This document shows, piece by piece, positions 1 to 64,000 of a DNA stretch of 64,000 bases. How positions within the stretch are numbered: position 1 is the first letter of the stretch; the number at the start of each line of letters is the position of its first letter. The stretch is from positions 7,328 through 71,327 of the IMG/VR virus record IMGVR_UViG_3300025574_000001; one strand, 5' to 3'. The notes beneath the pieces are model-generated. The model saw only the letters and a list, made by a program, of their open reading frames with translations. It was not told the origin of the DNA and did not search any database. This DNA is from a virus. Both the position numbers and the translations under genes were made by a program.

Positions 1-1
1 A

Positions 2-184
2 AAGAAACTAGGTGCTGCGAAATTTTGGACTCAGATTGCCGCGCTTAATGGTAACATCCGTGATCCTAAGTCAATCAAGGTGGGTCAAGTATTACGCTTA
101 CCTAAAGATGCTACTGTTAAGAAAGATCTTAATGAAGTTCTTATTCATGGTCCTGTTGGTGGACCTATCCCGGGATTGTTCTAA
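2..184 (+). CDS. LysM-domain tail/baseplate protein (5' truncated)
   Basis: Frame 2 reads KKLGAAKFWTQIAALNGNIRDPKSIKVGQVLRLP, a LysM pattern. Its stop overlaps the next ATG (TAATG). Confidence 0.75.
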   Translation, partial: KKLGAAKFWTQIAALNGNIRDPKSIKVGQVLRLPKDATVKKDLNEVLIHGPVGGPIPGLF

Positions 185-1683
185 TGTCACTTATTACCGC
201 ACCACCATCGATTCTTGGAAGTACAGTCCCACATCCTGGACTTGCACCTACATCCATTAACACATTATTGGTCAATGGGTCTGATGGATGGAAGACGAAT
301 ATCGCGGACGCGGCAACTGGCATCTCCATTGCATTTAATATCGATGGCACACCCAACGTCATCGTGCAGACAGAAGATCCACAACGATTTTTACTTCGTT
401 CAAAAATGGGTATCGTTCGTTCGTACCTTATGATTGATGGCGTCACGTTCGTGATGGCTGAGATCGACAAGGCAGGTCCACAGATCACATTGACGTTTGA
501 ACACGCGGTATGTTCGAAGTTGAAGGATCGCACAGACACGTTGTCGGTGCGTGCGAATACTATGTCACGAACTTCATTCGTCGCAAAACTTGTAGCGATG
601 GAGGGATGGATTCAGTTATTAATGCCGGGCGGTCCTGAACTTCAAAACTCAATTGCACAACTCTCTACAGGTAACGTCGATTCATCCACGGGTGGCGCAC
701 TCCCACTCCCATACAGCACTACCTTTCAACAAAAAGAAACGTTCTGGGATTCGACTGGCACCGTCCTTTCAACAATCGGGTGGCGTAGATTTCCTCGAGG
801 TGCAAACCAACTTATTGTCGCATCCGACCAGTGGCTCTATAATCAGACACCCATTGCAACGATTGATGAAGACACACCCGGCGTCGATAGCATTGATTTC
901 AACTATGACATACGCAAACCACTGGGTCAAGTGACAGTGACGTGTCGTGCGTCGGCATGGGCGTTCCCGGTGGGTTCCGTCATTGCGTTCTCTGCCAAGA
1001 TGGGAATCATTGGCATACAGTCAAGTGTGCAACCACGACAAACAATCGGTGGACAGTTACCGGCTATCCCGGGTCATTGGCTTGTCACAAACATTGCACG
1101 AACATTAACATCTGCATCTTGCACCATCACACTTGATAATCCACTCTTAACACTGACTGAACCACAGACACAACCGCCGACTAGTCCTGTGAATGAAGTG
1201 ATTGCCGGACTTAGTCCTAGCACTGTTGCAGAACTCTCACTTCCTAATGGCGCACAGACAGGTAAGGGTGCAACACAAAAGATTACGCAGTTCGTTAAGT
1301 TTGCTGAATCAAAAGTTGGTGGTCCATACGTGTGGGGCGGTTCAGGGCCGAAGGGTTATGATTGCAGTGGTCTTGTGCAAGGTGCTGCGGCAACTATTGG
1401 TGTAAGTCTTGAACACAACTCAGTCGCAATCTATAATCAGTGTATGGCGGCAAAAACGACATGCACGACGGAGACGGCAATGAAAACATACGGCGCACTC
1501 CTCTTCATTCAACCCGGGACGAATGGTGAACCATCAGCATCCGCGGGTGGTGGACACATTGCGATTTCATTGGGTAACGGTTCGACAGTTGAGGCCACAG
1601 GAATTGCGGAAGGCATCTGCTACAACACACACATCACTGGTGAATTCAATCAAGGCGCACTACTGCCGGGAATCGCGTACTGA
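184..1683 (+). CDS. Baseplate hub-like protein with C-terminal NlpC/P60 peptidoglycan hydrolase
   Basis: C-terminus has PYVWGG..GYDCSGLV (catalytic Cys) and GHIAISLG (His). It lies between the LysM and gp25 genes. Confidence 0.8.
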   Translation: MSLITAPPSILGSTVPHPGLAPTSINTLLVNGSDGWKTNIADAATGISIAFNIDGTPNVIVQTEDPQRFLLRSKMGIVRSYLMIDGVTFVMAEIDKAGPQITLTFEHAVCSKLKDRTDTLSVRANTMSRTSFVAKLVAMEGWIQLLMPGGPELQNSIAQLSTGNVDSSTGGALPLPYSTTFQQKETFWDSTGTVLSTIGWRRFPRGANQLIVASDQWLYNQTPIATIDEDTPGVDSIDFNYDIRKPLGQVTVTCRASAWAFPVGSVIAFSAKMGIIGIQSSVQPRQTIGGQLPAIPGHWLVTNIARTLTSASCTITLDNPLLTLTEPQTQPPTSPVNEVIAGLSPSTVAELSLPNGAQTGKGATQKITQFVKFAESKVGGPYVWGGSGPKGYDCSGLVQGAAATIGVSLEHNSVAIYNQCMAAKTTCTTETAMKTYGALLFIQPGTNGEPSASAGGGHIAISLGNGSTVEATGIAEGICYNTHITGEFNQGALLPGIAY

Positions 1684-2042
1684 TGAAACCACATGAATCC
1701 GCTACCCTTGGACACGTACTGTTCGGGACACGAGCGACAGAAGATGATGAACACATTGGCGCTCGATTTGAAGAGTGCGCATTTCATCACATCGATGTTG
1801 ATGGAATCTACTTCACACGGCCGATGTATGACAACAAGAAGACAGTCTATGGACCTGCACCATACACGTGGCCGATTGTTGATGTGACAGGTGCAACGGC
1901 AGTGAGTACTTTCGGAACGCACACGCACGTGATACCTATTCCAACACCAGCACCAACAACAGGTGATCGTCTTTTGGTCGCGTGGGTGACAACAATCGTA
2001 GGTGGGTTCCGTCCCTGGGTGATAGGTTGGTCAACATCATGA
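1683..2042 (+). CDS. Putative baseplate/spike protein
   Basis: 119 aa ORF coupled by overlaps between the hub and the gp25-like gene. Assigned by position only. Confidence 0.5.
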   Translation: MKPHESATLGHVLFGTRATEDDEHIGARFEECAFHHIDVDGIYFTRPMYDNKKTVYGPAPYTWPIVDVTGATAVSTFGTHTHVIPIPTPAPTTGDRLLVAWVTTIVGGFRPWVIGWSTS

Positions 2043-2359
2043 CAGTTATGGTTCCTCACTTCACATTTCCGTTCGCGGTTGATGGTGCATCGTTTGGTGT
2101 TCGTGAACAAGATTCAACTGGAGAGATTCAGGATTGTGTTGAGGTCTTGTTACTTACACCAATAGATTCGCGTATGGTGTTGCCCGATTACGGGACACCT
2201 GAACTTCTCTTTTCAGAACTACCCGCAAACATTCCGGCCATTCTTGCGAATTGCAACAAGTGGGAACCTCGTGCCGGGTTGACACTTACTGAAACACTTA
2301 ACGCGATTGACGAAAAAATTGTGAGCGTGCAAGTGCAGATAATCGGAGGCACATCATGA
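2039..2359 (+). CDS. Baseplate wedge protein, gp25/GPW-like
   Basis: PHFTFPF...EIQDCVEVLLLTPIDSRMVLPDYG...KWEPRA pattern. ATGA overlap, directly before baseplate J. Confidence 0.8.
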   Translation: MTVMVPHFTFPFAVDGASFGVREQDSTGEIQDCVEVLLLTPIDSRMVLPDYGTPELLFSELPANIPAILANCNKWEPRAGLTLTETLNAIDEKIVSVQVQIIGGTS

Positions 2360-3705
2360 CGATGGGTTACATCGGCGTTCCCACAGTGACAGATCCTGAT
2401 GTTATTTCTGAAGCAGCACTGAACTACTTGATGACTAATATCCCTGGCTTTTCACCAAGTGACGGTAACTTGGAAGTGTGGATGATCATGGCACTCGCAC
2501 AGATGCTGTCAACGTCACGTGACGTCGCGTCCATCGTGCCAGATGAAATCTTTGAGTATTTCGGCACCACAGTGATGAACCTCCCACCCATCGCTGCGGC
2601 ACCTTCCGCAGTCAATGCAACGATTACGGTGCAGGACAACGCGGGCTATGATATCCCAGCGGGAACACAGTTCGCGTTTCAAGTAACGGGAACGCAGTTC
2701 GCACTCTTCACAACGCTGAATGATACGGTCATTCTTCCAGGATTCAATACTGCAACGAACGTAAATCTTGTTGCGGAGGTTGCTGGTTCCGCGTCTAACG
2801 GCCTGACTGGCGCAATGGTTACGATTGACCCGCTCGCGTTTATTACCGGCATTCTGGCCACTACAACGTCGGCTGGTGGTGTAGATGCTGAAGATATCGG
2901 CACTTACTTATCACGATTAGTTTCTGATCTTCAACTTCTTGCACCACGACCCATTCTTCCTGGTGACTTTGCTGTTCTTGCACGCTCACTCGCTGGCGTG
3001 TATCGTGCACTAGGTGTGGATGGCTACAACCCAGGGCGTGTGTTCACTGATGGTATAACGAATGCCACTAACATACTTAACTCACCGGCACTGGCTAACT
3101 TCACATCGGCTGATGTGGGTCGTGGTATCTCCGGTGGAACAATACCTGGTGGAACAACAATTCTTAGTTTCACTGGACCAACACAGTGCACAATGTCGGC
3201 AGCGGCAACGGGATCAGCGTCAGGTGTAACGATCACTCTTGCTGCACTGACGGGACAAGAACGAACAGTTGGTGTCTCTGCAATTGATAGTTCGGGTGTG
3301 GTTGTGAGTCCTACGATTCAAGCCTTACTCATCGCATACTTAACTTCACTACGTGAAATAAATTTCGTGGTGACGTTTGTTCAGCCAACTGTGACAACAA
3401 TCAATGTGGTCTTTGCTATTCACTGCAATGTAGGTGCGAATTCAACTGTGGTCATAGCGTCAGTCACGGCCGCACTTGAAAATTATCTGTCACAAGCAGC
3501 GTGGGGTGGTGGCAACAATAATCCGCCATCATGGGATCCTACTGCAAGTGTGGTTCGTTATTTGTCTGTGGCAGGTATCATTGAAGAAGTACCGGGTGTG
3601 AACTACTTGTCATCACTTACGCTTAATGGTTCCGCTGCTGATGTCGCAATAGGTGGTGTTGCACCTCTTGCAAACTACGGCACTGTCACAGGGAGTGCAG
3701 TCTGA
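2356..3705 (+). CDS. Baseplate J-like protein
   Basis: IPAGTQF, AEVAGSASNG, GGVDAEDIGTYLSR and IEEVPGV motifs typical of Baseplate_J. 449 aa. Confidence 0.85.
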   Translation: MTMGYIGVPTVTDPDVISEAALNYLMTNIPGFSPSDGNLEVWMIMALAQMLSTSRDVASIVPDEIFEYFGTTVMNLPPIAAAPSAVNATITVQDNAGYDIPAGTQFAFQVTGTQFALFTTLNDTVILPGFNTATNVNLVAEVAGSASNGLTGAMVTIDPLAFITGILATTTSAGGVDAEDIGTYLSRLVSDLQLLAPRPILPGDFAVLARSLAGVYRALGVDGYNPGRVFTDGITNATNILNSPALANFTSADVGRGISGGTIPGGTTILSFTGPTQCTMSAAATGSASGVTITLAALTGQERTVGVSAIDSSGVVVSPTIQALLIAYLTSLREINFVVTFVQPTVTTINVVFAIHCNVGANSTVVIASVTAALENYLSQAAWGGGNNNPPSWDPTASVVRYLSVAGIIEEVPGVNYLSSLTLNGSAADVAIGGVAPLANYGTVTGSAV

Positions 3706-3723
3706 TGAAACAGGAGATCGAAC

Positions 3724-5703
3724 ATGCCATCTAATTATCCCACATCTATCGACACATTCGTAGATCCCACGGATGTAGACACGATGATTGCGATTGACCA
3801 CGCCAGTGAACACACGAACGCCAATGACGCCATTAGTGCAATTGAGAATTTTCTTGGTACTTCTGGTTCGCCAAACTTTGCGAAGAACGCTAGCCCAACG
3901 CTGACCGGAACACCTCATGCACCAACGAACGCGACGGCGACAGATTCTTCAACACAGATAGCAACCGACGCATTTGTTCAGGCAGCCATCGCGGCAGCGG
4001 GTGGTGGTGGAGGTGGTGGAGGTGCGCCACTTGTTAGTCCTGCGTTTACTGGCACACCCACAGCACCAACACAATCACCACTAACCAATAACACTGATCT
4101 CGCCACGACACAGTACACAGACTTAGCAGTGGGAGTGGAAACGACTGCACGCACAGCGGCTGATGCACTTCATGCACTTATCGCTAGTCCAACATTCACG
4201 GGTACGCCACACGCACCTACGAATGGAACAGCGACAGATGCCACAACTCAAATCGCAACTGATGCATTCGTGCAAGCAGCAATTGCAGCGGCAGGTGCCG
4301 GCACTGGAATGTCATCTCTTACAGGTGATGTGACAGGCTCTGGGTCAGGTGCAGTTGCCACTACACTTGTAGCCACAACGAACTCTAAGAAAGTTATTTA
4401 TGGTCTCCTCCCGCAGTTCTATGCGGGCAACCCACTCTATGCAACCGCAGGTTCAATCGGTACGGGCAGTGCAACGAATGACACCACGGCTATGACGAAC
4501 TGTGCAGCGGCAATGATCGCGGCGGGTGGCGGTATTATGTTGTGGCCGGCGGGAACATTCAAGATTAACACCTGGCCTACATTTCCTTCGAACTCTACTT
4601 ATCTTCCATACGCAATCAATGGTGTGGGAAAGAAACTCACCATCTTTCAAAACTACGCAACATCACTTGCTACATCACTCACAATCACTGCTCCCGGTGC
4701 ATTTGTTACCAGTGGTCCTGCTTGGCGAGGCTGGACTATCGATGGTACGAATGCAACATCAACTGCCGTTGGCATTCACTGGTGTGACGTTAGCGACATT
4801 CTTTGGGAAGATGTTGAAATTAGTAACCACACTCTCACGGACAACTGGTATTGGCACAACGTTCTGGGGTGGTGCGAGGACATGATCTTCGTTGGTGTCA
4901 CTAGTTCTAACGCAAAGAACATCATGCACTTTGCTGTTGGTTCCGCGGGGTACTCATCATTCGACTACTGGGTGATGGCAGAGTTTTATACAAACCTCAA
5001 TGCAAACCAAAGTTTCATCACCGAAGAAGCGTCACTCAATACTGGCGGCACAAACCCACTGCAAACTTTGCACGAAGGTTGTCACATCCGCGCTGTGATC
5101 AATGCGCAGACGGGTGGCACTAATACTGGAGTACTCTTGAACTTCAAGGGATGGAGTGCGTGGACCAATACGCACTTCGATATTCATGCTGAAGTTGACG
5201 GTAGTGGTGTGTGTCACCAGTCACTCAATTTTGCCAACAACAACGCAACATTCCAAGGTAGTGGTGTGTTCACATTACTTGGGTCATTCACATCACCAAC
5301 ATTTTCCGGTGGCGTGTATCAAGCAGAGATGAGTGGAAGACTCTTAATCCCTGGTCTCTTTGGTTTTGCGGGTGGTGCCATCACTGTGTCAGGTTCAGCG
5401 GGTGGTTCGGCAACTGTTGTCTCGAACCAACCAACACCGCCAACATTGGTATCGGGAACACCATGGACCAACAACACAGGCTGTGACGTAACGCTTTATG
5501 TTCCGTACACACTGACCGCAACATCAGCCACACTTAAGTTAGCACAACAGTCATACACCATTAGTGCGGCGGGTGCCACAGTGGTCACGTCACCCGTTGC
5601 TTCAATGGCTGGTGTGCTGACGTTGCGTGTAAACAGCAATGAACGAATTCGTATCGATGTATCTACCGGCACCATTGGTACTGTGCAAGCGTTCTGGGGA
5701 TAA
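3724..5703 (+). CDS. Tail fibre/spike protein
   Basis: Three SP(T/A)(L/F)TGTP.APT...T.(I/L)AT repeats, then a NDTTAMTNC...GGGIMLWPAGTFKIN beta-helix-like region. Confidence 0.75.
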   Translation: MPSNYPTSIDTFVDPTDVDTMIAIDHASEHTNANDAISAIENFLGTSGSPNFAKNASPTLTGTPHAPTNATATDSSTQIATDAFVQAAIAAAGGGGGGGGAPLVSPAFTGTPTAPTQSPLTNNTDLATTQYTDLAVGVETTARTAADALHALIASPTFTGTPHAPTNGTATDATTQIATDAFVQAAIAAAGAGTGMSSLTGDVTGSGSGAVATTLVATTNSKKVIYGLLPQFYAGNPLYATAGSIGTGSATNDTTAMTNCAAAMIAAGGGIMLWPAGTFKINTWPTFPSNSTYLPYAINGVGKKLTIFQNYATSLATSLTITAPGAFVTSGPAWRGWTIDGTNATSTAVGIHWCDVSDILWEDVEISNHTLTDNWYWHNVLGWCEDMIFVGVTSSNAKNIMHFAVGSAGYSSFDYWVMAEFYTNLNANQSFITEEASLNTGGTNPLQTLHEGCHIRAVINAQTGGTNTGVLLNFKGWSAWTNTHFDIHAEVDGSGVCHQSLNFANNNATFQGSGVFTLLGSFTSPTFSGGVYQAEMSGRLLIPGLFGFAGGAITVSGSAGGSATVVSNQPTPPTLVSGTPWTNNTGCDVTLYVPYTLTATSATLKLAQQSYTISAAGATVVTSPVASMAGVLTLRVNSNERIRIDVSTGTIGTVQAFWG

Positions 5704-5706
5704 TGA

Positions 5707-6432
5707 ATGTCACTCTACGTTAGAGACTCTGAATATGACTCAACTGATTCATATGTCGGCGTACCTAGTCCAACGACGCCAACCGCAACACCTGATTCCG
5801 TTTCAGAGACGACACTTGACTGGTGGAATCAATTAGGACCGTGGCGTGATGCTGATGAAGCGTCAGGTCTTGCAGGAAATGGATATCCACTTCTTACGTT
5901 TCTTGATGCAATTGGTTTACAGTTTGACGTCACAGAACAGTACACACGTGATGATGCGACACATATCGGTTGGGGACAACTACTTGATGTGAATGTGTGC
6001 CCAGGGTTTGCACTTCCTTGGCTTGCACAACTAGCAGGTGTTGTGATTCCAGTTGGTACATCAGACGCGGCAGCACGACTACTTATCACGACACAAGCGA
6101 ACGCGAAGCGTGGAACACCCGCAACACTTATCGCTGTGTTGCAAGCATTCTTGACTGGCACACAGTCAGTCATACTACTTGAACGAACTCCTGACCCATA
6201 CAGTTTTATGATCATGTGTCAAGCGTCACAGATTCCAGGAGGTGCAGGTGGTGCCACAGCAGCCGCCGCACTTGTTGCATTGATAGCAGCAAAACCCGCT
6301 GGCCTAGTAATGTCGTTTCTAGTACAGGCAGGATTGGATTGGGCGCAGATGGCGGGTTACCCAGTGTTAGCAGGACGATGGGCAGACCAGACGGATACGT
6401 GGGCATCACTCTCTAATGAAATCCCGGTGTAA
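5707..6432 (+). CDS. Baseplate/tail protein (P2 gpI-like)
   Basis: CPGFALPWLAQLAGV...KRGTPATL resembles gpI-like wedge proteins. Located in the tail module. Confidence 0.65.
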   Translation: MSLYVRDSEYDSTDSYVGVPSPTTPTATPDSVSETTLDWWNQLGPWRDADEASGLAGNGYPLLTFLDAIGLQFDVTEQYTRDDATHIGWGQLLDVNVCPGFALPWLAQLAGVVIPVGTSDAAARLLITTQANAKRGTPATLIAVLQAFLTGTQSVILLERTPDPYSFMIMCQASQIPGGAGGATAAAALVALIAAKPAGLVMSFLVQAGLDWAQMAGYPVLAGRWADQTDTWASLSNEIPV

Positions 6433-6435
6433 GAC

Positions 6436-7347
6436 ATGACAACGACAACAAGCAAAGGCTATCAATACCCAACGATTGTTGGTGGGTCTTCTACTGATAC
6501 CGTCACTTCATATCCTCCTAGTGCAGCAGCGAACGCACTCTTACATGAAGCACGTCCGGGAGTATCATCTGTCACAACCACTGTGCGTAATGCGTACACA
6601 GGCATTGACCTCTGGGATGGTCGCATCATCTGGAACACCACCACGTTGCGATTGGAAAAATACGACCTAGGAACCACATCTTGGATTCCTGCAGCGGCGG
6701 GTGCGTCACCAGCCACAACGGTTGCCGGTCCTGCAGCGTTTGGTGATGCAACGATTCTTGGCACATCACTGCTCTATGCGCGTCAAGATCACAACCACGG
6801 ACTCCCCGCAACGACAGGACTTGCAACGACTGCCGCATTAACGACTGAGACAACACGCGCTACAACGGCAGAGACTGCGGTTAATGTTGCTGTGGGTAAT
6901 GAAGCAACGACACGTGCAATAGCGGATGCACTCTTACTTCCGAAATTGAATGGCATCCTAACATCTGCGTTTGAGTCTGTGTATGTCACTGGTTCTGCAC
7001 CCACATATGGGGGTGAGATTGACATCACGACTAACAGTTCGCTTCTTTTCTTTACCGCGGCTGCATCGACTAATTTCTTACCTAATTTTAGAAGTACACC
7101 TACCGTTACGTTGAATGCACTTATGGCAGTAAATACATCAATCACTGTCACAATGTTGGTGACGCAGGGTGCCACTCCTTATTTCTGTTCAACTTGCGAT
7201 ATTGACGGCGCTTCACAAACAGTTCACTGGCAAGGTGGCATTGCACCAACCGCCGGATTTGCGTCTGGCATTGATGCATACACATTCACAATCATCAAAA
7301 CCGCCAGCGCGACATTCACAGTCCTAGCGAGCCTCACACAGTTCTAA
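6436..7347 (+). CDS. Tail fibre-associated protein
   Basis: Contains YARQDHNHGLP and the C-terminal VHWQGGIAPT..GIDAYTFTIIKT..FTVLASLTQF motif seen at phage fibre ends. Confidence 0.65.
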   Translation: MTTTTSKGYQYPTIVGGSSTDTVTSYPPSAAANALLHEARPGVSSVTTTVRNAYTGIDLWDGRIIWNTTTLRLEKYDLGTTSWIPAAAGASPATTVAGPAAFGDATILGTSLLYARQDHNHGLPATTGLATTAALTTETTRATTAETAVNVAVGNEATTRAIADALLLPKLNGILTSAFESVYVTGSAPTYGGEIDITTNSSLLFFTAAASTNFLPNFRSTPTVTLNALMAVNTSITVTMLVTQGATPYFCSTCDIDGASQTVHWQGGIAPTAGFASGIDAYTFTIIKTASATFTVLASLTQF

Positions 7348-8306
7348 TGCCACCACTCCTTCAAACCGCAGCCAATGCAGCAGCACGAGCATTCGGATTC
7401 ATGAGAAATTCGCTTTCTCGAATCTATGATTCATTCGCACGTGTGACCTCTGGTTCACTGGGCACGACAACAAGTGGGTCAATCTGGAATGCAATCACGG
7501 GTGTATGGAATGCTGCAAGTGGTGTGGCGACAACTGCAACATCACCATCATCATATCCGTCGGCAACTATTCCTGTTGCTGTGAATGCATCAGCATCAGT
7601 TGTAAGTCCAAGTCCCGGTGCTGGCGTCATGCTTTGGGAAGCAGGCTCCGGTGACTGGTGGGGTGCAACATCATACGTTTCAGAAGCAAGTGTGAACACA
7701 TACAACTGTGTATCAAATTCTTGTTGCACAACATACAGCACGTGTGCAAGCAATGGGTGTTGCACTACAGCAAACTATTCACAATCATACGCAACACCTG
7801 CCACATGCCCAGGAACATACACGGCTCCAGGAAATACGATTGCGTGTGCGTTCTCATCGCAGATAAGTGGAGGTGGACTTCTTACTTGTTACTACAACGG
7901 ATGTTGTGTTAATAATGGATGTTGCACAGGAAGCCCAACGGGTGGATGTAATTCAAACTCTTGTTGTTCTACAACACTTGCGTACACCACATATACGTGG
8001 AGTCATTTTGTACAGATTTTGAAATCAGTTGCGAGTGTCATCTCATCTGTTGGTATGTCGGCACTCTTAGGAACGAACTCAAATACATCGGGCACATACC
8101 CAGGGAGTGTTGTGAACTCACTTATGGTGACAACACTCGGCACAACCATTGAAGCGTTCGCGTATAGTGACACCGGATTTGCGACATTGCTTGGCACACT
8201 CTCTGAAACGAATGGAGTGACGCCGACAGGAATCGGTGTTGGCATTTTGCTTGCACCCAGTCCTGCCGCACAAGGCAGTACAGTTGGTCCGTTCACAGCA
8301 ACGTAA
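7347..8306 (+). CDS. Cys-rich tail-associated protein
   Basis: 319 aa with five CxxN(G/S)CC motifs in the middle. TAATG coupling to the upstream fibre gene. Confidence 0.6.
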   Translation: MPPLLQTAANAAARAFGFMRNSLSRIYDSFARVTSGSLGTTTSGSIWNAITGVWNAASGVATTATSPSSYPSATIPVAVNASASVVSPSPGAGVMLWEAGSGDWWGATSYVSEASVNTYNCVSNSCCTTYSTCASNGCCTTANYSQSYATPATCPGTYTAPGNTIACAFSSQISGGGLLTCYYNGCCVNNGCCTGSPTGGCNSNSCCSTTLAYTTYTWSHFVQILKSVASVISSVGMSALLGTNSNTSGTYPGSVVNSLMVTTLGTTIEAFAYSDTGFATLLGTLSETNGVTPTGIGVGILLAPSPAAQGSTVGPFTAT

Positions 8307-8320
8307 GAGGAGACGAAAAG

Positions 8321-8605
8321 ATGCCCGATGAAATCGTAAAAGGTCCACCAGTATTTGTTATGCCAAAGGAACCACCACCACACGAGATCGGGTTTGTGAT
8401 TGATGGTGTCGTGCGGCAAACTATTTTTGTCAGTGATTATTTTGCCGCGATTCTTTTGAGCAATCCCGTCATCATCAATGTAACGGATGCAAAGGCAATA
8501 CCAATTCACACCCTTTGGGATGGTGAAAAGTTAATGACTGATGAAGGTGATGAATTGATTGTGAAGCCGAAGTCTCCGTTTGACAAGCAGCCGACACATG
8601 AGTGA
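8321..8605 (+). CDS. Hypothetical protein (possible tail assembly chaperone)
   Basis: 94 aa ORF with RBS GAGGAG upstream. Assigned by position only. Confidence 0.5.
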   Translation: MPDEIVKGPPVFVMPKEPPPHEIGFVIDGVVRQTIFVSDYFAAILLSNPVIINVTDAKAIPIHTLWDGEKLMTDEGDELIVKPKSPFDKQPTHE

Positions 8606-8891
8606 TGAGACACCGGCTCGATTTATTGACATGTTCGATAAGCAAAAGCGACTTGAGGCAGAACTGGGTAAGCCAGTCGCGGTAGAAATCGCAAGTGAAC
8701 GGTTGGCAATCTGTAAAGCGTGTCCACACTTTCGTAAGTTCACACAGCAGTGTAAGATATGTAACTGTCATATGCCGTGGAAAGTTACGTTGGCACAAGC
8801 GACGTGCGCGTTACCCGACCCAAAATTTCCGGGCGAGGAACGTAAATGGGATGTTGCAATTAAACCTGAAAGTGATGAGGAGATACAATGA
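8598..8891 (+). CDS. Cys-cluster protein, DUF6171-like
   Basis: RLAICKACPHF...QCKICNCHMPWKVTLAQATC pattern. Confidence 0.6.
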   Translation: MSDETPARFIDMFDKQKRLEAELGKPVAVEIASERLAICKACPHFRKFTQQCKICNCHMPWKVTLAQATCALPDPKFPGEERKWDVAIKPESDEEIQ

Positions 8892-9499
8892 CGTGGTATT
8901 CAATCTATGATCGAACCAATGCTGGCCTCGAGGCTCTTAAGCATGGTGAGGGGCAAGTCGGCCTTCCGTATATCTGGGGTGGTGAAGAACCAGGTGTCGG
9001 CTTCGACTGTTCGGGACTGACAGAATGGTGTTACCGTTCAGTGGGTCTTTACATTCCTCGCACAACATACGACCAGTACAAGATATGTGAACTCGGCCGT
9101 GGTACTCTACTTCTTCCTGGTGACCTCTTATTCATCAATGAAGGTGAGAACGGAATACCCGGACCTGGTCACGTGATGATGTATCATTCACCTGGTCTTG
9201 TTCTTCAAGCACCCTTCACGGGTGAAAATGTCAACATCGGTCCGTATGACACTGAGGTGTATGTGTTTGCTAGTCGTCCTGCCAATCTTTATGGTGCGGC
9301 AGTCGCGGGACCGACAGGCGCAGTCATTAGGGCGAATGGTCTTGTGCGTCTTAGTACACCTGCACAAGCGTCACTTGCACAAAGGAACAACTGGCAAGTG
9401 CGCGGATGGGATGGTCATGAATTCCCAGTGCTTCCGTTCAATGGGGTTCCTGCAGGTGTGTGTAAGTACGCATCTGCTAATTTTCGCCAGAAGCACTGA
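8888..9499 (+). CDS. NlpC/P60 peptidoglycan endopeptidase
   Basis: LPYIWGG...FDCSGLT...IPRTTYDQ...PGDLLF...GHVMMY...QAP, the complete NlpC/P60 signature. Confidence 0.9.
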   Translation: MTWYSIYDRTNAGLEALKHGEGQVGLPYIWGGEEPGVGFDCSGLTEWCYRSVGLYIPRTTYDQYKICELGRGTLLLPGDLLFINEGENGIPGPGHVMMYHSPGLVLQAPFTGENVNIGPYDTEVYVFASRPANLYGAAVAGPTGAVIRANGLVRLSTPAQASLAQRNNWQVRGWDGHEFPVLPFNGVPAGVCKYASANFRQKH

Positions 9500-9513
9500 A
9501 CTATAATCAGGCT

Positions 9514-9930
9514 ATGACGAAACGACAGAAGTTCACTGTGAAAGATCATGACAGAGCCTTCGTGTTCAACGGTGTCTGCCTAGGTCGTGCAACGTCAGAA
9601 ACCGAAACGAAAAAGCGATGGACGGAAATGGCCATCTATCGAACCGAAGCCGGCACGTACATCATCTCCGGCATTGGTCAGACACGTGTGAAGAAGGGTG
9701 ACACCTTCTGGGATGAGAACCAAAAGTTTATGGTGACGGCAGATGAAGATGAGACACCTCGCGCCTGGGCTCACGTCTGTGAAAGTGCGGAAGGTGCGAT
9801 TCAACGACTGTACCTTTATGATGGTGATGATGTTCGATACATGACGCGTGTTGCACACACCGCCTTGCTTGAGGCTATTGAACTTGATGACATACTGAAG
9901 AGTGCCTTCCTCATCGAGGAGGTGGCCTAA
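9514..9930 (+). CDS. Hypothetical protein
   Basis: 138 aa ORF (RWTEMAIYRTEAGTYII). A TATAAT hexamer lies at 9502-9507 just upstream. Confidence 0.6.
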   Translation: MTKRQKFTVKDHDRAFVFNGVCLGRATSETETKKRWTEMAIYRTEAGTYIISGIGQTRVKKGDTFWDENQKFMVTADEDETPRAWAHVCESAEGAIQRLYLYDGDDVRYMTRVAHTALLEAIELDDILKSAFLIEEVA

Positions 9931-9989
9931 TGAAGAATTGGTGGAAGCGAGTTGTTGCTTGGTGGAAAGAAGTCAAAGCCAATTGGTAA
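9930..9989 (+). CDS. 19-aa Trp-rich micropeptide MKNWWKRVVAWWKEVKANW
   Basis: TAATG coupling and a strong GAGGAGG RBS upstream. Confidence 0.45.
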   Translation: MKNWWKRVVAWWKEVKANW

Positions 9990-10044
9990 GGATTGCGTAA
10001 CATCTGCATTTGTAGTAATTTGATGCAAAGACGAAAGGATATGA

Positions 10045-10500
10045 ATGCTTTTAAAAAAACGACTACATCAAGACGCTGACAAACTTCTTATTGGACCAAA
10101 GAGAACATTTCAGCGCATCATCGTTCATTCACTTATTGATTTGGAATACATTACATCATTAACTTGTGCATGGGAGTCGTGTGTACTCCCGGGTGTTCCG
10201 CTAGCAGCAAGTGGAAGAACACTAGATGGTTTTACAATTGATCATATCATCGCAATAAATGATGGTGGCACTGACCGACCAGAAAACATACAACTTCTAC
10301 ATCACACTTGCAATATGCGCAAAGGTGCAATCTTCACTGAAGAACGTCGAGCAAAGATTGCAGAGAAGACAAAACTTAGATGGAATGACCCGGCATATAG
10401 AAATGCAATGGCCACTCGAACACGATCACAAGAAGAACATGAACATCGAGTTGCAGGAGCACAACGCGGTGATGATCATTGGAAAAGAAGGAGTGCCTAA
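10045..10500 (+). CDS. HNH endonuclease with NUMOD3-like tail
   Basis: TIDHIIAINDGGTDRPENIQLLHHTCN, followed by EERRAKIAE. Confidence 0.85.
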   Translation: MLLKKRLHQDADKLLIGPKRTFQRIIVHSLIDLEYITSLTCAWESCVLPGVPLAASGRTLDGFTIDHIIAINDGGTDRPENIQLLHHTCNMRKGAIFTEERRAKIAEKTKLRWNDPAYRNAMATRTRSQEEHEHRVAGAQRGDDHWKRRSA

Positions 10501-11021
10501 TGTTGGTGATCTTAGAAGGGCCGGATGGGGCCGGGAAAACTACTCTCGCACAAAAGATTGCGTTCAGTGTTCACGGTGTCACTGACATTCGGCATTGTAG
10601 TCAACTAAGACGTAACCCTATGGCTGAGTATGTCGAGGACTTACACATGTACGTTCCCGGCACCGGGATGAATATCGTTTACGACCGTCACTACTTAGGT
10701 GAACTTACCTATGGACCTTTGTACCGTGGCATATCACAAGTCAGCCCAAGTATTAAGACAGCGATTGAGTACCGATTAAACAAACTTGGTGCGCTTCTTG
10801 TTCATGTGACACACGATCTTCCAACGCTAATTGAACGATGTAAGGATAAGGGCGAAGATTTTTTGCAAGAAGGTGACATTTACTTTGTGCGTCAACAATT
10901 CATTGAAGAAGTTGCGGAGTCGGGAATTAGATTCAAGGCGGCTGTGACAGATGCAACAGGTCAAGACATCCTTGATATCATCTGGCTTGCACAAGAACTG
11001 GAAAAGAGAGTGAGTGAATGA
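10500..11021 (+). CDS. Thymidylate-kinase-like dNMP kinase
   Basis: ILEGPDGAGKTT P-loop and the YDRHYLGELTYGPLYR motif. Confidence 0.85.
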   Translation: MLVILEGPDGAGKTTLAQKIAFSVHGVTDIRHCSQLRRNPMAEYVEDLHMYVPGTGMNIVYDRHYLGELTYGPLYRGISQVSPSIKTAIEYRLNKLGALLVHVTHDLPTLIERCKDKGEDFLQEGDIYFVRQQFIEEVAESGIRFKAAVTDATGQDILDIIWLAQELEKRVSE

Positions 11022-11890
11022 TCGTAATCCCTAACATGCCTATTGGTTATCGCACAGTCATTGAACATGTCATTGCACGCGGGCGTCCTGTTAGTCCTCG
11101 AGGAATGCCAACGTTGGAAGTTCCTGATGTTGTTGTGCGTCTTGACAATCCGTTCTTTGCTCTTGCACTCGGTTCAACACGGAAGATCAATCTGGCGATT
11201 GCGGCAGCGGAGACTGTGCAACTTATCGGTGGGTTTCTTGACCCACAACTTTTGACCAGTGTCTCTAAGAACTTTGAACAGTTCATGGATGATGGCACCT
11301 TTCACGGTGGTTATGGCGAACGCATCGGAGATCAGATGTTGCGTGCCGCACAAAAGTTAGTGACGGATCACAGCACGCGACAAGCCGTGATTCAACTCTG
11401 GGACAAGGACAAGGATAATGAAAGCGGATATCACGATTATCCTTGCACTCTTTCACTCGTCTTTCAAGTTCGTGATGATAAGTTAGAACTTCATACCACG
11501 ATGCGTTCAAACGACGTGTGGCTTGGGTTTCCTTATGACGTGTTTCAATTCACCCAGTTGCAAATCACGATGGCACGTGTCTTGGGCTTTGGCATTGGTC
11601 CTTACTATCATCATGCTGTAAGTCTGCATCTCTATGATCGAAATCGTTTTGATGCGGAACACTTGCGCATGGTGCCAGTGACACTCATAGATAACCGTCC
11701 ACTGGGTTTCGGCAATGTACACACTGACCGAAGTATGAATATCTTTGGTGTATTACAAAGAGCCAAAGATATTGGGACAGGTAATAAAAGTGAGGTCACA
11801 AAGCGTTCACCATCAGAAGAGTGGTACGTGAAGCAGTTGGCACCACACGTTGCACCACACACAAAAGACAAAGGGACGAGAAACAAATGA
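11018..11890 (+). CDS. Thymidylate synthase-fold enzyme, probable dCMP hydroxymethylase/hydroxylase
   Basis: DYPC (Cys143) and MRSNDVWLGFPYD. Asp174 sits at the position of E. coli ThyA Asn177 and T4 gp42 Asp179. Confidence 0.8.
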   Translation: MIVIPNMPIGYRTVIEHVIARGRPVSPRGMPTLEVPDVVVRLDNPFFALALGSTRKINLAIAAAETVQLIGGFLDPQLLTSVSKNFEQFMDDGTFHGGYGERIGDQMLRAAQKLVTDHSTRQAVIQLWDKDKDNESGYHDYPCTLSLVFQVRDDKLELHTTMRSNDVWLGFPYDVFQFTQLQITMARVLGFGIGPYYHHAVSLHLYDRNRFDAEHLRMVPVTLIDNRPLGFGNVHTDRSMNIFGVLQRAKDIGTGNKSEVTKRSPSEEWYVKQLAPHVAPHTKDKGTRNK

Positions 11891-12378
11891 CGGCAATAGG
11901 ACGACGACAGAGTTGGGACAGGACGTGGATGGCCATGGCGTTTGTGATGGCACTTCGGTCAGATTGTACACGCTCACAAATAGGTGCAGTGATTGTGAAT
12001 GATAAGAATCGAATCATCGCCACCGGATATAACGGTCCACCCGCGGTAAGTCCTGTCGATTACACATGTCATCTCTCATGTCCCAGGGCGAATGGTGATG
12101 TAGGAGATCAGTACGGGTTCACTTGCATTAGCATTCATGCCGAGGCCAACGCGCTTCTCTTCTGTGATCGGTCAACGATTGAAGGTGGTTCACTCTATGT
12201 GAACGCTGTGCCGTGTCCCGACTGCGCGAAGTTGATTGCGAACAGCGGACTCACGCACGTGTACTTTGTCGATGATGGGAAACCAAATCGAATCCCACAC
12301 ACGGTTACAGAATACTTAGACCAACACGGTGTCCTAATGCTAGAGATGCAGATGCGTGATGAGTTTGCAGAACGTTAA
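11887..12378 (+). CDS. dCMP deaminase
   Basis: IIATGYNGPP, HAEANAL and PCPDCAK Zn-binding motifs. Confidence 0.92.
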   Translation: MTAIGRRQSWDRTWMAMAFVMALRSDCTRSQIGAVIVNDKNRIIATGYNGPPAVSPVDYTCHLSCPRANGDVGDQYGFTCISIHAEANALLFCDRSTIEGGSLYVNAVPCPDCAKLIANSGLTHVYFVDDGKPNRIPHTVTEYLDQHGVLMLEMQMRDEFAER

Positions 12379-14137
12379 ACTCCATTACATCGAGTCGTTG
12401 CGTGATGCTGATGAATTCATGTTATGGCTAGGTAATCAGCGTTCCGTTCTTGCAGTTGACACAGAGACGACAGGTCTCAAGCCGCACAGAGATCACGTGC
12501 GCCTTGTGCAATTTGGCGATCACGATGAAGGGTGGACGTTTCGCTGGGATCGATGGGGCGGTGTCGTTAAAGAAGTGTTTGATAGGTATGAAGGTGATTA
12601 CGTTTTTCACAACGGAAAATTCGACCTTGCGATGTTGAAGCAGTGGTGTGACGTTGTGATTCCTCCTTCACGTGTTCACGACACTGCAATCATGGCGCGA
12701 CTACTTGACCCATGTGGGTTACGTGGTCTTAAGCCGGTGGCCACGATGTTAGTCGATAGGAATGCGGGTGTTGGTCAAGCGATGTTGGATAAGGCGATGC
12801 ATGATGGTGGATGGGACTGGTCAACGATTCCGTATGACGTGCCAGCCTACACGATGTATGCCGCGATGGACTGTGTGCTGACTGTGCGTCTCTTTGAAAT
12901 TCTCTACCCACAGATCTTGACGACTTGTCCGGTGGCATATGATTTGGAACGTGAGTTCGCTTCTGTGGCGCAAAAGATCGAGGCTCGAGGATCACAGGTT
13001 GACGCGGATTACACTAAGCAAGCATTTGAAAGTCTCACCACGTATATGACGACTGCGGAACAGTGGTGTGTTGACAACTACAATGTGAAGCCAGGTTCTA
13101 ATCAAGCAGTGGTACAAGCGCTTATGAATGATGGTGTATCGTTCATCAAGACAACAAAGGCCGGTGCCGTGTCGCTTGATGCTGATGTGTTAGAAGGAAT
13201 TGATCATCCACTTGCAAAGACTGTCTTACAACGACGACAAACGCAAAAGGTAGCGAACACTTATCTCAAAAACTTTTTGGAAATGTCCGATGATCAATAC
13301 ATCATTCGCCCAGGGATGGATGCACAAGGAACTGTGACAGGTCGAATGAGTATGGAGTTGCTTCAAACACTCCCACGTCGCAATGAAGACAACCCGTTAG
13401 CGGACATCGTGCGCAACTGCATTGTGCCGCGTGAAGGTAACGTCTTGCTCTTCAGTGACTTTTCCCAGGTGGAAATGCGTATATTGGCTCACCTCACTGG
13501 TGATCCCGGATTAGCAGAAGCATTCACCCAAGATGATTTTTTTCTTAGTGTTACTCGGGAAATTTTCAATGACCAAACAATTACAAGAAAAGACCCGCGA
13601 CGACAGACCACTAAGAATGGGCTCTATGCGTGGGCGTATGGTGCGGGTGCCGATAAGTTCGCGATGACTGCGGGTATTCCAAGAGAAGAAGGCGCTGTGT
13701 TCTTCAACACAATCAAGAATCGTTTCCCGATGATGGAAGGATTCAAGAAACAAGTCGAACGTGTAGCAACTGAACGCGCACAACTGGAAGGTCGACCGTA
13801 TGTCCTGTCGCCTTTCACACGTCAGCCCTACTATCCGCAACGTGAGGATAAGATTTACGCTTTGGTCAACTACTTAATTCAAGGTAGTGCGGCATCGATC
13901 TTGAAGATGAAGGTTGTTGAACTTGACAACGCGGGTGTTGGCGATTACATCACACTCTTGATTCACGATGAAGTGATTGTGGATGCACCATTGAATATGA
14001 ATCGTGAAATCGCTGGCACGATGCAAGCGATAATGAACGATGATCACATATTGTCGGTTCCTCTTATAGCGGAACTTAGTGCGGGTTATCGGTGGGGTGA
14101 AAAGTTTGATTACCTGGGATCCTCGTTAGATGTCTAG
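12356..14137 (+). CDS. polA: DNA polymerase family A (3'-5' exonuclease plus polymerase)
   Basis: DTETTGL exonuclease motif; motif A DFSQVEMRILAH; motif B RQTTKNGLYAWAYG; motif C IHDE. Confidence 0.95.
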   Translation: MMSLQNVKLHYIESLRDADEFMLWLGNQRSVLAVDTETTGLKPHRDHVRLVQFGDHDEGWTFRWDRWGGVVKEVFDRYEGDYVFHNGKFDLAMLKQWCDVVIPPSRVHDTAIMARLLDPCGLRGLKPVATMLVDRNAGVGQAMLDKAMHDGGWDWSTIPYDVPAYTMYAAMDCVLTVRLFEILYPQILTTCPVAYDLEREFASVAQKIEARGSQVDADYTKQAFESLTTYMTTAEQWCVDNYNVKPGSNQAVVQALMNDGVSFIKTTKAGAVSLDADVLEGIDHPLAKTVLQRRQTQKVANTYLKNFLEMSDDQYIIRPGMDAQGTVTGRMSMELLQTLPRRNEDNPLADIVRNCIVPREGNVLLFSDFSQVEMRILAHLTGDPGLAEAFTQDDFFLSVTREIFNDQTITRKDPRRQTTKNGLYAWAYGAGADKFAMTAGIPREEGAVFFNTIKNRFPMMEGFKKQVERVATERAQLEGRPYVLSPFTRQPYYPQREDKIYALVNYLIQGSAASILKMKVVELDNAGVGDYITLLIHDEVIVDAPLNMNREIAGTMQAIMNDDHILSVPLIAELSAGYRWGEKFDYLGSSLDV

Positions 14138-14489
14138 CGCACTGCACATACGATTGTTCTTTGCCCATAATGGTCTTGGACCATACGCTTGTTTCTTTTG
14201 TGGTGATGATGTCACACTAGAGAAAGTAACAATTCATCATAAGAATCACAATCATGATGACAACCGAAAATCAAACTTGAAAGCATCACACTCCGGTTGT
14301 CATAGTCGACATCATGCCACCGGGCGTGTTAAATCAGATGAAGAATGCGCAAAGATTTCAATAGCGCGTAAGGGTATGTTTGAACGTGGTGAACTTGTAT
14401 CACCAACAAAAGGTGTAGGTCACACACCCGAAACTCGCGCAAAGATGAGTGCATCAATGATGGGAAACTTGAATGGAAAACGAAGGTGA
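14130..14489 (+). CDS. HNH endonuclease with NUMOD3
   Basis: GPYACFFC...IHHKNHNHDDNRKSNL..SHSGCHSRHH and HTPETRAKMS. Confidence 0.85.
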   Translation: MSSALHIRLFFAHNGLGPYACFFCGDDVTLEKVTIHHKNHNHDDNRKSNLKASHSGCHSRHHATGRVKSDEECAKISIARKGMFERGELVSPTKGVGHTPETRAKMSASMMGNLNGKRR

Positions 14490-14911
14490 TTTTTATTGGC
14501 GTGGACCCGGGGAAAACTGTTGGTCTTGCCGTTTACGATACTGATGATGCAGAGTCAATGATGGGTACTCAAATTTTATTTGATGATCTTGGCGATTGGC
14601 TAAATGTAAGTTTGGCAAATCTTAAAGGTCGTGATGTAACTGTCGCATGTGAGAGATACACAATTCGAAGTTTGAAAGTAGCGGCTGATGCGCACTGGGC
14701 AATAGAGATAATTGGAATCGTCAACTATTTGTGTAGGTGTTATTCAGTACCCGTGATAATGCAAATGCCTTCGGATGCAAAGAACTTTGCAACAGACTTA
14801 AAGTTAAGAAAAGCCAAGTGGTATATGCCAGGTAAGAATCATGCGAATGATGCGATGAGGCACATAGGATTAGCAATGGCCTCACTAAAAATTACACCAC
14901 CGTGGTTCTAA
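14486..14911 (+). CDS. RuvC-like Holliday junction resolvase
   Basis: FIGVDPGKTVGLA, VACERY and HANDAMRH acidic catalytic motifs. Confidence 0.85.
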   Translation: MIFIGVDPGKTVGLAVYDTDDAESMMGTQILFDDLGDWLNVSLANLKGRDVTVACERYTIRSLKVAADAHWAIEIIGIVNYLCRCYSVPVIMQMPSDAKNFATDLKLRKAKWYMPGKNHANDAMRHIGLAMASLKITPPWF

Positions 14912-14951
14912 AAGTAGTATTGTAAACTTAGACGAAATTGATGAAGGATGA

Positions 14952-16814
14952 TTGATGGCACTTGCCGAACTTAGTGAAGACAGTGGACGGATCTTGGTGT
15001 CCACAACGTTCAGTGAGAAGGAATTGATTAAGATGGTGCCGGGTAGTGCGTGGAGAAACAATGCATGGACCGTCCCACTGTCTTGGGGTTCGTGTGTTGT
15101 CCTCCGTGGTATTTTTCATGAGCGACTTGAAGTTGGTCCACGCTTAACAGAGTGGGCGTGGCATGAACGCAAGGAACGTGTTGACCCAGCGAATGAAATT
15201 CGCACGGTGATTGCGTGGGCCAATGATGAAGTGATGGAGCCAGGTCTCTACCCATTCCAAGACGTGGGTGTTGAGTTTCTTTATCGCGCTAAGCGTGCAC
15301 TCCTTGCTGATGAAATGGGAACAGGTAAGACGACACAAACCATCCGCGCAATTCGTCGTCTTGCTGATTGGGGTGAAGATCCGTTTCCCGTATGCGTCAT
15401 CTGTCCTAATACTGTCAAACCCGGGTGGGAAACGGAATGGAACCGTGAAGCGCCTCGAGGTGACCCGGGTGTTGACGTATTCATTGTGCAAGGTTCGTTA
15501 CCGAAACGACGTAAGATCTTCACTGATGTAACAAAGGCAATAAGTCTAGGACGTGATGTCGCGGTCGTTATCAATATCGAAGGCGTGCGTGGGCATTCAC
15601 GTCTTGCACCTTACGGAACTGTTCACTTAACTGATGCTGAAAAGGCGCTAAAGGAACTAAACGAAATCCCATTCAAGACCGTTGTTGTTGACGAGGCTCA
15701 CAGGATGAAAGATCCCAAGTCAAAACAAACACGTGCATGCTGGGCAGTGCAACACGGGAAGGATGTAAAGTTTGCATTCGCGTTGACTGGCACACCCATT
15801 GCGAATCATCCTGGTGACATATGGTCAATCATGCATGGAATCGCACCACTTGATTACCCAGTGCGTGGGAAGTTCATCGACCGGTACTGTCAACAAGGTT
15901 ACACTCCTTTTGGTGGATTGAATATCACGGGTGTGTTGCCAGCGACAAAGGAAGAGTTTGAAACTATCCTCAACCCACGTATGCGGTCAATGCCAAAGGA
16001 ACTTGTGTTGCCCTTCTTACCACCTAAGGTTCGACCAGACCCGCGCTATGTAGAGATGGGTGTGAAGCAAAAGAAGGCGTATCGACAGATGGAAGAAGAC
16101 ATGATGATCCGTCTTGAGGATGGGTCAACGATCTTCGCAACAAACTCACTTACACGTAACACACGCTTACTTCAATTCTCTTCTGCGTTCGCAACTGTTG
16201 ATGAAGCGGGTGAAGTACACTTATCTGAACCGTCATCAAAGTTAGATGAACTTGACACGATCATTGATGAAATGGATGGGCAACCACTAGTCGTTGTCGC
16301 TGAGAGTAAGCAACTCATTAACCTTGCCCAGGTGCGAATGGAAAAGCGTGGGATCACGTATCGCATGATCACAGGCGACATACCTGCCGGTCCTATCCGT
16401 GAACAAAACCGAATCGACTTTCAAGAAGGTAAGGCAAGAGTGATGTTGATGACAATTAAAGCGGGTGGTGTTGGGATTACACTTACACGTTCTGGTGTCA
16501 TTGTCTTTTTGCAACGTTCGTGGTCATTCATCGAGAACCAACAGTGTGAAGACCGATTGCACCGCATTGGTTCAGAGATTCACGACAAGATTGTGATCAT
16601 CGACATGATTGCATCCGACACAAAGGAAGAAGATCAGATTCCGCGTCTTCATGAAAAATTAGTCAGGTGGCAGGAGATCGTGCGACACCGTGAAACGTTA
16701 CTGGCAAATGGTAACGTGGAAGCAGTCGCCGCACTTGACGCAGAAAGAGCAGCAATTGAATCGAGCCCACTGTGGGAAAACGATGAAGTGAGAGAAAGAG
16801 AGAATGATGAGTGA
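14952..16814 (+). CDS. SNF2-family helicase
   Basis: LADEMGTGKT, VVDEAH, ALTGTP, GVGITL and QCEDRLHRIG. Confidence 0.93.
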   Translation: MMALAELSEDSGRILVSTTFSEKELIKMVPGSAWRNNAWTVPLSWGSCVVLRGIFHERLEVGPRLTEWAWHERKERVDPANEIRTVIAWANDEVMEPGLYPFQDVGVEFLYRAKRALLADEMGTGKTTQTIRAIRRLADWGEDPFPVCVICPNTVKPGWETEWNREAPRGDPGVDVFIVQGSLPKRRKIFTDVTKAISLGRDVAVVINIEGVRGHSRLAPYGTVHLTDAEKALKELNEIPFKTVVVDEAHRMKDPKSKQTRACWAVQHGKDVKFAFALTGTPIANHPGDIWSIMHGIAPLDYPVRGKFIDRYCQQGYTPFGGLNITGVLPATKEEFETILNPRMRSMPKELVLPFLPPKVRPDPRYVEMGVKQKKAYRQMEEDMMIRLEDGSTIFATNSLTRNTRLLQFSSAFATVDEAGEVHLSEPSSKLDELDTIIDEMDGQPLVVVAESKQLINLAQVRMEKRGITYRMITGDIPAGPIREQNRIDFQEGKARVMLMTIKAGGVGITLTRSGVIVFLQRSWSFIENQQCEDRLHRIGSEIHDKIVIIDMIASDTKEEDQIPRLHEKLVRWQEIVRHRETLLANGNVEAVAALDAERAAIESSPLWENDEVRERENDE

Positions 16815-18213
16815 TATAACAAAGGAAGTGATCGCGGCAGATAGGAAGGCGCGAAATCTTTCAAGAGCAAAGTATGCCGCGGTCTTGGGTGTTACACAAA
16901 CGCGTGTGTACAATCTGGAGATGAATGGAACGAAACCAACTGATGCTGAAGTGGCGATTCTTGAAGCATTGTTTGCAACACCAGTGGGTAGTGAAAAAGT
17001 CCCGGGTGTAAAGAAGGAACGTAAGAAGACTGTGAAGAAACCAACGTTCACGCCAACGCCACCACCAGCGTATGAGCAAGACGCTGTGATCCTCGAGGAT
17101 GATGACACCGATGAGGATGATGATTCGTTTGGTGTTGGTGACGAGGTGCAAGGTAGCATTTTCGATGAGATCCCGGATGATCAAGCGATTGCGGAATCAC
17201 GAACACCTGTGATGATGCCGACTAAGTATGCATTCAAGCATGAAGGTTATCACGTGTCGAATTCTGAACTGCAAACCTTTAAGCGGTGTCATCGTAAATG
17301 GTGGCTTGCGTACTACCGTGAACTTCGTCTTAAGAGCCCAGAGGTGACAGGACCTCGTCAATTAGGAACACGTCTTCACCTTGCGTTGTCGGCGTTCTAT
17401 TCAGTGGAACACATCGATGCAATGGAAGTTCTTGAGTCAACGATTACGTATGACCGCAAGATCTTAAGTGAAGGTACCGACATTGATGCGCTTGCGGATT
17501 TGGAAAAGGAAGCCGACCTTGCACGCATAATGTTGGAAGGTTATCTTGAGTGGGTTGCTGAGAACGGTGCTGATGAAGGTCTTGAGATCATTGGTAATGA
17601 AGAGGTTGTGGAAGTTCCGTTCGGTACGATTCTTGGTGTTGTGATTGTGTTGGTTGGCAAAATGGACATTCGTTTACGTCGAATAGTTGACCGTGCGCGC
17701 TTGTTCCTCGACCACAAGAGTGTTCCTAACTTCGTCACACCACAAAAAACGTTGCACCTCGATGAACAGATGTTGATGTATCACCTACTTGAATATCTGA
17801 CGTTCTTACAAGACGGTGTTCCCGCCAACGAAATCGAACAATCAGCGGGCGGCATTTACAACATGCTTCGCAAAGTGAAGCGAACTACGAATGCCACACC
17901 ACCGTTTTATCAGCGTGTTGAAGTGCGACACAACATTCATGAACTCCGTTCATTCTACATACGTGTGTTTGGTGAAATCACAGCCATCATGGAACTTCGT
18001 GCTAAGTTGGATGCAGGTGAAGATCCCAGGCAGGTTGCGTATCCAACACCGACTAGTAACTGTTCATGGGATTGTGATTTCATTGCTGTGTGCCCAATGT
18101 TTGATGATGGGTCAGCGGCAGAGGAGATGCTTGCGGATGTATATGAGAAGCATGATCCACACGATCACTATTATCCATATGGTGAATTTGAAGATGAAAG
18201 GAGTGGAGCATGA
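16804..18213 (+). CDS. XRE-like HTH fused to a PD-(D/E)XK (Cas4/RecB-like) exonuclease
   Basis: N-terminus LSRAKYAAVLGVTQTRVYNLE; then SNSELQTFKRCHRKW, GKMD, DHKS, QMLMY and C-terminal CSWDCDFIAVC. Confidence 0.85.
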   Translation: MMSDITKEVIAADRKARNLSRAKYAAVLGVTQTRVYNLEMNGTKPTDAEVAILEALFATPVGSEKVPGVKKERKKTVKKPTFTPTPPPAYEQDAVILEDDDTDEDDDSFGVGDEVQGSIFDEIPDDQAIAESRTPVMMPTKYAFKHEGYHVSNSELQTFKRCHRKWWLAYYRELRLKSPEVTGPRQLGTRLHLALSAFYSVEHIDAMEVLESTITYDRKILSEGTDIDALADLEKEADLARIMLEGYLEWVAENGADEGLEIIGNEEVVEVPFGTILGVVIVLVGKMDIRLRRIVDRARLFLDHKSVPNFVTPQKTLHLDEQMLMYHLLEYLTFLQDGVPANEIEQSAGGIYNMLRKVKRTTNATPPFYQRVEVRHNIHELRSFYIRVFGEITAIMELRAKLDAGEDPRQVAYPTPTSNCSWDCDFIAVCPMFDDGSAAEEMLADVYEKHDPHDHYYPYGEFEDERSGA

Positions 18214-18944
18214 TTGAAACCCTTTCGATTCTGATTCACGGATATTCAAAAGTTGGTAAGACAACACTCGCCGCGACTGCACCAGTGCCGATTCTTGCGC
18301 TTGATGCAGAAGGTGGTTGGAAGTTCTTACCTTATCGCATGGTGCAATGGGATCCAATTCAAGGACCACCGCCTTTGTATGATGGCACCTGGGACGTATG
18401 CCATGTGACCGTTCGTGATTGGGCAACAGTCGGGTACACGTTTCAATGGTTGCAGGCAGGACAACACAATTTCCGAAGTTTGGTTATTGACTCCATCACA
18501 GAGATTCAACGACGTCTTAAGGAGAATCTTGTTGGCACTGAAGCAATGCAACGAAATGACTGGGGTGTACTCTTAGCAAAAATGGATGGTGTCATTCGTG
18601 GATTCCGTGACCTTACACTTCACGCCACAAATCCAATTCAAGTTGCTGTGTTCGTTGCAGAGACACGTGAAAACAGCAAAGGCAAGATGGTACCAAAGAT
18701 GGAAGGACAAATTAGTACATCACTTCCGTATTGGACTGACCTTGTTGGATGGCTGTGGGTTCAAGATATCCCGGATGCAAACGGACAACCAAGTGGTGCG
18801 TTAGCGCGACGGTTATGGATAGCGCCTAATGAACAATTCGAAGCAGGTGAACGTGTGCAAGGACGACTGCCCGCAGTTGTTGACTACCCGAACATCACGA
18901 ACATGCTTATCGCTGTATACCCGTCTTTACAACAACAAGTGTAG
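18210..18944 (+). CDS. AAA_24 / Sak4-like recombination ATPase
   Basis: ILIHGYSKVGKTT and LVIDSITEI. Lies between the exonuclease and the SSB-like gene. Confidence 0.85.
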   Translation: MIETLSILIHGYSKVGKTTLAATAPVPILALDAEGGWKFLPYRMVQWDPIQGPPPLYDGTWDVCHVTVRDWATVGYTFQWLQAGQHNFRSLVIDSITEIQRRLKENLVGTEAMQRNDWGVLLAKMDGVIRGFRDLTLHATNPIQVAVFVAETRENSKGKMVPKMEGQISTSLPYWTDLVGWLWVQDIPDANGQPSGALARRLWIAPNEQFEAGERVQGRLPAVVDYPNITNMLIAVYPSLQQQV

Positions 18945-18968
18945 TAACTACAAAAAGAGAAAGAAGGA

Positions 18969-19826
18969 ATGATGGCAGAATTTGATTGGTCCACACTGAT
19001 GGAGCAAGCGGGTACATCGCTTGTGCCGATTCCAGATGGTGAGTATGAATTGCAGTGCAGTTCAGCGAAGCCAGGAACATCAAGTAACGGTAAGCAGACA
19101 TTCAATTGTCGATTCACCGTTGTGCAAGGACCGCACACATCACGACCCGTGTACAACACCTTCACGATTTCGCCGGAAAGTCCGCCAGCAATTGCGTTCT
19201 TCTTTCGACACATGAAGGCGTTTGGTTTGGACCTCGAATACTTTAAGAGGAACCCAACACCGGACCAAGTTGCGGATGCGTTGATTGGGAAGTTGGTTCA
19301 CGCAAAGATCGGTCACAAGACGTACCAAGGTGAAGTGCGAAACGAGTGCAATGGTTTTTCAGCATCACTGCTTGCACCCGGGAGTGTTCCTGTGACACCA
19401 ACACCAGCACCAGTTGGTGGTGGTCCAGTGACAGCACCACCGCCTCCTATCGCATCAGTTCCAACACCGGCAGTCCCGCCAGTCGCAGCCGCACCTGCAC
19501 CTATTGTTGCGCCTGCACCAGTTGCGGAGACGGTTGCACCGCCTCCTGCTGCTGTACGCACGTTCAATCCACCCGATGGTCAAGAGTGGAATGGGACAGC
19601 GTGGATATGGCCAGTGGAACGTGTCGCGGGTTGGAACTGGGATGTTGCTTCGCAGACTTGGGTAAACCCAGTTCCTGCGGCTGTGACGCCTCCACCACCG
19701 CCCGCACCACCTGCACCACCTGCACCACCCGCTGCACCCGCTGCACCAGCCGCACCGCTTGCACCTCCTGTTGCTGCCGCTCCCACGGCTGCGACAGTTC
19801 CTGGTGCACCTTCAGTTCCGTTTTAA
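18969..19826 (+). CDS. DUF669-like ssDNA-binding protein with Pro/Ala tail
   Basis: IPDGEYELQC...GPHTSRPVYNTF OB-like region, then a long Pro/Ala linker and C-terminal PF. Confidence 0.8.
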   Translation: MMAEFDWSTLMEQAGTSLVPIPDGEYELQCSSAKPGTSSNGKQTFNCRFTVVQGPHTSRPVYNTFTISPESPPAIAFFFRHMKAFGLDLEYFKRNPTPDQVADALIGKLVHAKIGHKTYQGEVRNECNGFSASLLAPGSVPVTPTPAPVGGGPVTAPPPPIASVPTPAVPPVAAAPAPIVAPAPVAETVAPPPAAVRTFNPPDGQEWNGTAWIWPVERVAGWNWDVASQTWVNPVPAAVTPPPPPAPPAPPAPPAAPAAPAAPLAPPVAAAPTAATVPGAPSVPF

Positions 19827-19832
19827 GGAAGG

Positions 19833-21146
19833 ATGACGATGGGTAAGAGAATCGGATACGCGAAGTTAGGGCGTTCAATGCCACTTGTTGCTAGTGAAGG
19901 CGACTTCAGTGATGATGAACCTGCACGTGTGTTACGTGATCTTGCCCATCGTCACCCGGAGGATGAATTCGTTATTCTTGGATTCAATTCATGTGATGAC
20001 AATGCAACAGCACGTATGCCCGACAACGTTGTGAACCCGTGGCATGATGGGTGGCGTGATTCATTGAAAGAATTAAGAACGGGTTGGAAGGCGCCACTAG
20101 GACCAGAGAATCAGATGAAGATACAAGATTGGGGTGACGCAAACATTCTCCCATGGTTTCGTTCGTGTGATGCTGTGATCATCTGGCTTGGACAACATGG
20201 GAACACGAATAGTTTTATCCCGCCAGCAAATGGGTTGTGGTCTGATGGTGCAGTTAAACTTCACGACGAATACCTTTCGTATGGAAGTTACTGTGTACGT
20301 GGTGTGAATGCATTTCGTCAAGCCGACCCACTCACACGTGAAGAAATTTATCTAGTCGCTGACGGACGTAATCATTTGAAAGCACGTGACACAAAGTGGC
20401 CACTTAAGCATCCGATTCAGGGACAATACATTTGGTCACGTAAGACGAAGTTTGAACGTTATGGCGATACACGATCACCCGAAGAGTGTGGGTTCCCAGA
20501 AGCAGAGTGGGACAACGATCACATATGGATGGCCGATGTGAAGTATGAATACACACGTCTTGAAATCTCAGGCATCCTTCCCTGGGAAGTTGACATTCGT
20601 TACTCTGAGGAATTTGATTCACGACGTCACTTTGGTCTTTTCATCAATGAGGCAAGAGCGTATGTTGGCGTGTCACGTCTTAAGGCGATGCAAGAGTACG
20701 TGTTACAACTAAACCCGGTGTTCATTCATGGAAAATGGGGTAAGGAATCATTAGCCGTTCTTGGCTTTGATATTCAGCAAGCGCCCGCAACGATTTACTA
20801 TGACATCTTACGTTCTGTGAAGTGTACGTTCTCAACACCTTCATCAGGTACGGGTTGGGCAACGACGAAACCGTGGCAAGGTTTCGGTTGCGGGACCGTG
20901 ACGTTCTTTCATCCGAAATACGACACACAAGACAACATCCTTGGTGATGCACCCAAGGAACTTCGCGATTGGCTTCGTGTCACATCACCTGAACAATTGA
21001 AAAAGCGCGTGGAACATCTTGACACTCACTATGACGATTGGCTTTGGATTATCCGCGAACAGAAAAAGCATTATGATACGGCAGTTGCAGAGATGAGACA
21101 CATCAAAAAAATTGAGGAGAGAATATATGGTAATGACAATGGATGA
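19833..21146 (+). CDS. T4 beta-glucosyltransferase-like DNA glycosyltransferase (GT-B)
   Basis: Motifs collinear with T4 BGT as recalled: YLVADGR vs YLFTDIR (catalytic Asp100), TTKPWQ..YDTQ vs TLRVWE..FDTK, and VTSPEQLKKRVEHL vs VNNRAELIDRVNEL. Confidence 0.75.
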   Translation: MTMGKRIGYAKLGRSMPLVASEGDFSDDEPARVLRDLAHRHPEDEFVILGFNSCDDNATARMPDNVVNPWHDGWRDSLKELRTGWKAPLGPENQMKIQDWGDANILPWFRSCDAVIIWLGQHGNTNSFIPPANGLWSDGAVKLHDEYLSYGSYCVRGVNAFRQADPLTREEIYLVADGRNHLKARDTKWPLKHPIQGQYIWSRKTKFERYGDTRSPEECGFPEAEWDNDHIWMADVKYEYTRLEISGILPWEVDIRYSEEFDSRRHFGLFINEARAYVGVSRLKAMQEYVLQLNPVFIHGKWGKESLAVLGFDIQQAPATIYYDILRSVKCTFSTPSSGTGWATTKPWQGFGCGTVTFFHPKYDTQDNILGDAPKELRDWLRVTSPEQLKKRVEHLDTHYDDWLWIIREQKKHYDTAVAEMRHIKKIEERIYGNDNG

Positions 21147-22218
21147 AACGACGACACACATCAAAGAACCACCGAAAAAATTGGACATAGCAATTGTGTC
21201 CACATCAATCAATGAAGCACCAGTGGCGTATGCGAAGTGGGCAAAGTTAGGACGCTTAATTATTGCGGGTGACAAGAACACACCACCTACACTTGAACAC
21301 TACATCAAATCCCTGGGTGAACAACACCAGTACATACCGCCGGCGCAACAAGATCGATGGGAATCGAGTGAAGTGATTGGGTGGCATAACATCCAACGTC
21401 GCAACATTGCAATCCTCGAGGCGATTAAGTCAGATGTTGATTACATCATCACAGTGGATGACGACAACATCCCACTTCAAAACATTGATCTTATACTCTC
21501 TGCATTTGAAAATTCTCACGCACTACACGTTAGTTCAGCACTAGGTTGGTACGACCCGTGTCGTGAACTTATCCCCGCTGTGTGGCATCGTGGATTCCCA
21601 TATTCTTTTCGCAATCAGCAAGGTAAGCAAGGAGTTGAGTCGCTTGAACGATATGACGTGATAAAAGTGCCAATAGGTGTTGTGGCGGCAACGTGGTTGG
21701 GTGAACCTGATGTTGGTGCAATTGACCGCATCACGAATCACGTACTTGTTCAAGGACATCACGCCACTCTGTTAGACCCGGGTGTTGTGCTACAACCAGG
21801 AACGTGGTGTCCGTTCAATTCGCAAGCAACAGCGTGGCGTGCAGAGTACGCTTCACTGATGATGTGCTGGCCTGGTGTTGGTCGATTCGATGACATCTTC
21901 GCAAGTTTTGCAGCGCGTCGAGTGTTGGATGAATTGGGTGTTGGTGTGAAGTATGTGCAACCACTTGTGCGTCAAGATCGCAATGAACACGATTCATTCG
22001 TTGACCTTGAGAATGAAATGTTTGGCTACAAACATCAAGATGAGTTGTGCGAACTTCTTCGTGCAGTTGACTTACGTGGTATAGATGACGTGCAAGATAT
22101 GCAACATCACGTCTATGATGCTCTTAGTGGCGCTAGATTTTTACCACATAGAACTATTGAATCATTTGAGTGTTGGATGAACGACGTTAAGACAGCGGAA
22201 AAGGAGCGTGCAGTATGA
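21127..22218 (+). CDS. GT75/RGP (UDP-arabinopyranose mutase)- or STELLO-like protein
   Basis: IITVDDDN, HRGFPYSFR, WLGEPDVGA, GTWCPFNSQ and GRFDDIFA match RGP IYTIDDDC, VRGYPFSLR, WLNIPDYDA and GRYDDMWA. Confidence 0.75.
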   Translation: MVMTMDETTTHIKEPPKKLDIAIVSTSINEAPVAYAKWAKLGRLIIAGDKNTPPTLEHYIKSLGEQHQYIPPAQQDRWESSEVIGWHNIQRRNIAILEAIKSDVDYIITVDDDNIPLQNIDLILSAFENSHALHVSSALGWYDPCRELIPAVWHRGFPYSFRNQQGKQGVESLERYDVIKVPIGVVAATWLGEPDVGAIDRITNHVLVQGHHATLLDPGVVLQPGTWCPFNSQATAWRAEYASLMMCWPGVGRFDDIFASFAARRVLDELGVGVKYVQPLVRQDRNEHDSFVDLENEMFGYKHQDELCELLRAVDLRGIDDVQDMQHHVYDALSGARFLPHRTIESFECWMNDVKTAEKERAV

Positions 22219-23183
22219 AGATAGCGGTTACGGGTGCAGGTGGATTCATTGGTGGTCACCTTGTCAATCAGTTGTTGAATGATGGACACCAAGTTTCGGC
22301 GTATGACATTAAGCCGTTAAGAGAATGGCAACAAGTTCGTGGCGATGCGCGTAATCATCCTCTTGTTGATGTTGGTATGAACAATGCTGATTTTGATTTT
22401 GAAGATATGGATGAAGTGTATCAACTTGCAGCCGACATGGGCGGGTTGGGATTCATTCAAAACAACAAAGCACGATGCATGCTATCGGTTCTTGCATCAA
22501 CGAACACATTGTTAAAAGCCAATGAAGCGGGTGTAGGTCGATTCTTTTACCCATCATCAGCGTGTGCGTACCCAGCGGGTGTGCAGACTGAAATTGATTC
22601 ACCGCCAATTAAAGAAAGCGACATATACCCGGCGATGCCAGAGGATGGGTACGGCTGGGAGAAGTTATTCAGTGAGCGAATGTGTAATCACTTCTATGAA
22701 GACTTCGGTCTTGAAACACGTGTGGCGCGATACCACAACACATACGGCCCATGGGGTGAATGGGAAGGTGGTCGTGACAAGGCTCCCGCGGCAATGTGTA
22801 GGAAAGTCGCAATCGCTAAGTTGTCAAAGAGTCATGAAGTTGAAGTATGGGGTGATGGAATGCAAACACGAACGTTCACATACATTGATGATTGTCTAAA
22901 AGGCACAGTGATGTTGACGCGAAGTGACGTGCATGAACCCGTGAACCTTGGTTCCGCGGAACTCATATCCATCAATGATCTGGCGAATCTCACTGCACTT
23001 ATTGCCGGCGTGAACATCCACATACGTCATATCCCCGGCGCGTTGGGCGTGCGAGGTCGATGCAGTGACAACACACTCATCAATAAGTTATTTGACTGGG
23101 AACCTAGCATTTCATTAAGTGAAGGAATGGAACGCACTTATGAATGGGTTTATAATCAGGTGAAGGCAAAATATTTCTCATGA
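22215..23183 (+). CDS. GDP-mannose 3,5-epimerase-like NAD-dependent epimerase
   Basis: VTGAGGFIG, QLAADMGGLGFI, SSACAYP, YGWEK and GGRDKAPAAMCRK, all GME-type motifs. Confidence 0.88.
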   Translation: MKIAVTGAGGFIGGHLVNQLLNDGHQVSAYDIKPLREWQQVRGDARNHPLVDVGMNNADFDFEDMDEVYQLAADMGGLGFIQNNKARCMLSVLASTNTLLKANEAGVGRFFYPSSACAYPAGVQTEIDSPPIKESDIYPAMPEDGYGWEKLFSERMCNHFYEDFGLETRVARYHNTYGPWGEWEGGRDKAPAAMCRKVAIAKLSKSHEVEVWGDGMQTRTFTYIDDCLKGTVMLTRSDVHEPVNLGSAELISINDLANLTALIAGVNIHIRHIPGALGVRGRCSDNTLINKLFDWEPSISLSEGMERTYEWVYNQVKAKYFS

Positions 23184-23548
23184 TAACTGGCAATTGTGTT
23201 AAGTGTGGCACATGGCGACAGTCACTTCATCGTGATCATATCATTGCAAAGTGCAATGGTGGAAGTGATGATCCCAGTAACATCCAGTTGTTGTGCGCGA
23301 ATTGTCATGAAGACAAAACACGTGAAGATTTAACAGGTCGAACAATAAGTGAAGAAACACGTGCCAAAATAAAAGGTCATCCTCATCGTGGTCCTAAACA
23401 TCATTCACCAGAAACACGTGCAAAAATAGGTGAAGCGCGAAAAGGACAAGTGTTCACGCCAGAGACACGGGCGAAGATGAGTACATCAGCAAAAGAATCA
23501 TCTAAACGCGGATGGGAAACACGACGAAGAAATGAGAGAAAAACATGA
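23180..23548 (+). CDS. HNH endonuclease with NUMOD3 repeats
   Basis: CVKC...HRDHIIAKCNGGSDDPSNIQLLCANCH, plus ETRAKI/ETRAKM repeats. Confidence 0.88.
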   Translation: MITGNCVKCGTWRQSLHRDHIIAKCNGGSDDPSNIQLLCANCHEDKTREDLTGRTISEETRAKIKGHPHRGPKHHSPETRAKIGEARKGQVFTPETRAKMSTSAKESSKRGWETRRRNERKT

Positions 23549-24021
23549 CATTCACACCACCCGAATCAGATGACTACACATTCAGTGAGTGGCTTGACTC
23601 CACAACTGAATTGCAAGTGGGCGCATACGGAATCAACCCGGGGAAATTGCAGGGTGAAGCGTTGAAAGGATGGTGTGCAATCAACGTTCTTGCAGCCACT
23701 GATGAACTTCACGAATTCTTACAGGAAGTGCCGTGGAAGCCGTGGGCATCAGGTATGCAAATCAATCGTGATGCAGCCATCAGTGAAATCGTTGACACCA
23801 TGCACTTCATCTCAAACTTGTTGGCGACATTCGACGTCACAGGTGAAGAACTTACACGTGTGTATAAGGCAAAGCAAATTCGCAACGCACAACGTCAAGC
23901 CGAAGGCTACACGGGATTGGACAAGTGTTCAGGTTGTCACCGCGACAAACAAGAAGTCGGCGGATGCATACATGAACAAGGTCCAATGACGTGCAATGGT
24001 TGTGGGACGGTGTGGCTGTGA
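23545..24021 (+). CDS. Dimeric dUTPase/dCTPase (T4 gp56-like, MazG superfamily)
   Basis: DELHEFLQEVPWKPW...EIVDTMHF...YKAKQIRNAQRQAEGY. Confidence 0.85.
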   Translation: MTFTPPESDDYTFSEWLDSTTELQVGAYGINPGKLQGEALKGWCAINVLAATDELHEFLQEVPWKPWASGMQINRDAAISEIVDTMHFISNLLATFDVTGEELTRVYKAKQIRNAQRQAEGYTGLDKCSGCHRDKQEVGGCIHEQGPMTCNGCGTVWL

Positions 24022-24398
24022 GTACGCGAACACATCAAAAAGTTTTTCTAACAAATAATGGTGATGGGCCGTGGCCTTGTCACTTTTGCAAAGAACTTGT
24101 GTATGGACCTATTCCAAATGGAAAAACAAAATATGTTGCTATTGTTCATCACATTGATGAAGATCGTTCTAACAATGACAAATTGAATCTTGTAGTGGCT
24201 CATCACAGTTGCCATTCTTCATATCACGCAACTCATCCACCAAATGATGTTACACAAAGTGACCAAGCCAAACGAGGTTGGAAGACACGAAAACTTCAAG
24301 GAAATAATCTTGCTAATGCATACTGCACAACACGTGGTATGAAACGCAGCAACGCAACAAGTAAGGGTTGGATAACGCGAAAGAGGAATGCATTATGA
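24018..24398 (+). CDS. HNH endonuclease
   Basis: GPWPCHFC...VHHIDEDRSNNDKLNL..AHHSCHSSYH. GTG start overlaps the upstream stop. Confidence 0.8.
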   Translation: MSTRTHQKVFLTNNGDGPWPCHFCKELVYGPIPNGKTKYVAIVHHIDEDRSNNDKLNLVVAHHSCHSSYHATHPPNDVTQSDQAKRGWKTRKLQGNNLANAYCTTRGMKRSNATSKGWITRKRNAL

Positions 24399-25609
24399 CA
24401 AAGTCAACTCACACAGCCATTGATGTACAAGGTTTCGCTGGCGGGTTCACACTGGGAATGGTGCAGGCAGGTTTCACACTTGTTTCAAAATGCGAAATGA
24501 AGGGTGCATTCGGTGCAGCCAACTGTGAAGCGAATCGTCATCTTCTTGGCAACAAGTGGGATCTTCAAGTTGGGCCACAGGAGAGTTGGGAAAACCGAGG
24601 TGCTGAAGTTCAGTTTGGCAATCCTCCGTGTAGTGCGTTCAGTCCTCTTAGCGCGAAATCGTTTCGTGGTATGAACAGTCCTATCGCCCACTGTATGTGG
24701 GCAGAAAGTCAGTACGCCGCACGTGCAATGCCATATGTGATGATCTTTGAGTCTGTGCAACAGGCTTACAATCAAGGTCTCCCGATGATGCGCGATATTC
24801 GCACGTGGCTTGAACACGAATCAAAAACGAAGTGGGAACTGTATCACGTCCTTCATAACAATGCCGGCCTAGGTGGTGCGTCAATTCGTAAGCGATATTT
24901 CTATGTGGTGTCGCGTATCCCATTTGGTGTTGATGAACCACACATCACACGTGTGCCAGTTCTTAAGGATGTGTTAGGTGATCTAATGGGACTGGGTCAG
25001 ACGTGGGAAGCCCAAGCCTATCGACGTCAACCATCGTGGTGGGCAAAGCCAATGCGTTCAAAGTTGAATGTTGTGGATGGTCACATCGGTCGCAACAACG
25101 CAGTGGATGTGTTGCGTGTATTGCAACTTCTTGACGCTGTGCCGTGGGGTGAAGGTGAAGTTGTTGGGCAAGTCGCGAAAAGGTACTATGAACAGTACGG
25201 CGAACTTCCTGATCTCTGGACCAACACGCAGAAGTGGGTGGACAAGGATTGGCAGATGGGATTTCACCAACCCATCAAAATGAAATGGGACAAGATGGCG
25301 CGAGTGATCACAGGCGCAGTGTTGCATAAGAACATTCACCCACGGGAGAATCGGTTTCTTACACATCGCGAGGCTGCACGAATTCAAGGGTTTCCTGATG
25401 ACTGGAACATTCGCCCGTTGCGTGGCGTGAGTGGATTAAGCGCAACGTGGGGCAAGGGTATCCCAGTGCAAGCGGGCAAGTGGATTGGAACAGCGATTAA
25501 GAATGCACTTGACGACAACCCGCAGGAATATCAAGGTGAATTGATTGGAGAGAGGGAACACGTCATCGACTGGACTAACACATATCGAAAATTCACGACT
25601 GAACGGTAG
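24395..25609 (+). CDS. C5-cytosine methyltransferase-fold protein (divergent)
   Basis: GNPPCSAFS (motif IV), FESV (VI), SIRKR (VIII) and REAARIQGFPD (IX). Motif I DVQGFAGG and motif X WGKGIP are non-canonical. Confidence 0.8.
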   Translation: MTKSTHTAIDVQGFAGGFTLGMVQAGFTLVSKCEMKGAFGAANCEANRHLLGNKWDLQVGPQESWENRGAEVQFGNPPCSAFSPLSAKSFRGMNSPIAHCMWAESQYAARAMPYVMIFESVQQAYNQGLPMMRDIRTWLEHESKTKWELYHVLHNNAGLGGASIRKRYFYVVSRIPFGVDEPHITRVPVLKDVLGDLMGLGQTWEAQAYRRQPSWWAKPMRSKLNVVDGHIGRNNAVDVLRVLQLLDAVPWGEGEVVGQVAKRYYEQYGELPDLWTNTQKWVDKDWQMGFHQPIKMKWDKMARVITGAVLHKNIHPRENRFLTHREAARIQGFPDDWNIRPLRGVSGLSATWGKGIPVQAGKWIGTAIKNALDDNPQEYQGELIGEREHVIDWTNTYRKFTTER

Positions 25610-25630
25610 GTCAAAAATCTCCCTGAAAAG

Positions 25631-25684
25631 ACCATTTTTTAATGGTATTTAGTGTCCACTATTTAGTGAAAACTTGATAGTATT
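25631..25684 (+). promoter_or_regulatory. Putative promoter/operator region
   Basis: Intergenic. Inverted repeats ACCATT-TTTT-AATGGT and CACTA-TT-TAGTG, TATTTAGT twice, and a TAGTAT -10-like hexamer. Confidence 0.45.
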
Positions 25685-25716
25685 GGATTGACCACCAAAA
25701 CGGAGGTCAGGACGAA

Positions 25717-26547
25717 ATGACGAAAGGAACAAAGATGGCAGATTTCCAAGATGACACGACTGAAAAGTATGCAACCCGAATCGCTAAGTTGTTGGCGAAG
25801 GCGGAGAGTACATCCAGTCAAGAAGAGGCTGACAGTTTCTTCACCAAGGCGCAGGCCTTGATGACCGAACACAACATCACCGTGCAGATGATTGCACAAG
25901 CCGGTGGTGCCAATGTTTCAGACACTCTTGCAGATGGTGAAATGATTTTCACCGGGATTTTCATGAAGCAGACAATGCACCTTGCATTCCGCGTTGGCGA
26001 ATACAACAACGTGGAGTGCGTGTACAGTCAGCGTGACGATTACGTTGATGGCAAGCGCAAGAAGTACATTCGTGTTGGGATGTTTGGATTCAAGAGTGAT
26101 ATCGCCAATGTCGAACTGCTTGTCACGTCACTTCAACTGCAATGCGCGCAAGCAATGCAGCGTTGGGCGAAGGACGAGGAAGCGTTGCAGTTTGGAACTG
26201 CCATGGAGAAGTTCAAGGAAAAGCGAGAATTCATTCTTGGATTCCAGTCCACCATTGCCCGTCGTCTTCGTGAAGGTCGTGATGCTGGTCGTCGCGCCGC
26301 TGCCGAAGCCGCGACTGCACGAGGCGTTCAAGATGCCACGTCATCCGTTGCACTCGTTGTTCAGTCAAAGGAACAATTGGTCCGTGACGGGTTCAAGAAA
26401 AGGTACCCACGCCTGGGCAAGGGTCGCATTGGTGCGACGTCACCGGGTAGTGGTGCTGCACGTGCTGCGGGTAACGCGGCTGGTGCGAAGGCAAACCTCG
26501 GTGGTGGCAAGGCAGTCACGGGTGGCGGAAAGGCGATAGGACGATGA
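25717..26547 (+). CDS. DUF2786-like protein
   Basis: RIAKLLAKAESTSSQEEADSFFTKAQALMTEHNI. Alternative start at 25735. Confidence 0.8.
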   Translation: MTKGTKMADFQDDTTEKYATRIAKLLAKAESTSSQEEADSFFTKAQALMTEHNITVQMIAQAGGANVSDTLADGEMIFTGIFMKQTMHLAFRVGEYNNVECVYSQRDDYVDGKRKKYIRVGMFGFKSDIANVELLVTSLQLQCAQAMQRWAKDEEALQFGTAMEKFKEKREFILGFQSTIARRLREGRDAGRRAAAEAATARGVQDATSSVALVVQSKEQLVRDGFKKRYPRLGKGRIGATSPGSGAARAAGNAAGAKANLGGGKAVTGGGKAIGR

Positions 26548-27167
26548 CCGAACGTCGACCCGAACAACACTGTCCCAAGTGTGACGGAACGAACATCTTC
26601 TACAGTTTGATTACTGTGGGTGGGATGTTGTGCCGTGAATGCAACTACGGGTTTGTGGACAGTCGAAACCCAGTCACACGGGTGGAGGTGCCGACACAGG
26701 CACCTGCACCCGTCACGCCGAAGACGGTCAAGATTCCAGAGGGAACATACACGATCACCAATTTGAACAAGATGACTGGTGATCTTGACGAGGTTGACAA
26801 CGATTACGTGACACTCCGCGTAGAGAAGGCAACGTTCATCAAGGATGAGGATAAGTTGATGGTGTCGTATCTTATGGGATCCGACAACGAAGTGTCATAC
26901 AAAGGTTTCGCGTTTGTCAATGCAACCGGGATTGCGGTGTGGAGTCGATTCAAGAGTGATTCACGAATCGTTCAGGCTGCCAAGATCCTGTGGAACATTG
27001 CACAGCACGAGGCTGGATTGATTGACGCCCATGAACTGTTTCTCGAGGTTGCGGAGGCATACGCTTTGCGTAGCGGTCAGTGCATGCGTTGTGGTCGTAA
27101 GTTGACTGTACCCGCGTCACTGCATCGCGGCCTGGGTCCAGTGTGCGCCGGAATCGAAGGTGTGTAA
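26544..27167 (+). CDS. DUF6011-like Zn-finger protein
   Basis: C-terminal CMRCGRKLTVPASLHRGLGPVC and N-terminal CPKC..CREC. Confidence 0.75.
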   Translation: MTERRPEQHCPKCDGTNIFYSLITVGGMLCRECNYGFVDSRNPVTRVEVPTQAPAPVTPKTVKIPEGTYTITNLNKMTGDLDEVDNDYVTLRVEKATFIKDEDKLMVSYLMGSDNEVSYKGFAFVNATGIAVWSRFKSDSRIVQAAKILWNIAQHEAGLIDAHELFLEVAEAYALRSGQCMRCGRKLTVPASLHRGLGPVCAGIEGV

Positions 27168-27200
27168 TGCAATATCCAAACAAGACAAAGGAGATGTAAG

Positions 27201-27374
27201 ATGGCTGCAAAGAATGTGACAATCAAGTTCAAGAAGGAGAAGGAAACGAAAGGAACTTTCCGATACACGGAGGAAGGTGATGAGACGAAGGTTGGCAGTC
27301 TCTACCTCAAGAAGGCTGCGGCAACGGAACTGGGCAACCCAGAATCGTTGACTGTCGTTATCACGGCAGCATGA
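27201..27374 (+). CDS. Small hypothetical protein (57 aa)
   Basis: MAAKNVTIKFKKEKETKGTFRY... Has an AAGGAG RBS and ATGA coupling. Not in the supplied ORF track. Confidence 0.6.
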   Translation: MAAKNVTIKFKKEKETKGTFRYTEEGDETKVGSLYLKKAAATELGNPESLTVVITAA

Positions 27375-27610
27375 TGGCGAGTGATGAGGCGTTTGAAACC
27401 AGTGAAGGTGAACTGCGGCAGATGGGTTGGCTCTCTCCTGAAGATCGAAAGATCATCGCGACGGGAGTTGACTATCTGGCGACGACTCATCACGAAGGTC
27501 AGCACACCGCAATGATTCAGCAAGGTATGCGCACAGTGACTGGGTGTGATGCCAAGAGTTGTAAGTATGCCACTGAACTACTGACGTGGCTTAAGACAGA
27601 AAGGACGTGA
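27371..27610 (+). CDS. Hypothetical protein
   Basis: 79 aa ORF coupled by overlaps on both sides. Confidence 0.55.
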   Translation: MMASDEAFETSEGELRQMGWLSPEDRKIIATGVDYLATTHHEGQHTAMIQQGMRTVTGCDAKSCKYATELLTWLKTERT

Positions 27611-28182
27611 AGAATATGGTCACACCGACTGATGCACAGATTGTTAGCACTGCATTCACAGATGAACCGATGACACTGCAACAACTTGTCCATAGGACGG
27701 GTCTTACGAAGTTGCGCGTGAACAACGCGCTTGATGAACTGGTGGATGCAGGTCGCATTCACACAGGATCCAACAACACATGGAGCCTTAAGCCCATGAG
27801 AAGGAGTGCAACTGCAATGTCGAATATCCCAGTCCCACCATCCCCACCCGCTAAGAAAGCGCCAGCGGCTAAGAAGGCAGCCAAGAAGGTGCCAGCGAAG
27901 AAGGCACCTGCAAAGAAGGTGGCGAAGGCTGCCAAGAAGGCGCCCGCAAAAACAAAGGGAGTCGTCAAGAGCCACAGCGATATTGAAGAGCGTGACAACA
28001 CCGCGCTTACGATTATCGCCAAGGCAAAGGACGGGCTCACGAAGGATGAACTGACGGAGGCCATGAAGTTGGAAGCCGGGTTGGTCAACATGTCCATCTA
28101 CCGTTTGCAGCGTGACGGTAAGATTGCCAAGAACGCGGGTGTCAAAGGCGAAGGACGCCAAGTCAAGTGGGTTGCTGTTTAA
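27607..28182 (+). CDS. Two winged-HTH domains joined by a histone H1-like AKK repeat
   Basis: MTLQQLVHRTGLTKLRVNNALDEL, then PAKKAPAAKKAAKKVPAKKAPAKK, then LTKDELTEAMKLEAGLVNMSIYRL. Confidence 0.7.
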   Translation: MKNMVTPTDAQIVSTAFTDEPMTLQQLVHRTGLTKLRVNNALDELVDAGRIHTGSNNTWSLKPMRRSATAMSNIPVPPSPPAKKAPAAKKAAKKVPAKKAPAKKVAKAAKKAPAKTKGVVKSHSDIEERDNTALTIIAKAKDGLTKDELTEAMKLEAGLVNMSIYRLQRDGKIAKNAGVKGEGRQVKWVAV

Positions 28183-28199
28183 CCCAACAAAAAATCGGA

Positions 28200-28239
28200 G
28201 GGAGCAGGTCGTGGGACTACACGCGACCTGCTCCCTTTT
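28200..28239 (+). terminator. Intrinsic terminator
   Basis: 12-bp stem GGGAGCAGGTCG / CGACCTGCTCCC followed by TTTT. Confidence 0.8.
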
Positions 28240-28257
28240 GAATTGAAGGAGAGAAAG

Positions 28258-28431
28258 ATGACATGTGAATTCAAAATTGAAGGTGAAGACGGAGAGAGTA
28301 TGAATTGTGCTCTTGCGGAGAGTTGCACATGGCCTTCATGTGAATCACTCCCTCTTAACCCAGTCGAATTCCCACTGGGACCACCCACAATCAGCGGCAC
28401 AGATGTTGTGAAGGACGTGGATCTTACTTAA
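28258..28431 (+). CDS. Hypothetical protein
   Basis: 57 aa ORF with a GAAGGAG RBS. Confidence 0.45.
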   Translation: MTCEFKIEGEDGESMNCALAESCTWPSCESLPLNPVEFPLGPPTISGTDVVKDVDLT

Positions 28432-28551
28432 GATCAAAGATGCGCGTTGCAGAGTTGCTGCACGACTGAAAAACGATTATTGTTTTGCTACTCGACTATT
28501 CGACGAACGACAAATGAAGGCACACTATGAACTGTATGTGTATGGGTCACC

Positions 28552-30888
28552 ATGCAGTCAAATGAACCAATGGCCCAGTGGTGGGTAGTCACCTTTGGGT
28601 GGTTCATATTTCCAGTGTGGGGTATCGATGAAAACACATTGCAGTGTATGTGTGGTGATCCCGAATGTAAACGCCCTGGCAAACACCCACACTCACTTGC
28701 GCCGAACGGCCATAACTCCGCATCGAACAATCCTGCACAGGTTCAAGCGTGGTGGAACATCGCACCATACGCGAACATCGGTGTTGATACGGGACGTTCA
28801 AACTTGGCGGTGTTGGATAGTGATGGGAGTGAAGGTGTCACTGACTTGTTCAACATGCTGGCATCAATCGGCATCGATGAATTGCCATTGACGTTACGCA
28901 CACGCACGGGCAGCGGTGGTGAACATCTTTTCTTTGACGCAACTGGTTATGACATCAAGTCGATGAATCGTTACTTTGAGAACAATGACGTGAAGGCCAA
29001 AGGTGGCTACGTCATTCTGCCGACGTCGTTACATCACACCGGCAATCGTTATGAGATCCTGGACAATGCATACCCGGCACCACTACCTGATTTACTTGCA
29101 CAACGATTATTGACCGCGAAGAGTGGTGCAGCGTTTGAGAGTAGTCGAAAGCCAGGTGAACCGTCATACGATTTCAGTGAAGCGTGTAAGTACGGTGCTG
29201 CCGCTGGCTATCGTGATGACTTCTTCAATCGTTTCGCATTCAAACTGAAGAAGGATGGTCGCAATGAAGAGTATGCGTTCAATGAAGTCAAGCGTGTATG
29301 GGAACTGACTGAACAACCACAGAACGACCAGTTCACATTTCAGCAAGCAGTGGAAAAACTCATAAGAGTGTATCGTGACGATTCAGTGCAAGCAGATGAG
29401 ATTCCAGAATGGCCCGCAGGATTGGCGGCGCCAGTTGCGACGGAATCTATTGCGGAACCAATTGGAATGCCGACAACATCCTCCAGCCTGCTCGAAATCA
29501 TGGGAATGGCGCCACGTTCAGACGTTGGAAATGGAAACTTATTAGCGTGGCACATCAACACACGTTGGGTGTTCACTAATAAAGATTGGTACGAATACAT
29601 CAATGGCTTATGGACGCAAGATGTGACGAATCGAATTGAACAAGAAGCAACATTAATGGCAAAACTATTACTTGCATTTTCGTATGATAACAAAAACGAT
29701 CTTGAGAATGAAGACCGTAAATCACTTGTAACTTGGGCACTCCAAACACACTTTCGTGTAAGGATGCAAGCGATGATTAAGCAAGCCAGTAGTGATCCTA
29801 AAATTGCATGTAACATTGAACTCTTTGACCAGGACCCGTACATCCTCACAGCCAATAATGTCACTATCAATTTGCGAACGGGCGAAGGATATGAACATCG
29901 TCCTGAAGACATGTGTATGAAGGGAACAAAGGTTGATTATGTCCCTGGATTTCAAAGTCCGTTGTTTACTAAATACATCAATGCAACGTGTGCAAGTGAT
30001 CCCAGTGAACTTTTATATCTGCAACGTCTTAGTGGTTCAATGTTGTGTGGTGAAACGTTAGATAAGTCGTTATACATGGCGATAGGACCAAAGAACACGG
30101 GTAAGACGACATTCATTAATTTGTTGTTGACTGTTCTTAATTCATATGCGATGTCAATCGACCCGAAGTATTTGATGAAACGTAGAATGCAAACTATTCC
30201 ACCACACGAACGTGCCAATATGGAAAACAAACGTGTTGTCGTTTCAGATGAACCGGCCATTGGCGATTTTTTTGATGAATCGTTATTGAAGACAATGACA
30301 GGTCGAGGAACGATTACGGCTGACAAGAAGTTTAAAGACTCACGTACATTCCAAACACGCTTCACATTATTCATTGCTGGTAATCAAGCGCCCGCTGTTC
30401 ATGACGAGGCTCTTAAGGCTCGCATCGTTGAAATTCCATTCGATCACGAACTAAGTTATGAAGATCAGAACCCAGAGATATCACGTGCAGCCACTGACCC
30501 AACATCGGATTTCTGTAAGGCCGCGTTAGCGTGGATGGTTGCGGGTTGTGTTGATTGGTGCGCACATGGTTTAGCCGAACGTCCAGTGCGGGTTGTGTTA
30601 GCAACAGAAGCATATTTGATGGACCAAGATGTCCTGGGTGAATTCATTGAGGAATGTTTGATATATGAGTTGGGTGCGCGTGTGACAGTGCAAGCAGCGT
30701 ATAACGTGTATGCGCCCTGGACTAAAAGTCATAATGAATATGTCCTCACGAAAAAACAGTTCACAACTGATATGAAAATGCGTGGTGGTGGAATCAGTGT
30801 GATAAGTGGTTCTGGTCGTCACGGATTATGTGTCAAAGACTACAAGATCAATGAATCGGTTTTGGCGTGGCCAGGCCAGAACGTCTAG
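28552..30888 (+). CDS. Bifunctional primase-polymerase plus D5-like SF3 helicase
   Basis: CMCGDPECKRPGKHP, NIGVDTG, VLDSD, RTGSGGEH and GGYVILP; then GPKNTGKTT and SDEP. Confidence 0.92.
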   Translation: MQSNEPMAQWWVVTFGWFIFPVWGIDENTLQCMCGDPECKRPGKHPHSLAPNGHNSASNNPAQVQAWWNIAPYANIGVDTGRSNLAVLDSDGSEGVTDLFNMLASIGIDELPLTLRTRTGSGGEHLFFDATGYDIKSMNRYFENNDVKAKGGYVILPTSLHHTGNRYEILDNAYPAPLPDLLAQRLLTAKSGAAFESSRKPGEPSYDFSEACKYGAAAGYRDDFFNRFAFKLKKDGRNEEYAFNEVKRVWELTEQPQNDQFTFQQAVEKLIRVYRDDSVQADEIPEWPAGLAAPVATESIAEPIGMPTTSSSLLEIMGMAPRSDVGNGNLLAWHINTRWVFTNKDWYEYINGLWTQDVTNRIEQEATLMAKLLLAFSYDNKNDLENEDRKSLVTWALQTHFRVRMQAMIKQASSDPKIACNIELFDQDPYILTANNVTINLRTGEGYEHRPEDMCMKGTKVDYVPGFQSPLFTKYINATCASDPSELLYLQRLSGSMLCGETLDKSLYMAIGPKNTGKTTFINLLLTVLNSYAMSIDPKYLMKRRMQTIPPHERANMENKRVVVSDEPAIGDFFDESLLKTMTGRGTITADKKFKDSRTFQTRFTLFIAGNQAPAVHDEALKARIVEIPFDHELSYEDQNPEISRAATDPTSDFCKAALAWMVAGCVDWCAHGLAERPVRVVLATEAYLMDQDVLGEFIEECLIYELGARVTVQAAYNVYAPWTKSHNEYVLTKKQFTTDMKMRGGGISVISGSGRHGLCVKDYKINESVLAWPGQNV

Positions 30889-30950
30889 GTCATCCAGCCC
30901 AGGAAATCCGCCGGTTTTCGGCACTTCAGATTCGTAGTAATCAAATCCAT

Positions 30951-30962
30951 CGCTGGTCAGCG
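30951..30962. promoter_or_regulatory. Palindrome CGCTG-GT-CAGCG (copy 1)
   Basis: Hyphenated palindrome directly downstream of the primase-helicase gene. Confidence 0.45.
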
Positions 30963-31346
30963 TTAGAAACCAAAAAAACCATCTGAGCATTCACTACTTC
31001 ACGCGATTCGTGTGACAAAGGTTGCTTCAAGCGACCTTATGACATCAAGCGACATTTTGATTTACAGTTGCATTGGAGTTTGCTGGTCGATTGTCTTGTG
31101 GTGATTCATCGGGTGGAGATTGGTTTTCCCCCTTCTCCCTTGCACCCCAACCCCTCACCACAACGACATGAGGGCAGTCGGCCAGTGAACTCTTCACTCA
31201 ATCTGATCCCATAGATAATTCCAACGTGCCGCGGCCTTGTCAAAGTCACAAGCATTATTATCGACCAACTCCCAGATGAGTTGAAGTTCATTGTGAAGTT
31301 CATCAAGAAGGTGAGTAATCATAAGGACGTTATCGTCATCACCTAA

Positions 31347-31366
31347 CTTACGCTGGTCAGCGTAAG
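31347..31366. promoter_or_regulatory. Palindrome CTTACGCTG-GT-CAGCGTAAG (copy 2)
   Basis: 9-bp perfect arms around the same 12-bp core. A partial copy starts at 31374. Confidence 0.5.
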
Positions 31367-31556
31367 GAAGCCACGCTGGTCATGCAGAGTATTTGGCTAG
31401 TGTTGACTTTTCCACATCTCTGCCTCGTGATAATCGAGTACCCAGTAGTGATGAACACCTTTGTGTCCTTTGTCCTTGCGGCATTGGTGCGCGGGGTATT
31501 TCAGATGAGTGGCTGAGCAACGTGGATTGATGGCACGTGAGTGCATGAAATAGACG

Positions 31557-31718
31557 TTATACGAATTTAGGAACTGGATGCTTCCGTTCTTTTTTCGGTA
31601 TCACAGTCGTGTTCATACTGTTGTGAACATCTGTGGCGCACGACTTACACACACGATCACCACACTTGTCAGGGCATCCTTGCATTGCTTCATTGGTACT
31701 GCACATTGCACACGTCAT
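31557..31718 (-). CDS. Small Cys-rich hypothetical protein (53 aa)
   Basis: MTCAMC...CPDKCGDRVCKSC. ATGA-coupled to the upstream ORF. Confidence 0.5.
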   Translation of the reverse strand: MTCAMCSTNEAMQGCPDKCGDRVCKSCATDVHNSMNTTVIPKKERKHPVPKFV

Positions 31719-31909
31719 AACAATCCTTCATCGAGTGGACCGATGGCTGTGACGGTTATTTCAGTTTGTGCAAGTGTCATCCATGTGCCATGTGAAGTTT
31801 GCATCTGTACACTACCTGGTGTTGCCTGTGCGTCCTCCTCGGTCCCGACCCTCACGCAACACATCGGCTTGCACACGTTCAAGACGGTCACGAAAATCTT
31901 TTCGGTCAA
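31715..31909 (-). CDS. Hypothetical protein
   Basis: 64 aa ORF coupled within the leftward operon. Confidence 0.45.
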   Translation of the reverse strand: MTEKIFVTVLNVCKPMCCVRVGTEEDAQATPGSVQMQTSHGTWMTLAQTEITVTAIGPLDEGLL

Positions 31910-32184
31910 CTAAGTCCATCTCTCTCCCTCTTCATTAGTTCGATGCAGCCCGCGTACCCAGCGATGTCAATGAGTGAATCACGTTGACCGCCACCATTGT
32001 TGTACCGGGCAATCTTCACACCAATCATACACAGTGCAACTTGTTCAGGTGTGACGTCGACACCAAGGATAGGACTCCACAATCCCGCAATAGTTGTGAA
32101 TGATTGTAGTGGTGTGCCATAGTCTTGTTGACGTTCGCCATTGATGATTTCATCGGCTTCACGTAATACTGACTTTTCACTCAT
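31906..32184 (-). CDS. DUF6378-like protein
   Basis: LREADEIINGERQQDYGTP..SFTTIAGLWS...VALCMIGVKIAR...DSLIDIAGYA. Confidence 0.8.
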   Translation of the reverse strand: MSEKSVLREADEIINGERQQDYGTPLQSFTTIAGLWSPILGVDVTPEQVALCMIGVKIARYNNGGGQRDSLIDIAGYAGCIELMKRERDGLS

Positions 32185-33005
32185 GGGCGTTCCTTGTCAT
32201 GGCGTAGTTGGTGCCACCCGGTGAAGTTGGCGTGGTTGTGATGCTCATATGAATTGTTGTAATCACAAGCGAATGCCTGGTGCTCAAGTGGTGATGCGTG
32301 CATCGGGTTTGCGTTTGTGAGTTGCTCATAAAGGCGCGCATCAGCATCAAAGTCTTTAACGTCACCGGCGTGTAGTGATGACACACGCGCACAACGCGCC
32401 ACACTCATGATTTGGCATTCGCCCAGTGAACGGGTGCGTGATTCTTCTTCAGTGACATAAGGCAAATGCCAGTACCGAAGTTGCGGCGTGCTCTCATCCA
32501 TTGCTTGCTTCATCAGCACCGCCGCTGCACGAATCTCTGGTTGTGCCATTGGTGAACAACGCAAGCCAAAGAAGTTATCCCATTCAGTCGATGTGACCAC
32601 AATGGTGTGCCACATGAATGGTTCAAGATAGCGGTTAAGAACTGATTTGTGAAGACGGTGTTCAGGATCAGGATGACGGTTGAGATAGATGATAATTGAA
32701 TCAGTCGTATCCACAAGAATGTCACGAATAAGATCCTGTGCGTCACTCAAGTCTTGACCTTCCAGTTCACTGCCACCTTGCATACCCTTTTGTTCGCGTG
32801 GATGTGAGATAGGTAGTGCGGGTGATTCATCGATTCTGTCCAGTTGCTTTTGAATCGGAATGGCGCGTGAGGACGCAGAGTTCCTGGAGAAAACACGGTG
32901 CGTGTTGAATTCAGCCAACACGAATCGGTGAAGTGTCACTTCCATCGTTGTGATTCGTGCACCCGTGTAGATTGAATCTTCAATGATCTTGGCTTCTGTG
33001 TTCAT
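32181..33005 (-). CDS. thyX: FAD-dependent thymidylate synthase (ThyX-like)
   Basis: AEFNTHRVFSRNSASSRAIP (ThyX motif variant), RYLEPFMW, SVARCARVS and HASPLEH. Confidence 0.85.
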   Translation of the reverse strand: MNTEAKIIEDSIYTGARITTMEVTLHRFVLAEFNTHRVFSRNSASSRAIPIQKQLDRIDESPALPISHPREQKGMQGGSELEGQDLSDAQDLIRDILVDTTDSIIIYLNRHPDPEHRLHKSVLNRYLEPFMWHTIVVTSTEWDNFFGLRCSPMAQPEIRAAAVLMKQAMDESTPQLRYWHLPYVTEEESRTRSLGECQIMSVARCARVSSLHAGDVKDFDADARLYEQLTNANPMHASPLEHQAFACDYNNSYEHHNHANFTGWHQLRHDKERP

Positions 33006-33481
33006 GGCAGTACCACGTGTTCGCACTTATCACAACAACCGTCCTCACCCAGTCGTCTTTGTTCCATACACAAGTCAAGGATCGTATGACACGCGACACA
33101 TGAACTTGTTCGATTCTCTTCCACAACACGCGCTTCATATTCCTTCCACGCAATCACAGCCGCTTTGAACAACACATTCGTTTCAAAGAGGTTGCCAATG
33201 TCGGCACCTTCGAGATGTGTGAACACTTCAACCATGTGTTTGATTTGTTGCGCCTGCACGTCAGGGCGTGTGTATTCACTGAAGACCTTTAACGCATCAA
33301 TGAACACACTGTCAATCTGTTCTTGCAAGGCAAGAGTGGCGTGTGTTTGTGCCATGATGCTAAGTGCTACTGCATCCCAGTGATTATCTTCATCACGTGA
33401 AAAAACCAAATCATCCGCAGTTCTCAATAATCGTGCTGCTTCATGCACGTGAATCGCTACTGCATCTATTTCGTCACTCAT
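33002..33481 (-). CDS. Hypothetical protein
   Basis: 159 aa, coupled ORF, with C-terminal CxxC...CCDKC. Confidence 0.55.
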   Translation of the reverse strand: MSDEIDAVAIHVHEAARLLRTADDLVFSRDEDNHWDAVALSIMAQTHATLALQEQIDSVFIDALKVFSEYTRPDVQAQQIKHMVEVFTHLEGADIGNLFETNVLFKAAVIAWKEYEARVVEENRTSSCVACHTILDLCMEQRRLGEDGCCDKCEHVVLP

Positions 33482-33617
33482 CTGTTAGTCCTGCTTTCTT
33501 CAACACTTCACGTGTCTTCTTGACGTTGTGCGTTTTCTTAAACGTTGCATACGCTTCATCTAAGATCACGTTCACTTCCTTGGTTCGTTCCTCAATGTTG
33601 ATAGGTTCATCAGACAT
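33474..33617 (-). CDS. Small hypothetical protein (47 aa)
   Basis: MSDEPINIEERTKEVNVIL... Has a GAGGTGG RBS and fills the gap between coupled ORFs. Confidence 0.5.
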   Translation of the reverse strand: MSDEPINIEERTKEVNVILDEAYATFKKTHNVKKTREVLKKAGLTDE

Positions 33618-33990
33618 TATCCACCTCATTAAGAATCAGTAGTAGTGATTCACTGTCGTTCTGCACTGCCCAGTTCCGCGCTTTTTCAATGATGTCCCGC
33701 AATCGCATGTCTTCATCAAGCCACGTGACGTTTTCATTGTTTTCGTGTCTGCACATGTGAGGAGGTTCGTGTCCTGCGGGTTCAAAGCATGAATGTCCCG
33801 CAGTCATCGCTTCACAAAGATTTCTTGAGCCCCACGTGACGTCACAACACTGGTGTGGACCGTCATGTCCTTTTTCTAACAAACACTGATGTGAAAAGTC
33901 TTCATTCTCATCATTGCATTTGGTTGCACGTTGTTGTGGGTACTCACCCTCAAATCCTTCGCGTGCAAATGACACTGGGTCGTCATTCAT
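33610..33990 (-). CDS. Hypothetical protein with C..H repeats
   Basis: Two C-x-x-E-x-GH-(D/E)-x-PH-x-C units. Confidence 0.55.
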   Translation of the reverse strand: MNDDPVSFAREGFEGEYPQQRATKCNDENEDFSHQCLLEKGHDGPHQCCDVTWGSRNLCEAMTAGHSCFEPAGHEPPHMCRHENNENVTWLDEDMRLRDIIEKARNWAVQNDSESLLLILNEVDNV

Positions 33991-34354
33991 GTTCGTTCAC
34001 CTTTCCTAATGATTCCACACCTGCATTTAATTCATCAACACCGTGACCGAGTTCGTGATCATTCGCTAACGCTGCCGCATTGGCAAAGTGCGTGAGCGCA
34101 ACAGTGATGATCCCGGTCAGTTCCGCCACACGACAAGAATGACACGCGTGATGGTCCATGAACTCTTCGTCGTTGGCGTTGCCGCACAATCGACACACAC
34201 CTTGTTCGAGTGATGTAGGTGCTAAGCGTGGATCATTCACCGGATACACGACCTTGCACTCTGAACAAAAGTACGCGTGAGTGAGTGGGTTCCTAACTTC
34301 ATTCAGCAACGCGCCGTCATTCGGACACTGCATCATTTCCTCCCTAGGTTTCAT
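33983..34354 (-). CDS. Zn-ribbon hypothetical protein
   Basis: CPND...CSEC, CRLC...CHSC. Confidence 0.55.
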   Translation of the reverse strand: MKPREEMMQCPNDGALLNEVRNPLTHAYFCSECKVVYPVNDPRLAPTSLEQGVCRLCGNANDEEFMDHHACHSCRVAELTGIITVALTHFANAAALANDHELGHGVDELNAGVESLGKVNEHE

Positions 34355-34566
34355 TGCGCCGCCAGCCGTCCGGCTAGTTTGTCAAAGCCTTCACACACGA
34401 CGTATCCAGGGCATGAAGGATCTTGTATCACTTTCACAAGTGTGGTGAATGTTGATGGGTCATAACAGCGTAAACATCCGAGTGTGATGTTGAGTGGATG
34501 TTCCTTGTCATTGATGATCCACATCCTGTGACCGAACAGTCGGCACCTATGATTGCGTTTCGTCAT
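34351..34566 (-). CDS. Hypothetical protein
   Basis: CRLFGHRM...GCLRC small Zn-binding pattern. Confidence 0.55.
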   Translation of the reverse strand: MTKRNHRCRLFGHRMWIINDKEHPLNITLGCLRCYDPSTFTTLVKVIQDPSCPGYVVCEGFDKLAGRLAAQ

Positions 34567-34583
34567 TTCAACTCTCCGTTTCA

Positions 34584-35069
34584 GGTGTAGGGGCGCTCAT
34601 TCGCTAGTCAGCCTTTGAAATGACAACGAGCGGCTCGTCGTAATCGTGCAGAATGACGAGCGGCGTGTTACTGGACACGACCTCATCGAGGTACTTCTGC
34701 GGGTTGCGGACAAATTCCTCTAACTGAACATCAACCATTTGGGTTCTCCTTTAAGTCATCGGACAGACGGCGTATCTCGTCGTCGGCCCATTCTCCGCCA
34801 GTCGGTGTAGGGGCGCTGGAAGATTCAAGAATTGCGTCGCGTAGGAGTTGAGCGCCGTACCGCTCGTGAGCGATTGGCGTCCCAGTCTCGACCTTCCAAA
34901 TACCATCAATCAATTCGTCCAACCGCTCCCTCGTTAGCCCTGTGGGGGCGCTGGAATATTCAAGAATTGCCCGAACTTCCATTTTGAAATCCTGCGCCTC
35001 GCCGTAAAAGTCGGCTGGATAGTCGGCAAACAACTTTTCGAGTTGCTCCGTTAGCCCTGTGGGGGCGCT
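34584..35069. repeat. Dispersed direct repeats (GGGGCGCT core)
   Basis: 21-bp identical pair at 34932-34952 and 35049-35069; 26-bp pair with one mismatch at 34810-34835 and 34945-34970; 14-bp pair at 34584-34597 and 34804-34817. Confidence 0.85.
34604..34738 (-). CDS. Phd/YefM-like antitoxin fragment (44 aa)
   Basis: MVDVQLEEFVRNPQKYLDEVVSSNTPLVILHDYDEPLVVISKAD. AAGGAG RBS. Not in the ORF track. Confidence 0.5.
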   Translation of the reverse strand: MVDVQLEEFVRNPQKYLDEVVSSNTPLVILHDYDEPLVVISKAD

Positions 35070-35201
35070 CGAAAGTTCTTCGTCGGTTTCGATTTCTTCC
35101 CAATCTCGGCTCTTGATGTAGCGCGTCACGCCCTTGACAATCCGCTCAATGATGAAGTCCTCGCCGCCCCTAGACACAAATCCCCCATTCACTCGTTTCA
35201 T
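34731..35201 (-). CDS. Mosaic hypothetical protein with SSAPT repeats
   Basis: Three SSAPT units encoded by near-identical DNA repeats. Confidence 0.55.
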   Translation of the reverse strand: MKRVNGGFVSRGGEDFIIERIVKGVTRYIKSRDWEEIETDEELSSAPTGLTEQLEKLFADYPADFYGEAQDFKMEVRAILEYSSAPTGLTRERLDELIDGIWKVETGTPIAHERYGAQLLRDAILESSSAPTPTGGEWADDEIRRLSDDLKENPNG

Positions 35202-35494
35202 AGTGTTCCATTCTGCACGTTGGAATTGATCACAGTTGCAACGTGTGCATCAAGATCACGGGTTGTTGTGTACTGCCAGTCGGAGGTGTCATCGAATCCG
35301 TCACCGTCATTGCATACACACTTCTGACCTTGGTGACACGGCCCACCATTCATATCGTGACAGAAGCACAGGCACAATCGTGTGTATGGGTCTGAGGTGA
35401 TTTGTTTAATGAGTGCCGTCAGTGGTGGATTTCCTTGTGCACGCTGTTCAATGAGTTGTTGCAGGGCGTGGTTCTGGTGGTGATGTGTGATCAC
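35198..35494 (-). CDS. Hypothetical protein
   Basis: 98 aa with CLCFCH...CHQGQKCVC. Coupled ORF. Confidence 0.5.
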   Translation of the reverse strand: MITHHHQNHALQQLIEQRAQGNPPLTALIKQITSDPYTRLCLCFCHDMNGGPCHQGQKCVCNDGDGFDDTSDWQYTTTRDLDAHVATVINSNVQNGTL

Positions 35495-35784
35495 AACGCA
35501 ACACCCGCCCTCTGAAGGATCTCATCAATTTGGTGTGTTGGTGCTCCGTCGTGAATTGCGTTGCGGGCTTCGTGAATGACGTTGAACATCTGTGTGTTCT
35601 TACACACCATACAGTCGTCGGGGTCCCAGCCTCCGCAGTTCTCACAGTCCTCTGCGGGGCGTGTGAGTGCCGGGTCATCAATGAGCCATGTTTCACCTTC
35701 CTCTGAACACCCGTAGAAATCCGGCTCACTGATACCTTCTACTAAGGTGAGTGTTCCTCCACAGCCTGGGTTTGGGCACTTCAT
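35491..35784 (-). CDS. Zn-ribbon hypothetical protein
   Basis: MKCPNPGCGG...CENC...CMVC. ATG overlaps the upstream stop. Confidence 0.55.
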   Translation of the reverse strand: MKCPNPGCGGTLTLVEGISEPDFYGCSEEGETWLIDDPALTRPAEDCENCGGWDPDDCMVCKNTQMFNVIHEARNAIHDGAPTHQIDEILQRAGVAL

Positions 35785-35939
35785 GATGTGGGAGTGCTGG
35801 CCGCTTGAACCCTGACGCAGTGTGCACACTGTTCCTGGGACTTCGGTGCAACGGCTGCGGAACCGTCACGGCGGTACTGATTGCAAAGTGAAGAGTTCTC
35901 TCCCTCTGCAAAGATGTGTTGCTTACGCTTTGATGTCAT
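35781..35939 (-). CDS. Small hypothetical protein, first gene of the leftward operon
   Basis: MTSKRKQHIF...LCNQY...CAHC. AAGGAG RBS followed by GACGAAATG. Confidence 0.55.
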   Translation of the reverse strand: MTSKRKQHIFAEGENSSLCNQYRRDGSAAVAPKSQEQCAHCVRVQAASTPTS

Positions 35940-35966
35940 TTCGTCTCTCCTTGGGTTAGTGAATCT

Positions 35967-36004
35967 TACTTGAGAGATTCTCAAGTAGGGCAACTATAGC
36001 GGGT
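35967..36004 (-). promoter_or_regulatory. Leftward promoter with downstream inverted repeat
   Basis: ACCCGCTATAGTT (TATAGT -10-like) at 36004-35992 and TACTTGAGA-GAT-TCTCAAGTA at 35967-35987. Confidence 0.55.
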
Positions 36005-36044
36005 TTCTTATGTGAAGGTCGCGGTGCGTTAGTGAGTGTTTAGA

Positions 36045-36462
36045 GTGATAAGTTTGTGAAGGGTTTATGAAGAGTTTATGACGGGACATCACCTGTTCAC
36101 ACAGTTTTGCAAGGGCTTATTTTGCTTGAGAGTGTTGAACAAAGTGATAAGGTTTTTGTGATATGACCTTGGAGAGAAATTAGCAGGTGAAGAAAGGATG
36201 TGTAGAAGAGTGATATGAGTGATATGAAGTTGAGAAGGGAGAAATGATGTGTATCACTCTGAAGACTAAATAAAAACTGGAAGGTGATACATATGATATG
36301 AGTGATACATAAAAATAAAGATATACGTTAGAGGAATTTTTATATATATATAGATAGATACACTTTAAAACGTATCACACGTATCACACGTATTAAAACC
36401 CGTTTGATAATTAGCGTTTGGTTGTTGGGTGATGTATCACGGTGATATGAACTATGTATCAC
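36045..36462. repeat. Putative replication origin: GTGATA/TATCAC iterons around an AT-rich core
   Basis: 13 hexamer copies flank TTTTTATATATATATAGATAGATA. Non-coding, between divergent operons. Confidence 0.65.
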
Positions 36463-36579
36463 AAGAGATTTTTGAAGGAGGAGGGAGAAAAAAGGGAGGA
36501 AAACTCACTCGTGTGGCCTTGTTGGGTGAATCCCAACCCTAGCGCGTGCAGTGTTTTTCTCTTGTGTTGAAACTCTCTT

Positions 36580-36620
36580 GTGATCACTAAAACCTGTTAG
36601 ACTGATTCCAAGGCAGTAAC
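36580..36620 (+). promoter_or_regulatory. Rightward early-promoter-like motif
   Basis: GTGATCACTAAAACCTGTTAGACT...CAAGGCAGTAAC, homologous to 40276-40314. Confidence 0.55.
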
Positions 36621-36643
36621 TACAGAAAGCAAGTAAAGTTGAA

Positions 36644-37705
36644 ATGACAAAGAATCCCGAATTAGAAATCACCTGGCCCGTCTCATACATCAACGTTGAC
36701 AACTTCTATGGGTCCACCAAGAAGGAAGCGATCTGTTGGGACTGCTTCCATTATGATGCACAACACAGTGATGACCTCGAGTACAATTCCTCGGGTCGGA
36801 ATTCGTATGATGACAAGACGTCAACCTTCACATCACCAGTGGTGTGCAACACTTGTGCAAAGACGCTTGTCACACTCAAGCCCAACCCTTACACGATTCC
36901 CGAACTGCCCAACCTGGGTGATGTGAAGTTTTCGTGGGTGATGACGAAGGCACTTGACAATGTGTTCACTGACGCTTATGTGTTTCACAACACGCAAGTG
37001 TGGAAGACCGCCAACCCAGGCAAGGAACCCACGTTTGAAGACCGAGGTGTGATGTACACATACCCAGACTTCTACTCAGCACACAAGTGCTGGCTGGAGA
37101 ATGTCACCTTTCAGAAGTTGGGTGAAATCAAGAAGGTGTTGGCGGAGTACTTGAACGGCCTCACCACAAAGGTGACCACTGGGATTTCCACGAATGCCGG
37201 GAGTGCCAAAATGAACCTCAAGAAATTGGGTGTGGAACTGGACAAGCAGATGGCACGTGCGTTTGAAGAGGCAGTGAACACACGTGAGGAGGCCATCACA
37301 CGTGCACGTAAGAGCACACTGCAATTCGGTGAGCGTGATGTGTACGAAATCCGACTTGTGGAAGATTCAAATTGTGGGATGGTCAAAGTGGGTGCGTTCA
37401 ACATGACACCTCAAGGATCCTCCAAGTGGGTGAATACACATTCCGAATTCTCACGTGAGATCACCGTGTACATCACTGTGAACGCTGATCGCGAAGCGGA
37501 GATGGCGTTTCAGCAGGACATCATTTCCAAGGAGGATGGAGCGTGGGTCCGTAACGGACACGTTTCTTCATCGCTTGATGAGGCCATTGCGAAGGCAAAG
37601 GAAATGTTGCAGGTGCAAATCGACGCATGTGAAACAAGCGTTGACCAGAACGCCATCTACGCAATGGAAGCGTTGCGGACTGCGGGGCTTTCATTGACCG
37701 CGTAG
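36644..37705 (+). CDS. Hypothetical protein (353 aa)
   Basis: Long ORF with CWDC...CNTC, followed by a small hairpin AGCGCC/GGCGCT at 37711-37727. Confidence 0.7.
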   Translation: MTKNPELEITWPVSYINVDNFYGSTKKEAICWDCFHYDAQHSDDLEYNSSGRNSYDDKTSTFTSPVVCNTCAKTLVTLKPNPYTIPELPNLGDVKFSWVMTKALDNVFTDAYVFHNTQVWKTANPGKEPTFEDRGVMYTYPDFYSAHKCWLENVTFQKLGEIKKVLAEYLNGLTTKVTTGISTNAGSAKMNLKKLGVELDKQMARAFEEAVNTREEAITRARKSTLQFGERDVYEIRLVEDSNCGMVKVGAFNMTPQGSSKWVNTHSEFSREITVYITVNADREAEMAFQQDIISKEDGAWVRNGHVSSSLDEAIAKAKEMLQVQIDACETSVDQNAIYAMEALRTAGLSLTA

Positions 37706-37805
37706 CAGTAAGCGCCCGTGTGGCGCTTTGGTGTACTGGTCATGCCCTTGCCCAGTGCATCAAAGGACCACCCGGTTCGATGTACCCACAGAAAGAAACG
37801 ACGAA

Positions 37806-38060
37806 ATGACGAAGAGAACAGTAGTGCAGACTGACCAGTGCGCCGACATTGACGCAGAAGCGCGTGCGTTGACTGCGCGTGGCTACAAGATCATGCTTGA
37901 CAGTAGGGAGATGTTTACATCAACGTTCATGGATGCAGAGGATGCAGGTGAAGTGAGTGTAGATAGTCTTGGGTTTACCTGGTACTTAATGACTGCAACG
38001 GAACGTGAAGAGCGTGCAATGATGTTGGTTCAGTTGGCCCAGGTATGGATTGACGCATGA
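37806..38060 (+). CDS. Hypothetical protein
   Basis: Start preceded by GACGAAATG. 84 aa. Confidence 0.55.
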   Translation: MTKRTVVQTDQCADIDAEARALTARGYKIMLDSREMFTSTFMDAEDAGEVSVDSLGFTWYLMTATEREERAMMLVQLAQVWIDA

Positions 38061-38221
38061 GTACCACTGCACGTCGTTACTACGTATGGTGCGACCAGCA
38101 TAAGTACATTGGTCACCCTTATGCAACACGGGATCTACCAGCGTTACACGCACACGCACATGACGTAGAATTTCACAAGAGTGTTATTACGGCAAAAGTG
38201 ATGAGAGGACCAAAGCGATGA
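38057..38221 (+). CDS. Small hypothetical protein (54 aa)
   Basis: MSTTARRYYVWCDQH...HAHAHDVEFH. ATGA coupling. Confidence 0.5.
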   Translation: MSTTARRYYVWCDQHKYIGHPYATRDLPALHAHAHDVEFHKSVITAKVMRGPKR

Positions 38222-38420
38222 GCAAGCAACCCAAGTTGCTTACACACACACGCCTAGCCCAGACGGGCTGTGTGAATGTTTACCCATCACTCTTCACCTC
38301 CCACACCCGGCTTCGTAAATTTTTTCACCCACCTTTTCAAAAATCACACTCTCCCCTTCCCAAAAATTTTTCACCTCCCAAAACCCAACAGATTCACCCA
38401 AGAGAAAGGAACACAGTATC

Positions 38421-38744
38421 ATGCCCAAGCACCCACAAGGAAAGTCCGAGGTTGAACCTCCCGACTTCATGATTCACTGCCGACCACACTTCTTCGAACT
38501 GCAACCCAGGTATGAAGTGATGATCATTAACAATGACACGGGTGAGGTGCTACATCACCAGACACTCAACACCAACCTCACGCCGTTTCCCAACGCACTG
38601 AAAGCCTACCTCCATACACACGGCTACCGACGCACCAACTCCTTCACACGGGTGAATGCGGACGGCCTCACCTTCGCTGCCGCGGAGTTCAAGGGAGTAC
38701 CTGTCCTCACCGACGCAGAGGTTGAACGCCTGGGCGTGTTGTGA
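38421..38744 (+). CDS. Hypothetical protein
   Basis: 107 aa ORF with an AGAAAGGA RBS. Confidence 0.55.
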   Translation: MPKHPQGKSEVEPPDFMIHCRPHFFELQPRYEVMIINNDTGEVLHHQTLNTNLTPFPNALKAYLHTHGYRRTNSFTRVNADGLTFAAAEFKGVPVLTDAEVERLGVL

Positions 38745-38965
38745 TGAGTGACAACAACGCAGCCATCACCATCACCCAGACGTACCTCGAGGAACTGGAA
38801 CAGAAGTTGAAGAACACACGTATGTCAAAGGATGCCGCGTACCGTGTGAATGACAACGGGATGTATCACTACTTCACCAACGAGGAACATGGTCTTATGG
38901 GTGCGCAAGACGCAGTGCAAGTACTCCTAAGTAAGTTTGAGAACGATGATAAGAGGATGCTATGA
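38741..38965 (+). CDS. Hypothetical protein (paralogue A)
   Basis: AITIT...KDAAYR motif shared with the next ORF. Confidence 0.65.
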   Translation: MMSDNNAAITITQTYLEELEQKLKNTRMSKDAAYRVNDNGMYHYFTNEEHGLMGAQDAVQVLLSKFENDDKRML

Positions 38966-39168
38966 CCAGTAACGCCAAAGCAATCACGATCACCGAGGCT
39001 CACATCACCAAGGCCGAGGAACAGTTGAAGGAGATCCGTCTCACAAAGGATGCCGCGTACCGTGCGGATGTGAATGACTTGTATGTCTTCACATCCATTG
39101 AAGAGAAGGAGAAGGTCGCGGCAATCAATGCGTTGCAGGTTCTCCTCACAGACCTCGAGGCGATATGA
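38962..39168 (+). CDS. Hypothetical protein (paralogue B)
   Basis: AITIT...KDAAYR motif; 21 bp of DNA identical to paralogue A. Confidence 0.65.
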   Translation: MTSNAKAITITEAHITKAEEQLKEIRLTKDAAYRADVNDLYVFTSIEEKEKVAAINALQVLLTDLEAI

Positions 39169-39446
39169 ACAAGGTGAACACTCTCATTCATCCACTGGAC
39201 CGATGCGCGAACTGCAACCTTTCCATTTACAATCATAAGTGGCCGGCGAGAGTTCACTCACACTCGTGTAAACATTTCATCAGTGTTGAGATGATGTGCT
39301 ATCTCCTCCTTGATCTTATGCGCACCAACACGATTGAGGCGTTGAAGGATTCACCAACACGAGTGACACGGGAGATGATGCAACCCAGTATCGAAAAGAA
39401 TCACCTCATCATGCTTGAGGCCAAGAAAATGTTGCGGCGATACTAA
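39165..39446 (+). CDS. Hypothetical protein
   Basis: CANC...HSCKHF. Coupled ORF. Confidence 0.5.
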   Translation: MNKVNTLIHPLDRCANCNLSIYNHKWPARVHSHSCKHFISVEMMCYLLLDLMRTNTIEALKDSPTRVTREMMQPSIEKNHLIMLEAKKMLRRY

Positions 39447-39534
39447 TGTGGAACATACCCACACCACTTGCCGTCATCCTTTGCATTGCCATTGGCGTCC
39501 TAAACGCCATCATCCTTGGAAGGATCAATAAGCG

Positions 39535-39876
39535 ATGACACAGAGCCAACACCCAAGCCAGCAACCTTGCAATCATTCATATCAACGTGAGGACGGGTAC
39601 ACCTATGATGTGTATCGCGGTCGCTGTCCTAAGTGCCACAAACTGATTCGACCTTTCTCCTTCTACTGGTGGCACACGTTAGAATCATTCTTTCACCTCA
39701 CCATACCCATGTGGGTGAAGAAGACGTGGTGGATTTATTTCACAGGTCTCTATGGGTGGTTGATCACGGGTGACATATGGCGTGGTGATTATCGAGGCGC
39801 CCTGGAATATGTCCTCCTTGTTACATTCATCATCTGTCTCGACTGGCCCAGGGTCAAGAAATGGTTTAAGCGATGA
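39535..39876 (+). CDS. Membrane protein with N-terminal Zn-ribbon
   Basis: CNH...CPKCH followed by Trp-rich hydrophobic segments. Confidence 0.55.
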   Translation: MTQSQHPSQQPCNHSYQREDGYTYDVYRGRCPKCHKLIRPFSFYWWHTLESFFHLTIPMWVKKTWWIYFTGLYGWLITGDIWRGDYRGALEYVLLVTFIICLDWPRVKKWFKR

Positions 39877-40112
39877 ATCTTTTACACACCAAAGAATTCG
39901 AGGCGTTCCTTCGCAACAAGGACAACGACCATATGTATGTGCGTGTTCATCGAACGTGGCGGGACGGTATGTGTAGTGTTGTGGGCATCAACGGGGAGTC
40001 GTCGTTCATCACGTTCAAACTGTCCAGTGACGCACTTACATTTGCCCAGAAGGAGGTCAAGAAACTGATCCGCAAGGGATACCGCCAGGTGGCGATTCCC
40101 ACGCCACGATAG
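39873..40112 (+). CDS. Hypothetical protein (WGR-like end motif)
   Basis: ALTFAQKEVKKLIRKGY resembles the end of WGR domains. Weak. Confidence 0.5.
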   Translation: MNLLHTKEFEAFLRNKDNDHMYVRVHRTWRDGMCSVVGINGESSFITFKLSSDALTFAQKEVKKLIRKGYRQVAIPTPR

Positions 40113-40244
40113 ATTGACGTGTGCAGCACCTCCTCCGACACATTCACACGTTCATACTGAATCTCCCGGCGGGTTTTGTCGGTTACGTGATAGGAGTCGT
40201 GGTCACGACTGTCGCGTTCCTGATATTGAACGCCCGCCAAACGG

Positions 40245-40314
40245 GCCAAAAATAAGCCAAAAATAGGCCATTTTAGTGATCATTAACCTGCTAGTATTTA
40301 GTCAAGGCAGTAAC
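40245..40314 (+). promoter_or_regulatory. Rightward early-promoter-like motif with phased A-tracts
   Basis: GCCAAAAATA twice at 11-bp spacing, a TAGTAT hexamer, and CAAGGCAGTAAC identical to 36609-36620. Confidence 0.55.
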
Positions 40315-40338
40315 CAAGGAAAAAAGGAAGGTTTCAAA

Positions 40339-40497
40339 ATGACCCGCAAAATGATTCACGCAGTAATCTGCGAAACACCTGGATGTGACTTCGAGTTTGA
40401 AGAGCGTTCTGTGTTCCCAAGCGACAAGTGGTATGACGCTTCAGAACACGACATCGAATTCAATCACACCGTTCGCCTCGTTCACGCGGTGGCTTAA
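40339..40497 (+). CDS. Small Zn-binding hypothetical protein
   Basis: CETPGC...H....H pattern. AAGGAAGG RBS. Confidence 0.55.
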   Translation: MTRKMIHAVICETPGCDFEFEERSVFPSDKWYDASEHDIEFNHTVRLVHAVA

Positions 40498-40499
40498 TC

Positions 40500-40766
40500 A
40501 TGTCAATCAAAAATCACGAAGGTCAGGAGATTCGCGAAAGCGACCAGATCATCTCCTTCTCCGGTTCACGTGCACCCAAGGTCATCGGGTACATCGTTGG
40601 ATTTAGGAATGGCGCATTCGGCCAAGAGGCTGTTGTTCGGATGCAGGATGAAATGCCAAACGACAACATCTTCATTTACTCGTTGACTGAACTCTGCCTT
40701 TATGCAGAAGCCGGTCACGGTAGCACAGTCAGCGTCAACACCAAGACCAAATGGTTCGTGGCCTAA
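40500..40766 (+). CDS. Hypothetical protein
   Basis: 88 aa ORF in the operon. Confidence 0.5.
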   Translation: MSIKNHEGQEIRESDQIISFSGSRAPKVIGYIVGFRNGAFGQEAVVRMQDEMPNDNIFIYSLTELCLYAEAGHGSTVSVNTKTKWFVA

Positions 40767-40832
40767 TGCGTACCAGCGATTCCTCATTCACATCCACACT
40801 TGGCTTGACGATGAAATTGATAAGGAGACACG

Positions 40833-40997
40833 ATGAACGCCAATGATCTTGCCAAAGCAATTGAAGGCATTGAGGAACTGGAGAAGTTTCACGCTGAACA
40901 ACACGACTCACCATATGATCAGGTGGATGAACAGGCTGCAAAAGCCATCACGATGTTGCGTAAACGATTGTCACATGAGATTGTGAGGATGCCATGA
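40833..40997 (+). CDS. Small hypothetical protein (54 aa)
   Basis: AAGGAG RBS and ATGA coupling to the next ORF. Confidence 0.5.
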   Translation: MNANDLAKAIEGIEELEKFHAEQHDSPYDQVDEQAAKAITMLRKRLSHEIVRMP

Positions 40998-41254
40998 GTG
41001 ATCCCATCACAGGCCAGCCTTTCGCCGTTGGTTCGTATGTGCGTGTCAAGAATTCACCCAAGATCTTTGGTGAGGTTGTCAGTTGTTTCAAGAAGTCGTA
41101 TGATGAGGACCGTGAGTGGGAAGTTCAATTTCAGTCAATGCGATATGAACACCCACTTGCATACTGGTGGTGGCAGGTCGAGGCCGCGACGACTGACGGA
41201 CGTAAAGTTGAACCATGCATACACGGTGAAGGAAATGATTGGGAGGAATCATGA
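40994..41254 (+). CDS. SH3/KOW-like hypothetical protein
   Basis: FAVGSYVRVK...FGEVV. Confidence 0.5.
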   Translation: MSDPITGQPFAVGSYVRVKNSPKIFGEVVSCFKKSYDEDREWEVQFQSMRYEHPLAYWWWQVEAATTDGRKVEPCIHGEGNDWEES

Positions 41255-41847
41255 CACCGGAACTTCCAATCGACCTCAACCTGATTGATCACGTGGCATT
41301 TGGAAGCGGTCCCATCACGTTGCCAACCCGCAAAACATGGGACGAATTATCGGCACGTGCCGGTCGCAACGACATGCCTGGCATCCTTGCAGAGGCCATA
41401 CTGTCTGAATCACTGTCACACGTAGAACTGGCGAAAGGAATTGCATCCACATGGGTACTGTGTGAATGGCCGGCAAGAGCAATTGAAATTCATGTGTGGG
41501 AATACATTTTCACAATGGTGTGTGACGGTGGTTACTACCTCAATGATGATGGCGACGTCAAGAGTCACGAGGATCTCCCAGAGGAACTGATCTTGTACCG
41601 CGGTTGCCTTCCAGAATTCAAAGAGGGTATGTCATGGACCACTGATAAGGAACGGGCCGTGTGGTTCGCGCATCGTCTTGATCACGGCAACAACATCGGA
41701 CATCTTTACACCTGCACCATACCACCACACATAGTGCTGGCGAAATTCGACGGGCGTGGAGAGAATGAAATCGTCATTGAAGTATCGCAGTTGTTTGAAG
41801 ACGACATCGAAGAAATCGATGAGTCCACAGAAAAGAAAGAAGGATAA
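41251..41847 (+). CDS. Putative ADP-ribosyltransferase-fold protein
   Basis: LYRG ... MSWTTD..RAVWFA ... GENEIVI, an R-S-ExE-type pattern. Confidence 0.55.
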   Translation: MTPELPIDLNLIDHVAFGSGPITLPTRKTWDELSARAGRNDMPGILAEAILSESLSHVELAKGIASTWVLCEWPARAIEIHVWEYIFTMVCDGGYYLNDDGDVKSHEDLPEELILYRGCLPEFKEGMSWTTDKERAVWFAHRLDHGNNIGHLYTCTIPPHIVLAKFDGRGENEIVIEVSQLFEDDIEEIDESTEKKEG

Positions 41848-41850
41848 GAA

Positions 41851-42297
41851 ATGAAGAAAGTATTATTCACAATCACAATGGCGTTGGCGGTCCTATTGCC
41901 CACGACCATTGCCAGTGCATCACCGGCATCTAAGTTTAATAAGTGGATACTGGCAACCAACCCAATCATCCAAAAGTTCTTACGTGATAATCACACCCTG
42001 GGCGTCATCTTGAATTCAGGAAACGTGACGGGTGCAGTGCGACAACTCGCAATCCTCAGTCGTGATGGCACCTCACTGGGTACACACACGAATAGTGGTG
42101 ACTTACTATTGAATGTTGACATAACACTCTTATCACGTTCCATCATTCACATGACGGGTGTTGGTATGAACACACTCGCCGGTGGTTACGGTGGGTCATT
42201 TAACCCGTGGACAAATGCAGTTCGCACCGTGACAGTGAATGAAGGACACGTCACTGCTGACCTGAACTATGACGCTAAGAAATTTGGGTTGGCATAA
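41851..42297 (+). CDS. Secreted hypothetical protein
   Basis: Signal peptide MKKVLFTITMALAVLLPTTIASA. Confidence 0.65.
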   Translation: MKKVLFTITMALAVLLPTTIASASPASKFNKWILATNPIIQKFLRDNHTLGVILNSGNVTGAVRQLAILSRDGTSLGTHTNSGDLLLNVDITLLSRSIIHMTGVGMNTLAGGYGGSFNPWTNAVRTVTVNEGHVTADLNYDAKKFGLA

Positions 42298-42674
42298 TGA
42301 AGGCTCTTAAGATGAATGTGGACGGCAAGACTGAAGTTGTAGCATTCACAAATGCAACGTGTTACAAAACGTTGAATGAAGGTGTGAACGGCTATATCCA
42401 ATGTGTTCGCTTACATCACCTCAACGTTGACATGTGGGTGAATGAGGAAGGGAAGTTACGTGATCTTCCCACAAACGACCAAGCAACACTGATGTGGGTA
42501 CGGTCATACGGACCCACGGATGTGATTAAGGGTAATGTGGTCTTCACTTCACATACGAATTCCATGGGCAACACTGTTGGATTAAGTGATGAACAGATTG
42601 AAAAGATTAAGAAAGAGATCATCGACTTTCTTAAGGTCACGATCATCAGTCTTGACGACATAGTAGAGTTGTAA
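42297..42674 (+). CDS. DUF3846-like protein
   Basis: VNGYIQCV...MWVNEEGKLRDLPTN..AT...IKGNVVF. Confidence 0.8.
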   Translation: MKALKMNVDGKTEVVAFTNATCYKTLNEGVNGYIQCVRLHHLNVDMWVNEEGKLRDLPTNDQATLMWVRSYGPTDVIKGNVVFTSHTNSMGNTVGLSDEQIEKIKKEIIDFLKVTIISLDDIVEL

Positions 42675-42795
42675 CGACGAAAGGACGAAATGAATATGAT
42701 TTACAACGCACTTACATATTTCTTTTGGCACGCATTCTTTGTCATCGGAACTCTCTCAGCAATCGGTGTATGCATCATCGGCATAAAGGAAATGC

Positions 42796-43014
42796 GTGGC
42801 AACTGAACTTCACACGCACATCACAGCAATAACGTTGTGGCGCACTGAACACGGTGCAACTATTTTCAAGGCAGTGTGTACGTGTGGAAAGTGGGAAGAG
42901 CAGCGAACTGATTCATCCATCATTCTTGACAAGTGTGTTGCACACGAACTCTCGAATCTGGCGAAGGACATAAACCTATGGAAAGAAAGGAATGAAAAAA
43001 ATGGCAACGACTGA
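42796..43014 (+). CDS. Hypothetical protein
   Basis: AVCTCGKW...HE Zn-like pattern. Confidence 0.5.
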   Translation: MATELHTHITAITLWRTEHGATIFKAVCTCGKWEEQRTDSSIILDKCVAHELSNLAKDINLWKERNEKNGND

Positions 43015-43189
43015 ACAAACGAAACAAGAAAAAATCAATGAGATCGACCAGAGTTTGAATCTTGCACGTGTCCAATTGGGTGAGGCGAAGTTTGTCTTGG
43101 GTAAGGGCGACACAGAGCAAGTGAAGTTCTTGACGAATCGCACCATCATTGAACTGAACAACATCCTCACGAAAGTTGAGGGTCTGTGA
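42992..43189 (+). CDS. Hypothetical coiled-coil protein
   Basis: 65 aa ORF with an RBS. Confidence 0.5.
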   Translation: MKKMATTEQTKQEKINEIDQSLNLARVQLGEAKFVLGKGDTEQVKFLTNRTIIELNNILTKVEGL

Positions 43190-43434
43190 GCGACAACTCA
43201 TCACAGCATTATGTCCCAGTGAAGTGTGAGTGTAGTCACAAGGACAAGAAGCACATTGGCGGAAAAGGTCCTTGCACAGTACGTGATTGTGACTGTGATG
43301 AGATGCGGGCAGTGCGATGAGTAAGCGTTCACGCAAGAAGGAAGTAAAAAGAGAAGACAAAGTATTCCGTAAGTCAGTGAAACGTTATGAACGCTTTTTA
43401 CAGGACCAAAGGAATTGGACGAAAGGACGGAGTG

Positions 43435-43668
43435 ATGCAAGGAGATAGGAACGAGACGGAATGGTGTGGTCTTAAGGAAAATGATCCTGTCTTAGTGTCA
43501 GGAATCAAAGGACAGTTTCTTTTCGACTACGTGAGGATGGATGGTGACAAACCCATCTGGGTTTCCGTCACACGTGCGAAGACGGACAAGAGGCAAGGAA
43601 CTCGGATGGTGACACCTGACAGGATTGGTGTTCAACAAGGTCGTGGCATGAGGATGGTGCTGCAATGA
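43435..43668 (+). CDS. SH3-like hypothetical protein
   Basis: DPVLVSGIKGQFLF..V...WVSV...RMVTPDRI. Confidence 0.55.
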   Translation: MQGDRNETEWCGLKENDPVLVSGIKGQFLFDYVRMDGDKPIWVSVTRAKTDKRQGTRMVTPDRIGVQQGRGMRMVLQ

Positions 43669-43786
43669 CGAGATCAAAGTATGTGCGACGTGACAACACC
43701 ACGCCAACGAAATCAGCGATGAAGACGCGACGGGAACAGCGTCGTGCACGCAACAAGGCAGCACGCGCCAGTCGGAAGAAGAACCG

Positions 43787-44053
43787 ATGAAGATCTGCGG
43801 AACGTGTAAGAAGCCTGTGGCTTATATTGTCACACGCACATCCGGTCTTTGGCGTCACGGCACTGGGAACTGGCGATGTGCACCTCCTTTCATAGGTGAT
43901 GCCAACACATCGCAGATTGAAGTGCGAATGGCGAAGTGTTCAGTGTGTAAGACTGAAAAACCCACAAGCGAATTGGAGGGTGACAAGTTATTGGTGCATC
44001 ATACGTATCTTGATCACGACGATTACTGGTGTGGCTGTGTGGGTGGCGACTGA
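43787..44053 (+). CDS. Cys/His-rich hypothetical protein
   Basis: CGTC..WRH..C, CSVC, DDYWCGCVG. Confidence 0.55.
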   Translation: MKICGTCKKPVAYIVTRTSGLWRHGTGNWRCAPPFIGDANTSQIEVRMAKCSVCKTEKPTSELEGDKLLVHHTYLDHDDYWCGCVGGD

Positions 44054-44151
44054 TCTTGATAGTTTTTTGATAAACGACGAAGAGATGAAGGGAGGTGAAC
44101 TGTGAACAACGCGATGTATGAAGTTGCCTAGTCGCCAATCGAAGGAGTCCC

Positions 44152-44580
44152 ATGACTCGCAAGATCATAGCAACGCTTTTCATATGTTTGTTGGTGGGCT
44201 TTGGAAATGTTCAGATCTCCAGTGCCCACACTACGCATTCAACGCATCACACAGCGACAGTGCTGTGGTACCAACCACTTTTACAAATTCCTCATTCATG
44301 GATGCCAGCGATTAAATGTTTGATGATGGCGGAATCACGTTCCACAACTGCACACCCGAATCTTGGTGACAATCGTTCACCAGCAATAGGACAGTATTCG
44401 GGAATCTTTCAGATGGGCAATTACGTTGGTGGCGTGTGGGATACTTACGCAATGCCACGACTACATGTGCAAATCTGGAATGCAACACCATACCAACAAG
44501 CCGAAGGGTTCGTGGATGTGTTGCGGTACGACGGTGGATTTCATCCGTGGCATGGTGATGGGTGCATCTACCCTAATTGA
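44152..44580 (+). CDS. Secreted lysozyme-like (Rpf/SLT) transglycosylase
   Basis: Signal peptide, then CLMMAESRS...YSGIFQM...WD...ATPYQQA...GGFHPW..DGC. Confidence 0.7.
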   Translation: MTRKIIATLFICLLVGFGNVQISSAHTTHSTHHTATVLWYQPLLQIPHSWMPAIKCLMMAESRSTTAHPNLGDNRSPAIGQYSGIFQMGNYVGGVWDTYAMPRLHVQIWNATPYQQAEGFVDVLRYDGGFHPWHGDGCIYPN

Positions 44581-44645
44581 GGTGAGTCACTCTTTGTTGT
44601 GATGACGTGCTATTGTTGGCGTCATCACGACATAGGAGTGTCACA

Positions 44646-45023
44646 ATGGCCCTTGTTTATCTCACCGCAACAACGGCAAGTGCAGCAATGGACGCCGTTG
44701 TCCCCGCCTCAACAAACATGGCAATCAGTTTGCATATCAGCACTGGCCCTGGGAACACGGGTGCCAATGAATGCGCAGGTACTGGGTACGCATACCAGCA
44801 AGGACAGTTCATCGCTGCGGTGTCGGGTGTTAAGACCGGACCCAACGCCGCGGTGTCGTTCACATCGACCGCATGGACCGGCACCATTGGTTATTTCGGT
44901 GTATGGGACACGACACACGCAACATGGAAATGCGGAGGTGCACTGACCGCGACACTCACACCGCCATCATCATGCACCATCGTCATTGCCATCGCTGGAC
45001 TTTCACTTTCGATTCAAGGCTAA
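44646..45023 (+). CDS. Minor structural/fibre protein
   Basis: TGYAYQ...AAVSF...GTIGYFGVWD...GGALT pattern, common in phage fibre-like proteins. Confidence 0.65.
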   Translation: MALVYLTATTASAAMDAVVPASTNMAISLHISTGPGNTGANECAGTGYAYQQGQFIAAVSGVKTGPNAAVSFTSTAWTGTIGYFGVWDTTHATWKCGGALTATLTPPSSCTIVIAIAGLSLSIQG

Positions 45024-45032
45024 GGAGACAAG

Positions 45033-45410
45033 ATGTCAGATGACGTCATCAAGACCAAGGTTGGTGTCGATGCTAACGGCATGGACAAATTCAATTACAA
45101 CTGGAAGGATCATCCAGGAATGCAGGATGTCGATCCTCGCAACCACACGCACATCGCAATCGTTACTGGACCACTAGGCGGCAGTGTGTCGTTGGCCGAT
45201 GGCACGTCATATGATATGACGGAGACGTTGATTGTTGTGCCAGTGAAAGACGCTGACGAACTGGTGACGAAGATTCACGACGTCCACCGTCTTGCCGGCC
45301 TCACCACCGAACCGACACCCACCACCGCGGAAGTGAAGGCCAAGCGAATGGCCAGTGCGGAGGAAGCGGCAGTGAAACATGGGTTGCCACCCGCGGCTGT
45401 GACACGATGA
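45033..45410 (+). CDS. Hypothetical protein
   Basis: 125 aa ORF with an AAGGAG RBS. Confidence 0.6.
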   Translation: MSDDVIKTKVGVDANGMDKFNYNWKDHPGMQDVDPRNHTHIAIVTGPLGGSVSLADGTSYDMTETLIVVPVKDADELVTKIHDVHRLAGLTTEPTPTTAEVKAKRMASAEEAAVKHGLPPAAVTR

Positions 45411-46549
45411 CGGACACTGCACTCGTCACTCTGACGCCAGCACAGGCGACCACAGCACGGGCGAACGGTTTCACCGTCTATTCGACAACGGTGAATGGTG
45501 TTGCACTCGAATTGGCGTTACCTAGTGCAATCGTTGTGACGCCACCTCCGCCTCCACCTACACAGACGTTTACGGCAACGCAAGTTGGCACTAGTCAGAT
45601 TCAAGTTGCCTGGGCCGGGTTCTCACCAGTCAAGATCGGACGTAATGGTGTGGATTCGAATGGCACTGGTCCTTGGAGCACTGCAACGCTGACCGGCGAA
45701 CCATCCACCGGCACGTTCACGTTCAACAGTCTTGTGCCGGGTAATTCGTACATCCTCACGGCGACGAAAGCGGATGGCACAGCGATAACGACCGCCATCA
45801 CGATGTCCGGTGGTGTAGTAGTGACGCCACCGCCTGTCACACCACCACCGAACTCGGGTACCTACCCCCTGGGAATTGATCCCTACCCTCTAGGCGTGGG
45901 TGAGTCAGTGATCAAACTGTTTGACTTCAAGTCAGGTCTTAACACAACTGACTTCGGCGTGTACAGCGGTAAGTCACAGCCATCTAATGGACAGTTCGTC
46001 ACCATCAATACCACTGTTGTTGGTGGTGAATTGAATCTTAAGATGAACCAGAATCCGAGTCTTGGCACACCAGTGAACAACAATGAAGTTGGCGCGGGCG
46101 TTCAACTCATCTCACACACGATGCAACCGGGTCAGCGCATTGAGTTTGCGTTTAAGAATGTTCCGATGAATGGTGCATATCAAATCGGTCTTCTGTTCGC
46201 GGCTGACAACGTGTGGCCGGGTCACGGCGAAATCGACATTCTTGAACAAGATGACGGTGGTGCGTTTAAGAGCACCGTCATTTCCAATGCGGGTAACCCG
46301 CAAAAGGCTGTCCCAACCACCAACGCCAGCGCACACATGATGGCACTCGCGTGGACCACGGACGGACACCTGCGTTTCTATCTCGACAACCTCACGACAC
46401 CGTACTGGGATTTTCCAACACCACCCGCACCGTTCGGTGCAGCCGGTCTGAACTTCTGTTTGCAGACCCAACAGGAATCCATCTTCAATTCACCGGGTTT
46501 GACAAGCGATGAAATCGTTGACTGGGTTCGTTTGGTGAAGTTGGCATGA
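45407..46549 (+). CDS. GH16-like glycoside hydrolase with N-terminal beta-sandwich
   Basis: WPGHGEIDILE catalytic motif, GELNL and FYLD; Pro-rich linkers. Confidence 0.75.
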   Translation: MTDTALVTLTPAQATTARANGFTVYSTTVNGVALELALPSAIVVTPPPPPPTQTFTATQVGTSQIQVAWAGFSPVKIGRNGVDSNGTGPWSTATLTGEPSTGTFTFNSLVPGNSYILTATKADGTAITTAITMSGGVVVTPPPVTPPPNSGTYPLGIDPYPLGVGESVIKLFDFKSGLNTTDFGVYSGKSQPSNGQFVTINTTVVGGELNLKMNQNPSLGTPVNNNEVGAGVQLISHTMQPGQRIEFAFKNVPMNGAYQIGLLFAADNVWPGHGEIDILEQDDGGAFKSTVISNAGNPQKAVPTTNASAHMMALAWTTDGHLRFYLDNLTTPYWDFPTPPAPFGAAGLNFCLQTQQESIFNSPGLTSDEIVDWVRLVKLA

Positions 46550-47205
46550 ACACTCACGGAGCCGTCGATCTTGCACCAACCAAAGCAAAGATTGAACTAG
46601 GTCGTTTTCACGACCCATCGATTGAACGGATGGCGGAGATTGCGCACGACTTAAACGCCACAATGTATTCAGGTGGATGGGTCAACTTGTTGAACTTTGA
46701 TTCGCCTGAACAAGATACGGCGGTCACGCCTAAGAACACCTTCACAACAATGGCAGACATTTGTAATCCGCAGCGTCCGTTCATCCCGGCGAACTCGGTG
46801 AAGACCGGAACGATCTTTCGCATAATGGCGTGGGGGACCGTCGGTTCGGCGGCCGGCACGGCGACGACAACGATGGGACTGTACCTGAACGGTGCCGCAG
46901 CCGGGACGCAACTTGCCGTCACAGCCGCACAGACACCGGCAACATCAACTGTGAACTGTTGGAATATGGACACGCAGGCTCGTGTCGTGTCAATCGGCGC
47001 AGCAGGGACCATCGTCACCATCGGAGACGTCATGGGAATTAACGCCACCGCGACAACCGGTGTGCTGATGCCCGCAACACTTCCTGCGGCAGCGGCCTTC
47101 AACACAACACAGGCGAACAGCATTACCATCGCCGCATCGTGGAGTGTGTCGGCAGCGGGCAACACCTACTCCGTTCATGGTTTCACCGTGGAGCAATTGA
47201 ACTGA
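46546..47205 (+). CDS. Structural/fibre-like protein
   Basis: Ala/Thr/Gly-rich beta-type sequence within the structural cassette. Confidence 0.55.
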   Translation: MNTHGAVDLAPTKAKIELGRFHDPSIERMAEIAHDLNATMYSGGWVNLLNFDSPEQDTAVTPKNTFTTMADICNPQRPFIPANSVKTGTIFRIMAWGTVGSAAGTATTTMGLYLNGAAAGTQLAVTAAQTPATSTVNCWNMDTQARVVSIGAAGTIVTIGDVMGINATATTGVLMPATLPAAAAFNTTQANSITIAASWSVSAAGNTYSVHGFTVEQLN

Positions 47206-47213
47206 CGTAAGTC

Positions 47214-50200
47214 ATGACAATCAACAAGGCCCAAAGTACCGGCACTGGTGCAGGATGGGGTGCGTCACCGATCTCCGTCACGCTGAATAATGTCGCTCCT
47301 GGCAATGCACTGTTTTTTGCAATCAATATCCAGGGCGGCGCGGGACTTGGTGTCTCTGGCATTACGGACAACAACGGCAACACGTGGACCAAGATAATTG
47401 CATTTCCCGATAACACCGGCTATGGCAACCAAGACACAGAGTTGTGGTGGGTCAAAAATAATCAAGTTGGCGGAACGGTAACCCTCTCGGTCGCGTACAC
47501 CGGCACACCCTACGGAACTGTCGGCTCATACAACATCATGGTGTGGTTTGCAGAATTTCCCAATGTAAAAGCGGTGAACACATCTGGACTCGCAACAGGT
47601 ACATCAACTGCACCACTGTCATTGGCGATAGGAAGCAGCACCGGCACTAACACTCTAATAATTTCACTGGCGTCTCTCACAACCCTGAACCTGGGATCAC
47701 CAACCGCGTCACCAACCGCGCCGTGGGTCAATGAAGTAATCCCTGGCAGTGTTGGCAACGACCTGTTCATTGCGTGGCAGGTCATGACGTCGTTTACCTC
47801 AGTTCAAGCGTCATGGACCCTGGCGACCAGTGGTATATGGGCAGTGTGGGCTGTAGCACTCACACCGGAACCATTGTTGTCTGCATCACCACCGCCGCCG
47901 ATTGCATTTGGACCACCGATTGGACCGCCCCCTCTTCGGGCGTGGCTTTTTGGCCCACGAGTTAATTATGATGCGGGTGCAAACGTTGCGACACAAAACG
48001 CTGCGGGTACTTTCGCCGGGACATTCGGCACCACTGGTATCCTTGATGTATTGGTGGCAGGATCATTCTTAGGAACATACACCGATTCAACAAGTCCTCT
48101 CACTATCCCAATCACTGCATCAGTCACATATAATTATTCAACGGTTGCCGCAGTGAACCTTGGTGCTGCGGGTTTGTTCGCTGGTGCATTCACAGAGACA
48201 AGTCAAGTGAACCTTGATGTGGCAGGATCGTTCTTAAGTTCATACACGACGTCAACGAGTGTTCTTACGATTCCCATTACCGCTACCGTCACGTATAACT
48301 ACACATCCACGGGTGTAATCGCGTATGGCGTTGCGGGTTCATTCACCGGGATGTATGCAGCAACGACCAGTGTCCTCACCATGCCGGTCGCTGCTACTGT
48401 CACATATAACTACACAGCAACAGGTGGCATTGCGTTTGGTGTTACAAGCGCTGTGACGTATCTGTATTCCACGACTGCCACTGTCGCGTTGGGCGTCTCA
48501 GGCGTGGCGGCGTACACGTATAGCGCAACTGGTGCGATCATATTCATTGAAGCGGGTACGTTCCTTGGCACGTATTCAACTGCGGCAACAATCGCACTGG
48601 GTGTGAGTGGTGTTGGTGCATACACATACAGCACATCAACAAGTGTCTTAACGTTCAAGATCGCCGGCACTGGTGCATACACGTACAGCACATCCACAAG
48701 CACTCTTGTCTTCTCTCTCACTGGCACTGGTGCATACACATACTCTGCGACTGGTGGTGTTGGGATTGCGGTTACAAGTAGCGTCATGTATAACTACACA
48801 GCCAGTGGTGCGTTGATTCCGCAAGTCACAGGTGTCGTCACATACAACTATTCAGCAACAGGTGCAGTGGCACTTCGCGTGAGTGGCACGTTCACTGGAA
48901 CATATACCACAAGTGGGAATGTTGGGTTAGGTGTTGCTGCGTCAGTGACATACAACTATTCCGCGACAGGCAGTGTGATATTTGTTCTTGCAGGAACAGG
49001 CGCGTATACATTCACAAGCACTGGTGCCATCGCCTATGGAGTGTCTGGTGCTGCGACATATAACTACACCGCGACAGGCGTTGCCACGTACATTGTTAGT
49101 GGCGCATTCACTGGCACGTATTCGACGAGTGCAACTATTGCGATTAGTGTGGGTGCAACATTTGCGGGTACTTATCAAAGTACGGGTCTTGTTGTCTTCC
49201 CAGTGTTGGGAACCTTCGCCGGAACATACACAACCGCGGGTAATGTGTCGGCTGTCACCATCATAGGTGCAAGTCCAGGATTCGTAGGTGCATACACGAC
49301 AGCAACGAGTGGCGTCACGTATGGAGTGACAGGAACGTTTGTCATGTCATACACTTCCAGCACGAGTGTCTTGACCATTCCTATTGCTGGTGTAGGAGCA
49401 TACACTTACACCGCTGCCGGCGTACTGAAAATTCCAATCACTGGCACCACAGCGTACACATTCACAAGTAGTGGTGGTGTGGTCTTCATGCTCACTGGCA
49501 CGTTCGCTGGTTCGTACACATCAACGAGTACTCTTGGAATTAAAGTGTCAGGTGCAGGTGCATACGTCTTCACTAGTAGTGGTGCTGTCATTATCCCAAT
49601 CACAGGTGCGTTCGCTGGTGCATACACAGAGACGAGTCACATTGGTCTGCAAGTTGGTGGAACATTTGCGGGATCATACACAGAGACGAGTCACATCAGT
49701 ATTCAAGTAAGCGGAACGTTTGTGGGATCATACACGTCAACAAGCCAAGTTGGAATTCGAGTAAGCGGAACGTTTACGGGATCATACACATCTACCGCTA
49801 GCGTCACTCTTCATATTGCTGGTGTTGGTGCGTATACATTCACTAGTGTTGGTGCACTCGTCATTCCAGTCATAGGAACATTCACAGGATCATATGCATC
49901 AACCGCAACTGTCACTCTTCATATCGCTGCCACGTTCACTGCATCATATACATCAGTAGGACAAATTGCTATTGGTGTGAGTGCCGGATTCATTGGTTCA
50001 TACACATCAGTTGCAAACATCACCATTCATATTGGCGGAACTGGTGCATACACTTACACTAGTGCTGGTGTTCTTATTGCACTTATCACAAGTACTATTG
50101 CGTATGTGTACACAGGAACAGGAACGGTGATACTGCACGTCACTGGTGGATTCATCGGTTCATATACATCCACTGGGCAAATCAACATCAAAATAAATGC

Positions 50201-50477
50201 AAGTGGCACGTTCACTGGTTCATACACGTCAACCGCGACTGCATCTTTTCTTACTGTCCCAGCGGGTCTGTTCATTGGTCTGTTCATTGGTGCGGGTGTC
50301 CCAAATCGAATTGGTCTTCTTTTCTTCATCGCTGCTACTAGGATGACGAATCGTCAGGCCACGGGAACATACACAATGAATCGTGCAGTGACTGAAACAC
50401 AGATGAAGAGTCGTCAAGCCACAATGACACGTACAACGAATCGCGCAATCGAAAAAATTGAAGACGCTACAATCTAA
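47214..50477 (+). CDS. Giant repetitive fibre-like protein (1087 aa)
   Basis: N-terminal beta domain followed by dozens of 18-19 aa repeats such as VSGTFTGSYTSTASVTLH. Confidence 0.7.
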   Translation: MTINKAQSTGTGAGWGASPISVTLNNVAPGNALFFAINIQGGAGLGVSGITDNNGNTWTKIIAFPDNTGYGNQDTELWWVKNNQVGGTVTLSVAYTGTPYGTVGSYNIMVWFAEFPNVKAVNTSGLATGTSTAPLSLAIGSSTGTNTLIISLASLTTLNLGSPTASPTAPWVNEVIPGSVGNDLFIAWQVMTSFTSVQASWTLATSGIWAVWAVALTPEPLLSASPPPPIAFGPPIGPPPLRAWLFGPRVNYDAGANVATQNAAGTFAGTFGTTGILDVLVAGSFLGTYTDSTSPLTIPITASVTYNYSTVAAVNLGAAGLFAGAFTETSQVNLDVAGSFLSSYTTSTSVLTIPITATVTYNYTSTGVIAYGVAGSFTGMYAATTSVLTMPVAATVTYNYTATGGIAFGVTSAVTYLYSTTATVALGVSGVAAYTYSATGAIIFIEAGTFLGTYSTAATIALGVSGVGAYTYSTSTSVLTFKIAGTGAYTYSTSTSTLVFSLTGTGAYTYSATGGVGIAVTSSVMYNYTASGALIPQVTGVVTYNYSATGAVALRVSGTFTGTYTTSGNVGLGVAASVTYNYSATGSVIFVLAGTGAYTFTSTGAIAYGVSGAATYNYTATGVATYIVSGAFTGTYSTSATIAISVGATFAGTYQSTGLVVFPVLGTFAGTYTTAGNVSAVTIIGASPGFVGAYTTATSGVTYGVTGTFVMSYTSSTSVLTIPIAGVGAYTYTAAGVLKIPITGTTAYTFTSSGGVVFMLTGTFAGSYTSTSTLGIKVSGAGAYVFTSSGAVIIPITGAFAGAYTETSHIGLQVGGTFAGSYTETSHISIQVSGTFVGSYTSTSQVGIRVSGTFTGSYTSTASVTLHIAGVGAYTFTSVGALVIPVIGTFTGSYASTATVTLHIAATFTASYTSVGQIAIGVSAGFIGSYTSVANITIHIGGTGAYTYTSAGVLIALITSTIAYVYTGTGTVILHVTGGFIGSYTSTGQINIKINASGTFTGSYTSTATASFLTVPAGLFIGLFIGAGVPNRIGLLFFIAATRMTNRQATGTYTMNRAVTETQMKSRQATMTRTTNRAIEKIEDATI

Positions 50478-50493
50478 ATGAAGCGAGGACACA

Positions 50494-50862
50494 GTGGCTA
50501 TTACATATCTTGAAGACAATGTGATTGAATTTGAGATGGTGTTTGTCGACCCTGACAATAATGATGCTCCTGTCGATCCTACTGTTGTGACTGCACAATT
50601 TTGGTTTTCACCTGACACTGTCACTGCGTACACTGCATACGGTTCAGTGATCACATATGCCGGTGCTATCATATCCGCAGTGAACGTCATCAGTCGTATG
50701 TTGAATGCCGATGGTGTGTATTGCTATCGTGTGAGGTTCGATACCACTGGTCTTCCTATTCCTGTAGGTGTGCAATACGCTGGTGCACTATGTAAATGGA
50801 AGTCAACAGGTTCAGGACAAGCGGCGGACAACGACTATGCTCTTATCGAAACAAACAACTAA
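50494..50862 (+). CDS. Ig/BppU-like structural protein
   Basis: FVDPDNNDAPVDPTVV...GVYCYRVRFDTTG. GTG start with a GAGGA RBS. Confidence 0.55.
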   Translation: MAITYLEDNVIEFEMVFVDPDNNDAPVDPTVVTAQFWFSPDTVTAYTAYGSVITYAGAIISAVNVISRMLNADGVYCYRVRFDTTGLPIPVGVQYAGALCKWKSTGSGQAADNDYALIETNN

Positions 50863-50868
50863 GGAGAT

Positions 50869-51069
50869 ATGATGTCAAAAGTTAAGGGTGGTAAAAGCCG
50901 AGGTAAGGGTGGCGGCGCAAAAGTCGTCAATGACACCACACAGGCTGGTAAGGGCAAGGGCAAGGCGACCAAGGCAATCGGAACGAACAAGGATCCTGCG
51001 GGCGGCACACCCGACGGCAACACAACTCCCGCAGTGAAGAAGGGTGCACTGGGCGCAGGAAAAGAATAA
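50869..51069 (+). CDS. Small basic Gly/Lys-rich protein
   Basis: AAGGAG RBS and a Lys/Gly-rich composition. Confidence 0.55.
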   Translation: MMSKVKGGKSRGKGGGAKVVNDTTQAGKGKGKATKAIGTNKDPAGGTPDGNTTPAVKKGALGAGKE

Positions 51070-51109
51070 CGTCACTTTGCTATAGTGCGAACTACCAGGA
51101 GGTGATGTA

Positions 51110-51793
51110 GTGACGGCGTGTACCAACCCAGCGGTGGTTCGCGATGAGAACGGCGAAACGAAACGCGACATCCTCACCGGTGAACCGCTGACGCGTGAGT
51201 GTCGTCACCACGCACTGATTGGAACTGACCCACCTAAGTGTTTGCAGCACGCGTCACCGATGGAACGTCAGAAGCGAATGCAAGACACGTTCATGGCGCG
51301 ACATAGCAAGGACGTCTTACAACTTCTGCAAGCACTTGACATTCCTGATCTCAATCCTATGGATGGGTTGCTTGAGGCTGTTCGTGTGAGTGGTGGCATG
51401 ATGCGAATGTTCCAAGTGTTGGTCAGTGAACTTCCAGAAGGTCCACGTGTTGAAAACAAACTTATCGATGGTATCATGACCGAGGTTGTGACATCAGGTG
51501 TATGGGGATACGACCACAACATGGACCAAGCGCCTCACGTACTCATGAATCTTTTAACGATGTGGACCGACCGTTACACACGTGCATGCAAGATGGCGAT
51601 TGACGCGGGTCTCGATGAACGCCTCGTGCGCAACGCAGAAGTTACAAGTAACACACTCCTTGGTGCGTTCGACCGTGCGCTTAAGGCAGTGAACTTGACT
51701 GAGGAAGCACAGATGGCGATTAAGCAAGCGATGGCACAAGAAATTCGCAAAGCAGTGTCACCACAATCAACCCCTATGGAGGTTTCAGCATGA
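51110..51793 (+). CDS. terS: Terminase small subunit (putative)
   Basis: WTDRYTRACKMAIDAGLDERLVRNAE resembles actinophage TerS. GCTATAGT promoter-like motif at 51079 and a CAGGAGG RBS. Confidence 0.6.
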   Translation: MTACTNPAVVRDENGETKRDILTGEPLTRECRHHALIGTDPPKCLQHASPMERQKRMQDTFMARHSKDVLQLLQALDIPDLNPMDGLLEAVRVSGGMMRMFQVLVSELPEGPRVENKLIDGIMTEVVTSGVWGYDHNMDQAPHVLMNLLTMWTDRYTRACKMAIDAGLDERLVRNAEVTSNTLLGAFDRALKAVNLTEEAQMAIKQAMAQEIRKAVSPQSTPMEVSA

Positions 51794-52263
51794 GTATGAA
51801 CCCACTCAATCCGGTGGAAACGAATACACCGCTTACACCCGCACCACCCTGGGGGCGTGGTGTGACAGCGGATGCACAACTTGCCGCCACGTCAGAGATG
51901 GTGAACTACGCAAAATCCGGCGCAGTGGTTCCTGCAGGCACCACAATTTCAAAGACGTTCGACTTGAATGTTGATGAATCGTATGAATCACAGTTAGTTC
52001 TCGATGTCAACATCACCGCAGTATCGGGTGGCGACACATTGACTGTGCAAATCAATGGTAAGAATTCAGATGGCACCACATATCCGATCCTCACCAGTGC
52101 TGCACTTGCCGCTGTTGCTGTCACCACATTGCGCGTGGGTGCAGGATTCACTCCTGCGGCAAACCTTGCGGCGAATGACATGCTGCCCAATGACATACAA
52201 GTTGTTTGCACTGTGGCGGGCGGTGGTGCAATCGCGTATGGTGTTGACTTGGAAATTGGTTGA
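51790..52263 (+). CDS. Hypothetical beta-sandwich (possible virion) protein
   Basis: LVLDVNITAVSGGDTLTVQINGK...YPILTSAAL. Confidence 0.55.
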   Translation: MSMNPLNPVETNTPLTPAPPWGRGVTADAQLAATSEMVNYAKSGAVVPAGTTISKTFDLNVDESYESQLVLDVNITAVSGGDTLTVQINGKNSDGTTYPILTSAALAAVAVTTLRVGAGFTPAANLAANDMLPNDIQVVCTVAGGGAIAYGVDLEIG

Positions 52264-52883
52264 CAGTGACAACGGAACCGACTAACGGCGGCGCACCACC
52301 CCGCATTGACCCAACGGTTGTTACCAAAGAAGCAATCGACATGGCGAAGGAAGACCTACGTCGTGAGATAGCCGCAAGCAAAGAACTTACTGACTTATCG
52401 AGAGATTCACTTCGCACCGAAGTCATGAGCGACATTCGTCGTGTGAATGATGTGGCCGACCAAAAGTTCGACAGTGTTGCACAACGATTTGAGGAACGTG
52501 AAATACGATTCAATACTGCAGTAAGAGAAAATCGAGTCGCGTTGGATACTGCCCTTGCTGCAGCGAAGGAGGCGGTTGAAGTGCAGAATAAATCAGATGC
52601 ATTGAGTATCACTAAAGCCGAGGTCGCGACACAGAAGCAAATCGACGCACTCGTGGAACTCTTCAACACGCGCACCGATTCACTCAACATTCAAATCGGT
52701 GACGTGAAGAGTCGGCTCGACCGTGGCGAAGGCACGGTACACGGTGAAGATAAATCTGCTGCACAACTGACTGCTGAGAAAGCGCAAGCCACTGCAAAAA
52801 CAAGTATGTTTATTGCTGCGGTTGGTGGTGCAGCATACCTCATCTATCTCGTTCTTGCAATTTCAACGAAAGGAAAGTTCTAA
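52260..52883 (+). CDS. Coiled-coil protein with a C-terminal transmembrane helix
   Basis: Heptad-rich body ending in MFIAAVGGAAYLIYLVLAI. Typical of lysis-cassette membrane genes. Confidence 0.6.
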   Translation: MTVTTEPTNGGAPPRIDPTVVTKEAIDMAKEDLRREIAASKELTDLSRDSLRTEVMSDIRRVNDVADQKFDSVAQRFEEREIRFNTAVRENRVALDTALAAAKEAVEVQNKSDALSITKAEVATQKQIDALVELFNTRTDSLNIQIGDVKSRLDRGEGTVHGEDKSAAQLTAEKAQATAKTSMFIAAVGGAAYLIYLVLAISTKGKF

Positions 52884-52954
52884 TGTACATAGGTGGCGGA
52901 TTAATCGTTCTCATTCTCATCGTTGTGTTAATCGTTTTTCTTGTTCGACACTAA
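52883..52954 (+). CDS. 23-aa membrane peptide
   Basis: MYIGGGLIVLILIVVLIVFLVRH. TAATG coupling. Confidence 0.55.
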   Translation: MYIGGGLIVLILIVVLIVFLVRH

Positions 52955-52964
52955 AGGAGGCATC

Positions 52965-53159
52965 ATGACCACCACAGAGCCAACGCCTACACGACGACGT
53001 GGACCTATTCGATACTTCTTGGTCATCGGTGCAGTCCTTGTCGTTCTTGCTGGTTGTGTTGCGGATCATGCACACTTACACTTCGGTTGGAACGTGTATT
53101 TGTGCAGCGGCATTGTTGCTGTGATTCTCGATAAGATTTTTCCTAACGCTTCAGTCTGA
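52965..53159 (+). CDS. Holin-like two-TM protein
   Basis: Two hydrophobic helices, an AAGGAGG RBS, and position next to the peptidase gene. Confidence 0.55.
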   Translation: MTTTEPTPTRRRGPIRYFLVIGAVLVVLAGCVADHAHLHFGWNVYLCSGIVAVILDKIFPNASV

Positions 53160-53170
53160 CAAGGAGACAC

Positions 53171-54322
53171 GTGATGAAGATTTTTGAACGCGGGTTGTTA
53201 CCGTTTGACCCAGTGAAGCACGCGCTTCGTAAATCAACACTCGATTATGGGTTCACATTCCCGGTACCAATGTATCCGATTGATAAGTCAGGTGGCATCA
53301 CTGACTTTGGTATGGGTGGCAACGGACCTGACCCAACGCTGACTGTCAACAAAGGACAACCCGTAGGTGACTGTGGACCGAATGCAGTACCGAAAAACGC
53401 CAACTTAGTTGACGCAGTTCTCACGGGACTTGCGGTAACTGATTACACAATGACATCAGATGAAATCGTTACTCTCTATTTTGAGTACACGGGTGGACAA
53501 GATACTGGTGTTGACTTGGGCGATTGGCTTATGTGGCTCTTCAAGAAGGGTCTTATCAAAGGGTTCGTGAAATTGAATCTTAGCGATATGGACGCTGCAC
53601 TTGCACTGGGTTTCGCGGTCGTCGTTGGTGTGAGTCTTAATCGACTCGCCGATGATCAAGTTATCCAAGGTGTTCCTTGGGACGTTGGTCCCGGTGATGA
53701 ACCCGACCCAAATGAAGGTCACGCGATTCTTCGACTCGCGGCTGAGAGTGCGACAGGAAATCGAACGTGGGCGTCATGGGGTCAACGAGTTATATCAACA
53801 TATGACTGGGACCAAGCATGTGTGCAAGAAGCGTTCGGTGTTGTGACGAATCCTGATGCACTTGAGAAAAATGGTTTCCCGGTCGCTGCATTAATTGCTG
53901 ACCTCGTTGCGGATAGCGGTACTGTTGCATCACTCCCTGCCGAAGTACTGAGATTAGAGAGTCCCAGCGTTGTAGCACTTGCACCAGTGACGCCACTGCA
54001 ACCGAATGTCGTGAAGGCGATTGTGCGAAGTATCATGCCATTCATTATCTCAGCATTCGTGGCTGTGTGCATTCATTTCGGTTATCACCCAACTGCACAG
54101 ACCATCACCTGGGTTCTTGGTGCGGGTGGCGGTGGATTGACTATTCTCTTACATCTCCTTGAGAAAAAATGGCCGATGGTTGGAATTCTGTTGGGGTACA
54201 TTGGTGCTCCTGTCTACACTCCACCAAAGAGAGTGTTGCAATCGAATAAGATAAGTCAGTTGGAAACACAAGTGGCGACTCTTACTGATACTGTCAACGC
54301 TCTACGACGCGGAGGCACATGA
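53171..54322 (+). CDS. Papain-like cysteine peptidase with C-terminal membrane segments (possible endolysin)
   Basis: GQPVGDCGPNAV (Cys), EGHAIL (His) and WASWG; then two or three TM helices and a coiled coil. Confidence 0.6.
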   Translation: MMKIFERGLLPFDPVKHALRKSTLDYGFTFPVPMYPIDKSGGITDFGMGGNGPDPTLTVNKGQPVGDCGPNAVPKNANLVDAVLTGLAVTDYTMTSDEIVTLYFEYTGGQDTGVDLGDWLMWLFKKGLIKGFVKLNLSDMDAALALGFAVVVGVSLNRLADDQVIQGVPWDVGPGDEPDPNEGHAILRLAAESATGNRTWASWGQRVISTYDWDQACVQEAFGVVTNPDALEKNGFPVAALIADLVADSGTVASLPAEVLRLESPSVVALAPVTPLQPNVVKAIVRSIMPFIISAFVAVCIHFGYHPTAQTITWVLGAGGGGLTILLHLLEKKWPMVGILLGYIGAPVYTPPKRVLQSNKISQLETQVATLTDTVNALRRGGT

Positions 54323-55017
54323 CGAACGACCGAATGATACTTATCGTCCCACCATTTACAATCAAGTGGTTTGGACCGGGTGAACACTGCACTGATGCGG
54401 TGGATGCTGACTTGTTGCTTATAGATCATGGCACATGGGAAGATCGTGCTATTGAATATGCACAAGACGCACTCTTGCTAACGGAACCTGAACTCAAGGG
54501 TTATACATGGTGCGCGCATAACGCGATTATCCGAGGTAAGAACGCAGAAGATCGCACGATGGTCAGTGGGATGGGTCCAGGTGGTTACGAACGCCGACCA
54601 CTCTACGATTACAAGCATCACCTCTACGCTGTGATTCACTTCGAAGTCAATGAAGACCTTCGTGCGAATGCAGTGCAGTATGACGAGGCATGTGTTAACC
54701 TCGATTATGGGTGGTCACAGTACTTGTTCATTGGTGTTGATGATCTCACAGGTGTTAAGTTGGCGTGCTCTTGTGGTGGTGCTATCATCTGCTCAACACA
54801 CGCAACATTGGTGGAGATGGGTCTTGGGTTGTTTCCTGACCGTCCGCCCAGTCTTGTCGTCCCTGCACGTATGGCGTTGTGGTGCGATGCAAAGGTACCT
54901 CACGGGATAGTCGTTGGTCCACCAACATCAATCATCGTGACGCCAGGGATACCGCGCAACAACGTAGGACCACCTACTACGATAATCGTGACTCCCGGAA
55001 TTCCCCGAGAGAATTAA
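54319..55017 (+). CDS. Permuted papain-like (YaeF/YiiX-type) amidase
   Basis: AHNAII (His) precedes DYGWSQYL and IICSTHA (Cys), the permuted NlpC/P60 order. Confidence 0.6.
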   Translation: MTNDRMILIVPPFTIKWFGPGEHCTDAVDADLLLIDHGTWEDRAIEYAQDALLLTEPELKGYTWCAHNAIIRGKNAEDRTMVSGMGPGGYERRPLYDYKHHLYAVIHFEVNEDLRANAVQYDEACVNLDYGWSQYLFIGVDDLTGVKLACSCGGAIICSTHATLVEMGLGLFPDRPPSLVVPARMALWCDAKVPHGIVVGPPTSIIVTPGIPRNNVGPPTTIIVTPGIPREN

Positions 55018-55035
55018 CAGAGATAGGAAAGACAC

Positions 55036-55362
55036 ATGGCTGATTTCATTCTTGGCGATGGCCAAAACGTCGACCTCGGAATTGTACCCGGGACGGACGC
55101 TGCAGGCAACCCGACCACGGCACCATTTGACGCGGGCTCGGTAACGGCGACGTTGCCCGAGGCCACGAACCTTGTGGCGACTGTGAGTGCGGACCAGACG
55201 TCAATCAACGTGAAGGCCGAAGGCCCACTCGTTGTTGACGATGTCCTCACCATCTCGGGAACAGTGAACGGAGTACCCGTCACTGCCGATTTCCCGTTCG
55301 ATGTGGACGCCGAAGCGCCGACCACCATCACGGTCACGCCCGGTACGCCGAACGCGAACTAA
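55036..55362 (+). CDS. Small acidic Ig-like protein
   Basis: 108 aa, beta-rich, ending in PTTITVTPGTPNAN. Confidence 0.6.
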   Translation: MADFILGDGQNVDLGIVPGTDAAGNPTTAPFDAGSVTATLPEATNLVATVSADQTSINVKAEGPLVVDDVLTISGTVNGVPVTADFPFDVDAEAPTTITVTPGTPNAN

Positions 55363-55371
55363 AGGTCGTGT

Positions 55372-55409
55372 CGACAGGTCAGTGTTTCTTGGGACGCACT
55401 GGCCTGTCG
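55372..55409 (+). terminator. Stem-loop / possible terminator
   Basis: 13-bp stem CGACAGGTCAGTG / CACTGGCCTGTCG with one G-U pair. Weak U tract. Confidence 0.55.
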
Positions 55410-55422
55410 GCTCTTCACTTAA

Positions 55423-56979
55423 ATGACGAATGCCCTTTCACTCTTTGCTGACAGACTTGACCCACCAGAGTCTCAGTATCTATTTCACCCTGAAAGATGG
55501 GTGCAAGATCGACTAGGTGAACACCTTTGGTCGAAGCAAATTGAGATGCACAATGCAGTCGTTCATCATCGTCACGTTGCTGTGCAGTCGTGCAACGACG
55601 TTGGCAAATCATTTGGGATGGCGCGACTTGCGGCCTGGTGGATTGAAGAACACGCACCCGGTGAAGCATTCGTTATCACCACTGCACCAACATGGTCGCA
55701 GGTGTCCGCGATTCTCTGGCGTGAACTTGCACGTGCACACAAGAAAGGAAAACTCCGTGGCCGCATCACTAGCATGTGCGAATGGAAACTTGACATGGGT
55801 GGTGGGCCAGATGAACTTGTCGCCTATGGCCGAAAGCCTGCGGACTATGATGCAGCCGGCTTCCTTGGAATTCACCAACGATACGTACTTGTCATTATCG
55901 ATGAAGGTGGAGGAGTCCCACAAGCCATCTATGACGCTGCTGAATCACTAGCAACGAATGAGTATGCACGCATCGTTGCAGTAGGAAACCCAGATGATCC
56001 TTCAAGTTACTTCGCAAAAGTCTGCGCACCCGGGAGTGGGTGGCACAACATTCGTATTGACTCGTTTGAAAGTCCAAACTTCACAGCGGCTGAAGTGAAC
56101 AAGTATCCAGAGGTGCGTTCACTGATGATTCGTGAAGGTATTGTACCAACGACTGAAGCAATCCCAGCCGATGTACGGGACCTCTTGTTGTCACCACTCT
56201 GGGTGAGTGAGCGAATTAAGCGATGGGGTATTGGGAGTCCTTTGTTTGAATCACGTGTGCGAGGTCGATTCCCTTTGATCACCAACAACACACTTATCCA
56301 ACCTCACTGGGTTGCGTTGGCGTGTTCACGTGACCTCATACCAGTCGCCACAGACCAAACCCTGGGCGTTGACGTTGCGAGGTATGGAACTGACCACAGC
56401 ATCATTCTGCATCGTCAGGGTGGTGTTGCGCGTGTTGTCGAAGACATCGCATACGGACCTGTGACAGAACTAGCGGGACGTGTTCAAATCCTCGGGCAAA
56501 CGTTGGGTGGAATGGTGCGACCCATTGCGAACATTGACGACACGGGTGTTGGTGGTGGTGTGACAGACATTCTTCGTGAAGATGGGTATCCTTGCATTGG
56601 ACTCATATCATCAGCCGCGTGTAGTCCGCAAGAAGTGTTAGAAGGGACAGGAAAGCCGAGGTTCGCAAATGCACGTAGTGAATGGTGGTGGAGGTTACGT
56701 GAGTGGCTTGCAGGCGTAAGCGGTACTGGAAACGATGGGCGTTTAGACCTCGACCCAGAAGACGAAGATCTTCAAGCACAGATCACTGGAATTCGTTACA
56801 AGATAAATCGTCATGGGCAAATACAAGTCGAGTCAAAAGATGAAATGAAACATCGCGGACTGCCCAGCCCAGACAGAGGGGACTCGTTGGTTTATTCGTT
56901 AGTTCCAACTGAAACGACTGATGGTGTTGCGATACTGGATGACATGGTGATGCATGACGTCTTAGATATGAGATGGTAA
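55423..56979 (+). CDS. terL: Terminase large subunit
   Basis: SCNDVGKS Walker A, IIDEGGG Walker B, VGNP, LGVDVARYGTD and SPDRGDS nuclease motifs. Confidence 0.93.
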   Translation: MTNALSLFADRLDPPESQYLFHPERWVQDRLGEHLWSKQIEMHNAVVHHRHVAVQSCNDVGKSFGMARLAAWWIEEHAPGEAFVITTAPTWSQVSAILWRELARAHKKGKLRGRITSMCEWKLDMGGGPDELVAYGRKPADYDAAGFLGIHQRYVLVIIDEGGGVPQAIYDAAESLATNEYARIVAVGNPDDPSSYFAKVCAPGSGWHNIRIDSFESPNFTAAEVNKYPEVRSLMIREGIVPTTEAIPADVRDLLLSPLWVSERIKRWGIGSPLFESRVRGRFPLITNNTLIQPHWVALACSRDLIPVATDQTLGVDVARYGTDHSIILHRQGGVARVVEDIAYGPVTELAGRVQILGQTLGGMVRPIANIDDTGVGGGVTDILREDGYPCIGLISSAACSPQEVLEGTGKPRFANARSEWWWRLREWLAGVSGTGNDGRLDLDPEDEDLQAQITGIRYKINRHGQIQVESKDEMKHRGLPSPDRGDSLVYSLVPTETTDGVAILDDMVMHDVLDMRW

Positions 56980-56988
56980 TCTAAAACC

Positions 56989-57549
56989 ATGAACGCGCCA
57001 ACAATCTTCCAGGAACAAGCGCACTATCGCAAGATCTTCGTCAAGCACAACGGCGATGGTCCCTGGGCATGTTTCTTCTGTGGTGATGAAGTATCGCGTG
57101 TGGAGAAGGATACACGCTTCCGTCTCGCGATTCATCATAAGAATCACAACCATGATGATGATCGAAAATTGAATTTAAAGCCAGCGCATAATTCATGTCA
57201 TTCACGGCATCATTCAATTGGACGTAAACATACACCTGAGACTCGTGCAAAACAACGTGCGGCAAGTATGGGGAATCAGCATGGTCTTAATCCTTCTGAT
57301 GAGACACGTGAAAAACTTCGTGTAGCATCGACTGGCAGACTTGGTCCTAATAGAGGAAAAATTCCATGGAACAAAGGCGCGGTCACACCCGATGAAGTAC
57401 GTGCAAAGATAAGTGAAGCACATAAAGGAAAAATCCTGTCACCGGAGACGCGTGCAAAAATAAGTAAAATTCACAGAGGAAAACCTAAGTCACCAGAGAC
57501 ACGGGCACGTATGAGTGATGCGGCAAAACGACGGAAGGTATCGCTATGA
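56989..57549 (+). CDS. HNH endonuclease with NUMOD3 repeats
   Basis: GPWACFFC...IHHKNHNHDDDRKLNL..AHNSCHSRHH, plus four ETR(A/E)K-type repeats. Confidence 0.88.
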   Translation: MNAPTIFQEQAHYRKIFVKHNGDGPWACFFCGDEVSRVEKDTRFRLAIHHKNHNHDDDRKLNLKPAHNSCHSRHHSIGRKHTPETRAKQRAASMGNQHGLNPSDETREKLRVASTGRLGPNRGKIPWNKGAVTPDEVRAKISEAHKGKILSPETRAKISKIHRGKPKSPETRARMSDAAKRRKVSL

Positions 57550-58940
57550 GCACTATGCAAACCGGCACTGAGGATGGTCCTACTTCAGAACGCGGGTACC
57601 CTCAGGATTTCCCAATGAACTGGAACATGTGGTCCGCTGATATGCAGGAATCGGCAGGTGATCTTCGGTGGCCGAACAGCATCAACGTGTATCACAAGAT
57701 GAGGACTGATGCGCAGATCTTCGCACTCACATCAGCCATCTCATTGCCAATTCGAAGTTCACGATGGGTCATCGACCCAAATGGTTCACGGGATGAAGTG
57801 ACGGAACTTGTTGCGAACGCAATGGGTCTTCCTATCAAAGGTCAAGAGGAACCGGCACCACGTAGTCGTCTTCGCTTTAATCACGATGAACATCTTGCAC
57901 ACGCGTTGCTTGCACTCATCTATGGATTCATGTTCTTTGAAGAAGTTGGTGAAATCAATGCGCAGATGCAGTGGCAGTTGACGAAACTCGCGCCACGTAT
58001 GCCACAGTCAATTCAGAAGATCAATGTGGATAAGGTCGGTGAACTTATTTCCATCGCGCAGTATTCGCGCCCAGGCGAACCAATGATGGAAGGTTTGGTC
58101 ATCCCAGCAAATGCACTCGCACCATACATATGGGGTAAGGAAGGTGCGAACTGGCTTGGACGTTCACTTCTTCGACCGTGTTATCGACACTGGCTCTTGA
58201 AGGACCGATTGATTCGTGTTGACGCGATGAAGAATGAACGATTCGGAATGGGTGTTCCAGTCGCCACCGCACCACAGGGCGCCACACGTGAGACCGTAGA
58301 ACGATATGCAGCGATGGCGCGGTCGGCGCGTGGTGATCCACAAGCCGGTGCGGGTATGGCGGCAGGTTCGAAGTTTTCAATTGAGGGTGTCACAGGAACG
58401 TTGCCTGACATTCTTAAGTCCATTACATATCACGATGAACAGATGGCGCGTTCATTCTTGGCAATGTTCCTTGGCCTTGGACAAGCAACACATGGTTCAC
58501 GTGCCCTGGGTGAATCATTCGTTGACTTCTTCAAGATGAGTGTTGATGCAACGGCAGGATGGTACAAGTCTTGCACAAACAAAAACGTCATCGAAGACAT
58601 TGTGAATTGGAACTACGGCATTGATGAGAACGCACCGCAGATCACCTGGGACGAAGATCCTGAATCACGTATGGATGCAACGGATCTTGTGGCATTGATT
58701 GAGAGCGGCACCATCGTCGTTGACAAAGAACTTCGCACATGGATCTCTGACAGGTGGGGTGTTAGTGACCCGGGTGCTGGCACGCCTGATCCTCCGGGTC
58801 CAAGTCCCACAGTTCAGTTGGTTCCTAACCTTCTCCCAGGTGAAAAGATTCCTGCACTTCCCGCTGGTGCTGCCCAAGCACGCGCACACCGCGCTGAAAT
58901 GCGTCGGCGTGAACGGTGGGATTCACAAAACGGCGGATGA
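57546..58940 (+). CDS. Portal protein (DUF935 / Mu gp29-like)
   Basis: YHKMRTDAQI, ALIYGFMFFEEV, GRSLLRPCY and GSRALGE. Follows TerL. Confidence 0.9.
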   Translation: MSTMQTGTEDGPTSERGYPQDFPMNWNMWSADMQESAGDLRWPNSINVYHKMRTDAQIFALTSAISLPIRSSRWVIDPNGSRDEVTELVANAMGLPIKGQEEPAPRSRLRFNHDEHLAHALLALIYGFMFFEEVGEINAQMQWQLTKLAPRMPQSIQKINVDKVGELISIAQYSRPGEPMMEGLVIPANALAPYIWGKEGANWLGRSLLRPCYRHWLLKDRLIRVDAMKNERFGMGVPVATAPQGATRETVERYAAMARSARGDPQAGAGMAAGSKFSIEGVTGTLPDILKSITYHDEQMARSFLAMFLGLGQATHGSRALGESFVDFFKMSVDATAGWYKSCTNKNVIEDIVNWNYGIDENAPQITWDEDPESRMDATDLVALIESGTIVVDKELRTWISDRWGVSDPGAGTPDPPGPSPTVQLVPNLLPGEKIPALPAGAAQARAHRAEMRRRERWDSQNGG

Positions 58941-60763
58941 CCATTCACCAAGTCCCAGTGTGGGAACTGTTTCCTACACGCGTGCAAGCGACAACTGATC
59001 CCACAACACTCGCTGAACTATTCGCACTTCTTAACGTCACTGACGCAACTGATGAAGAACAGTTACCGGCACTCTTCGATTACATCGACTCACCATTGTG
59101 GTTGTCTGCGTCCATCATCCTTATGGATGAAGTGGATGTGTTCCTCTATGCTCACGTTAAGATTGATGGTTCATATGTGCAAGCGGTGTTTGATGAGAGT
59201 GAAGAACGTGACGCGTCAGGCAAGTGGGTTGGCAATGGTGTATCATTCGCTAAGACGCAAGCGCGTGTGAGATTGCAGATACTTGGCAATCAAGCGCGCA
59301 CGATGTCAGGGTTGAATAAGAACGCACCAGTGATGATCGCTATCAACAAGGTGCCACAAGGAAGTACCACACCTCCGTATTCCAAAGATGAACACAGTGC
59401 TAGCAAAGAAACACATCACTGGGAGGATATGCCGACTGCATCTGACAATGACGCTGTGAAGACGGAAGGTGCAATCGTTTACATTCAAGTCACGGGCACC
59501 AAGGATAACTTCGTTGGGTGGATGGGAACTGGCAGTGTGGCACCCGTGTTGTTGTCAATGAATGGTGTTGACCTCTACAATAAGGATGGCACGCCAGCAG
59601 AAGGTGCGCCACTTGTACCCACTGTCATTCCTGGAGGAAAAGTACCGGGTGCACCAAAACCACAGGGCATCTCAAAGAAGGTTGAAGGTGATCACACTGG
59701 ACTTAACCTTAGTATTCCTGGTGTGTATGATCGTGAAGCGGCAGTTGCAAGTGCAAGAGAAGTTGGTCAGAAAATAGTGGATGCACAACTACTTGTTACA
59801 AAGGGTACTTCATCTAGTAGTCAAGATTTTGTAGATGCAGGAAAGTTAAAAGCGAATGTCGCTGCCACAATTGCCGCTAAGATGGGTGATAAGTATGATG
59901 CACAGATCATGCCTGAGGTTCGTGTACCCGGTGATCCTAATGGTGCAACGTATGCAGAGAAAAGTTTTTCAACTAAGTCAGCATCTGAACTTTTCACAAA
60001 GAATGATGTGTGGGAAAAGTACAATGCGCCAGATAGCACCACCAGATATAAGTATGTAGGTACGTTAGGTCAAACAGTTGTTGGACGTACATATGAAAAT
60101 GGTGGTATTCAAAATGTAGAGACAGTGGTCACTCTTGGACCAAAGGCACTTGGCCTTGGTAAAACGGGTGTAAGAACAAACATCACCGGCGACACACCCG
60201 AAGTTGCACAAGCACAACGTGAGGAAGGCGTAAGTAGTCTTGTTCACTTATGGGCACAGTCATCAAATGATGAACACCCAGTATCACTTGCTGTTCAAAA
60301 CTCTGCGGTTAAAGAATTTGGTCTTCCTGATACAAAAGCATGGGGTAAGGGTGGTTCACTTATGAAGAATGCAATTGTTCAAGTAGAGGCTGCAAAAGGT
60401 GAGGCTCTTCAAGCATTCTTACGCGCACAGTACGACGCCACACAGGAATTTTTTAAAGCGCAAGGTATCACCGCGGTGACGTTGTTTCGAGGTTTTAAAT
60501 CAAGTTCCACTGCGTTAAAAGCAAACTCAGGTGACCAAGTTAAAGTACAGATGAGACCGTTATCTTCATTCTCTTATTCGAGACAACAGGCGAATAAATT
60601 TGGTGGTGGTGGACCGAACAAGGTTCTTATCGTTGGTGTGATACCAATTGAAAACATTCTCTCAACGTCTCTCACAGGTGTCGGTTGTCAGAGTGAAGCA
60701 GAAGTTGTTGTGATTGGTGGAAAGAACATCTACACTCTTGACGCCAGGGCAGGAGGTTATTAA
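58937..60763 (+). CDS. Head-module protein with a C-terminal ADP-ribosyltransferase-like domain
   Basis: FDESEERDASGKW motif; C-terminus TLFRG...PLSSFS...ANKF...SEAEVVV. Confidence 0.65.
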   Translation: MTIHQVPVWELFPTRVQATTDPTTLAELFALLNVTDATDEEQLPALFDYIDSPLWLSASIILMDEVDVFLYAHVKIDGSYVQAVFDESEERDASGKWVGNGVSFAKTQARVRLQILGNQARTMSGLNKNAPVMIAINKVPQGSTTPPYSKDEHSASKETHHWEDMPTASDNDAVKTEGAIVYIQVTGTKDNFVGWMGTGSVAPVLLSMNGVDLYNKDGTPAEGAPLVPTVIPGGKVPGAPKPQGISKKVEGDHTGLNLSIPGVYDREAAVASAREVGQKIVDAQLLVTKGTSSSSQDFVDAGKLKANVAATIAAKMGDKYDAQIMPEVRVPGDPNGATYAEKSFSTKSASELFTKNDVWEKYNAPDSTTRYKYVGTLGQTVVGRTYENGGIQNVETVVTLGPKALGLGKTGVRTNITGDTPEVAQAQREEGVSSLVHLWAQSSNDEHPVSLAVQNSAVKEFGLPDTKAWGKGGSLMKNAIVQVEAAKGEALQAFLRAQYDATQEFFKAQGITAVTLFRGFKSSSTALKANSGDQVKVQMRPLSSFSYSRQQANKFGGGGPNKVLIVGVIPIENILSTSLTGVGCQSEAEVVVIGGKNIYTLDARAGGY

Positions 60764-60765
60764 TA

Positions 60766-61854
60766 ATGACTGATGAAGTTGAAGAATTAGAGTATGATGA
60801 GGATGATGATAATGAAGATTGGATAAAGCCATATGCCTGGGATCTTTATCGTATGGGAACACTCATCACAACACTCGACGACCTTTTCTTTGTGAATGAT
60901 CTTGTTGACGCGAACCCAGATGATCAAGTTAAGTTCCTTGAAGAACTGATTGTGCTCCCGTGTTATGAAGCAGTCCCACCAGAGTTGGAGAAAGAAGTCA
61001 ATGCATTCTTAGACGCACAATCAAGTCTTATCACAGTCGTGAATGTACGGGCACGTCAACAGACACTTCACACGAACGTGATTGGACATCGTGAGCCTTC
61101 ACCCGTGGAGGCTGCTGCTAAGACAAATTTTGCGACCATTCAACAACAGTGGCAGAACCAGACTGATGCACTTGTGCAACAGTATTCCGCTGTGCGTGAC
61201 CAACAGATTCAAGAACTCTCTGACCAGATTCAAGAAGCGGTTGACAATGGTGATGTGGATGCGCTTGCTGCAATCATGGCCGACACCACTGGTGAAGATC
61301 TTATTGCACAGCACATGACACAGATGATGGAGAACGCAATCGTCACAGCGAAGACAGAAGCGCAATCCCAGGGAGTGATGATCCCATTGATTAACACTGC
61401 GGACTTGACGAAACAAATGTCGAACCAAGCAAGTGCAGTCGCGGGTCTTATGAATCGAAGTATCTCTAACACCGCAGCCACACAAGCATTGACAAGATAT
61501 GGTGTGCAGAATCTTTCGGGTGCTGAAGTTGCGGGCGCTGTGACGGAACACTTACAAGATCTTTCACCCGCGTACCTCAATGATATGTTGGGTGGTGCGT
61601 TAACACAAGCGCAAAACGCGGGACGCATTGAAGTAATGCAACAAGCACCTGGTGATGCATATAGTTCAGAGTTGTTAGACGAATCAACTTGTGAAGAGTG
61701 TGAAGCGATTGACGGGACTGAGTATGATTCATTAGCAGATGCACAATTGGATTATCCCACAGGAGGTTATTCTGAATGCCTCGGTGGACCGAGATGTCGT
61801 GGAACTATCGTGATGGTTTACGCTGAGGCTGATTCATCTGATTCTTCCTCTTAA
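60766..61854 (+). CDS. MuF-like minor head (morphogenesis) protein
   Basis: TQAQNAGR...YSSELLDESTCEECEAIDG...CLGGPRCRGTIV. Confidence 0.85.
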   Translation: MTDEVEELEYDEDDDNEDWIKPYAWDLYRMGTLITTLDDLFFVNDLVDANPDDQVKFLEELIVLPCYEAVPPELEKEVNAFLDAQSSLITVVNVRARQQTLHTNVIGHREPSPVEAAAKTNFATIQQQWQNQTDALVQQYSAVRDQQIQELSDQIQEAVDNGDVDALAAIMADTTGEDLIAQHMTQMMENAIVTAKTEAQSQGVMIPLINTADLTKQMSNQASAVAGLMNRSISNTAATQALTRYGVQNLSGAEVAGAVTEHLQDLSPAYLNDMLGGALTQAQNAGRIEVMQQAPGDAYSSELLDESTCEECEAIDGTEYDSLADAQLDYPTGGYSECLGGPRCRGTIVMVYAEADSSDSSS

Positions 61855-62380
61855 CATCCGGGTAGTCGTAACGACGATGACATGATGTGCAGAGTTCTAA
61901 GTAATCATTTCGTCGCGATGTGTAATGACGACCATCTATCCAGATGAATTCAGTTCTCCCATGGATAAGCGCAAGTTCTTTGGCAGTACCACCGCAATGT
62001 TCACACACACCAATCCATCGTTCTTTCTTATGACGTCCGTGCCATGTGCCGTATGAAAGTACATGATCATATCGACACTTGAGAGAACAGAAGTTCATCT
62101 TAAACGATTCTGATTTTGCACACGTGAAATTTTTCTTACATCGAGGACATGTCTTTGTCACACGTCGTCCTATTGTTCGATTGCCAACCTTCTTATGAAA
62201 TTCTGAACTGGAATGCCAGCACAGCAATGAACAGTATTGATTCTTTGCAGGACTCTTACATGTCTTACACTTATTTCTTTTAACTGGTCCACCGCGTCGT
62301 TTTGCCCAACGGTTTATTGCTGCACATGACTTACATCGTGGTCCTCGCACAATTTGTTTTTGACAATCAAGACATTGCAT
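61805..62380 (-). CDS. HNH endonuclease with Zn-ribbon repeats (antisense insertion)
   Basis: CxxC repeats and YCS/FCS motifs; C-terminal CEHC...NDYLELCTSCHRRYD. Confidence 0.75.
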   Translation of the reverse strand: MQCLDCQKQIVRGPRCKSCAAINRWAKRRGGPVKRNKCKTCKSPAKNQYCSLLCWHSSSEFHKKVGNRTIGRRVTKTCPRCKKNFTCAKSESFKMNFCSLKCRYDHVLSYGTWHGRHKKERWIGVCEHCGGTAKELALIHGRTEFIWIDGRHYTSRRNDYLELCTSCHRRYDYPDVKRKNQMNQPQRKPSR

Positions 62381-62433
62381 AACAATTATTTTAGCGTATT
62401 ACTTGACGTGTGTTACTACTTTCTGATGTGATG

Positions 62434-62446
62434 ACCCGCTATAGTT
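62434..62446 (+). promoter_or_regulatory. Promoter-like motif ACCCGCTATAGTT
   Basis: Identical 13-mer to the leftward motif at 36004-35992. Upstream of an AAGGAGG RBS. Confidence 0.55.
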
Positions 62447-62476
62447 CAACTCGATTCCCTACAAGGAGGAAGTGTA

Positions 62477-62854
62477 ATGACTTATCCTGTGATTCCGTCG
62501 GATACTCCGAGTTCATACATCAACCCGGACCCGACACCAACCATTGAAGAATTCAATGGCACACTGGTCGCCAACACTGTTGACGTGCTTACATTTACGT
62601 TGAATCACGTTGGCGTAAAGATCACGAACATCAGTGGTGCAGCCGTCATCAACTATACGGTGGATGGTAGCACACCTGCCGCTGGGACGTCGCCGGAGTT
62701 GGCTGCTATCGCTGGTGCGTCGGTCATCGTGTCGTTCGATAGTGAAGACCTCCCAGTTGTGAAGTTACTTTCAACCGGCGTACCCACCATCGCGGTGCAG
62801 GGTCTTGATGAACTTGAACTCTTGCAGGACGACCAGACTGTGCGTGACGCTTAG
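62477..62854 (+). CDS. Hypothetical beta-rich protein
   Basis: GVKITNISGAAVINYTVDGSTP. Strong RBS. Confidence 0.6.
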   Translation: MTYPVIPSDTPSSYINPDPTPTIEEFNGTLVANTVDVLTFTLNHVGVKITNISGAAVINYTVDGSTPAAGTSPELAAIAGASVIVSFDSEDLPVVKLLSTGVPTIAVQGLDELELLQDDQTVRDA

Positions 62855-62857
62855 CAC

Positions 62858-63217
62858 ATGTCTAACTGGGTGTCGCTTGATGCGATGGCAGAGAATGAAG
62901 CAAAACGTAATCCTCCCTACTTTGGTAGTGAGGTCAACAATCCTGACTGGACATATGAAGACCCAGCGGTAACAGTTACTCCAGGAGCACCTTCACCTGG
63001 TGAACTTTGGTTGCTTGCTGACTACGATCCTTTGTTCTACGTTGGCCTTATGGCGAAATACGGATACACGAACAATGCGTGGAAGGCAATTCAGAACGCG
63101 CCTCCTCCAATCAAACCTTACATCCCACCGCGACCTGTACCCGCATACATCAGTGGATTAGATGGAACTGGTGCTGGAGACTTCGATGGGTTGACTGCAC
63201 CGGAGTTCACCTCATGA
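62858..63217 (+). CDS. Hypothetical protein
   Basis: 119 aa Pro-rich ORF. Confidence 0.55.
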   Translation: MSNWVSLDAMAENEAKRNPPYFGSEVNNPDWTYEDPAVTVTPGAPSPGELWLLADYDPLFYVGLMAKYGYTNNAWKAIQNAPPPIKPYIPPRPVPAYISGLDGTGAGDFDGLTAPEFTS

Positions 63218-63243
63218 AACACAATGTAGTATCGTGTACATAC

Positions 63244-64000
63244 ATGAAGGTCATTGGGCAACCTACATTGGTGCGCGCATCGCTGTTAGCGCCTGAAGCA
63301 CCTGCACCTTTACTTGCTGAACAACCTGCTCTTGTCACTCTTCCCAACGTTGAACTTCTTGAGGTTGGCGAAGACTGGGCGTGTTCAACTGGTGTGTTCA
63401 CGTGGACGCTTGAAGATCTTCAATCGGCCATCGCTTCGCAAGATGACCCATTCGTTCGTACACCCATTGTAAAACTTGGACACACTGACCCAAGGTTTGA
63501 TGGGCAGCCCGCGTTGGCTTCAGTTGAGAATTTACACCTTTCTCCAAATGGTCAGACTCTCATTGGTGATTTGGTCGGTCTTCCACTTTGGCTTGCACAG
63601 TGTATGGCGTCTTCATATCCACGACGTTCAGTGGAAGGTTACTTTGCATATGGAACACGTGCAGGTAAAGAGTGGCCATTTGTTCTTACTGGACTTGCTC
63701 TCTTGGGTGAAGCATACCCTGCCATCGATAGTCTTGAGGACGTGAAGGCATTGTTCAGTGGTACACCGCCTATCCTCATTCCTCTTGAAGAGAACCCATT
63801 GATGTTGGCAGGAAACCCCTCTGGGCCAGTGGTCGCTGTGCCACTTCGTGACAGGGACTTGTATGTCAATGCGACTGCACCTAGGATCGTGCAGGCCGAT
63901 GTTTCAGTTGATGACATTAGGACTGCCTTTTACGACGGTCCCGCTGCATCGCCAGATATGTTCTGGTGGTGGATACGTGAGATTCGTATTGACCCCGCTG
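63244..64000 (+). CDS. Mu-like prohead protease (3' truncated)
   Basis: Open to the window end: VKLGHTDPRFDGQPAL...GDLVGLPLW...YPRRSVEG...VLTGLALLG...PAI. Not in the ORF track. Confidence 0.8.
   Translation, partial: MKVIGQPTLVRASLLAPEAPAPLLAEQPALVTLPNVELLEVGEDWACSTGVFTWTLEDLQSAIASQDDPFVRTPIVKLGHTDPRFDGQPALASVENLHLSPNGQTLIGDLVGLPLWLAQCMASSYPRRSVEGYFAYGTRAGKEWPFVLTGLALLGEAYPAIDSLEDVKALFSGTPPILIPLEENPLMLAGNPSGPVVAVPLRDRDLYVNATAPRIVQADVSVDDIRTAFYDGPAASPDMFWWWIREIRIDPA

Follow-up and report, generated by a model that had tools for sequence, protein, structure and literature searches.

A gene in the 64,000-nucleotide stretch of viral DNA analyzed here (hereafter the window) encodes a 404-aa protein that, according to its structural model, is a class I methyltransferase fold joined to a target-recognition domain, of the C5-cytosine type. 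It belongs to a large, unstudied, phage-only family. Loss of most of the residues that bind the methyl donor, combined with an occurrence confined to phages that replace cytosine by hydroxymethylcytosine, suggests that these proteins probably carry out non-methyl chemistry on that base. The reading that we favor, at a probability of roughly 45%, is that the enzyme works covalently and without AdoMet at the C5-methylene unit, either of 5hmC or of residual cytosine. What we show below is which fold and motifs the family has, how well the motifs are conserved, and to which genes and domains its members are linked or fused; we infer the substrate (5hmC in DNA or residual cytosine), the loss of AdoMet use and the reaction.

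The open reading frame starts with ATG; an alternative TTG start is present at 24368, and the 404-aa form is the one used by homologues and public gene calls. Public annotations label the protein a methylase. It matched PF00145 with an E-value of 4.4e-17 (62.9 bits against a Pfam cut-off of 22), and scored 33.7 bits with the NCBIfam dcm model TIGR00675, below the cut-off of 100.65 bits. M.HaeIII was its best solved relative by sequence (E 1e-10). The AF2 model had a mean pLDDT of 93.2 and, in a Foldseek search of the PDB, retrieved DNMT1, MET1, 3g7u, HaeIII and HhaI as top matches with E-values of about 1e-18. Likeness to canonical C5-methyltransferases (M.HaeIII, M.HhaI and the prophage CP-933R enzyme 3g7u; PF00145) extends to the fold, the two-domain layout, the Pro-Cys, the motif VI Glu, the Arg-x-Arg and motif IX. 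A nucleotide search of 18 kb of the window against a phage collection gave no match, and the literature on the function of the clade, or on modified DNA in GodonK, Kurnik, GMA2 and DSL-LC01, yielded nothing on the clade's function.

Motifs were read directly from the protein and aligned to HaeIII. Motif I is Q12-G-F-A-G-G17 (FSGAGG in HaeIII), motif IV is N76-P-P-C79-S80 (GPPCQ), motif VI is E119-S-V, motif VIII is S163-I-R-K-R167 (QDRKR) and motif X is G353-K-G-I356 (GNAV); Glu34 of motif II and motif IX (RE-AR-QGFPD) are kept. The Gln that follows PPC is thus a Ser, and the Gln of QxRxR is gone too. These assignments confirm what the earlier note had reported, namely that PPC, the Glu of ENV (as ESV) and the RxR of motif VIII are retained, all three being invariant in family alignments, and that motifs I and X read QGFAGG and GKGI. 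Its more general proposal, intact catalytic motifs combined with a remodelled AdoMet pocket, is supported at the sequence level and turned out to be a family-wide property. Statements on the pocket were derived by alignment to enzymes with published contacts. In M.HhaI, the walls of the space that takes up the transferred group include Gln82 and Asn304 (PMC3526304; PMC12783734), and the altered motif IV and motif X positions of the 404-aa protein are their equivalents. In CmoX, a phage DNA cytosine C5-carboxymethyltransferase (8YF3), adenosine is bound by Phe25, Glu47, Phe48 and Asp69 (PMC12783734); among 150 family representatives the counterparts of these residues are lost or variable.

Conservation was assessed in two sets of homologues, 120 proteins with at least 50% identity and 150 representatives with 33–51% identity. 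Changes of the QGFAGG, PPCS, ESV and GKGI type were invariant or nearly so in both. Among the representatives, which were aligned by MAFFT with fast settings and of which at least P0257 had a misaligned motif X that was placed by eye, Lys replaced the motif X Asn in 137 of about 145. PPCS and ESV were nearly invariant in this set, the motif I Gly had given way to Phe, Leu or Tyr and the motif I Phe to Gln, His, Glu, Tyr or Met, and the motif II Glu was absent from about one quarter. The motif III Asp (D56 in the 404-aa protein) is not conserved across the family, whose target-recognition region is unusually conserved; PPC, ES(V), RxR and motif IX are invariant in family alignments. Where canonical enzymes have FxGxGG the family has (Q/M/L)(G/A/S)FAGG, and PCQ, ENV and GN are changed to PCS, ESV and GK. 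The family differs from those enzymes also in that the adenine-binding Asp is not conserved, in the additional invariant residues Asn47, Arg48, Trp55 and Trp65, and in being phage-only, always accompanied by a dCMP-hydroxymethylase-type gene and below the NCBIfam dcm cut-off. The Atlas clusters nearest to the 404-aa protein were 98–100% viral. Retention of the motif changes over 120 close and 150 distant relatives indicates that they are selected features, and not the product of chance or decay.

Several members carry additional domains. In about 10 of the 150 representatives the C-terminus is extended by a canonical SAM methyltransferase domain of the FkbM, Methyltransf_23 or FtsJ-like type, VLDLGxxxG being present in some of these, and one representative is fused to the helical domain of 5-hmdU DNA kinase in a protein that contains no kinase P-loop. 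The fused representatives all retain the family signatures. Winged-helix DNA-binding domains are added in some members.

Table 1. Features of the window relevant to the methylase-like gene.
Position	Strand	Product	Remarks
10479..11021	+	P-loop dNMP/thymidylate-kinase-like protein	weak match
11018..11890	+	ThyA-fold enzyme with T4 gp42 (dCMP hydroxymethylase) signature	Asp at E. coli ThyA positions 143 and 177; Cys146 and Asp169 kept
11821..12378	+	dCMP deaminase	
19833..21146	+	437-aa protein, putative DNA glycosyltransferase	no Pfam family; about 3.4 kb upstream of the methylase-like gene, position conserved
21112..22218	+	RGP/STELLO-like glycosyltransferase- or mutase-like protein	sugar cassette; in 31 of 81 loci
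22215..23183	+	NAD-dependent sugar-nucleotide epimerase/dehydratase	variable sugar cassette
23180..23548	+	HNH-NUMOD3 homing-type endonuclease	operon insertion; absent in relatives
23545..24021	+	dUTPase_2/MazG-type all-alpha NTP pyrophosphatase, putative dCTPase, gp56-like	PF08761; Cys-rich C-terminal tail
23991..24398	+	HNH endonuclease	Pfam HNH_3; inserted between the NTPase and methylase-like genes; absent in 85%-identical relative
24395..25609	+	C5-cytosine-methyltransferase-fold protein, 404 aa	Lys-bearing, phage-only clade; signatures QGFAGG, NPPCS, ESV, RxRYF, WGKGI
32181..33026	-	ThyX-type thymidylate synthase	

The genomic surroundings (Table 1) point to the base on which the protein may act. 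The ThyA homologue of the window shows gp42-type residues in an alignment with T4 gp42 and the SP10 dUMP hydroxymethylase, the diagnostic residues of the ThyA-fold enzyme classes being taken from PMC13326640. A role as 5-hydroxycytosine synthase was rejected for this enzyme because those enzymes have Asn where Asp169 is kept. A ThyX that supplies dTMP leaves the ThyA-fold enzyme free for another role. In relatives, kinase genes adjoin the ThyA-like gene. A ThyA homologue was found in all 35 viral genomes carrying the methylase-like family and in all isolated phages with a methylase-like homologue that were checked, and gp42-type residues were present in 30 of the 30 ThyA homologues inspected. 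We infer that 5hmC fully replaces cytosine in this phage. Formation of 5hmC from 5mC by a TET/JBP route was discarded, as PF12851 had no match in the complete 75-kb genome.

The methylase-like gene is also linked to its upstream neighbor. In all 79 loci examined, a dUTPase_2/MazG-type gene precedes it on the same strand, as the direct neighbor in most, and the two genes overlap in the 85%-identical relative. The NTPase of the window shows local similarity to T4 gp56 (E 1e-8). A link to putative sugar-transferase genes, for which the earlier note had proposed a check, was seen as well: 45 of the 60 loci for which 9 kb of upstream sequence was available contained a homologue of the 437-aa putative DNA glycosyltransferase, a protein for which tblastn against phage records gave no match. 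Among relatives the methylase-like gene is constant and the sugar cassette changes. The counts for the NTPase (79/79), the ThyA homologue (35/35) and its gp42-type residues (30/30) strongly support the connection to a hydroxymethylcytosine pathway that the earlier note had drawn, although such strict co-occurrence could partly stem from vertical inheritance in one phage lineage with a conserved replication module. A connection between the missing AGCT tetramer and the specificity of the enzyme found no support: high-GC relatives with the same conserved recognition region have AGCT at normal frequency, and the depletion recurs only in the low-GC close relative.

This gene set resembles the glucosyl-hydroxymethylcytosine pathway of T4 (gp56, gp42, gp1, Cd and the alpha- and beta-glucosyltransferases), of which the window has counterparts in the gp42-signature ThyA homologue, the dCMP deaminase and the kinase-like protein and, putatively, in the NTPase, if it is a dCTPase, and the DNA sugar transferase. 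By contrast, the T4 pathway operates without a C5-methylase-fold protein, which here is an obligatory component and the partner of the NTPase. So close an association with a putative dCTPase would be no less compatible with action on unmodified cytosine than with action on 5hmC.

The mechanism that we envisage for AdoMet-independent chemistry, which would agree with the non-methyl chemistry on C or hmC proposed in the earlier note, would use the retained part of the active site. Glu119, Arg165/Arg167, motif IX and the conserved target-recognition region would flip a cytosine-type base, and Cys79 would add to C6. At the site where AdoMet has its adenosine, the binding residues are substituted or not conserved, and Ser80, Ser120 and Lys354, placed around the position of the transferred methyl, may leave more room and a positive charge over C5. 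A CH2-X group, on 5hmC or on residual cytosine, would then be made, removed or exchanged without AdoMet, by way of a C5 carbanion or exocyclic-methylene intermediate, with Lys354 acting as acid/base or as holder of an anionic leaving group or donor. C5-methylases deprived of cofactor are able to perform C5-methylene chemistry as a side reaction. They hydroxymethylate cytosine, and an engineered M.SssI can attach thiols to 5hmC (PMC7176277); with 5hmC DNA, M.MpeI gives covalent complexes and appears to strip off the hydroxymethyl group (PMC11347137). The closest laboratory parallels are M.HhaI Q82A/Y254S/N304A and eM.SssI, which are altered at the same two positions, the motif IV Gln and the motif X Asn, and which lost methylation efficiency while gaining other C5 chemistry, including thiol coupling to 5hmC. 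These enzymes, however, were made in the laboratory, carry Ala at the two positions and have kept their AdoMet site intact, whereas the clade described here is natural, has Ser and Lys, and shows a remodelled adenosine site.

The most striking change, Lys at the motif X position, also fits a donor that is an AdoMet analogue, and this counts against an AdoMet-free reaction, since Lys at that position makes M.MpeI use carboxy-SAM. The enzyme might thus transfer an extended anionic alkyl group from carboxy-SAM or another analogue to cytosines that escape replacement, Lys354 binding the carboxylate and Ser80 making room. We consider this option, which the earlier note had not raised, unlikely, despite some parallels. 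CmoX has Arg350 at the position of HhaI Asn304, contacting the carboxymethyl group, and engineered M.MpeI N374K uses Cx-SAM (PMC12783734); a basic residue in place of the motif X Asn, facing the transferred group, is thus common to both and to the family, in which Lys354 is nearly invariant. The pocket is opened to larger groups by Q82A together with N304A (PMC3526304), and CmoX is, as members of the family putatively are, a phage enzyme that installs a handle for hypermodification. On the other hand, CmoX is defined by SPPC and Arg (PMC12783734), as against NPPC and Lys in the family, and it keeps the adenosine-binding Phe, Glu, Phe and Asp that the family has lost or varies. A profile of the family matched CmoX (8yf3) marginally, with an E-value of 5e-4 and over motif IX alone. 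CmoX genes usually stand beside CmoA and an amide ligase, 4257 CmoA genes accompanying 5615 CmoX genes, whereas the family sits in a 5hmC pathway and CmoA (TIGR00740) was found in none of 36 phage genomes, that is, this complete genome and 35 related ones. Moreover, in 5hmC DNA the C5 position is already occupied.

That the protein makes 5mC from AdoMet like any other methylase, on residual phage cytosine or host DNA, and that its motifs have undergone lineage-specific drift, appears improbable. It passes the PF00145 threshold and carries the public label already mentioned, and this copy has both Glu34, at the ribose-binding position, and Asp56, an observation that speaks against the AdoMet-free reading. 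However, its score lies far under the NCBIfam dcm cut-off, and the changes in motifs I, IV, VI and X are invariant signatures over 33–100% identity. In model enzymes, methyl transfer suffers badly from equivalent single changes: Q82A in M.HhaI lowers methylation by about 16-fold (PMC3526304), and CmoX, with Arg at the motif X position, cannot use SAM (PMC12783734). The family was never found without a dCMP-hydroxymethylase-type gene (35 genomes, 30 of them checked for residues), and it shows recurrent fusion to a separate, canonical SAM-binding domain. Were the protein a conventional methylase after all, the range of residues in motifs I and X that is compatible with AdoMet binding would have to be redrawn.

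The obligate pairing with a dCTPase-type gene would also suit a weapon against cytosine-containing (host) DNA, in which AdoMet-free attack leads to deamination to uracil or to protein-DNA adducts and the adjacent dCTPase confers immunity on the phage. Cofactor-starved C5-methylases are reported to deaminate cytosine, and T4 has functions that target cytosine-containing DNA. This proposal seems very improbable: members fused to O-methyltransferase-like domains, or to the helical domain of 5-hmdU kinase, suggest that bases are modified in steps rather than damaged, and no nuclease or UDG-inhibitor logic was seen next to the methylase-like gene. Least probable of all is a substrate other than DNA (RNA or a free nucleotide) or a mere base-flipping DNA-binding protein; the unusually conserved target-recognition region would fit a single non-sequence substrate, but the family has kept the catalytic Cys, Glu and Arg without exception, DNA methylases can be aligned at motif IX and at the DL motif that follows motif VIII, among them 3g7u over its full length and MET1 in the target-recognition region, and some members have winged-helix DNA-binding domains.

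Returning to AdoMet-independent chemistry at the C5-methylene unit, a more specific and rather doubtful version is that the clade employs covalent attack of Cys on C6 to put a different group in place of the 5hmC hydroxyl, starting from 5hmC itself or from an activated form of it. This would amount to an undescribed cytosine hypermodification, widespread in actinophages and a cytosine counterpart of the kinase/transferase route to thymidine hypermodification. That route, by 5-hmdU DNA kinase and an amino-acid:DNA transferase, likewise involves post-replicative exchange at a 5-hydroxymethyl pyrimidine in DNA, and the family member fused to the 5-hmdU-kinase helical domain offers a further link; by contrast, its base is derived from T instead of C, and its folds are a P-loop kinase and a helix-hairpin-helix transferase.

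Reaction of C5-methylases without AdoMet has so far been known only as a laboratory side activity, exploited for 5hmC mapping. If non-methyl chemistry is indeed performed by the family, its members would be the first natural enzymes to use the C5-methylase mechanism without AdoMet, and might be of use for derivatising 5hmC selectively. DNA hypermodification would then gain a further step, and perhaps a further base, in a large group of actinobacterial phages. Several phages carrying the family are cultured (Gordonia phages GodonK and GMA2, and Micrococcus phage Kurnik), which opens the question to direct tests.

The AlphaFold2 model of the methylase-like protein, built with 58 homologues as input, had a mean pLDDT of 93.2, and its top structural matches were DNMT1, MET1, the prophage CP-933R enzyme 3g7u, M.HaeIII and M.HhaI. 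The ORF matched PF00145 (C-5 cytosine DNA methylase) in Pfam with an E-value of 4.4e-17, and its product matched M.HaeIII in sequence comparison (E 1e-10). In the alignment with M.HaeIII, motif IV reads NPPCS, with Pro-Cys retained, motif VI reads ESV, motif VIII retains Arg-x-Arg and has lost the leading Gln, and motif IX is unaltered. Motif I reads QGFAGG versus FSGAGG in M.HaeIII, and motif X reads GKGI. The earlier note, which described PPC, ESV and RxR as kept and QGFAGG and GKGI as altered, was thus borne out.

The altered residues recur throughout the relatives. A word-indexed search returned 1080 proteins at E < 1e-5, and FAGG, NPPCS, ESV, RxRYF and WGKGI were present in all of the best 120 of these 1080 (120/120), each at least 50% identical. 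When 1.84 billion cluster representatives were searched exhaustively with HMMER, 165 clusters scored E < 1e-30; residues were counted in the best 150 of them, which are 33-51% identical. In these distant representatives ESV, PPCS and RxRYF, along with Asn-Arg at positions 47-48, were nearly invariant. Lys occupied the Asn position of motif X in 137 of about 145; of the seeming exceptions, at least one (P0257) is an alignment slip. The glycine of motif I was always replaced, by Phe, Leu or Tyr, and its Phe by Gln, His, Glu, Tyr or Met; about a quarter lacked the ribose-binding Glu, and the adenine-binding Asp position was unconserved. As judged from these alignments, the motif changes mark the family and do not reflect decay. 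In the ESM Atlas, the nearest clusters were 98-100% viral. In one representative, P0243 (752 aa), motif IV is split precisely between Pro-Pro and the catalytic Cys by an intein that contains a LAGLIDADG endonuclease.

In M.HhaI, Gln82 (motif IV) and Asn304 (motif X) adjoin the group to be transferred; methylation falls about 16-fold in the Q82A mutant, and the N304A pocket admits larger groups (PMC3526304). In the natural phage enzyme CmoX, which cannot use SAM, Arg350 stands in place of Asn304 and touches the carboxymethyl of carboxy-SAM, and engineered M.MpeI N374K behaves like this enzyme (PMC12783734). On the basis of these altered motif IV and X positions, the clade pocket is predicted to be suited to a larger or anionic group over C5. 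Identity with CmoX was rejected, as motif, profile, adenosine site and CmoA evidence all differed. The clade has NPPC and Lys where CmoX has SPPC and Arg, its profile match to 8YF3 was marginal (E 5e-4), and the adenosine site, formed in CmoX by Phe25, Glu47, Phe48 and Asp69 (PMC12783734), appears remodelled, the equivalent residues being replaced or variable in the best 150 representatives. No CmoA was found in the complete 75-kb genome or in 35 related genomes, and no TET/JBP gene in the former. Transfer of a group to residual cytosine from carboxy-SAM or another AdoMet analogue, with which the predicted pocket would agree, is unlikely.

The window covers the replication and nucleotide-metabolism region of this complete genome, which has terminal repeats. 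Its ThyA-fold enzyme aligned with T4 gp42; both have Asp in place of the base-specificity residue Asn177 of E. coli, and the enzyme encoded here further has Asp at 143 and retains Asp169. By the residue diagnostics that separate dCMP hydroxymethylase from other ThyA-fold synthases (PMC13326640), it is a predicted dCMP hydroxymethylase; residues 177, 143 and 169 ruled out thymidylate, dUMP-hydroxymethyl and 5-hydroxy-dCMP synthase identities. Both ThyX and dCMP deaminase accompany it, and dTMP supply would therefore be kept apart from cytosine modification, as in T4.

Features of the window and of the fused relatives
Feature	Location	Strand	Basis or remark
Kinase-like protein	window
ThyA-fold enzyme with gp42-type residues	window		alignment with T4 gp42
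dCMP deaminase	11821-12378	+
PolA	window
SNF2 helicase; PD-(D/E)XK nuclease; AAA_24 protein	window
285-aa protein	18969-19826		N-terminal domain conserved; C-terminal half long, Pro/Ala-rich
437-aa protein (putative DNA sugar transferase)	window		no known family
RGP-like protein and sugar-nucleotide epimerase	21112-23183
First HNH endonuclease	23180-23548
dUTPase_2/MazG-type NTPase	23545-24021
Second HNH endonuclease	23991-24398
Methylase-like ORF, 404 aa	24395-25609	+	Pfam PF00145, M.HaeIII alignment, AlphaFold2 model
Primase-polymerase	window		farther on from methylase-like gene
ThyX	32181-33026	-
Fusions to SAM methyltransferase domains or, in one protein, to the 5-hmdU-kinase helical domain	relatives		P0173, P0183, P0198, P0158, P0169, P0139, P0232, P0258, P0260, P0149, P0257; also locus L124, 1071-4061

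Homologues 37-40% identical occur in Micrococcus phage Kurnik, Gordonia phages (GodonK, GMA2, Sixama and others) and Actinomycetia phage DSL-LC01, in the order sugar transferases, MazG-like NTPase, methylase-like gene. Among 80 IMG/VR loci, the 79 with enough upstream sequence all had a dUTPase_2/MazG-like gene upstream on the same strand (79/79), mostly directly adjacent. The two HNH genes of the window, which interrupt an operon, look like homing-endonuclease insertions, since the NTPase and methylase-like genes overlap directly in a relative at 85% identity. The window NTPase has a Cys-rich tail (CxxC ... CxxC) resembling a zinc ribbon, atypical of its family. The N-terminal domain of the 285-aa protein is DUF669-like in relatives and probably binds single-stranded DNA.

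A homologue of the 437-aa protein was found in 45 of 60 loci. Relatives vary in their sugar-nucleotide genes but keep the pair of NTPase and methylase-like gene: among the cassettes of the window, L005, L011 and L123, some hold RGP-like and epimerase genes, others NTP_transferase, SIS isomerase or APH-like genes. These cassettes lie between the genes for the putative DNA sugar transferase and for the NTPase, and their variation suggests different sugars on the same base. Exactly one ThyA homologue was present in each of the 35 longer viral genomes searched, all carriers of methylase-like homologues, and all 30 ThyA homologues examined had gp42-type residues, which argues that, in an actinophage-type lineage, the clade is an obligatory part of a predicted hydroxymethylcytosine pathway like that of T4. 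As to sequence composition, AGCT is absent from the window (0 versus ~79 expected from trinucleotide frequencies) and scarce in L123 1-20986 (4 versus 36), a locus of similar GC with a 75%-identical methylase-like protein; it is not depleted in high-GC relatives. This absence is puzzling in a phage expected to have modified cytosine.

We propose, with a probability of about 0.45, that the methylase-like protein performs AdoMet-independent covalent catalysis on a C5-methylene unit. This reading is favoured because fully 5hmC-substituted DNA would offer no free C5 to methylate and because the AdoMet site appears remodelled. Cys79 would add to C6 of the base, and through a C5 carbanion or exocyclic-methylene intermediate the CH2-X of 5hmC or residual cytosine would be made, removed or exchanged, with Lys354 as acid/base or as holder of an anionic group; substrate, donor or nucleophile, and product are all putative. 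Ordinary C5-methylases are documented to carry out such C5-methylene chemistry when they lack their cofactor (PMC7176277; PMC11347137). Ordinary methylation in spite of the motif changes is improbable; the NCBIfam dcm score of the methylase-like protein was 33.7 bits, far under the cut-off of 100.65. Attack on host cytosine DNA, with a dCTPase as immunity, is less credible still, and a non-DNA or non-catalytic role is very improbable; part of the probability is given to none of these readings.

A literature search found no paper describing the clade; in public records its members are labelled methylase. Its fold and catalytic core are already known; its cofactor pocket and pathway role, as predicted here, are different. 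About 10 of the 150 representatives end in a canonical class I SAM methyltransferase domain (FkbM, Methyltransf_23 or FtsJ-like), some with a textbook VLDLGxxxG; one is fused to the 5-hmdU DNA kinase helical domain (PF18723, E 5e-40), with no P-loop found in that protein, and two have winged-helix domains. None of these partner domains was found in the window's own genome. Fused proteins retain all clade signatures, and the gene of one follows a dUTPase_2 gene, as do the stand-alone forms. The fusions point to the methylase-like domain performing one of several steps in modifying a hydroxymethyl-pyrimidine in DNA, and to a separate canonical domain as the source of the SAM-dependent step where one is needed.

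Follow-up and report, generated by a model that had tools for sequence, protein, structure and literature searches.

Two adjacent proteins of a phage head module, an ADP-ribosyltransferase (ART)-like protein (58937–60763) and a MuF-like protein (60766–61854), are confirmed to have homologous N-termini. The shared segment is a small autonomous domain of about 65–80 aa, here named type-I. Across uncultured phages it is genetically coupled to a DRAT-like ART domain, which is a new finding. Type-I is probably a partner of the ART, either a dock or an inhibitor, rather than a general tag for capsid loading. The loading of co-injected proteins is known in detail for very few phages, and for MuF toxins and polyvalent proteins it has been inferred mainly from fusions.

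The two proteins and their shared domain

The window is a stretch of 64,000 nucleotides from IMG/VR virus record IMGVR_UViG_3300025574_000001; the features described here are all on the + strand. The gene order is TerL, HNH, portal, cargo, MuF-like, and relatives continue with protease-scaffold, decoration and capsid genes. The portal protein (57546–58940) is Mu-like or P23-45-like (Pfam Portal_Mu, E 3.9e-45; P23-45_portal_barrel, E 1.5e-19). Its stop codon overlaps, as ATGA, the ATG at 58937 that opens the ART gene, a start conserved among orthologues. This gene encodes P0001, a cargo protein of 608 aa (58937–60763) that consists of a truncated type-I domain, a header peptide, an unknown middle region and a C-terminal DRAT-like ART domain. 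P0002 (60766–61854) follows, a divergent MuF-like minor head protein of 362 aa with an N-terminal type-I domain. The order portal, P0001 gene, MuF is kept at two related loci (L002 and L004) and on the P0004 contig.

The initial annotation had aligned 48 residues of each protein without gaps and suggested that two otherwise unrelated head proteins share an unnamed acidic domain. The aligned stretches are residues 23–70 of P0001, preceded by WELF, and residues 35–82 of P0002, preceded by WDLY; the 16 of 48 identities are as counted there, and both segments are acidic, with a pI of about 4.05. BLASTP of the full-length proteins gave one significant HSP (20/65 identical, E 9e-4) and all others had E > 2, in agreement with the claim that the proteins are otherwise unrelated. 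With a pairwise E value of no better than 9e-4 between two acidic segments, the match might be suspected of being due to chance or composition. Composition-preserving shuffles speak against this. The Smith-Waterman score of the N-terminal segments, 62, lies well away from the shuffle mean of 29 (sd 5.5) and was reached by 2/5000 shuffles of one segment and 1/5000 of the other. With full-length proteins, 3/1000 shuffles attained the observed score. The conserved columns of the two N-termini coincide. In hhalign, an alignment of ART-family N-termini (A1) matched one of MuF-family N-termini (A2), both with orthologues, at a probability of 96% and E 3e-9 over 97 columns. Comparison with A4, an alignment of 36 stand-alone type-I proteins that includes neither window protein, gave 96.8% and E 2.2e-10, and a profile search with an HMM made from these unrelated stand-alone proteins alone matched both window copies. 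Because of these profile results, a chance match is effectively refuted. AlphaFold predictions of both N-termini show an identical order of four helices, from alignments that shared most rows and are not independent. The unnamed domain suggested earlier is therefore real.

The two copies differ, a point not made in the initial annotation. Copy 1 (P0001 residues 7–74; 58955–59158), found by HMM, hhalign (E 2.2e-10 against A4) and AlphaFold, has only the helical core; it starts at PVWELF and lacks the N-x-D-W-x-K strand. It is matched by the A3 profile at 58937–59173 (E 9e-23) and by the stand-alone-only A4 profile at 58961–59152 (E 2e-3), and its predicted helices comprise residues 25–31, 39–50, 53–57 and 60–73. 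Copy 2 (P0002 residues about 10–96; 60793–61053), found by HMM and AlphaFold, is complete (E 2e-21 with A4; 9e-32 with A3), with its strand, NEDWIK, at 60811–60828. It starts 53 nt downstream of where the DRAT-like domain ends; the strand and a position after an ART domain are both confined to this MuF copy. An AlphaFold model of P0002 residues 14–98 (pLDDT 86) consists of a beta-hairpin and four helices. Motif scans placed the header peptide of P0001 (ERDASGKW ... SFAKTQ; 59189–59260) after its N-module. The motif E-x-R-D-x-x-G-[RK]-W follows the N-module in every cargo protein of related loci, usually with a glycine run next, and occurs once in the six-frame translation of the window.

The MuF label given to P0002 in the initial annotation holds as that of a divergent relative, at scores below the curated cut-offs. 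Against TIGR01641 (phageSPP1_gp7), residues 253–350 score 19.7 bits (cut-off 39.65, E 8.5e-4) and cover profile positions 16–107 of 109; against PF04233 (Phage_Mu_F) the score is 12.4 bits (cut-off 29.6, E 0.28), with weak matches to this family in 10/32 members of the P0002 family. The match to phrog_595 has E 2e-12. Like MuF and SPP1 gp7 proteins, P0002 is encoded shortly after the portal gene, among the packaging and head genes, and some of its relatives are fused to portal C-termini. The conserved MuF-like body begins with G-H-R-x-P ... E-x-A-A-K-T-[ND]-F (61084–61131; alignments A2 and A9), and the portal-MuF fusions P0037 and P0041 join at the point equivalent to the G-H-R-x-P motif. By sequence, P0002 would be a divergent relative of MuF rather than a demonstrated member.

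The ART-like label for P0001 was borne out. Its DRAT-like R-S-E domain extends over residues about 420–601 (60194–60739). Residues 498–596 match Pfam DRAT (PF07357) at 27.8 bits, above the cut-off of 25 (E 1.7e-6), in a match that spans only profile positions 157–251 of 256; a profile search of PDB sequences gave no significant match. The candidate catalytic residues, R518 (LFRGF), S543–S546 (RPLSSFS) and E587/E589 (SEAEVV), are intact. Alignment A6 shows no variation in the R-G, S-[SF]-S and E-x-E columns, and the R/S/E/E signature is kept in 85/89 distinct DRAT-like domains. Because these residues are conserved, the enzyme is probably active and would be worth controlling. The ART is the one recognisable enzyme domain of P0001, which otherwise contains a region of about 300 aa without assignment.

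The type-I family and its coupling to the ART

Type-I consists of a beta-hairpin that carries N-x-D-W-x-K...W-D, followed by four helices. Among 1.84 billion representatives it was found in 228 protein clusters at E <= 1e-3, and no match was found in Pfam, PHROG or PDB. A widespread family previously without annotation is now defined. Small stand-alone proteins make up over half of the listed members: of the 146 matches that were new among the best 150 of 228, 82 are free-standing proteins of 70–118 aa. The domain is the extreme N-terminus in 36/39 distinct ORFs. It heads MuF proteins of two unrelated subfamilies, the S78 prohead protease and Zeta kinases; further ORFs carry ADPrib_exo_Tox, ART-PolyVal plus MuF, DUF7178, other ARTs or polyvalent proteins, or nothing behind it. 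The fold and the invariant residues are conserved down to about 30% identity, including in free-standing genes.

The coupling is seen from both sides. Among non-redundant DRAT-like domains, 32/82 have a type-I start within 200 nt downstream, 30 of them in the next ORF and 2 in the same ORF. At 36/48 distinct junctions that follow a C-terminal DRAT-like domain, the next ORF begins with type-I or its N-terminal strand; the strand motif N[AEDYS]DWx[KR] lies 6–66 nt past the stop codon, where about 0.012 per junction is expected, and most junctions without an HMM match nonetheless start with it. From the other side, 19 loci were found through type-I alone, and a DRAT-like domain ends within 250 nt upstream in 15 of them and within 1.3 kb in 17. 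Three loci (L013, L077 and L082) have both domains in one chain, with the strand motif kept internally. This strongly non-random rule, ART then type-I, makes a specific protein-protein interaction testable.

The pair is constant while its flanks vary. Upstream proteins range from 441 to > 2235 aa and differ in their N-terminal parts, and the pair occurs on Portal_Mu-type and Phage_portal-type backbones, on contigs of 10 to 149 kb. In 37/42 coupled cases the protein ends 1–33 residues past the ART domain, and about half of the downstream type-I ORFs are 67–114 aa. Many junctions have overlapping stop and start codons (ATGA or GTGA), as expected for co-translated partners. MuF and Zeta proteins preceded by a DRAT-like domain (L009, L104, L105) bear type-I, whereas MuF relatives that lack one (L005, L007) bear a different N-module.

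The rule has exceptions. About a quarter of C-terminal DRAT-like domains have neither motif nor type-I next, and no type-I was detectable for internal tandem DRAT-like copies, such as the seven in L070, which retain the catalytic signature as often as coupled ones. A strict one-to-one immunity requirement is therefore unsupported. In the window itself the MuF copy obeys the rule but the P0001 copy does not: it follows the portal gene, not an ART domain, and the rule does not account for it.

What type-I may do

We consider it possible, with a probability of about 0.45, that type-I on the MuF protein binds the upstream ART domain, tethers it to MuF and probably masks it until ejection. In this mechanism the type-I domain of P0002 would hold the C-terminal DRAT-like domain of P0001 and, via MuF, link it to the portal, so that the ART would be built into the procapsid. 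The ART would probably be kept masked in the producing cell until it entered the next host. Stand-alone type-I proteins of other phages would only mask, like an immunity protein, and fused copies would connect an ART-bearing protein to whatever they head. The truncated copy of P0001, without the hairpin strand, may work in cis or serve to join additional copies; it might also be cut off at the header peptide behind it. The initial annotation had suggested either a tag for capsid loading or ejection or a module that neutralises the ART; context evidence favours a specific link between type-I and the ART. A partner or neutraliser fits better than a generic tag because of the 36/48 junctions and because over half of the listed members stand alone, with nothing to load. 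A role in cargo assembly stays plausible, since fused type-I domains head capsid-interior proteins (MuF, prohead protease, effectors). It counts against the partner reading that an immunity-type domain would not normally be expected to head a protease or other toxins.

The main rival is that type-I is a generic handle for capsid loading or portal docking that brings whatever it heads into the procapsid, as the T4 capsid-targeting sequence and the MuF domain of MuF toxins do, the ART being just the usual last module of the polyvalent protein upstream. The nearly constant N-terminal position of the domain, on proteins known or predicted to lie inside the capsid, fits such a handle, as do the header peptide and glycine-rich linker behind type-I in close relatives. 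Two further N-modules, types II and III, hold the same position on cargo and MuF proteins, and some relatives fuse MuF directly to the portal where the N-module would be. A handle is still an unlikely answer. It has no cargo to load in the stand-alone proteins and is internal in the fusions at L013, L077 and L082. Nor does a handle account for the regularity with which a DRAT-like ART precedes type-I in upstream proteins that are otherwise variable, or for MuF and Zeta proteins carrying type-I only with such a domain before them. Since adjacent genes are co-inherited, part of the coupling could be cassette ancestry and not function. Taken to its limit, this would mean that the ART 3′ end and the type-I 5′ segment do not interact directly but travel together, as the edge of a recombination cassette or as a structural linker where polyvalent proteins are split; cassette shuffling would then have left both window copies as by-products. 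Modules are indeed shuffled: type-II sits on MuF proteins and also on a cargo protein with an ART from another phage (57% identity, E 3e-29), and the C-terminal half of this cargo protein matches P0001 (E 1e-42). Header peptides conserved at module boundaries could supply homology for recombination, and the ART/type-I unit is sometimes one chain and sometimes two. Pure co-inheritance is improbable, given that the fold and invariant residues persist to about 30% identity even in free-standing proteins, which points to selection for a function of their own, and that linkage alone does not explain a pair that persists across very different phage backbones.

It is highly improbable that type-I is an adaptor for a host protein such as RNA polymerase, which would aim enzymes after injection, the stand-alone forms being small host-factor binders. 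A small acidic helical domain on several different enzymes would suit this role, but it is also present on MuF and the prohead protease, whose work is head assembly rather than action on the host. Under this model the coupling to the ART would have no explanation, and no resemblance to a known host-binding domain was detected. A broader scheme is a split polyvalent protein, in which matched C- and N-terminal modules would hold the cargo proteins in a non-covalent chain that follows gene order and ends on MuF. Such a docking code would set which effectors are packaged and perhaps their order of exit; the ART would also be a docking platform and type-I also its inhibitor. A few related phages have the order portal then type-III, Zeta then type-II, ART then type-I. 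This extension is distinctly unlikely as a whole. If type-I is an inhibitor or dock of the ART, as in the preferred reading, it would offer a compact tool to control or tether ADP-ribosyltransferases and a marker for finding packaged effectors in metagenomic phages.

Comparison with known systems

Temperate phages encode MuF polymorphic toxins (Jamet et al., 2017; PMC5576092). These resemble the present system in their head-module site by the portal gene, in pairing a MuF-family protein with a toxin-type enzyme, ARTs included, and in ending with the toxin domain, behind which comes a small ORF with a proposed immunity role; the toxins are presumed to be delivered inside the virion. Here, in contrast, two ORFs in different frames divide the parts between them: P0001, encoded upstream, has the ART and P0002 the MuF-like body, and P0002 scores as MuF below the Pfam and TIGRFAM cut-offs. 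What links the two is a domain without a previous name, which heads the MuF protein and is elsewhere found by itself or attached to other cargo. MuF and toxin in a single polypeptide (PMC5576092) are not found in the window, but are fused, as ART and MuF, in relatives L013 and L085.

Polyvalent proteins of phages and conjugative elements (Iyer et al., 2017, PMC5512222; Iyer et al., 2022, PMC9503650) are likewise large and multi-domain, encoded among head genes, and composed of ARTs, Zeta-type kinases, 2H phosphoesterases, SNF2 helicases and MuF; a single protein can contain several ART copies. The searched passages of these papers make no mention of type-I or of its coupling to this ART. Relatives of P0001 of this kind are L010, L013, L023, L070 and L085, and the polyvalent make-up, with at least two disparate effector domains in a single chain, is clear in L013 (MuF, ART and SNF2), L023 (Zeta and 2H), L012 (GNAT and ART) and L070 (seven ART copies). 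The ART here has an R-S-ExE signature and a Pfam DRAT match and occurs in giant proteins with up to seven copies. The repertoire of head-packaged ARTs is thereby extended to an R-S-E, DraT-like clade.

T4 Alt is an R-S-E ART packaged in the head and injected with the DNA, and an N-terminal capsid-targeting sequence directs T4 internal proteins into the prohead (PMC5512222, PMC3012670). The likeness lies in the head-packaged R-S-E ART and the N-terminal element. The T4 element is a short peptide, some 10 residues at a free N-terminus, that the prohead protease cuts off, whereas type-I is a folded domain of 65–80 aa, often free-standing (82/146 among the best 150 listed) or internal (L013, L077, L082), and its link is with the ART domain on the protein encoded before it.

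In polymorphic toxin-immunity pairs (Zhang et al., 2012; PMC3482391), a toxin domain at the extreme C-terminus and then a small ORF form the usual syntax, MuF toxins included (PMC5576092, PMC3482391). The layout here is alike: a C-terminal ART, 1–33 residues from the end in 37/42, and a small acidic protein directly downstream on the same strand, its type-I ORF 6–66 nt past the stop and often with overlapping stop and start codons, among shuffled flanks. It is unlike these pairs in that the putative immunity element is often joined to the front of whichever structural or effector protein comes next, and in some cases to the toxin itself, that many DRAT-like copies have no detectable partner, and that the target cell would be the next host of the phage, not a competitor of the producer.

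In modular polyketide and non-ribosomal peptide synthases a C-terminal docking element is matched to an N-terminal element of the next-encoded polypeptide, which keeps split multi-domain assembly lines in order. Any likeness to type-I would be in gene-order grammar only, with no relationship of sequence or fold. The ART to type-I arrangement is a new variant among phage head-packaged effector systems.

Two adjacent head proteins with a common N-terminal domain

The window belongs to an uncultured phage, and its own protein record is on a contig of 75,042 bp. The head genes run from the large subunit of terminase (55423–56979) through an HNH/NUMOD3 gene (56989–57549) to a Mu-type portal gene (57546–58940; Portal_Mu, E 3.9e-45). 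These are followed by P0001, an ART-like cargo protein of 608 aa (58937–60763), the C-terminus of which exceeds the gathering score of Pfam DRAT, and by P0002 (60766–61854, 362 aa), a divergent MuF/SPP1-gp7-like protein. PHROGs has no family for P0001, nor did it match any NCBIfam model. P0002 matched phrog_595 in PHROGs and gave an E value of 8.5e-4 with TIGR01641, which is under the cut-off; its matches to PF04233 are weak, as they are in 10 of 32 homologues. The order portal, ART protein, MuF is kept in the few close relatives found, and a blastn search with 55400–63000 returned no match in the deposited phage collection.

The HNH/NUMOD3 gene, which separates terminase and portal, is missing at this position in two related loci (L002 and L009), and is therefore probably a mobile homing-endonuclease insertion. 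A cysteine-rich ORF of 191 aa on the minus strand (61805–62380), with several C-x-x-C pairs, shares its end with the MuF-like gene, the final 50 nt of which it overlaps. In its place relatives have small plus-strand genes, and the ORF may likewise be a nuclease-like insertion.

The peptides on which the initial annotation based a domain common to P0001 and P0002 are present where it had located them, and 16 of 48 residues are identical in an ungapped alignment. BLASTP of one protein against the other yielded this HSP (E 9e-4) and no other, and its Smith-Waterman score was reached by just 1–2 of 5000 composition-preserving shuffles. The relationship thus proposed was borne out in profile-profile comparisons, with E 3e-9 when orthologues of both proteins were included and E 2.2e-10 against a stand-alone family containing neither. 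In the joint alignment invariant or near-invariant columns coincide at W9, T24, L28, Q42, P53, L62, E65 and F69 (P0001 numbering). AlphaFold modeled residues 14–98 of P0002 confidently (pLDDT 86) as a beta-hairpin followed by helices of about 7, 11, 5 and 25 residues, and residues 1–100 of P0001 acceptably (pLDDT 75.5) with the same four helices. The predicted folds agree, and since most alignment rows were common to both predictions this agreement is non-independent evidence.

The type-I family and its coupling to the ART domain

The common domain, here called type-I, is a genuine family without a name. Searching 1.84 billion representatives with a profile built from both window families brought up 228 proteins at E ≤ 1e-3, of which 35 reach E ≤ 1e-10. 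Its forms were counted in 146 newly returned matches within the best 150 of the 228. The domain stands alone in 82 proteins of 70–118 aa. Another 42 have 119–250 aa, and in many of these type-I is at the C-terminal end, preceded by a short extra segment. The remaining 22 are longer, and nearly all carry type-I at the N-terminus; among them are Zeta-toxin kinases and one ADPrib_exo_Tox ART. Another exceeds the Pfam cut-off for Phage_Mu_F, and its similarity to P0002 is confined to type-I. In loci obtained later type-I heads an S78 prohead protease, an ART-PolyVal protein with MuF, a Zeta plus 2H polyvalent protein and a DUF7178 protein. The first of these (L049:7610-9049, 479 aa) has an N-terminal type-I domain joined to a Caudovirus prohead serine protease (Peptidase_S78, E 8e-27), and is encoded directly 3′ of a DRAT-like domain.

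There is no type-I model in Pfam or PHROGs. Foldseek searches of PDB and BFVD with the predicted structure gave no convincing match (E > 2), nor did a shape search of the ESM Atlas (TM ≤ 0.53); the best Z score among 48,161 PDB representatives (VIA-align) was 4.7, a value common to helical models in general. No PDB sequence was matched significantly by the profile of type-I, of the ART domain or of the MuF family, and a feature-based Atlas search started from one stand-alone protein scored at most 0.83, an uninformative level. A scan of GTDB genomes with a type-I subfamily found one locus, on a contig of 149 kb from an Actinomycetes MAG (L107, JAEWRC010000104.1), in which type-I follows a protein of 1660 aa or more with a DRAT-like domain at its end. 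This hints at actinobacterial hosts, at a prophage or at a phage that was mis-binned.

Of the five loci that type-I alone led to first, four have a homologue of P0001 residues 415–600 directly upstream. The alignment built from this DRAT-like domain (A6), with which 79 viral loci were fetched, has invariant R-G, S-x-S and E-x-E columns. All loci compared are metagenomic and in part redundant. Among 82 non-redundant DRAT-like copies, 32 have a type-I start no more than 200 nt downstream, in a separate ORF (30) or in the same ORF (2); in multi-copy tandem proteins type-I comes after the last copy. In 37 of 42 coupled cases the ART domain closes its ORF, leaving 1–33 residues beyond it, and stop and start codons overlap at many of the junctions. 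At junctions lacking an HMM match, the next ORF mostly opens with the first strand of type-I (...D...N-A-D-W-x-K...). Of 48 distinct junctions, 36 carry this strand motif 6–66 nt past the stop codon, where the background expectation is about 0.012 per junction. Approached from the type-I side, the ART domain ends within 250 nt upstream in 15 of 19 loci and within 1.3 kb in 17; this small, partly redundant sample came from viral, metagenome and GTDB scans and protein look-ups, and was seeded with a narrower subfamily (A5) rather than the broad 36-sequence alignment. The rule of ART followed by type-I also holds in L108, a locus with another type of portal (Phage_portal fused to MuF). Both domains occur in a single chain, with N-x-D-W-x-K internal, in L013, in L077 and twice in L082.

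The type-I domain of P0002 is complete, with NEDWIK at 60811–60828, and starts 53 nt beyond the ART domain, as a standard case of the rule. The copy in P0001, which begins at PVWELF without the first strand and lies 3′ of the portal gene, is an exception, and one that is kept in its four orthologues. In L108 a P0001-like protein has a complete type-I domain, positioned after an ART domain.

Giant phage proteins, in L070 (1201-8520) and also in L074, L085 and L010, carry up to seven tandem DRAT-like R-S-ExE ART domains. With a spacing of about 320 aa, the copies all retain the catalytic signature. The 2017 survey of polyvalent proteins describes multi-copy ARTs for the H-Y-D clade only (PMC5512222).

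Other N-terminal modules and header peptides

The MuF homologues of P0002 begin with type-I, with a distinct 95-aa module (type-II), or as a fusion to the portal. In the fusions (P0037, P0041, P0043 and P0045) the MuF-like homologue is attached to the C-terminus of a Mu-type portal, and the join is at a G-H-R-x-P / R-R-Q-P-Y motif, the site at which free MuF proteins carry their N-terminal module. The ART cargo P0079 (L009:4947-7016) also starts with type-II, which over 97 aa has 57% identity to the module on another phage's MuF (E 3e-29); in its C-terminal half P0079 shows homology to P0001 (E 1e-42). Residues ~150–290, which separate type-II from the DRAT-like domain, give a weak PARP-like match (E 0.16) and may form a second ART of another clade. 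A third module, type-III, occurs on Zeta-kinase or ART cargo directly after the portal.

In all these cargo proteins the N-terminal module is followed by a header peptide, E-x-R-D-x-x-G-[RK]-W, usually with a glycine run next. It is present twice in P0077, at module boundaries, and once in the window, at residues 90–97 of P0001 (59204–59227). A second kind, G-D-V-x-G-H-x-F-H-G-N-Q-[YH], is found in the L108 cargo (L108:4136-7888) and in P0090. Such peptides mark module boundaries in P0076–P0079, the L108 cargo and P0001, and may serve for cleavage, recognition or recombination.

In close relatives the module tracks the upstream gene and not the protein that carries it. MuF carries type-I where an ART precedes it (L009, L105) and type-II where a Zeta protein does (L005, L007, L104). 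Zeta itself starts with type-III when encoded behind the portal (L005, L007, L009) and with type-I when encoded behind an ART (L104). The apparent grammar is that a portal is followed by type-III, a Zeta kinase, with or without an ORF of 43–55 aa, by type-II, and a DRAT-like ART by type-I. Only the ART/type-I pairing has been sampled broadly, and the type-II and type-III rules are not taken as established since they are based on about five closely related contigs.

Possible roles of type-I and relation to known systems

The two domains stay paired although their flanks vary, are tightly spaced and occasionally fused, and type-I also exists in a free-standing form. These features suggest that type-I acts jointly with the DRAT-like domain, most simply by binding it; we give this reading a probability of roughly 0.45. 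Type-I could cover an active ART inside the producing cell. In fusions with MuF, a prohead protease or another effector, it could hold the ART-bearing protein at a component of the capsid interior, so that the two would be packaged together. Masking and tethering are both plausible, and compatible with each other. A complex prediction for the DRAT-like domain (A6) and type-I (A7) scored 0.00 with low fold confidence for both chains, and speaks neither for nor against binding. Strict immunity is not supported: it predicts that ART copies without a following type-I should have lost their catalytic residues, and these are kept. Counting further against it, about one-quarter of C-terminal DRAT-like copies have no recognisable partner downstream.

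The main rival, a generic handle for loading proteins into the head, accounts for the N-terminal position of type-I and for the kinds of proteins it heads; it leaves unexplained both the stand-alone majority and the specific ART neighbour upstream, and we consider it rather unlikely. Less likely still is that ART and type-I are simply linked as a cassette, and a role for type-I as an adaptor to a host target is improbable.

The system falls among the head-packaged effectors, which include MuF polymorphic toxins, polyvalent proteins and T4 Alt. In SPP1, MuF proteins are located at the portal (summarised in PMC5576092), and phage ARTs encoded beside head genes are generally assumed to be packaged and injected (PMC5512222, PMC9503650). 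The portions of the literature searched on these effector systems make no mention of type-I or of its pairing with this ART. Unlike the known effectors, the ART described here is on a separate upstream protein, unfused to MuF, and is of the R-S-E, DraT-like kind, with relatives that have up to seven copies per protein. Toxin-immunity pairs of polymorphic toxins (PMC3482391) and MuF toxins with small downstream ORFs (PMC5576092) have a gene syntax identical to that of ART and type-I.
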